Source of the DNA: an uncultured virus (IMG/VR IMGVR_UViG_3300037071_001584)
Taxonomy: Duplodnaviria; Heunggongvirae; Uroviricota; Caudoviricetes; Crassvirales
IMG/VR virus record: IMGVR_UViG_3300037071_001584
Location: 58,776-78,775 of that record
DNA length: 20,000 nt
Reading direction: 5' to 3' (one strand)
This document shows positions 1-20,000 of this stretch, one piece after another. The number at the start of each line of letters is the position of its first letter. Positions within the stretch are counted from its first letter, which is position 1. The position numbers and the translations under genes are program-made. The notes below the pieces were generated by a model, which saw only the letters and a program-made list of their open reading frames with translations, had not been told where the DNA came from and made no database searches.

Positions 1-607
1 ATCCAGCTACATCATTAAACGTAACTTCTGCAACAGTTATATCTCCAAATACAGGCAAAAACGTTCCTACAGGTGTGCTTCCTAAATTCAATCCACTAAA
101 TCCACCAACATTAAATACTTTGTTTACTGGACTAGTACCTGGAATTCCTTGTGGACCTATAGGTCCTTGTGGACCAGTAGCTCCTTGAGGCCCAGTTGCG
201 CCAGTATTACCAGTATCTCCTTTTGGTCCAGTCGCTCCAGATCCTGCAGGTCCAGTTGGCCCTGTTGGTCCTTGAATACCTTGAGGCCCTTGAGCGCCTG
301 TTGGTCCAGTTTGAGATGGAAAGAAATTGAATATTCTATTAGAATAGTCTATACCAAAAGAAGTTACTCCATCAGGATATGTAAAGTTAGTTGAACGTAG
401 CCCTACTTCAGCACCTACAACTTCTCTCCATTCCCATCTAGATTTCTCTTCTATACATAGCACAACTAATCCTTCAGGATATACATATGCTAAATTATCA
501 TTAACACCTAAATCTTTAAGTGCTGCTTCGCTTAATGAATACTCTTTTACACTCAGTGGTATTTGGTTCTGTGTTCTTAAGCCTAAAGGTATATTTGCGT
601 AATCCAT
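1..607 (-). CDS. Collagen-repeat fibre/structural protein; runs off the left edge; absent from the ORF track
   Basis: ATG at 607-605 overlaps the upstream stop (TAATG) and the frame is open to base 1: [18 protein letters not shown]...[21 protein letters not shown]...[19 protein letters not shown]... It lies downstream of the tail-hub genes. Confidence 0.85.
131..307 (-). repeat. Gly-X-Y collagen-like repeat
   Basis: [59 protein letters not shown]: 7 triplets, a Gly-Ser break, then 12 triplets. Confidence 0.95.
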
Positions 608-1254
608 TATATTTGTTTTATTTTAAATTTCATAGTTCCAATAGAGTATAAATTATTACCAATAAATATTCTAGTTTTTAGTTCGTCATTATAATGAGAT
701 TGAAATCCTTCAGTTACATTATTTCCAAGAACATCATATATTTCGTATTCAGTATCTTCTTCTGAGCAGTTCAATGCGAATGCAATTAAACCTATATCTT
801 CATATACTATATCAATACCTTCAGCAAATACTTCTCTAGTTGCAGCATCTTTTGTTTCTAAGTAAGTGCCTGAAGCAACTAAATCAAGAATGTTTTGATA
901 GGTGATACCTAGAGACTCTTGCCAATATACTACAGAAGGAACTGGAAGAACAACAACTTGTTCATTCTTGTCTGCTACAACAAACTTAGTATCTAAATTA
1001 ACTGGGAATCCAGTAACTGTTTTTACTTTGCATATATATTTAGAATTATTATACAAAGTTATGTATAAGCATTCTAGTTGTTTTCTTTGTTTATTAGAGA
1101 TAGTGACATTGCATTCATTTAAAAGATTGAATATTAAGTTTAATACATATAAATCTTCTGATTCAAGTTTTCCGTTTAGTCTTGCTTGATTGTGTAGTTT
1201 TTTTAATGAAGCATTCAGAACTAACGCATGGTTGTTTTCTGTTATTTCTATCAT
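607..1254 (-). CDS. Structural protein, probable tail-hub (fibre cage) protein B-like with a C-terminal extension
   Basis: 215 aa, coupled to both neighbours by TAATG overlaps. Position and helical N-terminal half resemble the second crAss-like tail-hub protein (recalled similarity). Confidence 0.5.
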
Positions 1255-1835
1255 TACTCTATCTGTTTAAATCCGCCACATGTAGTGCATTTACTTGACT
1301 CACATGACACGCAATTATTATTTAGACTACAAAGCTTCTTCAGCATATTTATGTTGTTCATAGCGTCTGAATAGAAGCCTAATTCTATACTTTTAAGTGT
1401 TGCATCAATTAGTAATCCTACTTGAATTACTAAATTTGAATTTAAATTTGGTTGATAGTTTGTACAGTTAGCTGTATTAGCTTTCATAAATTCATTCAAC
1501 AAACATATGTAGTAATCGTATAAGTTATAAGTAATGGCCAATGCAGGAGAACCACATGTAGAACAGTTTTCTTCTGGAACATTATCAGTTATTTCAACGA
1601 ACCATAAGTCCTTGAAAAAGTCAGTTGATAACTCTGTATTCGTATATATAAGAACTTCTTTATTGTTAGTTCCTACAATTTTGTAAGAACCATCTATAGC
1701 TAGAGAATAGTCTTTAAAGGTATTCATGTTCCAGAATTTTATAGATACAATTTGATAACCTACTAATGTTTCTACATCTAAGGCTATTTGACTACCATCT
1801 TCTATTATTGAAAAGTTATTTACAATTATTGCCAT
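1254..1835 (-). CDS. Tail-hub (fibre cage) protein A-like, Cys-rich
   Basis: 193 aa. N-terminus IIVNNFSIIEDGSQIALDV resembles the crAss-like hub pattern (FNELRIxxDGxxLIIDV, recalled). It follows the auxiliary capsid gene and has a Cys-rich C-terminus. Confidence 0.65.
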   Translation of the reverse strand: MAIIVNNFSIIEDGSQIALDVETLVGYQIVSIKFWNMNTFKDYSLAIDGSYKIVGTNNKEVLIYTNTELSTDFFKDLWFVEITDNVPEENCSTCGSPALAITYNLYDYYICLLNEFMKANTANCTNYQPNLNSNLVIQVGLLIDATLKSIELGFYSDAMNNINMLKKLCSLNNNCVSCESSKCTTCGGFKQIE

Positions 1836-1852
1836 TTATATATTTTTTAGTC

Positions 1853-1885
1853 AAAAAAAAAGGAGAGGAAAAATATCCTCCCCTT
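1853..1885 (-). terminator. Intrinsic terminator after the auxiliary capsid gene
   Basis: Minus strand AAGGGGAGGA-tatttt-TCCTCTCCTT running into a T tract. Confidence 0.85.
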
Positions 1886-1906
1886 AATTTCATTAGGTTA
1901 TTGTTA

Positions 1907-2902
1907 TTACGGTGTTGGTGTTACAGGTACTGGAATTCTTCCATCAACTGCAGTAGCAATTTCTGCCAATATTAAGTCAGCAACTGTAGAAGAAATTCCA
2001 TCAGGAGTTTCAGCAAAAATTGTCAATACTTTGTATTGTCTTTCAACACTAGTCTCTTTACGCGGCATGTAGTAAATGATATTGATAGTATCATAAAATG
2101 CAGCCTTGTCTGCGTAATAAGGAGTATCAAAGTTTGCAGGATAACCTACTTCTCTTGCAGGATCATACTTGTATCCTTTAACGAACCATTCGTAGTTAAC
2201 TGCTTGTTTACCAGTTCCATTTCCAGGATTAGGTTGAACAGTAGTAGCTACTGTAAGTAATCCTAAGTTAACTGCAAGAGCAGTCAAACTATAAGCATTA
2301 CTAAATGATTTCCCAAGCGCACTAAATTCAATTTGTTTTCCGATAATTTTACCAGGAACAACGTCTTGATATTTACCAGTAACAGTGAATTGTGCTGCAC
2401 CTACTGTTGCTACTACAAACTCAGAGTTTCCTCTTTTAATTAAATTTTGATTCAAAGATAGAACTAGTCCATCACGAATTGTAGTAGTAGTGTCTCCAGC
2501 TCCTGACACATAAAATCCTTGGATAACTGCAAAGTTTTCAGGAGACAATGATCCACCATCATTATATAAAACAATCTCTGCTTCATATGTAACTTCTGGT
2601 GTTGCTGTAACAACTGTATAGGTTACTTGCTTTTGTACTTCAGCCACATAGTTATGTGCTGTAACTTTTTCTATATACTGTGAATAGATAGTATCTGAGA
2701 ATTCAAAATTTAAATTCTTTACAGGATCACCTGCGGTTCCCTGATAAAATTTAATAGTAGAATTTGCAGTTACTGGAGATCCAGATGCAGAAAAGGCTTG
2801 AATATATCCAGGTAAGGCGTTAATTAAAAAGGCCTGTAAGTTTACGGCTCCAGCATATGTATCCCCAATTATAACTTCGCCAACTTGATTTGGTCCAAAC
2901 AT
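1907..2902 (-). CDS. Auxiliary capsid (decoration) protein, crAss-like
   Basis: 331 aa, beta-rich and T/V/A/G-rich. N-terminal FGPNQV and GNGTGKQAVNYEWF...YDTINI segment match the recalled family pattern. Synteny after capsid and ring genes. Confidence 0.7.
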   Translation of the reverse strand: MFGPNQVGEVIIGDTYAGAVNLQAFLINALPGYIQAFSASGSPVTANSTIKFYQGTAGDPVKNLNFEFSDTIYSQYIEKVTAHNYVAEVQKQVTYTVVTATPEVTYEAEIVLYNDGGSLSPENFAVIQGFYVSGAGDTTTTIRDGLVLSLNQNLIKRGNSEFVVATVGAAQFTVTGKYQDVVPGKIIGKQIEFSALGKSFSNAYSLTALAVNLGLLTVATTVQPNPGNGTGKQAVNYEWFVKGYKYDPAREVGYPANFDTPYYADKAAFYDTINIIYYMPRKETSVERQYKVLTIFAETPDGISSTVADLILAEIATAVDGRIPVPVTPTP

Positions 2903-2930
2903 AATTTATTTTGTTTTAATTTTATTATTA

Positions 2931-3668
2931 TTACTCATTTCTTTGATCGAGTTGAATCTTTGATTCAAGGTTCGAAGGTTTATAATCTCTTAAGGCCAGT
3001 TCTACTGCCCTGTCTAAAATTTCTCTATGAATTTCTTCATTGAGTTCACATGGAGTTTCTGCAGTTATATTATCAATTGAAAGTCCTTCATCTGGGAATG
3101 CCGCTTCTAGATCTGTTAAAACTATTGGCATTGGATACTTTATGTATCTGACCTTATACTCTACAATATTGTAAGGACTTATTAATTCAACAACTTTTTT
3201 GTTACTTAATTCAGAATAGTCCATTCTCCAAACATGTTCTTGATCAGGTCTTTTAAATGGGTTTTTAATATTCGTATTAAATTCATCATGTGTTTTAGGA
3301 TATACATCAATGTATTTCCCATTCAAACAATCGTCAGTAGATACTTTTGCTAGCTCTTGCACAATTACAAATACATTATTTGGTATTCCGAAAAACTGTG
3401 ATTCTGGTACTATACCTAGTGTGCTGATAAGCTTATCAATAGATGCATAGGCAACCAATAACTCTCTTAGATCATTTCTTCTTTTTTCTGAATTTTCAAA
3501 TCCGTCTCTATATTTATTTCCTAAAGGATTATAATAGTTCTTTACTAACTCTAATTGCGCTTTAGTTAAGAATACACTAATCTCATAGTCATCTAGGCCT
3601 GGAGCACTATTAGTCGCAATCGCATTATAATGAATAAGAAACTCATTTTTTAACTCAGAATTTGTCAT
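2931..3668 (-). CDS. Tail ring (head-tail connector) protein, crAss-like
   Basis: 245 aa with MTNxE...YNAIATNSAPGLDDYEISVFLTKAQ, FENSEKRR, RYIKYP and CELNEEIHREILDRAVELA, typical of this crAss-like family. Confidence 0.8.
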   Translation of the reverse strand: MTNSELKNEFLIHYNAIATNSAPGLDDYEISVFLTKAQLELVKNYYNPLGNKYRDGFENSEKRRNDLRELLVAYASIDKLISTLGIVPESQFFGIPNNVFVIVQELAKVSTDDCLNGKYIDVYPKTHDEFNTNIKNPFKRPDQEHVWRMDYSELSNKKVVELISPYNIVEYKVRYIKYPMPIVLTDLEAAFPDEGLSIDNITAETPCELNEEIHREILDRAVELALRDYKPSNLESKIQLDQRNE

Positions 3669-3670
3669 AT

Positions 3671-4534
3671 TTATTTAGCGTTTAAAATTTTAGCTTCTAT
3701 AAAGCCTCTAACGTCTTGATGCTTTGGATTATCTAAATAATTAATGGCATTATCAAATGTAGCAACTTGACTATTTTCACATAAATCTAATCCATCTTCA
3801 GTTTTGTATTTGTTACCATGTTTGATAATAATACCTTTCTCTTCAGCTGTATGTAGTAATAATTTAGTTTCAAATTTAGTGTCATTCAACAATGCAATAA
3901 ATCCTGCTGGTTTAGTATCAATAAATTCTTCAACTTTAGTTTGTAACCATTTTAAAGGCGATTCTTTTGATATAGGTTTGTTTGTTAACAATTTCAATAT
4001 ACCAACAAGCTTTTCTCTATCATCCTCGATTTTACCATAAAGTTTAAAAGCATTTTTCTTATTGTCATAACCAACTTTCTTTTCAGTTATTTCTTCATCT
4101 GGTGTAGTTATTACAAAACGATATGTTTGTTTGTCATTTCTCTCTGCCCATGATTGAGCAATATCATCTTTCAAGAACAACATAATCTTATAAGATATGT
4201 AATCCAGTGGATTACCTAGATTAAATCTATTGTCATCTTTATATAAAGATACGAAATGTTCATTCCAGAACTCTCCATAAACAGACAAGTCTAACCCTGT
4301 TAACTCTTCGATTGCGGCTTTCTCTTCTTTAGTAAGAACATTTGCAATTGAACCATTTCTTAACAGAGGTGCTTGATATTTATTTACAGCTCCTTCTAAC
4401 ATACCACCTGCAATAACGTGATCATCATTCACGCTAGATGCCATTCCTTGTCGTCTTTTAATAAACTTAACTACAATCTCTTTTTGAGGTAATTCAAATT
4501 TATCTAAGACTTCTTCTTTTGCTTCTCTTCCCAT
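3671..4534 (-). CDS. Conserved crAss-like capsid-module protein immediately downstream of the capsid gene; function unknown
   Basis: 287 aa ORF with FW..., LGNPLDYISYKI and AINYLDNPKHQD motifs; conserved synteny. Confidence 0.7.
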   Translation of the reverse strand: MGREAKEEVLDKFELPQKEIVVKFIKRRQGMASSVNDDHVIAGGMLEGAVNKYQAPLLRNGSIANVLTKEEKAAIEELTGLDLSVYGEFWNEHFVSLYKDDNRFNLGNPLDYISYKIMLFLKDDIAQSWAERNDKQTYRFVITTPDEEITEKKVGYDNKKNAFKLYGKIEDDREKLVGILKLLTNKPISKESPLKWLQTKVEEFIDTKPAGFIALLNDTKFETKLLLHTAEEKGIIIKHGNKYKTEDGLDLCENSQVATFDNAINYLDNPKHQDVRGFIEAKILNAK

Positions 4535-4547
4535 TTTCTCCCTATTT

Positions 4548-4571
4548 AAGAAAAGGGGAATTGCTTCCCCT
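4548..4571 (-). terminator. Intrinsic terminator after the major capsid gene
   Basis: Minus strand GGGGAA-GCAA-TTCCCC (GNRA loop) followed by TTTTCTT. Confidence 0.85.
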
Positions 4572-4584
4572 AATCAATTTATTA

Positions 4585-6087
4585 TTATCCTAAAATTGTT
4601 GGTTTCAATGTAAGAGTTCTTGATGGATCTTTTACCATTGCACCTGTACCACACATTGCTGTCATAGTAGCAGAATCTTCCATTAATTGCATAATTCCAC
4701 CTCTACGTCCAGAGAATGGATCTCTAATACCCGCCATGTACCCACGTAACTCATCGTCACCACGTACTTTAATTTTCTGGATATTAGGTTCTTCCATTGA
4801 GCCGATATACAAGATGTCATATCTGTAAGATTCAGCTACACCTCCGTCTGGGTGAAGGATTTTATTACGAACTTTATCATCATACATTGGATCAACTTCC
4901 AACATTACGTGAATGTTATTAGGAGCTCTCCATTCTACGAATTGGAACCCTGCAATAAATGCGTTATCGTTAAATTTAGAAGAAACTTTTCCGATTGCAT
5001 TTTGATTTGTGTTATCGAACAATTCTTTCCAACCAGATGCTGCTTGTGTTGCTGCTCTATTGAATTGAGCTGCTCCACGTTCTCCAGTTCTCATCATGAA
5101 CTTTCTTTCACTGAAATCTAACTTACCTTCTGACAACTCAGACAATACATCTTCTAAAAGACGAATTGTAAATTTGTTGTAAGAGATAGTGTTAGATACC
5201 TCCATTTGTTCACGAATTCCAGAACCTGCTTTAATCTCGATATTAGAATTACCTTTGTTCAAGTAACGTCCTTTTTCATCACGGTTAGTTCTACCAAACA
5301 TAATAGTACGTGATTTAATTCTTGAGAATGCTTTTTCAAACTGCCAATATACTTCTTGCATCCAAGTAGTAGATTTGTGAACTTTTCCTGTATTAGGATT
5401 ACGTGTCTCAATACCTGCAAAATATACAGGCTCTACTTTACAATCAATCATTGCTCCAGACACTTTATGTTCCATACGTAATGTAGAAACTGAGTTTCTC
5501 ATTAAGTAAGGAGAAGTGAACTGGATTCCAGCACCTTGAATAGACAACTCGTCTTCAGCATAAGCAGACTCGATAGAGAATCTGTTACCTGGAGTGAACT
5601 CGTCAAATGGAATACCTGCTAAGGATTCTTGACCACCCCACACTTCACAGGTATATGTATAACTAGTTCCGTTTTCATATGGCTCTTCTAAAATTCTTAC
5701 CTGATAAGTGTCAGGTCTTGGACCTGCAATTACATGCATTTTAGTAAACCATTTTTCAGCGAAAGTCAATTGGAATTGAGTACGACCAGCACCTACATTC
5801 CCTGTTATAACATTTACACCATCAACTTGTGCGTAGCCAGCGATAGGGATGTTTCTCTCATCACTACCAACTACTTTCCATACAAAATCATCTGCTGTAT
5901 TTAATACTTTCTCAGGGAACAAAGACAAGGTTGTGTCAAGGTTTTTCATCCCTGAGTTTTGTAGCAATACAGTTGTCAATGGAGAAATCAATTGTGGTTG
6001 TGTACCAAAAATTGCTCCAATGTGATTTTTTAATGTAAGGCCAGACCATGCCTTGCCTTTAATCATTACAAACTTGCCTAAACTCAT
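4585..6087 (-). CDS. Major capsid protein, crAss-like
   Basis: 500 aa with WSGLTLKNHIG, IKAGSGIREQ, TGERGAAQF and HPDGGVAESYRYDI. Order is terminase-portal-scaffold-capsid, and a terminator follows. Confidence 0.92.
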   Translation of the reverse strand: MSLGKFVMIKGKAWSGLTLKNHIGAIFGTQPQLISPLTTVLLQNSGMKNLDTTLSLFPEKVLNTADDFVWKVVGSDERNIPIAGYAQVDGVNVITGNVGAGRTQFQLTFAEKWFTKMHVIAGPRPDTYQVRILEEPYENGTSYTYTCEVWGGQESLAGIPFDEFTPGNRFSIESAYAEDELSIQGAGIQFTSPYLMRNSVSTLRMEHKVSGAMIDCKVEPVYFAGIETRNPNTGKVHKSTTWMQEVYWQFEKAFSRIKSRTIMFGRTNRDEKGRYLNKGNSNIEIKAGSGIREQMEVSNTISYNKFTIRLLEDVLSELSEGKLDFSERKFMMRTGERGAAQFNRAATQAASGWKELFDNTNQNAIGKVSSKFNDNAFIAGFQFVEWRAPNNIHVMLEVDPMYDDKVRNKILHPDGGVAESYRYDILYIGSMEEPNIQKIKVRGDDELRGYMAGIRDPFSGRRGGIMQLMEDSATMTAMCGTGAMVKDPSRTLTLKPTILG

Positions 6088-6115
6088 TTAATTTTAATTT
6101 TAATTTATTATTTAT

Positions 6116-7171
6116 TTATAACACTAATTCAGAACCAAAGGAACCTCCGTAACTATTAGGATCAGTCATAAAGTCTGGCGTTTTACCATCACCTTCAAAA
6201 CTAGTCTTACGTAAAGCTTTCTCTAAATTCTTCGTTGCCTTAGATGTAACAGTGGTTTGAAACTTACCTAAATCAGTAAATCCATTAGTCAGCTCATAAA
6301 AGTAATACATCTTAGTATCAAATTTAATTGGATCTAATGAACGTTCTTTCATTAACTTATTCTCAAGTTCACCTGTATTTGGATTCTTACTTACAATCTC
6401 AGTCATACTCTTATATACAGCAGTCTGCATTGCTTTAGTGTTAGGAATCCCCTTAACTATTTCAGGAGAGTCAAAGATATAACCTTTGATAGCCTTGTCG
6501 ATTTGTTCTTGCTCTAGTCTAGCATCTTTAATAGATTGCTCATAACGAGATCTTTCGTACTCCTCTTGTCGTCTTTCAAATTCTTTTAAACTCTCTCTAG
6601 ATTCAAGTGCGTCCTCTACTATAGTATCTTCACCTAAATCAATTGTTTTCTTAAGTATCTTTCTTGCTCTATCTTCAGATAGACCTTGGTTCATTGCGTC
6701 TCTAAATATAATCTCTTTAGCTACTTCTAGATTGTTTCTAAGGAAATCCTCATCTATACTATCTAACTCCATTACATTTCTTCGAGACTCTGCAATCTTA
6801 CTTACATCAAGGTTATCTAGATATTCATTTAATCTATTCTGAGCCTGAATATCAATCTCTTGTTTAACAACTCCAACTAAATCGTCAGGTGTTAATATTT
6901 TATCAGAAGACTCTAGTGAAGGAATAATTCCTTGTTCAAAAAGAACATTGGCTAGGGAAGAATAAAGGTTGGGAGAAGATTCATCGCCTGAATCATCCTC
7001 TTCACTATCATCGCCTTCTTCCCCATCTACGTTCTCCGGATTTTCCTCCTCGACAGGTTCATTATCATTAATTATATCATCGTCTTGTTCTTCGACATCA
7101 TCGTCAAAGCCGTCGTAACTTAGTTCCATACCAGAACCAAATATTGACATTAAATCGTCATTCTCTTCCAT
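6116..7171 (-). CDS. Putative capsid scaffolding protein
   Basis: 351 aa with a very acidic N-terminus and coiled-coil middle, between portal and capsid genes. Confidence 0.65.
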   Translation of the reverse strand: MEENDDLMSIFGSGMELSYDGFDDDVEEQDDDIINDNEPVEEENPENVDGEEGDDSEEDDSGDESSPNLYSSLANVLFEQGIIPSLESSDKILTPDDLVGVVKQEIDIQAQNRLNEYLDNLDVSKIAESRRNVMELDSIDEDFLRNNLEVAKEIIFRDAMNQGLSEDRARKILKKTIDLGEDTIVEDALESRESLKEFERRQEEYERSRYEQSIKDARLEQEQIDKAIKGYIFDSPEIVKGIPNTKAMQTAVYKSMTEIVSKNPNTGELENKLMKERSLDPIKFDTKMYYFYELTNGFTDLGKFQTTVTSKATKNLEKALRKTSFEGDGKTPDFMTDPNSYGGSFGSELVL

Positions 7172-7197
7172 AATTCTCCCATTTATTATAAAGTTAG

Positions 7198-7229
7198 CAA
7201 ATATAACATAAAACTATTTTTTTTCCAAA
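7198..7229 (-). promoter_or_regulatory. Bacteroidota sigma70-type promoter for scaffold/capsid genes
   Basis: Minus strand TTTG (7229-7226), 20-nt spacer, TATATTTG (7205-7198); fits the -33 TTTG / -7 TAnnTTTG consensus. Confidence 0.8.
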
Positions 7230-7258
7230 CAAAATCACAAATATTTTGATAAATTTGA

Positions 7259-7277
7259 TATTAAGTAATAGCTTTTA
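7259..7277. promoter_or_regulatory. 19-bp upstream box, copy 1
   Basis: TATTAAGTAATAGCTTTTA; near-identical copies at 9776 and 19063. Confidence 0.75.
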
Positions 7278-9683
7278 TTTAGTTGTGGTTTTCTTCTTGA
7301 TTCTAGATATGGAGTTAGATTCTTTTTTAAGCACTACATCGTCTGCATGTTTCTTCATGTCATTGTCTAATGCTTTCATTTTAAGAATGTAATCATCTCT
7401 TCTTTTTTGAACATCTAAATCAAACTTGTCTCTAGCAAGAGGATCTTCAATACCATCTTCGGCTTCAACTTCACCATCACCTACTGAAGCACTAAGTTCA
7501 GCTATATAACGTTTAGTATCATTATCTCTTTGATTAAGCATATCTTCTTGTTGCATTTTTTTATTCTCTAGATCAGCTTGTTGAGCCATTGCAGCTTGTT
7601 GGTCTTTAGATTGTTGTTGAGAAGCTTCTTGTGCTCTTTGATGTTGCAACTCTTCTGCTTCCTCTAATCTTCTTCTCATGTCCATTAATGAAGGGCTAAA
7701 GTAAATATCCATAATAGTAGACATGCTTCCGCCATTTTGAACGAATGCTTGTGCGCTTTGCTTAATGAATTGTTCAAGCTCTTGTGTTTTACTAGAATTG
7801 GTACAAACTATCCCATAGTCATTTTCAGAGAACTCATCTCCTTCTAAATTAAGAATTTGAATAGACTGATCATCTAGAATGTATTGGACTTTCTTATTGT
7901 TACCTTTCAATGCTATCTTAGCTGTCTCAAGGAATGTTTCAAGTACTCTTAACTTACACTCTTCATGTAACATAAACCAATACTCTGTAATATGGCTAGA
8001 CTGATTAACAGATCTTTCTACACCACCTACAGTCTCTCTATTACTAATTTGACCTTGACGTTGCGCTGTAACACCAGCAATCTCACCCATCTCCATTTTA
8101 ATAAACTCAAGCAATTGAATGTGTTGTTGAATGTAAGAACCTGTCTCCATATCTATTACACGTCCACCTTGAGTATTCATAGAACCAGCAAGCTTACCTG
8201 TAGCGGCACCTTGATTTCCCTCTTTAAACGAGTCGATCACAGCAATCTTATTTACGACTGCGAAGTGCATCCATTTATCAATCTCCCAGTTCTCAGGTAC
8301 CTTAGCGATGTCTAATTCAAAGATCTTACCGTAGTTAGAAGCAATAGCCTTATTAAGTCTATCCCAAATAACATCATACATGTATTGGTAATTCTTACAT
8401 CTATCTACTAGAGATACTGCTTTAGATTGATTAGTATTGTAAATCTGTCCTACAATCCCAGGACTACATATTGATGGATTGTTTATTCTATTATATTGAA
8501 CTTTACGTGGTTTAACATTTAGATAAATATCTTTACCTATCTTAACACCTTCCCACCATTCATTCACCCATAGCTTCTCAACTTCTTCTCCTAATGTTGG
8601 ATCTGGTATATATTCTTCTGATGCAATTTTAGATTGCTCATTACCATACTCATCATAGAATTTAACTTTCTTAATCTGTTTAATTGATTTCCAGAACACT
8701 TTTAATACACGTATGTTGCCTGTATCATCTGTATAGTTAGATCCAAAGAAGTGACCATTAAGTTCAGCTAAGTTAAAGATTGTGTCATACATTCCTTCTA
8801 CGCCAGTATTCAATGCATCACGTAACAATACGTGGTTGTTCTGATCATCTGAATAACTTCCTTTAGATGAAGTTGTAGAATACTCTAAGATATAATCTAT
8901 ATCCTCAGGTTTCAATTCATCATGATAGTTATCTATAATCTTATTAGGAGACCAGTGATCTTGTATAATAATAATAGAAGAGTCTTCTATTCTGTCTGAA
9001 TTACCTGATCTAACTGAGTGAACCTTAAGTGGATTAAGTTTAATAAGAACAGGTTCGTCTTGAACTATATCACATTGATAGATCTCTTCAGCAAAGATTA
9101 AAGCATCTTTAAATCCATCATTAAATGTTCTTGCGAATCGTTGTTCTTGGTAATAGTGTCTTATAATTTGATTTGCTGTCTTCTCTCTAATGTCTTGCCA
9201 AGTATACTTCATATGCTTACCAAGTTCTTCCATCTTAGCCTTTAACTCATCATCTTGATAGTTGGCTTCAAAGAACTCTTGCATCCTTTGTAAGAGAAAA
9301 GCTTTCTTGTCTTCCTCTTTCTTAGATATAGCATCTGGATTTGTAACTACAAAAGACCAATCAAATCTTCTTTTAATTTCCTCACCTACTAATAGATCTA
9401 TCTTAGGTACTAATATAGGATTGTGAGGCAAATTATCTGGTACGAAACTAGCATCTATCTGATGTGGATTAACCACATTAGTTAAATCTCTAATGTCAAC
9501 AATACCATTATATAAATTAAGGTTTATAATTTTGTTTTGCAAACTCTTTCTAACCCTTTCATTATTGTAGAATGAGTGTCTGTCTGCATAGTCAATGTTA
9601 CTGATCCTCCATTCCTTAGTCTTCTCCTTGTAAGGAAGACGCTGTCTAGGCATTATCAGACTATTAATCATTGGTACTGGCAT
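7275..9683 (-). CDS. Portal protein, crAss-like
   Basis: 802 aa with PKIDLLVGEEIKR, WVNEWWEGVKIG and GVTAQRQGQISNRETVGGVERSV; directly after the large terminase. Confidence 0.92.
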   Translation of the reverse strand: MPVPMINSLIMPRQRLPYKEKTKEWRISNIDYADRHSFYNNERVRKSLQNKIINLNLYNGIVDIRDLTNVVNPHQIDASFVPDNLPHNPILVPKIDLLVGEEIKRRFDWSFVVTNPDAISKKEEDKKAFLLQRMQEFFEANYQDDELKAKMEELGKHMKYTWQDIREKTANQIIRHYYQEQRFARTFNDGFKDALIFAEEIYQCDIVQDEPVLIKLNPLKVHSVRSGNSDRIEDSSIIIIQDHWSPNKIIDNYHDELKPEDIDYILEYSTTSSKGSYSDDQNNHVLLRDALNTGVEGMYDTIFNLAELNGHFFGSNYTDDTGNIRVLKVFWKSIKQIKKVKFYDEYGNEQSKIASEEYIPDPTLGEEVEKLWVNEWWEGVKIGKDIYLNVKPRKVQYNRINNPSICSPGIVGQIYNTNQSKAVSLVDRCKNYQYMYDVIWDRLNKAIASNYGKIFELDIAKVPENWEIDKWMHFAVVNKIAVIDSFKEGNQGAATGKLAGSMNTQGGRVIDMETGSYIQQHIQLLEFIKMEMGEIAGVTAQRQGQISNRETVGGVERSVNQSSHITEYWFMLHEECKLRVLETFLETAKIALKGNNKKVQYILDDQSIQILNLEGDEFSENDYGIVCTNSSKTQELEQFIKQSAQAFVQNGGSMSTIMDIYFSPSLMDMRRRLEEAEELQHQRAQEASQQQSKDQQAAMAQQADLENKKMQQEDMLNQRDNDTKRYIAELSASVGDGEVEAEDGIEDPLARDKFDLDVQKRRDDYILKMKALDNDMKKHADDVVLKKESNSISRIKKKTTTK

Positions 9684-9714
9684 ATCAATAAATTTATTTA
9701 ATTAATTTAACCCG

Positions 9715-9746
9715 CAAATATAATACATTTTTCTTCTAAATGCAAA
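9715..9746 (-). promoter_or_regulatory. Bacteroidota-type promoter for the portal gene
   Basis: Minus strand TTTG (9746-9743), 20-nt spacer, TATATTTG (9722-9715). Confidence 0.8.
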
Positions 9747-9775
9747 CTATTATTGGGTTATTATCAAAATGTTAA

Positions 9776-9794
9776 TATTAAGTAATAGCTATTA
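9776..9794. promoter_or_regulatory. 19-bp upstream box, copy 2
   Basis: TATTAAGTAATAGCTATTA. Confidence 0.75.
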
Positions 9795-12002
9795 TTTAAA
9801 ATTCCTGCTAAAGAAAGGATCTTCTGATATCTTCTTAATGCGTTTATGTTCATTACTTTTAGCAGAATTAGTTCTTTTAACTCTATCCTCTCTAAGTATA
9901 AATAACATACCTGCAGAAGACACCCTATCGAAGTTACCATCTGAGTTCCAGGCAATACATTCTTCTAAGTAAGGAATAGTTCTAATAAGGTGTAAATTAA
10001 GTCTTTGATCTTCTTCATCTCCTTCGTTGTGTCTTTTTAACATAAATTGAGCTTGCAACAGTCTACCCCACTTGTTAACTTCTTTGTTAGCATGTGTACC
10101 TTTAGCCTTATTTCCATATAGATTAGTTGCTTTAACCATATCCATATCTTTAAGAATTTGAGGAACATCCGCTAAATAGTGTAAACAATTACGAGCATCA
10201 AAATAACTAAACAATCCTTTTAAATTAGATTCATAGTTAGCTTCACCATTATAAAACTTCAATACACGTAAGGCTGTTTCATATGCATCATTAGCAAGTC
10301 TAGGTCTACCAGTATACTCACAAACTATACGATCTGTGAATGTATCAAATCCGATAATACTAAATAAAGAAGTACCGGTATCAGCATCAATAGGGTCAAT
10401 TCCAAATATATATCTACCCCTTGTAACCACCCCTTCATTATTCTTCTTAGGCATCTCAAATATCTCAAGACATCCAGTTCTATCTGTATCTGAACTATCA
10501 TAAGCTCTTAAAGGAAACTTATCTGTAGGCTTCCATTCAACATCTCCAGTAGTTCCATACACTAGTTCTCCAATATAATGCTCTGCAAGAAAAGCCTCTT
10601 TACGAGGTCCAATTGATTCAAGGTAGTCTTTTATATCAGCAACAGGAAACACTGTCCCCTCTGTACGCATAATAGCCTCCTGAGGCGTGATAGGTTCCTC
10701 TGCCTTTCTCTGAGTAATAGCAGAAGCATCTGATGAACTATATTTAATAGTATGACGTTCCATTAATAATTCAAGTATAGCCTTGATAATATCTGGCTCG
10801 CCTGTCTTAATATCATAACATCCATTTCTATTTAAATATGCTCCCCAAAAGAATCCACATTCAGTTTCTCCATGAGCTCCTTTATCATATACATTAGGCA
10901 GTCCATATATATTATATGCTGCAGGTCTATAGAACAGCTTTTCAGAACCTGAGAATGAAGCACCTTCAACACCTCCAGTTCCACCTGCTAACATAAATCC
11001 TGTATTCACACTACCATCCTGTACTGCTTTCAAGTTAACGTTCCAAGCTTTCTCTAGATTAGGAAACAAACCATCTTCTTCATAATGAATTAATGGTCCT
11101 CTAATACCTCTAGCTTTATCTGGGTTATCCTTCATTGATATACAGAATACAGACGATAGGAGCCCTTTACGTGAACCATATTCATCTTTGTATCCTAACT
11201 GTACGTTCATCTCTTTTGTTGCATCTATCGTACGCATACGAGGCAATGGAGTGTGTTCAGCTATCCAGTCAAGACAGTCAAGTACCTTACCCCATATACC
11301 CTTATCACCAGAAAGGAAACCTTTATCTGATGCAAGGTGGAAGTTAGGATTACCTGATCCAGGAAACACATACATGTTCCTAGGAGACTCAGATGCATTC
11401 TTGAAACTAAATCCAATACCCCTTGTCTTAAGTATCTTACCATGTTTACCTAGGCGCTTTGCTCTTGCTGTATAGTGATAGTATAGATAATCTCCTAACC
11501 ATGTCTTAGCAAAGTCTTTAACACGCTCTCCTTGTGAACGTTCTTCTTTCTTACCTTGAGCAATAACCTTAGCTAACCATATAGGACTATAGTTCCAATA
11601 GAAATACAGCTCTCCTGGAATCCATTCTCCATCTTCACGTACCATTCCATACTTCCAACGTTTAAGTTCTTCTCTCCAGAATTCAGCATATTCAGATTTA
11701 GGATTACTATTTGGCGCTATATTTGTATACTTACCATTACGCTTAAAGAACAATGATCGTTCTCTAAAGTAATCCATGTTCTCAAGTATATGAGGATTAG
11801 TTATATCTACAAGTTTGCGTCCATCATCATACATTGTATCTACAGGTCTATCTTTAACAAACCCACGTATATGTTCAGGAGCAATAAGGTTCTTTAAGAA
11901 CTTTACTGTAGCTAAATACTCTAATAGATTATCCCATACTTCTTTAGGTACTGAATTCTGAAGTTCTTCTGTTATAGGTGTTTGATATCTGTTTAATTCC
12001 AT
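9792..12002 (-). CDS. terL: Terminase large subunit
   Basis: 736 aa with Walker A-like KTRGIGFS, Walker B IHYEEDG, and nuclease motifs YIFGIDPID and NFDRVSSA; upstream of portal. Confidence 0.93.
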   Translation of the reverse strand: MELNRYQTPITEELQNSVPKEVWDNLLEYLATVKFLKNLIAPEHIRGFVKDRPVDTMYDDGRKLVDITNPHILENMDYFRERSLFFKRNGKYTNIAPNSNPKSEYAEFWREELKRWKYGMVREDGEWIPGELYFYWNYSPIWLAKVIAQGKKEERSQGERVKDFAKTWLGDYLYYHYTARAKRLGKHGKILKTRGIGFSFKNASESPRNMYVFPGSGNPNFHLASDKGFLSGDKGIWGKVLDCLDWIAEHTPLPRMRTIDATKEMNVQLGYKDEYGSRKGLLSSVFCISMKDNPDKARGIRGPLIHYEEDGLFPNLEKAWNVNLKAVQDGSVNTGFMLAGGTGGVEGASFSGSEKLFYRPAAYNIYGLPNVYDKGAHGETECGFFWGAYLNRNGCYDIKTGEPDIIKAILELLMERHTIKYSSSDASAITQRKAEEPITPQEAIMRTEGTVFPVADIKDYLESIGPRKEAFLAEHYIGELVYGTTGDVEWKPTDKFPLRAYDSSDTDRTGCLEIFEMPKKNNEGVVTRGRYIFGIDPIDADTGTSLFSIIGFDTFTDRIVCEYTGRPRLANDAYETALRVLKFYNGEANYESNLKGLFSYFDARNCLHYLADVPQILKDMDMVKATNLYGNKAKGTHANKEVNKWGRLLQAQFMLKRHNEGDEEDQRLNLHLIRTIPYLEECIAWNSDGNFDRVSSAGMLFILREDRVKRTNSAKSNEHKRIKKISEDPFFSRNFK

Positions 12003-13456
12003 ACGCTTGGATTAAGTACTATACAGTCTGTAGATAGTACAGTTTTAGCTACTGACGCTGCATTCTCTAATGCACACCTAGTAACCTTTAATGGATCTAT
12101 AATGTTATTTAAAAACATATTCTTACTTGTATTAATCTTAGTTCCATTTGCAGCAATCATTCTAAATGGAGAAGTAAGCGACTCTGTTATTTGAAACTCT
12201 GGAGTGTTTTCTAAATAATCACCAAAGAATAGTTCTAAAGATTTGTACAAAGCAACCCCTCCACCTTCCACAATACCTTCTTCTAATGCACATGCCACTG
12301 CAAGTACTGCATCATCATATCTATCTTTGCGTTCTTTCATTTCAATCTCAGACTTACCGCCTACACGTATTAGTGTAGCCTTGGCTGTAAGGTTTTCAAT
12401 TCTTTTATTTAGAAGGTTCTTGTCGTAGTCAGACAAGTCAGGCAAGTCAGACAATCCTTTAATACCATTTACTATCTCATCTACGTTTATATCTTCATGT
12501 TTTACAAGTAAAGAATGATTCTTTGTAATTGTACAAGACTCCAGCTTGCCTAAACAGTTCGAATGAGCTGCTTTTCCTTGCGCTAGAGACACGATCTCTG
12601 CTCCAGTGAAGTCTGATATATCTCGAAGAAAATCTTTCCTTACAGGGCCAAATCCAGGAGTCTTAATTACACACAGATTTATGTTGCCTGACATTACATT
12701 TGTCTCTAACTTACGCATCTCTTTCTCAGACACATGTTCTGCAATGATAAGTAATGATTCATCTACAATAGATATCTTTGTCAGAATAGTCTTAAGTAGG
12801 TTCAGGTCTTCAATCTTACCATCAACAATCAATACGTGTGGATTACTAAACTCACATGTTTCTTTAGGAGTGTTTGCAAACCTTTTAGAGAAGAACGACA
12901 CATCCAATTTCATACCACTAATTTCCTCAATAGCATCTTCCAGACTATTAGACTCTTCTACTTTAACTATAGAAGAAAAATTATAAGCCTGTTGAATAAT
13001 ATTACCAATCTGTATATCGTTATTAGCAGATATACTAGCAACATATTTAATGTCTTCACGTTTTAATTCTCTTGAATTATCTTTTAAGTGTTGTAATACT
13101 TTAGGAATTATATCTTCAAAGGCTTTGTTAATCTCAAGTGAGTTGTAGCCTTTAAGGTTTTGTATAAATGCATTTGCCAATACTATTGCTGTAGTAGTTC
13201 CATCACCTGCTTGATCTACTGTTCGTTCTGCGACCTCTTTGACAAGGATCGCACCAAGCTGCTCAATTGGATCTTTAAAGTTAATTGCTCTAGCAACTGA
13301 CACTCCATCTTTTGTAACTCGTGGTTGTCCGTACTCATCACATATAATGACAGTTCTCCCACTTGGTCCCATTGTAGACGCAACTCCAGAATGCAACTTT
13401 CTGACTCCTTCGAATAATCTGTTTCTTGCTTCATCTGTAAAAAATATTTCTCCCAT
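11993..13456 (-). CDS. groEL: Phage-encoded group I chaperonin GroEL, shortened (487 aa)
   Basis: TMGPSGR, TKDGVSVA, AGDGTTTA, KTPGFG, EMKERKDRYDDA, EEGIVEGGG and IIDPLKVTRCALENAASVA motifs; no GGM tail. Confidence 0.96.
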   Translation of the reverse strand: MGEIFFTDEARNRLFEGVRKLHSGVASTMGPSGRTVIICDEYGQPRVTKDGVSVARAINFKDPIEQLGAILVKEVAERTVDQAGDGTTTAIVLANAFIQNLKGYNSLEINKAFEDIIPKVLQHLKDNSRELKREDIKYVASISANNDIQIGNIIQQAYNFSSIVKVEESNSLEDAIEEISGMKLDVSFFSKRFANTPKETCEFSNPHVLIVDGKIEDLNLLKTILTKISIVDESLLIIAEHVSEKEMRKLETNVMSGNINLCVIKTPGFGPVRKDFLRDISDFTGAEIVSLAQGKAAHSNCLGKLESCTITKNHSLLVKHEDINVDEIVNGIKGLSDLPDLSDYDKNLLNKRIENLTAKATLIRVGGKSEIEMKERKDRYDDAVLAVACALEEGIVEGGGVALYKSLELFFGDYLENTPEFQITESLTSPFRMIAANGTKINTSKNMFLNNIIDPLKVTRCALENAASVAKTVLSTDCIVLNPSVWN

Positions 13457-13458
13457 GA

Positions 13459-14025
13459 TTAATCTATTACGAGACCATCCTCAAATAATCCCATTGTTCT
13501 ACTTCCCCTAGTTCTTCCTTCTAATTCTTTTTGCTCAGCTAACACTTCTTTATAAGCAGCTTTTAAGTTCTGCATTATCTTTGGAAGCTTCTCTTGAGCA
13601 GTTGTAATCATAGGCAACGTAGTTACTGTTGCTCCATTATTAGTTCTCTCTCTTAATAGTTCATCTGTTATTCTAAGATACTCACTCATATCTCCTACAG
13701 ATTTAAGTGCATCTTGATATAGTTTTCCAATAACACTTACACTTCTTTCTCTATAGAAAGCTATTGCTTCTTGTACTTGTCTATCCATTGTCCAATCTTC
13801 AGGTAGACCTACATCTTTAATTATCTCCTTTTCTCTTTCTAAATCATTTGTTATATACATATAGTCAGACCTAATATCTACATAGAAATATATAAATAAC
13901 ATTTCTTTAAATGCAGTTTCTTTATTCCTACTCTTGTCTTTCTTAAGTATAGCCTTGAATGGCAATAGTCCCCATGCTTCTGGAGCAATTGTTAGACTGT
14001 AATCATGCATTTCAAATATCTTCAT
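13459..14025 (-). CDS. Conserved crAss-like helical protein upstream of terminase; putative terminase small subunit
   Basis: Likely start MKIFEM at 14025, because the track start at 14055 lies within a terminator stem. Motifs DKSRNKETAFKEMLFIYFYVDIRSDY and GLPEDW. The TerS role is inferred from position only. Confidence 0.55.
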   Translation of the reverse strand: MKIFEMHDYSLTIAPEAWGLLPFKAILKKDKSRNKETAFKEMLFIYFYVDIRSDYMYITNDLEREKEIIKDVGLPEDWTMDRQVQEAIAFYRERSVSVIGKLYQDALKSVGDMSEYLRITDELLRERTNNGATVTTLPMITTAQEKLPKIMQNLKAAYKEVLAEQKELEGRTRGSRTMGLFEDGLVID

Positions 14026-14038
14026 ATAATGTTGTTTT

Positions 14039-14074
14039 AAAAAACTATGCCCCATATAAAATATGAGGCTAGTT
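14039..14074 (-). terminator. Probable imperfect intrinsic terminator
   Basis: Minus strand AACTAGCCTCATAT-ttt-ATATGGGGCATAGTT then a T tract. Confidence 0.6.
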
Positions 14075-14077
14075 CTA

Positions 14078-14236
14078 TTAACTTACTAAATCATGCAACT
14101 TCTTTGTTAATTCAATAATGTAATTATCTTTTTGCTTTAACTCGCTATTCAATTTTTCTATTTGAATATCTTTAAACGCATTCATTGATACCAATGCAAT
14201 TACTACAAATACTAGTATAATTACTGTGTATGCCAT
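14078..14236 (-). CDS. 52-aa membrane-anchored coiled-coil protein; absent from the ORF track
   Basis: MAYTVIILVFVVIALVSMNAFKDIQIEKLNSELKQKDNYIIELTKKLHDLVS; ATG is 1 nt after the upstream stop. Confidence 0.75.
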   Translation of the reverse strand: MAYTVIILVFVVIALVSMNAFKDIQIEKLNSELKQKDNYIIELTKKLHDLVS

Positions 14237-14237
14237 C

Positions 14238-14435
14238 TTATGCTTTTTTAGCACGAACCTTTTTAACAGGAACTTCTTTCTCTACTACTGGTTCAGATAA
14301 ATCTTCATACTGACCAATAAACTTAACTACTGCGTCAAATGAATTAATAACTACTATTGCCTCTTGCAATGTAAATGCTCCAGACTTGTTTGCTGCGTTC
14401 AACGCGTTGTTTAATGTAATCAAATTCTCTCTCAT
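14238..14435 (-). CDS. Hypothetical protein (~65 aa)
   Basis: Likely start MRENLITL just after the GroES-like stop; contains GAFTLQEA and a basic tail. Confidence 0.7.
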   Translation of the reverse strand: MRENLITLNNALNAANKSGAFTLQEAIVVINSFDAVVKFIGQYEDLSEPVVEKEVPVKKVRAKKA

Positions 14436-14439
14436 AATC

Positions 14440-14793
14440 TTATCTATTATCTTTTGCTTTAATAAGTCTTTCATCTATTAGTGCATAAGGCACTCCATCT
14501 ATTTCATATAAATCAACCTTAACCTGCATAACTGCTTCGTATGCATTATTGTCTTCCGACTTTGTGGCAACCATCATTCTTTCAATATCGATGATTACTT
14601 TTTGACCTGGAGATACTTTAATATTCTTCCATTGTATTTCTCCTGCAACTACATATTGAACATCATCTAATACATTATCTGAAAATATCAATACACCATC
14701 TTCTTCTGCTTTATTCAAAGTAATGAATACTTTACCAAATAAAGGTTCTAAAGGAAATACATTTATAACATCTAATACATCATCTTGATTCAT
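14440..14793 (-). CDS. groES: Divergent GroES-like co-chaperonin
   Basis: LEPLFGKVFI ~ IRPLHDRVIV; DGVLIF ~ GGIVL mobile loop; VSPGQKVII ~ VKVGDIVIF; EIDGVPYALIDERLIKAK ~ KIDNEEVLIMSESDILAI. Start at 14793 (ATGA overlap) or 14808. Confidence 0.75.
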   Translation of the reverse strand: MNQDDVLDVINVFPLEPLFGKVFITLNKAEEDGVLIFSDNVLDDVQYVVAGEIQWKNIKVSPGQKVIIDIERMMVATKSEDNNAYEAVMQVKVDLYEIDGVPYALIDERLIKAKDNR

Positions 14794-15077
14794 TCTCTCT
14801 TCTCCCATTTCTCTATCAAATTACTTTTTTGTTTCTTAATCTTTTCATATACCATAAAATTAGTATATAACTTTCCAATGTGTGTATATATAAAATTAGT
14901 TTTAAGTTCTTTAAATTCCTCTTCAGTCATATTATCTTTTACATCTAAATTAGAAATAGTTTCTCTTGTGAACTTAAACTGAGCTTGTACTATCTTCTTG
15001 ACAATATCATCCTGTAAGTTAAACTCTAATCCTATACTATGTATTAATTTCTTAAGTCTAGGATCCTCCGCTTTCAT
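14790..15077 (-). CDS. HU/IHF-like DNA-binding protein
   Basis: 95 aa with a helix-helix N-terminus (LKKLIHSIG...IVKKIVQAQF) and NFIYTHIGKLY strand motif, as in IHF-like genes of crAss-like phages. Confidence 0.65.
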   Translation of the reverse strand: MKAEDPRLKKLIHSIGLEFNLQDDIVKKIVQAQFKFTRETISNLDVKDNMTEEEFKELKTNFIYTHIGKLYTNFMVYEKIKKQKSNLIEKWEKRE

Positions 15078-15465
15078 TATCTACTATGTTAAAGTTAAAT
15101 ATTAATTTAAAGTTCTTTGCTTTTAAATCTAATTCAGGTATATATACTTTAGATATCTCTCCATCTACTATAACATTCTTCTTTCTCAAGTTAGTTAATA
15201 TAGTCTGTAGAGCACTATCTGATAAACCATTCTCAAATACATCATCTTCCTTTATCTTCAACTTAGTATCGTAATCAAACAATACTCTCCATAGTATCTT
15301 ATTGTTGGTGATGTCCTTTCTGTATTGATAATGGTAGTATAGGAAAAGAGCTAATACTTGTTGTTGTTGATTATTCAGCTTATGAAAAGGCTTAGTTATC
15401 TCCATCCACTTAAAGAACAAGTCTTTAAGCTTTACATTCATATTAGCAACTTTACTATTACTCAT
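15058..15465 (-). CDS. Putative winged-helix DNA-binding protein
   Basis: Likely start MSNSK at 15465. PFHKLNNQQQQVL and GLSDSALQTILTNLRKKNVI resemble a MarR-like wHTH. Confidence 0.6.
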   Translation of the reverse strand: MSNSKVANMNVKLKDLFFKWMEITKPFHKLNNQQQQVLALFLYYHYQYRKDITNNKILWRVLFDYDTKLKIKEDDVFENGLSDSALQTILTNLRKKNVIVDGEISKVYIPELDLKAKNFKLIFNFNIVDNESGGS

Positions 15466-15634
15466 CTTCTCTGTCTTTAATTGTTCCTTCTCTTTGAGTG
15501 CTAATTTCGCTTGCAACTATACCGCTTATAAGATTTAATTTATATTTAAGACTATTAATATCGCTTCGTTGTTTAGCACATAATTCTGCTAAACGTTTTA
15601 TTAAGTCATCTTTATCTGCATCATCACTACTCAT
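15458..15634 (-). CDS. 58-aa coiled-coil hypothetical protein; absent from the ORF track
   Basis: MSSDDADKDDLIKRLAELCAKQRSDINSLKYKLNLISGIVASEISTQREGTIKDREDE; fills the gap with 8-nt overlaps on both sides. Confidence 0.7.
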   Translation of the reverse strand: MSSDDADKDDLIKRLAELCAKQRSDINSLKYKLNLISGIVASEISTQREGTIKDREDE

Positions 15635-16289
15635 TCTCTAAATATTTAATTATATCTGTTAATATAGGATTTCTATGATTGGCAGTCAATGTCTTGAATC
15701 CTACTAATCCAGATTCCTGTAGCTTCATAATTCTATGAAGACAACTATTCCCATTGATAGACTTATCTATCTGCTCTTTAGAGCCACAGAAAATCATTTT
15801 TGATCCTTCACCTAGTCTAGTTAAAATAGTCCTGAAATCATTATAATCCATGTCTTGGAACTCATCTACTATAACTACTGACTTAATAAACGTAACACCT
15901 TTAGCTACTTCAATAGGCATAATCTTAATCTCACCTTCTTTCAACATCTTGTCTGTAGCTTCTTTACCTTGGCAAACTTCTAAATTCTGAATGATTGGAA
16001 ACGTATATGGAGCCATCTTTTCTTCTAATGTACCTGGCAGTGCGGCTAGGTTATTCTTAAGCATTGGCCTTGTAATCCATATGTGGTCAATCTTGAACTC
16101 TCTACTTCTTTTTCTAAATGCTTTAAGTGCTGTATGTACAGCTGCTAAAGACTTTCCAGAACCAAAATCTCCTAATAGGAAATTAACATCATATTCGTAG
16201 AATAAAGCAACAAACTCTTTTTGCTCATCATTTAATTCTACCTTAAGTTTAGGTTCTGTTTTAAGAGGTTCTTTTAATGAATTAATCAT
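15627..16289 (-). CDS. phoH: PhoH-family ATPase
   Basis: LNDEQK, Walker A GDFGSGKS, ITRP, LPGTLEEKMAPY, Walker B VIVDEFQD, LTRLGEGSKMIFCG and HRNP. Confidence 0.92.
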   Translation of the reverse strand: MINSLKEPLKTEPKLKVELNDEQKEFVALFYEYDVNFLLGDFGSGKSLAAVHTALKAFRKRSREFKIDHIWITRPMLKNNLAALPGTLEEKMAPYTFPIIQNLEVCQGKEATDKMLKEGEIKIMPIEVAKGVTFIKSVVIVDEFQDMDYNDFRTILTRLGEGSKMIFCGSKEQIDKSINGNSCLHRIMKLQESGLVGFKTLTANHRNPILTDIIKYLENE

Positions 16290-16596
16290 CTTTTGAATTT
16301 TTAAAGTTTAGGTATTCATTTATGTTATTAAAATTCTGTAACTCATTAATTGAGCCACAACGCATACATACGTTATTATCGACCTCATCTGAAACGATGT
16401 GTAAACTTTTACAAAATCTACAAGCCACTACTGGCTCCTCATCGTAATTTGTAATTTTATCTTCCATTACTTCTCTTAATTTATTTTCAACGTCTTCAAT
16501 ATATTCTGAACCATAAATAGGAAATGGAGCTAAATTATCATAATATTTCAGGTGGCTCAATAAACTCTTGAGAGCTGTCTCTATCTTTCTTTCCAT
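16282..16596 (-). CDS. Zinc-ribbon protein
   Basis: YDEEPVVACRFCKSLHI...CMRCGS (CxxC...CxxC); start 16596 or 16605. Confidence 0.75.
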   Translation of the reverse strand: MERKIETALKSLLSHLKYYDNLAPFPIYGSEYIEDVENKLREVMEDKITNYDEEPVVACRFCKSLHIVSDEVDNNVCMRCGSINELQNFNNINEYLNFKNSKDD

Positions 16597-16759
16597 ACTT
16601 AACATGTATTTTAGCCTTCCATTTACTTTTATGTTGAGAAATATTAATTGAATAAGAATAATCCTTGTGTATTGTTTTAAATGGTTCTATAATACTTACA
16701 GCCTCATCTACCTTATCCAACACCCATTTTAATTCTGCTCCCTCTATAATATATATCAT
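16538..16759 (-). CDS. Hypothetical protein
   Basis: 73 aa, ATGA overlap with the upstream gene. Confidence 0.65.
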   Translation of the reverse strand: MIYIIEGAELKWVLDKVDEAVSIIEPFKTIHKDYSYSINISQHKSKWKAKIHVKYGKKDRDSSQEFIEPPEIL

Positions 16760-17043
16760 ATTCCATTATCTGCTTTAAACTTAATCCAATCTTCATTACT
16801 CATTAGATTAGGAAACCTAGCTCCTTTGTTACAAGATTCTCCTACAGAAGTCTTTCCTCTAAAGTCACATCCACAATAAACACACTTGTTAGTTACTGCG
16901 CAATCATCCTTACATAGTAGTCTTCTATATACAATCTGCTCTCTTACATGTTCTGGTTGTAGTTTTAACTCCTCTAATATTAGTTGGGTATTACCTTCTA
17001 AATAAGAAAGTATATTAGTTATTGTTATCATTCTTCCTGTCAT
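16756..17043 (-). CDS. Cys-rich putative Zn-binding protein
   Basis: EQIVYRRLLCKDDC...KCVYCGC...SCNKGARFPNLM; alternative start at 17031. Confidence 0.75.
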   Translation of the reverse strand: MTGRMITITNILSYLEGNTQLILEELKLQPEHVREQIVYRRLLCKDDCAVTNKCVYCGCDFRGKTSVGESCNKGARFPNLMSNEDWIKFKADNGI

Positions 17044-17260
17044 TTATCTTACCTAATACTAAGAACTTCTCCATAGGATCTAAGTCTCTATAGTCTAGAT
17101 AATCATTTATATTGTCTTCATTGTATTCTATAGAGAGATCTACCTTATCTGCTAATGCTTGCATATCATCCATTATCTTATAGAAAGCTTTAAGATGTGC
17201 TTTAACTTTTTTATCATTCTGAAGTTTATCCTTTCTGTATCCTTGCTTTAAAAAACTCAT
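17015..17260 (-). CDS. Hypothetical protein
   Basis: 81 aa, TAATG coupling. Confidence 0.7.
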   Translation of the reverse strand: MSFLKQGYRKDKLQNDKKVKAHLKAFYKIMDDMQALADKVDLSIEYNEDNINDYLDYRDLDPMEKFLVLGKINDRKNDNNN

Positions 17261-17535
17261 TAGTTACATAGTTTTAAGTAATTAAACTCTGTTTCTTTTA
17301 ACTCCATAAATCTAGACCTAGTCATCAATATTAAGTCAATCTCGAATTCAACGTCTACTTCATTATTCTGAGGATAGGAGACCTTATTATCAACTAAATA
17401 GTAATATCTACTCATAGTGTCTCTGATCATCTTTTCCTTTAAACCATCTATATGATCTTTATGTATTAAACCATTCTTTGACGGTAACGTATCTTTAACC
17501 ACTTCTCTAATCTCTATCTCTAACTTCTGGTTCAT
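17260..17535 (-). CDS. Hypothetical protein
   Basis: 91 aa within the tiled operon. Confidence 0.7.
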   Translation of the reverse strand: MNQKLEIEIREVVKDTLPSKNGLIHKDHIDGLKEKMIRDTMSRYYYLVDNKVSYPQNNEVDVEFEIDLILMTRSRFMELKETEFNYLKLCN

Positions 17536-17791
17536 ATGTCTTCATTATAAGGTTTGAATCTACTACTCTCTTGTCTCTTATTGTAATCTGTTCTCTTATT
17601 CTAGTATACTTATCAGCTACATAGATCTGAACTATATCTTCCTTCTCATTAAGTCTAAAGATACCAACATTAACGTCTAGTCTTCTATCCTTACTTCTAT
17701 ACTTATGTGTATAGTAATGAGACATATTAATCAAATCTTCCTGATGCCTTACTAAATCTTGTCTTATGTAAAAATACAATTTCTCTATCAT
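17507..17791 (-). CDS. Hypothetical protein
   Basis: 94 aa, TAATG coupling. Confidence 0.7.
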   Translation of the reverse strand: MIEKLYFYIRQDLVRHQEDLINMSHYYTHKYRSKDRRLDVNVGIFRLNEKEDIVQIYVADKYTRIREQITIRDKRVVDSNLIMKTYEPEVRDRD

Positions 17792-17985
17792 TACCTATAG
17801 TATATTTCAATGTTAAAAAATAATAAACCAATAACGAATCTATTCATTCTAATGATCTCTTCTCCTTCAATAGGATTACCATCATCATCAACTTTAAATC
17901 CTTCTAATGCTTGATTATAGAAACCTAGCATGATTTCAGTATTTTGGTCTCCCCATACAAACTCTAACCAAGTTGGTAATTTCAT
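17791..17985 (-). CDS. Hypothetical protein (~64 aa)
   Basis: Likely start MKLPTW at 17985, since the track TTG start lies inside the -7 promoter element. Confidence 0.7.
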   Translation of the reverse strand: MKLPTWLEFVWGDQNTEIMLGFYNQALEGFKVDDDGNPIEGEEIIRMNRFVIGLLFFNIEIYYR

Positions 17986-18009
17986 ATCTATGATTTTTAA
18001 ATTATAATA

Positions 18010-18041
18010 CAAAGGTATGTAAAAAAAATGACATATGCAAA
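18010..18041 (-). promoter_or_regulatory. Bacteroidota-type promoter
   Basis: Minus strand TTTG (18041-18038), 20-nt spacer, TACCTTTG (18017-18010). Confidence 0.8.
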
Positions 18042-18059
18042 TAAAATTGCAATTATTTT

Positions 18060-18245
18060 TTAAAAATTTGGATGATCAGTTAATTCATACTCTGAACACA
18101 CATATTCTGTATTCCATGTAGTAGCTACTGTATAAGCATACTTATCTATAGAAAACATATAAGTTATCTCTACAATAACTCCCTTACCTGAATCAGGTGT
18201 AACATGATACACAGTATCTCCTATACTAAATTTGTTGCTTGTCAT
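18060..18245 (-). CDS. Small SH3/KOW-like beta-barrel protein
   Basis: KFSIGDTVYH...GVIVEI...YTV...SEYEL pattern. Confidence 0.65.
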   Translation of the reverse strand: MTSNKFSIGDTVYHVTPDSGKGVIVEITYMFSIDKYAYTVATTWNTEYVCSEYELTDHPNF

Positions 18246-18414
18246 CTTTCCTATATTTATGGTTATACAATTCTTCCAAATACTTATTAAACCCTTCTAA
18301 ATTAAAACCTTTATGTGACGTCCACCTTCCCTTATCCAATGTATTACCATCAGGCAGTATTACCTTATACTGCGTATGTACTATACTTTTCTTCCATTCA
18401 CTAAAGTTCTCCAT
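18226..18414 (-). CDS. Hypothetical protein, paralogue of the adjacent gene
   Basis: 62 aa; FSEWKKSI...YKVILPDGNT. Confidence 0.7.
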   Translation of the reverse strand: MENFSEWKKSIVHTQYKVILPDGNTLDKGRWTSHKGFNLEGFNKYLEELYNHKYRKDDKQQI

Positions 18415-18640
18415 ATCTATTTAGTATATATACTGTAAACGCTTCATTGTCAAATCTCTGATTCATGTCCATAAACAACTTAGCAAACGTTGTTGTCCCA
18501 TCTGGAATAAGTATCGTATACTTACACTGCTTAATCCCCTTAACCCATTCTTTAAACCCTCTAGGTTGCCCTTCTCTAATTATAACTTCTGCTTCAAACC
18601 AAGGTTCTTGTTCTGAGCAATCTTCACTTACTTTTATCAT
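18401..18640 (-). CDS. Hypothetical protein (~79 aa), paralogue of the adjacent gene
   Basis: Likely start MIKVSE at 18640, downstream of the promoter; FKEWVKGI...YTILIPDGTT. Confidence 0.7.
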   Translation of the reverse strand: MIKVSEDCSEQEPWFEAEVIIREGQPRGFKEWVKGIKQCKYTILIPDGTTTFAKLFMDMNQRFDNEAFTVYILNRYGEL

Positions 18641-18656
18641 TTCTCTTAATTTTAAA

Positions 18657-18688
18657 CAAAGATACAAAATATTTATTTAATTTCCAAA
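18657..18688 (-). promoter_or_regulatory. Bacteroidota-type promoter
   Basis: Minus strand TTTG (18688-18685), 20-nt spacer, TATCTTTG (18664-18657). Confidence 0.8.
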
Positions 18689-18707
18689 CTTTTTCTCACT
18701 TATTTTC

Positions 18708-18748
18708 AAAAAAAAAGTCCCTACAGCTTTTTTAAGGCCATAAGGACT
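18708..18748 (-). terminator. Intrinsic terminator closing the putative ncRNA
   Basis: Minus strand GTCCTTATGGC...GCTGTAGGGAC forms an 11-bp stem with 3 G.U pairs (pairs fully only as minus-strand RNA), then a 9-T tract. Confidence 0.75.
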
Positions 18749-18996
18749 CTACCAAAGGTAGCACGGATCTTTAACTAATGTTGTTGTTGTATAAGGTTAT
18801 ATAATATATATAATATTTAACTATTAGGCATAAGAAGGTTTCCACGATTTTTGTCGTGAGCCTCTTGGCTAGCCAGTGTTGTAGAAGTTGTCATACCTTC
18901 AAAACCCGTTATCCCCCAAACTCATCCTGTGAGCAGTCCCGTTTCAATCTTTAAGGGGGCAACTACATCCTAAACTAGTTGCTTAATATTTTACTT
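18708..18996 (-). ncRNA. Candidate structured non-coding RNA (~290 nt), family unknown
   Basis: Flanked by a promoter and a terminator, several nested hairpins, only a 25-codon ORF noticed. Confidence 0.5.
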
Positions 18997-19001
18997 GAGC
19001 A

Positions 19002-19033
19002 CAAAGATAATACATTAATTTGACATATGCAAG
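19002..19033 (-). promoter_or_regulatory. Bacteroidota-type promoter for the candidate ncRNA
   Basis: Minus strand CTTG (19033-19030), 20-nt spacer, TATCTTTG (19009-19002). Confidence 0.75.
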
Positions 19034-19062
19034 TATTTTGGCAATTATTTTCAATATATTTG

Positions 19063-19081
19063 TATTAGGTAATAGCTTTTA
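19063..19081. promoter_or_regulatory. 19-bp upstream box, copy 3
   Basis: TATTAGGTAATAGCTTTTA. Confidence 0.75.
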
Positions 19082-19242
19082 TGAAAAATAGACTTTTTAA
19101 AATATTTTTTTCTAGAAAATTTTTCATGAATGTGAGAGTGGGCTAACCCAAGATCATACCCCGACTCTTTTCAAATTTTGGGCATACCCGTTCACTTAGA
19201 GCGGCTTGCAAAAACATATCACAAACGTATAAATGTATTATT

Positions 19243-19788
19243 ATGGAAATTACGCAAAAGGTTGCAGAGAACATTATCGAGAGTAGAGTTATCATTGAGG
19301 AAGCTATGACACCATATAAAGGTGTTGAGGTTACATACGTAGGCTTTACTGACGCTGAGGGTGAACAATTCTTATGGAATGATGAGGACGGTGACCCTGA
19401 CCCATCTAGACCATTCGCTATTGTATCATTCAATGCTATGAACTTGCATTTGCTTGAGCAGAGTGTTGATGAGTATCAGGCAGGTATGTATGATGAGTGT
19501 GTGAACCACAACTTGTCAGTTCGTATGGACGCTGATAAAGCTCGTGAATTGTCTAAAGGCACTCCAGGTACGTTGATTTGTCATAATGTTCATCTTAAGG
19601 ATGAGGATGGTGAATTGATGTACGATGAGAAGACTGAAGAGCCTGTTATGGGCTTGTTGGTGAAAAGCTTCGCTCCAGTAGCTGCTAAGTTTGCTAAGAA
19701 AGCTAGTCTTGCTGACATCTTGGCTAAAAGAGCTCCTAAGGAAGAGCCTAAGGCTGTACCTGAGAAAAAGGTGAAGATAACTGCCTAG
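19243..19788 (+). CDS. Hypothetical acidic protein with a Lys/Ala/Pro-rich tail; first gene of the opposite strand
   Basis: 181 aa, AT-rich leader, strong T-ending codon bias, followed by a terminator. Confidence 0.85.
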   Translation: MEITQKVAENIIESRVIIEEAMTPYKGVEVTYVGFTDAEGEQFLWNDEDGDPDPSRPFAIVSFNAMNLHLLEQSVDEYQAGMYDECVNHNLSVRMDADKARELSKGTPGTLICHNVHLKDEDGELMYDEKTEEPVMGLLVKSFAPVAAKFAKKASLADILAKRAPKEEPKAVPEKKVKITA

Positions 19789-19796
19789 ATTGAGAT

Positions 19797-19820
19797 TGCC
19801 CCTTCGGGGGCATTTCTTTT
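19797..19820 (+). terminator. Intrinsic terminator
   Basis: TGCCCC-TTCG-GGGGCA (cUUCGg loop) followed by TTTCTTTT. Confidence 0.9.
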
Positions 19821-19854
19821 GACCTTTAGTGGTAAGATTAGCATCTAAATAAAG

Positions 19855-19995
19855 AGTGTTTACTTTGTCCTATATATGTTACCCGAGCTGTTTACCTTAT
19901 GGTTACAGTATGTTTACGTTAGTGCTACGTGTGTCTACGTTGGTGCTCTCTGTGGGGTTACTATCGTTTACAGTATGGTTACTGCGTGTTTATAG
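19855..19995 (+). repeat. Degenerate ~11-bp phased repeats with a G(T/G)TTAC-like core
   Basis: TAC cores at 19861, 19880, 19893, 19904, 19915, 19926, 19936, 19959, 19969, 19980 and TAT at 19991. Confidence 0.7.
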
Positions 19996-20000
19996 TATCC

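Follow-up and report, generated by a model that had tools for sequence, protein, structure and literature searches.

How a GroEL ring that stands alone releases its lid has long been asked; until now the mechanism has been studied in the engineered variant SR1 and in mitochondrial Hsp60. According to PMC5941174, the inter-ring contacts of E. coli GroEL are E461-R452 and K105-A109, and helix D spans Gly88-Ala109. The combined exchange R452A/E461A/S463A/V464A turns GroEL into a single ring, and such a ring is described as trapping GroES unless the interaction is weakened; functional single-ring systems are likewise said to require a weakened GroEL-GroES grip (PMC5575113). Mitochondrial Hsp60/Hsp10, likewise of group I, is described as working in the form of single rings and, transiently, of double rings; its lid is held weakly, and negative inter-ring cooperativity is lacking (PMC7174398, PMC5575113). 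Among phage chaperonins, that of phage EL has a loop in place of helix 462-471 and a helix D shortened by one turn; it is reported to assemble into 1:1 double rings when nucleotide is absent and into single rings when ATP is present (PMC7185714). For the chaperonins of OBP and AR9, single rings are reported (PMC9598537). Phage GroELs, GroEL annotations in crAss-like phages, and single-ring viral chaperonins are nothing new. Searches of the openly accessible literature turned up no study of the ring state or the deletions of the GroELs of crAss-like phages, and in the main text of the virioplankton survey PMC5649160 the terms "inter-ring," "equatorial," and "single ring" were not found.

The window analyzed here is the whole stretch of 20,000 nucleotides (positions 58,776 to 78,775) from the IMG/VR virus record IMGVR_UViG_3300037071_001584; coordinates below are those of the window, with (-) for the minus strand. 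Its source is a crAss-like (Crassvirales) phage, a member of a group of major gut and marine viruses. The Crassvirales hallmarks are present as a large terminase (TerL; 9792..12002 (-); phrog_6681, 2.4e-102), a portal protein (7275..9683 (-); phrog_6547, 2.1e-162), and a 500-aa major head protein (4585..6087 (-); phrog_11589, 8.9e-137). In TerL, the top matches come from Crassvirales without exception (39 to 42% identity), cr111_1 being the best reference (41.9%), and the order VpsT-like / HU-like / 10-kDa / 198-aa / TerL agrees with that in cr111_1 and cr108_1. The HU-like gene (14790..15077 (-); BLASTP to "protein HU" of cr111_1, 5e-14) and the VpsT-like gene (15058..15516 (-); BLASTP to VpsT-like genes, 2e-31 to 3e-20), together 14790..15516, are part of a Crassvirales module. 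Giant ORFs of 3046, 1822, and 1532 aa are found in the record. Megablast of the whole window against phages returned a single match, 240 nt of the portal gene at 77% to a Kolpuevirus portal, and the phage therefore has no close sequenced relative.

The chaperonin gene of the window, a 487-aa ORF (11993..13456 (-)), has a conserved gene of 198 aa on its upstream side and the large terminase gene on the other, the latter overlapping the GroEL stop by 10 nt; TerL adjoins GroEL in all 11 short-form loci with downstream sequence. The 198-aa gene (13459..14055 (-)), which separates GroEL from the GroES-like gene discussed below, is 35% identical by BLASTP to gp084 of cr111_1 and 32% to its counterpart in cr108_1, and in both phages the homologue lies directly upstream of TerL. 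It may encode the small terminase, a lead that comes from an Atlas link to small-terminase clusters with a score of only 0.76. The GroEL product matched Pfam PF00118 (Cpn60_TCP1) at 1.5e-44 (153 bits; cut-off, 34.3), PHROG 5725 ("chaperonin groEL") at 1.1e-112, and the NCBIfam subfamily NF009487 at 366.5 bits (cut-off, 352). It missed the cut-off of the NCBIfam GroEL equivalog TIGR02348 (369.8 versus 582.1 bits) and is therefore a divergent member of GroEL/Cpn60. The AlphaFold2 (AF2) model (pLDDT, 87.6) superimposed in VIA on GroEL 4ki8_A with a Z score of 40.1 and an rmsd of 3.5 over 483 of 487 residues, so that the predicted structure has the equatorial-intermediate-apical fold of group I chaperonins.

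In a MAFFT alignment, the window GroEL was 34.6% identical to E. coli K-12 GroEL (taken from NC_000913.3). The ATP-site residues D52, D87, T89-T91, D398, and D495 (E. coli numbering) are all present, in line with the claim of the earlier note, made from the letters alone, that the ATPase motifs are intact, and they are retained in 119 to 120 of 120 family members. The GDGTTT nucleotide-binding motif (G84-T89; 13190..13207 (-)) keeps D87, T89, and T90 in 120/120 and T91 in 119/120, and the equivalent of the catalytic D398, D382 (12311..12313 (-)), is D in 120/120. Some relatives carry homing inteins in the ATP motif of their GroEL. The protein ends in ...LNPSVWN, and E. coli residues 529-548, with the Gly-Met (GGM) tail that had also been noted as absent, are missing from the alignment; in the place of this tail stands a C-terminal tryptophan, W486 (11999..12001 (-)), which is invariant among the family members (entropy of 0 in 120) and is listed as nearly invariant in a GroEL alignment.

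As judged by alignment, the equatorial domain is trimmed exactly where the rings of bacterial GroEL touch. Positions 12089-12175 (-) of the ORF translate to TSPFRMIAANGTKINTSKNMFLNNIIDPL, and the alignment places gaps in the window GroEL at E. coli positions 461-477 and 480-483. Between N457 and N487 it has 8 residues where E. coli GroEL has 29, and helix 462-471, with E461, S463, and V464, has no counterpart. The earlier note had claimed a loss of about 20 residues that included the equivalents of these three, and both statements hold. Opposite E. coli N457-N487 (31 residues) lies a 10-residue stretch, N437-N446 (12119..12148 (-)), which AF2 models as coil (block pLDDT, 91 and 83). In a phmmer search of PDB sequences, each of the three printed alignments of the window GroEL was broken in two; in that with 9rwr, query residues 3-438 matched chain residues 3-456 and query residues 449-481 matched chain residues 487-519, which leaves 30 chain residues opposite 10 query residues. 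E. coli R452 is retained as R432.

Two more deletions, of E. coli 107-111 and 431-434, lie at the ring-ring face and had been overlooked by the earlier note. E. coli V107-M111, including A108, A109, and G110, is absent and the K105 position is occupied by G; AF2 ends helix D, which starts at residue 87, at residue 101, and the trimmed end with its turn (residues 101-105, from MAFFT and AF2) maps to 13142..13156 (-). At the junction Y414/L415 (12212..12217 (-)), E. coli 431-434, including E434, is missing from the MAFFT alignment. The full residue set of the staggered double-ring interface (R452-E461, S463, V464; K105-A109/D435) is not found in the window GroEL and, on the alignment, both canonical inter-ring contact sites (E461/S463/V464, and the helix-D tip plus the E434/D435 segment) are gone or altered. 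In other words, the anatomy in the earlier note was right, and the loss at this face is larger than it stated.

The trimming is a family trait and neither a chance feature nor a product of assembly. We aligned 124 sequences, namely the 120 closest protein clusters, L011, L012, L017, and E. coli GroEL. The interval N457-N487 holds 3 to 10 residues in 98 of them and 13 to 22 in 24, and the full 29 only in E. coli and L017. The 461-483 deletion is common to all 120 closest clusters, with a gap at S463 in 119, at V464 in 111, and at E461 in 106 of these family members. Likewise, A108, A109, and G110 are gaps in 120/120, the K105 position is D/E/G/T in 110/120, E434 is a gap in 55/120, and D435 is not conserved; the R452 position is variable (most often N, in 19, followed by D in 16, E in 14, and Q in 12). 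Conservation is high where the shortened helix D ends (N100 and L101, 100%; K102, 95%; F/Y104, about 99%). In 96 canonical representatives the contact residues are only moderately conserved (R/K at R452 in 50, V at V464 in 35, and D/S/E/N at E461), which makes the identity of a residue a weak guide. The most variable stretches of the 120-member family are residues 404-425 (3.16 bits) and 430-446 (2.83 bits; mean, 1.20), and the base loops that replace the lost elements are hot spots for insertions and deletions. The idea that these loops are unusually free to vary was rejected, since the same regions are above average in the 96 canonical representatives too (ratios of 1.06 to 1.43, versus 1.25 to 1.48 in the 34-member clade described next).

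A FastTree phylogeny of 148 rows was built with the trait columns excluded, each representative standing for one 50%-identity cluster. The window GroEL falls within a clade of 34 representatives (SH-like support, 99), all with at most 17 residues in the interval, and in a subclade of 9 (SH-like, 96), 7 members of which have the helix-D gap. Trimming of helix D is a mark of this subclade and occurs too in the phage EL and OBP chaperonins. We read the window GroEL as an accessory chaperonin of group I that the phage itself encodes and that belongs to a large viral clade. The tree implies at least 4 to 6 changes of state for the ring-ring face, which phage GroELs appear to have lost more than once; how many of these losses were independent can be given only approximately, because OBP and EL are joined as a pair of long branches and 52 of the 145 forks are unresolved.

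What might such a chaperonin look like? Without the deleted elements the canonical staggered double ring presumably cannot form, in which case the working unit would be a single heptameric ring. We consider such a ring, either obligate or readily dissociating as in phage EL, plausible and on balance probable. We infer it rather than read it off, because ring number does not follow from the presence of the segment in those phage chaperonins that have been solved: that of EL, which lacks the helix, is reported to stack through new 1:1 contacts when nucleotide is absent (PMC7185714), and the AR9-type protein, which retains long segments, is reported as a single ring (PMC9598537). Precedents for the single ring are the reported separation of the EL rings with ATP (PMC7185714) and OBP gp246, which has the helix-D gap and is reported as a single ring (PMC9598537). 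Its clients would be large head or packaging proteins folded late in infection; the 500-aa head protein, a candidate client, and packaging proteins of 700 to 800 aa are the likely ones.

It is a good deal less probable that the heptamers still stack as a double ring through substitute contacts, with inter-ring communication altered rather than abolished. Such contacts would be made, for instance, by the N-L-K-x-F/Y turn, by the N terminus of helix E, or by 1:1 stacking in register, as seen in phage EL in its apo form. Phage EL is the precedent: although helix 462-471 is missing from its chaperonin and helix D is shorter, the protein is reported to occur mainly as a tetradecamer when nucleotide is absent or ADP is bound (PMC7185714). 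Conservation of the turn N100-L101-K102-x-F/Y104 is strong, and contact residues vary even across canonical GroELs; from sequence, the trimmed helix-D turn or the invariant W486 could form a new inter-ring contact. Against a double ring, the ring-ring face has lost three separate elements, the loops that replace them vary (2.8 to 3.2 bits versus a protein mean of 1.2, although this variability is not clade specific), and even the substitute interface of phage EL is described as small and opening with ATP (PMC7185714). A single or readily dissociating ring remains our preferred reading of the equatorial domain.

The second question is whether this ring uses a lid. The apical helices H and I, which form the GroES- and substrate-binding groove, map by alignment to 12701..12793 (-), with K222, L225, M247, E251, and T252 as the equivalents of L234, L237, L259, V263, and V264. 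Part of the binding surface is retained (Y199 as F, S201, F204, L237, and L259 as M), whereas Y203, L234, V263, and V264 are replaced by R, K, E, and T, respectively; R197 is also replaced. The V263 position is E in 120/120 family members, and it is E/K/R in 31/34 clade representatives versus I/V/A/L in 89/96 canonical ones; the V264, L234, and Y203 positions are likewise polar or small in the clade.

A candidate lid is encoded 1 kb upstream of GroEL on the same strand, in the gene string that also holds the terminase, portal, and head genes, by a 122-aa gene (14440..14808 (-)) that AF2, Foldseek, VIA, and synteny identify as GroES-like (10-kDa co-chaperonin fold). The AF2 model has moderate confidence (pLDDT, 71) and includes an N-terminal helix. 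Its Foldseek ranks 1 to 24 were all Cpn10 chains (best E value, 1.2e-3; TM score by target, 0.61), and VIA matched it to GroES 8wuc_a (Z, 8.0), Hsp10 4pj1_O (Z, 7.8), and T4 gp31 1g31_A (Z, 6.0), the next unrelated folds scoring 4.2. The model thus shows the GroES beta-barrel fold, consistent with the GroES-like partner of the earlier note. Residues 35-45 (EEDGVLIFSDN; 14674..14706 (-)), with pLDDT below 50, are a putative mobile loop, in which a Gly precedes hydrophobic residues (G-V-L-I), and MAFFT sets them opposite the E. coli GroES loop KSAGGIVLTGS, with its GGIVL, in an alignment at 19% identity. Sequence searches gave no such signal: Cpn10 (PF00166) was not found in the whole 78.8-kb record, and the 122-aa protein had no match in Pfam (E values up to 10), no GroES family among its PHROGs matches, none in NCBIfam, and no tblastn match in 50,697 phage records. 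Its GroES identity, as modeled, is recognized only by fold search. The same-position genes of cr111_1 and cr108_1 do match phrog_3188 ("co-chaperonin GroES"), at 1.8e-4 and 1e-3. A GroES-like gene is present in all 8 short-form relatives' loci with upstream sequence, and crAss-like phages have one in the equivalent place, with an annotation that follows phiCrAss001. A complex prediction for the GroEL apical domain (residues 176-365) with the 122-aa protein gave a score of 0.02 and a mark of 0.32, which speak neither for nor against binding.

The chances that the window GroEL uses this lid appear about evenly balanced. If it does, the more polar H/I groove would weaken the grip on the lid, so that once ATP is hydrolyzed the lid could come off with no second ring to signal its release. 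Mitochondrial Hsp60/Hsp10 operates in this manner, and a weaker hold on GroES is what rescues the engineered single-ring GroEL. The charged groove of the clade could equally mean that no lid is bound at all. The boldest version, in which the whole clade consists of obligate single-ring chaperonins that cycle with the phage lid and without a trans-ring signal, we regard as rather doubtful.

Conceivably, the chaperonin works instead as an open ring that needs no lid, like EL gp146, OBP gp246, and AR9 gp228, and the GroES-like protein serves the host GroEL; T4 gp31, for instance, works with the host GroEL. This possibility, which we consider unlikely to a similar degree as the double ring, shares the single or dissociable ring with our preferred explanation, the lid being the sole difference. 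All three characterized phage chaperonins are reported to need no co-chaperonin (PMC9598537, PMC7185714), and here residues that grip the GroES loop have been swapped for charged or polar ones. Furthermore, the GroES-like gene occurs in the Crassvirales gene string with or without GroEL: 32 Bacteroides-named phage records match the window TerL and at most 7 match the window GroEL. Since most crAss-like phages with the GroES-like gene thus appear to lack GroEL, its product may serve that of the host. However, the window GroEL is much nearer to cellular GroEL (34.6%, E. coli) than to the EL-like, OBP, and AR9-type proteins (21.5 to 25.3%), and L237, L259, F204, Y199, and S201 of the binding surface are retained. 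GroEL and the GroES-like gene lie 1 kb apart on one strand in 8/8 loci, and viral GroEL clades of marine viromes are reported commonly to carry their own GroES (PMC5649160).

Finally, a decaying or nonfunctional GroEL copy or an assembly artifact, as might be suggested by a length below that of any cellular GroEL and by the missed equivalog cut-off, is highly improbable and was rejected on conservation, because the architecture is common to more than 120 clusters from several independent sources at 54 to 77% identity, the frame is intact with invariant catalytic residues, the AF2 model is confident, and the homing inteins in the ATP motif of relatives are a sign of a gene under selection.

The preferred reading, a single or readily dissociating ring, would make this natural, abundant, and easily expressed phage GroEL a new system for the lid-release question, because both contact sites are lost, the groove is retuned, and a candidate lid is adjacent. 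It potentially offers a minimal chaperonin system together with a comparative series of subclades with and without helix-D trimming, and would show why crAss-like phages need extra folding capacity. Should an obligate single ring with a phage lid prove true, it would be a viral counterpart of the Hsp60/Hsp10 and SR1-suppressor systems, and the single ring would seem a favored viral design, given the repeated loss of the ring-ring face. Were the protein a tetradecamer, what would be left is a divergent GroEL, encoded by a phage, that has deletions in its loops.

In comparison with E. coli GroEL/GroES, the window GroEL is alike in its three-domain fold, ATP-site residues, and nearby GroES-fold gene, but it is without residues 107-111, 431-434, 461-477, 480-483, and 529-548, and its lid gene differs from GroES in having no Cpn10 sequence signature and, in the AF2 model, an added N-terminal helix. 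Of the four positions mutated in the engineered SR1 (GroEL-SR), three have physically disappeared from the window GroEL; SR1 carries point mutations, whereas here a whole helix and the helix-D tip were lost naturally and R452 is retained. SR1 suppressors weaken the GroES grip, and in the window's clade the groove has turned polar. Mitochondrial Hsp60, the ADP-bound single ring of which (9shk_A) matches the window GroEL model in VIA with a Z score of 39.5, is described as retaining the helix, with minimal contacts at S464/E462 and K109/E105 (PMC7174398); these are the elements that are deleted in the window GroEL.

Of the phage chaperonins compared, EL gp146 (PDB 6TMT), OBP gp246 (6HDD), and AR9 gp228, all of them GroEL homologues in which the ring-ring face is reworked, the EL-like and OBP proteins have, like the window GroEL, a gap of 6 residues where helix D ends, whereas the AR9-type protein retains long segments here (31 and 15 residues). 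In the OBP alignment, at 21.5% identity, the helix seems retained and the following hairpin lost, so that its short interval would be a different deletion. Identity to the AR9-type protein is 22.0%, and OBP and EL pair on long branches outside the window's clade in FastTree; descent within the EL/OBP/AR9 lineage was rejected on the 21.5 to 25.3% identity and this tree position. Those are lid-free chaperonins of jumbo phages, whereas the window belongs to a crAss-like genome of roughly 100 kb with a GroES-fold gene near the chaperonin. The GroELs annotated in reference Crassvirales, Cellulophaga phage phi14:2 gp117 and those of the uncultured phages cr108_1 and cr111_1, belong to the same order and are also short (490, 494, and 510 aa), with 17, 6, and 20 residues in the 458-486 interval versus 29 and no GGM tail. 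They are 29 to 35% identical to the window GroEL and lie outside its 34-member clade. Unlike the window GroEL, they have a helix D of full length (14 to 15 residues), and their genes lie upstream of the VpsT-like gene, whereas that of the window abuts TerL.

The flagged stretch (12090..12175) belongs to a 487-aa ORF (11993..13456, minus strand) that is a group I chaperonin. It matches Pfam Cpn60_TCP1 (1.5e-44) and PHROG 5725, "chaperonin groEL" (1.1e-112), and scores above the cut-off of the NCBIfam GroEL subfamily NF009487; the NCBIfam GroEL equivalog model is not reached (369.8 versus 582.1 bits), and the protein is therefore a divergent member. In a sequence search of solved structures its best relatives are GroELs, headed by 9rwr, a reconstructed ancestral GroEL of the Fibrobacteres-Chlorobi-Bacteroidetes (3.2e-87), with E. 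coli GroEL at about 8e-74. AlphaFold2, given a 79-row alignment, yields a confident model (pLDDT 87.6) that superposes on E. coli GroEL-ADP over 483 residues (Z 40.1, rmsd 3.5). Alignment with E. coli GroEL (NC_000913.3) agrees with an earlier note, made from the sequence alone, that the ATPase motifs are intact and the GGM tail is missing: D52, D87, T89-91, D398, and D495 of the ATP site are all present, and the protein lacks the C-terminal 20 residues of E. coli GroEL. The GGM tail of GroEL projects into the cavity. At its place, two residues from the C terminus, the window protein carries W486 (11999-12001, minus strand), which is invariant (entropy 0) in the family formed by its 120 closest protein clusters.

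The earlier note had proposed a naturally single-ring chaperonin; its observation is confirmed, and its interpretation is supported in part. Our translation reproduces the peptide that it read, and its estimate of about 20 missing residues, among them E461, S463, and V464, was accurate. MAFFT puts the missing residues at E. coli 461-477 and 480-483, so that those three have no counterparts and 8 residues stand between N457 and N487 versus 29 in E. coli; HMMER alignments independently break at the same place. The model shows a helix-free coil of 10 residues (437-446) here, and R452 is kept, as R432. Further losses had gone unnoticed: E. coli 107-111, which forms the tip of helix D and holds A108, A109, and G110, is absent, as is 431-434 including E434, and K105 is replaced by G. 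Helix D spans residues 87-101 in the model and Gly88-Ala109 in E. coli according to PMC5941174, which describes E461-R452 as the stabilizing "right" inter-ring site and K105-A109, where helix D ends, as the signaling "left" site. Therefore, with E461/S463/V464 and the helix D tip both lost, elements of both canonical contacts are affected rather than of one.

Sequence comparison indicates that the shortened interval is a feature of the lineage. A homologue search gave at least 7997 matches at E ≤1e-20, and the best 120 clusters share 54 to 100% identity, measure 479 to 520 aa (a single one, at 819 aa, is longer), and come from contigs no longer than about 105 kb. When these 120 clusters were aligned with E. 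coli GroEL and the GroELs of three related contigs (L011, L012, and L017; 124 rows), the interval had 3 to 10 residues in 98 rows, 13 to 22 in 24, and 29 only in E. coli and L017. Gaps in the 120-member family cover S463 in 119, V464 in 111, and A108-G110 in all 120. The GroEL of the viral contig L017 (4430-6013) is of canonical length (527 aa, 33% identity) and is followed downstream by genes homologous to the window's 198-aa, HU-like, and VpsT-like ones; it seems that GroEL was placed differently, and possibly independently, in this related phage. Searching 1.84 billion representatives (50% identity) exhaustively with HMMER yielded 4038 matches at 1e-30 or better. The best 150 of these plus the window's own protein (151 proteins) were reduced to the 139 of 440 to 600 aa and, with 9 references, gave 148 rows for FastTree, both trait regions being left out. 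The clade that contains the window (SH-like 99) has 34 representatives, none with an interval above 17 residues; nested in it is a subclade of 9 (SH-like 96), 7 of which show the helix D gap and 2 a partial one. The short state requires at least six changes, four of them forced by well-supported branches, although these counts are approximate, as this is a quick tree with many open forks. GroEL relatives, the phi14:2 group and cr108_1 among them, therefore acquired similar trimming repeatedly.

In GroEL homologues of 819 to 833 aa on two related contigs (L009:2883-5384 and L014:4729-7230; also proteins P0025 and P0155), the ATP-binding motif is split precisely between GDG and TTT by about 330 additional residues. 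A LAGLIDADG_3 domain within these (9.8e-5) makes a homing intein in the phage chaperonin gene the probable explanation. The 1120-aa large terminase of another related phage (L015:669-4031) contains Intein_splicing (5.5e-11) and LAGLIDADG_3 (6.1e-12) domains.

The window is the final 20 kb of a linear 78,775-bp virus record with an estimated completeness of 78%, and nearly all of its genes lie on the minus strand. The record includes giant ORFs (3046, 1822, and 1532 aa), which are typical of Crassvirales. The large terminase gene (TerL, 9792..12002) overlaps the GroEL stop by 10 nt, and its best reference matches are all crAss-like phages (39 to 42% identity); the only nucleotide-level match is 240 nt in a Kolpuevirus portal gene. 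Other neighbors of GroEL encode the portal, the major head protein, and a PhoH-like ATPase (15627-16289, minus strand; phrog_170, 1.4e-48). The last, 85 to 92% identical in the closest relatives, lies upstream of a string of VpsT-like, HU-like, 122-aa, and 198-aa genes that precedes TerL and agrees in its order with the annotations of cr111_1 and cr108_1. The GroEL insertion of the window's lineage separates the 198-aa gene from TerL, while the annotated GroELs of phi14:2, cr108_1, and cr111_1 lie farther upstream; that of cr111_1 directly follows an array of 24 annotated tRNA genes (L023:864-4860). GroEL is accessory within Crassvirales: 32 Bacteroides-named phage records match TerL and at most 7 match GroEL, a ceiling given by the ten most frequent names among the GroEL matches, which do not include Bacteroides and the last of which counts 7 records. 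The conserved 198-aa gene (13459-14055, minus strand), between the GroES-like gene and GroEL, has homologues directly upstream of TerL in cr111_1 and cr108_1 and an Atlas link to clusters of small terminases that, at a score of 0.76, is weak and no more than a lead. It is a candidate small terminase (TerS); if so, the GroEL insertion parted TerS from TerL. Another viral contig, longer than this record (L004; IMG/VR, 104,771 bp), encodes a GroEL 100% identical to that of the window, so that the same phage, or one very close to it, is also represented by a more complete genome.

The 122-aa gene (14440..14808, minus strand) places a GroES-fold protein, our candidate lid, within this head-and-packaging string. 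By sequence it has no family match in Pfam, PHROG, or NCBIfam, and tblastn found none in the phage collection. Its AlphaFold2 model (26 rows, pLDDT 71) combines a beta-barrel, an N-terminal helix, and a disordered loop (35-45; EEDGVLIFSDN) that aligns to the GroES mobile loop. Foldseek ranks 1 to 24 are all Cpn10/GroES chains (best E, 1.2e-3). An independent fold search returned GroES (Z 8.0, rmsd 3.2, 83 aligned), mitochondrial Hsp10 (Z 7.8), and T4 gp31 (Z 6.0), followed by a plastid co-chaperonin-like chain (Z 5.5) and the GroES-like domains of alcohol dehydrogenases (from 4.2). The gene keeps its position in all eight short-form relatives whose loci reach far enough upstream. Its positional equivalent in cr111_1 is annotated "putative 10kDa chaperonin [phiCrAss001]", and this gene and its cr108_1 counterpart match the GroES PHROG weakly (1.8e-4 and 1e-3); thus, the lid gene is older in the crAss string, GroEL being a later addition in some lineages.

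The helix H/I groove, which in GroEL receives lid and substrate, is re-tuned as well. Comparing 96 canonical-length representatives with the clade of 34, V263 is I/V/A/L in 89 of the former whereas E/K/R occupies it in 31 of the latter, and it is E throughout the 120-member family. V264 (V/L/I in 60), L234 (L/I/V in 69), Y203 (Y in 62), and R197 (R/K in 72) most commonly become T/D/N/S, K/A/E/S, A/R/H/K, and T/V/S/A, respectively. L237, L259, F204, Y199, and S201 are retained, as is E386, the salt-bridge partner of the lost R197; this bridge is likewise gone in the phage chaperonin EL, as reported in PMC7185714.

We consider it slightly the better bet that the canonical staggered tetradecamer does not form and that the working unit is one heptameric ring, obligate or readily dissociating. 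That the ring uses the phage-encoded candidate lid is an evenly balanced proposition. A polar groove would weaken the grip on the lid, which could then depart after hydrolysis without a trans-ring ATP signal. The precedents are that the engineered single-ring SR1, which traps GroES for hours, is described as functional once the GroEL-GroES interaction is weakened (PMC5575113), and mitochondrial Hsp60 as binding Hsp10 only transiently (PMC7174398). Judging from gene position and the T4 gp31 precedent, our guess is that the likely clients are the 500-aa head protein or the 736- to 802-aa terminase and portal.

Phage GroELs (PMC5649160), single-ring viral chaperonins (PMC7185714 and PMC9598537), and annotated GroELs and a "10 kDa chaperonin" in Crassvirales were already known. 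The literature searched gave no account of a large crAss-like GroEL clade with both inter-ring sites lost, a changed groove, and an adjoining GroES-fold gene. The solved phage chaperonins bear on the two main alternatives to a lidded single ring. One is a double ring held together by new contacts; candidates for these are W486, which is invariant, and the N-L-K-x-F/Y turn conserved where helix D is cut short. EL gp146, with a helix D one turn shorter and a loop in place of helix 462-471, is reported in PMC7185714 to be mainly a double ring without nucleotide, through new 1:1 contacts, and a single ring with ATP at physiological salt. The other is a lid-independent open ring like EL, OBP, and AR9, with the conserved lid gene serving the host GroEL; PMC9598537 describes OBP gp246 and AR9 gp228 as heptameric single rings that do not need a co-chaperonin. 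By L-INS-i, an EL-like gp146 and OBP gp246 carry a 6-residue gap where helix D ends, as the window GroEL does. As for helix 462-471, OBP seems to keep it and to lose the hairpin behind it (alignment at 21.5% identity), and the AR9-type protein, unlike the window GroEL, keeps both sites long (31 and 15 residues). Although not reliable as a predictor, trimming of this face in phage chaperonins accompanies weak or absent ring-ring association.

Follow-up and report, generated by a model that had tools for sequence, protein, structure and literature searches.

The window analysed here, 20,000 nucleotides in length, makes up the final 20 kb of a 78.8-kb IMG/VR record from a phage that is also represented by a 104.8-kb record (G005), the identity being complete across the 1.5 kb compared. 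Crassvirales family matches in this phage include capsid, portal, terminase, tail-ring and auxiliary capsid proteins, and its nearest cultured relative is Cellulophaga phage phi14:2 with a capsid protein identity of 60%. The subject of this work sits in a 575-bp gap of the window. On one side, the gap is flanked by a plus-strand gene (start 19243) for a 181-aa protein that found no match among phages by tblastn and, on the other, by a long minus-strand operon (start 18640) with PhoH, a GroEL-like gene, terminase, portal and capsid, the PhoH gene lying 2.5 kb downstream of the RNA unit described below. Between these flanks, positions 18708-18996 of the minus strand had been read, from the letters alone, as a stand-alone transcript, and we do find a self-contained unit there that comprises a promoter with an upstream box, a 161-nt core, an AU-rich tail and an intrinsic terminator (Table 1). 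It is also, as had been said, more GC-rich than intergenic DNA in general (44.7% for the core, 33.5% for the window and 18-32% for other intergenic stretches). ARAGORN detected no tRNA or tmRNA in the window, and a search of the phage genome for a DGR template or any other repeat of the unit returned, elsewhere, matches to the promoter box only.

Table 1. Features of the RNA unit and its surroundings (positions of the window; pairing strands in RNA letters)
Feature	Position	Strand	Basis or remark
Upstream promoter box AAAAGCTATTACCTAATA (18 nt)	19063..19080	-	Far-upstream block of a three-part promoter
Middle promoter block TTGAAAATAATTG	19042..19054	-	Alignments of relatives: GAAAATAAT nearly invariant, upstream of the -33 element
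Core promoter: -33 TTG (19032-19030), 20-nt spacer, -7 TATCTTTG (19009-19002)	19002..19032	-	
Conserved 161-nt RNA core	18824..18984	-	Covariance model R1: 126.8 bits, E 2e-21
P1 hairpin GCAAC(UA)/(UA)GUUGC	18959..18982	-	14-nt loop holds both pseudoknot 5' strands and invariant UAGGA
PK-A, 5' strand UAGUU with GGCUA (18874-18870)	18973..18977	-	Covariation
PK-B, 5' strand UGUA with UACA (18883-18880)	18964..18967	-	Covariation
P2 stem CCCCC/GGGGG, variable apical part	18913..18958	-	All 5 pairs covary, 14 haplotypes
Junction AUAACGGGUUUUG, consensus AYGGGUUUUG	18900..18912	-	Alignment: nearly invariant
P3 long-range helix GAAGGU (18900-18895)/ACCUUC (18839-18834)	18834..18900	-	Encloses core strand and P4
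Invariant core strand AUGACAACUUC-UACA-ACACU-GGCUA-GCCAAG	18864..18894	-	PK-B and PK-A 3' strands, start of mini-ORF
P4 hairpin CACGA-CAAAAA-UCGUG, then invariant GGAA	18843..18858	-	7/8 pairs compensatory
25-codon ORF MTTSTTLASQEAHDKNRGNLLMPNS, not considered a gene	18817..18894	-	ORF comparison in 34 homologues
AU-rich tail, 23.5% GC, unconserved	18762..18823	-	Alignments of relatives
Intrinsic terminator: 12-bp hairpin (18749-18717) and U9 run (18716-18708)	18708..18749	-	
Separate promoter of the downstream operon, outside the RNA, marking the unit's end; -7 box 18664-18657	18657..18690	-	

Bacteroidota promoters follow the consensus TTG/TAnnTTTG, and it is elements of this type, together with the 18-nt upstream box, that we located on the minus strand where the sequence-only reading had placed a promoter ahead of the RNA. 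Transcription would accordingly be expected to start at about 18995, some 7 nt past the -7 box. Further upstream, the AAAAGCTATTAC box overlies the start region of the divergent promoter that belongs to the 181-aa gene. At its other end, the unit has the terminator that had been claimed for it, a hairpin with a T9 run, which was absent from the output of a simple terminator scanner, and the next gene does possess a promoter of its own.

This arrangement is not peculiar to the window. A -7 box ends 15-18 nt ahead of the model start at 29 of 33 homologous loci, and 31 of 33 have a run of at least six T within 260 nt downstream, usually with a hairpin just before it, the distance between core and terminator ranging from 64 to 216 nt. 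Past the terminator, a complete new promoter precedes the next ORF in 27 of 29 loci, so the description of the RNA as a stand-alone unit extends from the window to the family. What follows is variable: the first downstream gene falls into at least seven different clusters, the most frequent of which encodes a 79-aa protein with no assigned function. Upstream, a divergent gene is the usual neighbour. In single lineages the plan is altered, with an extra 90-nt leader between promoter and RNA in one and, in another (G008, L042, L080), a tRNA-Thr(UGU) predicted by ARAGORN in the same position, 12 nt upstream of the RNA and presumably on the same transcript. The unit and the operon behind it share one orientation in all 31 loci where this could be scored; such constancy is also predicted by a cis-acting role.

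Homologues were collected in several ways. A search with the PhoH protein retrieved 30 related loci, and blastn followed by alignment showed several of them to have a conserved gap, roughly 71% identical, in which compensatory changes are visible. A pattern of the invariant core then matched 23 IMG/VR contigs carrying 20 distinct cores, a looser one matched 22 metagenome stretches as well as a 104-kb phage contig filed in a MAG, and a second, independent pattern taken from another part of the RNA recovered those IMG/VR contigs again and added the phage of the window itself, for a total of 24. Covariance model R1, built from 20 sequences, recognised 41 of the 43 sources with E values of 5e-22 or better, and the two that it did not recognise were chance pattern hits. 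The resulting 34 distinct sequences all belong to one narrow clade of uncultured, environmental crAss-like phages; blastn with the region and with a typical family member found no match in 50,697 GenBank phage records.

Covariation among homologues had been set beforehand as a test of the proposal, and it turned out to be strong. Among 38 pairs examined in the 34 distinct sequences, standard pairs occupy 95.8% of cells (34.5-47.8% in controls with slid partners), 25 pairs show changes on both sides (8-12 in the controls) and the covariation score is 0.493 (0.040-0.110 in the controls), while none of 500 shuffles reached any of the observed covariation values. RNAalifold recovered P1, P2, P3 and P4 from the relatives, and inspection by eye revealed that the P1 loop covaries on either flank with the invariant strand that P3 encloses. 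As the alignment was fitted to a model for nested helices, with the pseudoknots outside that model, it does not favour them.

It is these two loop-strand pairings, PK-A and PK-B, that give the core its character. Every cell is paired in either of them. In PK-A, four of five pairs are compensatory and six haplotypes occur (UUAUU/GGUAA, UAAUU/GAUUA, AAGUU/GGCUU and UUAUA/UAUAA among them), and in PK-B three of four pairs are compensatory with seven haplotypes that include UACA/UGUA, UAUU/AAUA, UAUG/CAUA and UACU/AGUA. On a tree from which these columns were left out, each variable pair must have changed at least 5-6 times in PK-B, 1-3 times in PK-A and 3 times in P3 (two pairs), pairing always being kept. 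PK-A and PK-B together constitute one helix interrupted by an invariant 5x5 internal loop (UAGGA/ACACU), and because this helix crosses P3, the core is a true pseudoknot. The segment TGGCTAGCCA, previously taken to be self-complementary, turns out instead to supply the 3' strand that pairs with the P1 loop in a pseudoknot.

Of the nested helices that the sequence-only reading had listed, CCCC/GGGG (P2), GAAGGT/ACCTTC (P3) and the CACGA/TCGTG hairpin (P4) all covary. P2 carries an apical hairpin that depends on the lineage, P3 occurs in variants such as GCGAGGU/ACCUCGC, GCAAGGU/ACCUUGC and GAGAGGU/ACCUCUC, and P4 varies in loop and length by indels that are not multiples of three. P3 may be extended by pairing of GGGU in the preceding junction with a 3' segment, GCCU (18829-18826; RYYU), where the changes seen are one-sided only (GC/GU and UA/UG). 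The inner CTCA/TGAG helix and the AGCC/GGCT hairpin are present in the window but not conserved in relatives. P1, read earlier as GCAACTA/TAGTTGC, is likewise present, but its stem (GCAAC/GUUGY) never varies, and covariation can therefore neither support nor reject it; its 3' strand GUUG could alternatively pair with CRAC of the core. A further 32 columns are invariant and unpaired. Folding energy does not set the RNA apart, neither the 289-nt unit (z = -0.71; 53 of 200 shuffles fold equally well) nor the 161-nt core (z = -0.23; 69 of 200), and the structural support is comparative, not thermodynamic.

The 25-codon ORF that had been noticed within the unit is indeed present in the window, and its ATG and first ten codons are conserved in all 34 sequences. 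Yet this seems to be a matter of the nucleotides, whose conservation accounts for that of AUG and codons. The only variable codons among the ten (5 and 8) coincide exactly with covarying pseudoknot positions, ORF length ranges from 11 to 82 codons among the homologues, and three frames are used across the conserved 3' block GUGGAAACCUCG, which yields GNL, WKPR or VETS depending on the phage. Moreover, the SD-like GAGGU directly abuts the AUG with zero spacer and is sequestered in P3 pairing. Conservation at the level of the peptide, which had been named in advance as an outcome that would speak against an RNA, was consequently not seen, frames and lengths differing among the 34 homologues. Taken together, the comparisons show a conserved, pseudoknotted and, by these coding signs, non-coding RNA family in a narrow clade of environmental crAss-like phages, and we are confident that the window carries a real structured RNA gene.

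The RNA has no catalogued relative in Rfam or among GenBank phages. None of the 4227 models of Rfam 15 hit the window at the gathering score, a permissive scan of the region produced chance-level matches only (E of at least 0.15) and eight homologous loci gave no hit at E up to 1, so that a match to a known family, which would have taken away the novelty of the proposal, did not appear in the window or in these loci. Orphan stand-alone structured RNAs are nevertheless familiar from phages, with GOLLD (RF01998), ROOL (RF03087) and T4 stable RNAs C and D as examples. Like these, the RNA described here is phage-encoded and non-coding, has a conserved, complex, pseudoknotted structure, appears to be an RNA gene, is without an assigned function and, in one lineage only, has a predicted co-transcribed tRNA. 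Unlike GOLLD and ROOL, which exceed 500 nt, it has a core of 161 nt and no match to them by sequence or model. Literature searches brought up no description of a comparable RNA from Crassvirales. Our contig numbers and the core motif were not found in the searchable supplement text of the IMG/VR screen by Fremin et al. 2023 (PMC10690425), and the motif may be among the 10,006 candidates of that screen. Within the same phage group, early non-coding RNAs that lack an explanation are reported from other parts of the phi14:2 genome (10.1101/2020.03.07.982082). These long RNAs (g004-g006 junctions) share with ours the ORF-free frame from promoter to terminator; ours differs in lying at the head of the morphogenesis module rather than in the early region and in having a box promoter of the host-polymerase type, and R1 finds nothing in the phi14:2 genome.

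How the RNA is distributed may say more about its role. Exactly one copy is present in each of seven near-complete RNA-bearing genomes, while the R1 search found no homologue in phi14:2 or in G002, G004 and G013, related genomes that are 92-100% complete, nor in G001, which has the nearest PhoH and is only 76% complete. The position is otherwise filled in some of these. In G001, the matching promoter leads directly into a protein gene, and in G004, G002 and seven further contigs a like promoter is followed by a different conserved, ORF-free stretch of about 300 nt that leads into an ORF starting MVYFISDG. Absence from close relatives and other contents at the position therefore argue that the RNA is an accessory cassette.

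No dedicated protein partner emerged. When ORFs of 13 genomes were clustered and, with G012 (unrelated) and G001 (incomplete) excluded, the seven RNA-bearing genomes compared with the four related RNA-less ones, no protein cluster was present in all seven and absent from all RNA-less genomes. A 215-aa structural-module protein came closest, occurring in seven of seven but also in G004, and 29 clusters are common to all seven and all four. Pfam searches of 89 of the 162 phage ORFs, covering the leftward module along with the late operon's small ORFs, detected no RNA-binding, RNA-modifying, CsrA, RNA ligase or reverse-transcriptase domain. Sponges of the CsrB/RsmZ type are recognised by loops that carry numerous GGA motifs and by a partner of the CsrA family; here two GGA motifs are invariant (UAGGAU, GGAAAC) and one is frequent, CsrA having been sought in those 89 ORFs only. 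A scan for antisense duplexes from -40 to +20 of all ORFs in the seven genomes gave no orthologous target (best mean Z -0.90). Its output structures looked odd, which makes it a weak negative, and we regard this null as neutral for a role in binding.

What does tie the RNA to other genes is its promoter. The box AAAAGCTATTACCTAATA recurs on the same strand at 9793-9776, in the portal promoter, and at 7276-7259, in the promoter of a 351-aa gene that precedes the capsid gene. With three minus-strand copies and one overlapping plus-strand match, the window holds far more than the 0.22 expected by chance. Across genomes, there are between zero and three promoters of this type each, found at the RNA in six of seven RNA-bearing genomes, at the gene preceding the capsid gene in G005, G006, G007, G008 and G004 and at portal in G005 and G013; the exact box was not found in phi14:2. 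Co-regulation with portal and capsid, as put forward in the sequence-only reading, is thus supported by a rare promoter that the RNA, the pre-capsid gene and portal share in more than one genome. According to the phi14:2 study, the middle genes of that phage have three-part promoters upstream which are read by the host polymerase (10.1101/2020.03.07.982082). Based on the shared box promoters and this precedent, the RNA is very probably transcribed by host polymerase together with the head genes, where it is the timing itself that we infer.

To our minds, these findings favour, with reasonable though far from complete confidence, a stand-alone and accessory structured RNA that acts in trans and is made together with the head genes. 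Host RNA polymerase would start some 7 nt after the Bacteroidota-type -7 box, with the rare upstream box, otherwise seen at the portal and capsid-operon promoters, linking the RNA to head genes, and would stop at the intrinsic terminator to release an RNA of about 290 nt. As covariation shows, the 5' 161 nt fold into P2, P3 enclosing P4, and PK-A and PK-B, and the folded particle may act in trans, with the 32 unpaired nucleotides that never vary offering a surface for binding or activity. In the likeliest mechanism, the invariant loop and junctions would bind, while heads are being made, a small ligand or a factor of host or core-phage origin. On this proposal, the RNA would be a moron-like accessory cassette, non-essential to the phage. 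Action in trans is argued solely on two grounds, namely that the unit is insulated and that no downstream gene is conserved.

There is a small chance that such binding serves counter-defence or host takeover by RNA only. Switched on with the head genes and highly expressed, the folded RNA might serve as a decoy or sponge, its invariant internal loop and junctions sequestering some host factor or signalling molecule that would otherwise act upon the appearance of capsid, portal or terminase. This would explain the insulated cassette, its patchy presence in close relatives and the other contents found at its position.

Unlikely as well, in our view, is a cis-acting leader, i.e. a riboswitch-like or put/nut-like element that controls read-through into the morphogenesis operon. 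The unit does always stand at the head of the operon and in the same orientation, its terminator is always downstream (64-216 nt) and its conserved junctions, held by covarying helices and a pseudoknot, resemble those of riboswitch aptamers. In addition, the lambda pR'-6S-tR' unit and HK022 put are cis antitermination architectures which, with lambda nut and riboswitches, share a position behind a promoter, before a terminator and at the head of a late operon. What separates our RNA from all of them is the complete fresh promoter that intervenes past the terminator and before the gene (27 of 29 loci), an AU-rich spacer between core and terminator that is not conserved and a first downstream gene that varies (at least seven clusters), rather than the constant gene or pathway to be expected behind a leader. 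An expression platform was not found in the unit either, and with a constant core but divergent stems in the terminators, there is no conserved alternative pairing between core and terminator. Promoters, terminators, unconserved spacer and varied downstream genes hence argue against a riboswitch or leader.

A compact pseudoknotted core with 32 invariant unpaired nucleotides might also be expected of a self-cleaving or otherwise catalytic RNA, which could process its own transcript or a neighbouring tRNA such as the tRNA-Thr(UGU) encoded 12 nt upstream on the same predicted transcript. That neighbour, however, is limited to one lineage (G008, L042, L080), and no Rfam ribozyme family matched, even at E up to 10. 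HDV-like ribozymes form a nested double pseudoknot in the order P1-P2-P3-P3'-P1'-P4-P4'-P2' and cleave at the 5' end. Compared with this topology, the order of strands here (PK 5' strand, P2 hairpin, P3 5' strand, PK 3' strand, P4 hairpin, P3 3' strand) is unlike that of HDV-like or theta ribozymes, and we hold a catalytic role to be improbable.

The link to portal and capsid brings to mind the phi29 pRNA (RF00044), and a head-assembly or packaging RNA by analogy with it would presumably form a ring at the portal through intermolecular loop-strand pairs. Likenesses exist: both are phage RNA genes, about 170 nt in the case of pRNA and near that size here, with their own promoter and terminator, the covariation of PK-A and PK-B fits intramolecular and intermolecular pairing alike, and pRNA acts on the head and portal machinery with which the new RNA is predicted to be expressed, given the rare box that its promoter has in common with portal and capsid-operon promoters across genomes. 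But the RNA seems dispensable within its clade, being absent from phi14:2, G002, G004 and G013 even though most gene families are common to them, and the packaging idea is weakened because close relatives with the same portal and terminase families do without it. The comparison of protein clusters turned up neither an ATPase nor a portal variant that co-occurs with it, Rfam's pRNA model did not match, and phage family and packaging system differ from those of phi29. We therefore rate this possibility as very poor.

Origins of T4 and T7 use transcripts that form R-loops, and a middle-promoter RNA forming an R-loop in the AU-rich sequence past the core would suit a unit that lies in the divergent region between two gene modules and has a strong promoter followed by a stretch of 23.5% GC; it is highly improbable, however, that the RNA is such an origin or primer transcript, for it is missing from close relatives, its AU-rich part is not conserved and has a terminator after it, and the unit contains no iterons. 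Hardly credible, finally, is a micro-peptide gene (MTTS[VIT]TL[AVI]SQ...) to which RNA structure would be secondary: conserved as ATG and ten codons are in 34 of 34 sequences, ORF ends scatter beyond codon 10 (11-82 codons) with GUGGAAACCUCG in three frames, variable codons 5 and 8 are the covarying pseudoknot positions, and the SD-like GAGGU is paired in P3 and lacks a spacer to the AUG.

Few known phages are as abundant as the crAss-like ones, and their non-coding RNAs are almost unexplored. With 161 nt, the core of this RNA is of a size that suits probing, crystallography and cryo-EM, and its covariation record is unusually clear, including that of a pseudoknot with a conserved 5x5 internal loop. 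The promoter element that it shares with portal and capsid provides a concrete handle on late regulation in phages of Bacteroidota. Should a ribozyme, aptamer or decoy function be established for the RNA, a new RNA class would be added.

Promoters with the box AAAAGCTATTACYTAATA occur at zero to three copies per genome among the related phages G004-G013, and the box thus defines a very small promoter class. Those of its sites that recur in these genomes lie at the RNA, at the portal gene and at a 351-aa gene that precedes the capsid gene. At the RNA, the divergent promoter on the plus strand (TATATTTG, 19055-19062) has its start region beneath the box, so that a single bound factor could switch both promoters of the locus.

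In relatives that lack the RNA, a box promoter of the same kind is followed by a different conserved, ORF-free stretch of ~300 nt (79-81% identity over 9 contigs) which leads, with no terminator between, into an ORF starting MVYFISDG..KIGKSK. This stretch may represent a second RNA, or else a long structured leader, at the same position. In one RNA-bearing lineage (G008), a tRNA-Thr(UGU) ends 12 nt upstream of the start of the covariance model of the RNA core, and the two would be one co-transcript. The same arrangement is found on L080 (DASVUV010000089.1), a 104-kb crAss-like phage contig similar in size to G008 and filed in an Allosphingosinicella MAG; this placing is probably a binning artefact rather than a host signal.

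Features around the RNA and in related phages
Feature	Location	Strand	Remarks
Box AAAAGCTATTACYTAATA	window 7259-7276, 9776-9793, 19063-19080	minus	also compared across G004-G013
Conserved ORF-free stretch, ~300 nt	L018:3200-3520 (G004), L012:3949-4228 (G002), L155-L163		after box-type promoter; RNA-less relatives
tRNA-Thr(UGU)	L015:2591-2664, L042:439-512, L080:1613-1686		between promoter and RNA; G008 lineage
Apparent leader of 181-aa gene	window 19069-19242	plus	~175 nt
Terminator of 181-aa gene	window 19797-19812
Short-repeat cluster	window 19860-20000, on into L083:13890-14060
Leftward module of G005	L084:9552-L085:18103		Pfam

On the divergent side, the 181-aa gene is apparently preceded by a leader with GC-rich segments (GTGAGAGTGGGCTAACCC... 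and GGGCATACCCG), for which an Rfam search gave chance-level matches only. Past the terminator of this gene, an ORF-free stretch of ~500 nt contains clustered short repeats (GTTTAC, GGTTAC, GCTACG); iterons, an origin and a promoter cluster are possible readings.

According to Pfam, the leftward module of G005, the phage of the window, encodes a NAPRTase/NAMPT-like protein, two GGACT-like proteins, an ATP-grasp protein, two Peptidase_C26/GATase proteins, a phiEco32-like COOH-NH2 ligase, a class II RNR-like protein and thymidylate synthase. PhoH-like and GroEL-like genes are found in the late operon. Several ORF-free stretches of 300-1300 nt lie close to the divergent point in the early/leftward regions of every related genome (G005-G013 and Cellulophaga phage phi14:2, the closest cultured relative). 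Those of phi14:2 include junctions reported as highly expressed non-coding RNAs (10.1101/2020.03.07.982082). These stretches are candidates for further RNA genes.
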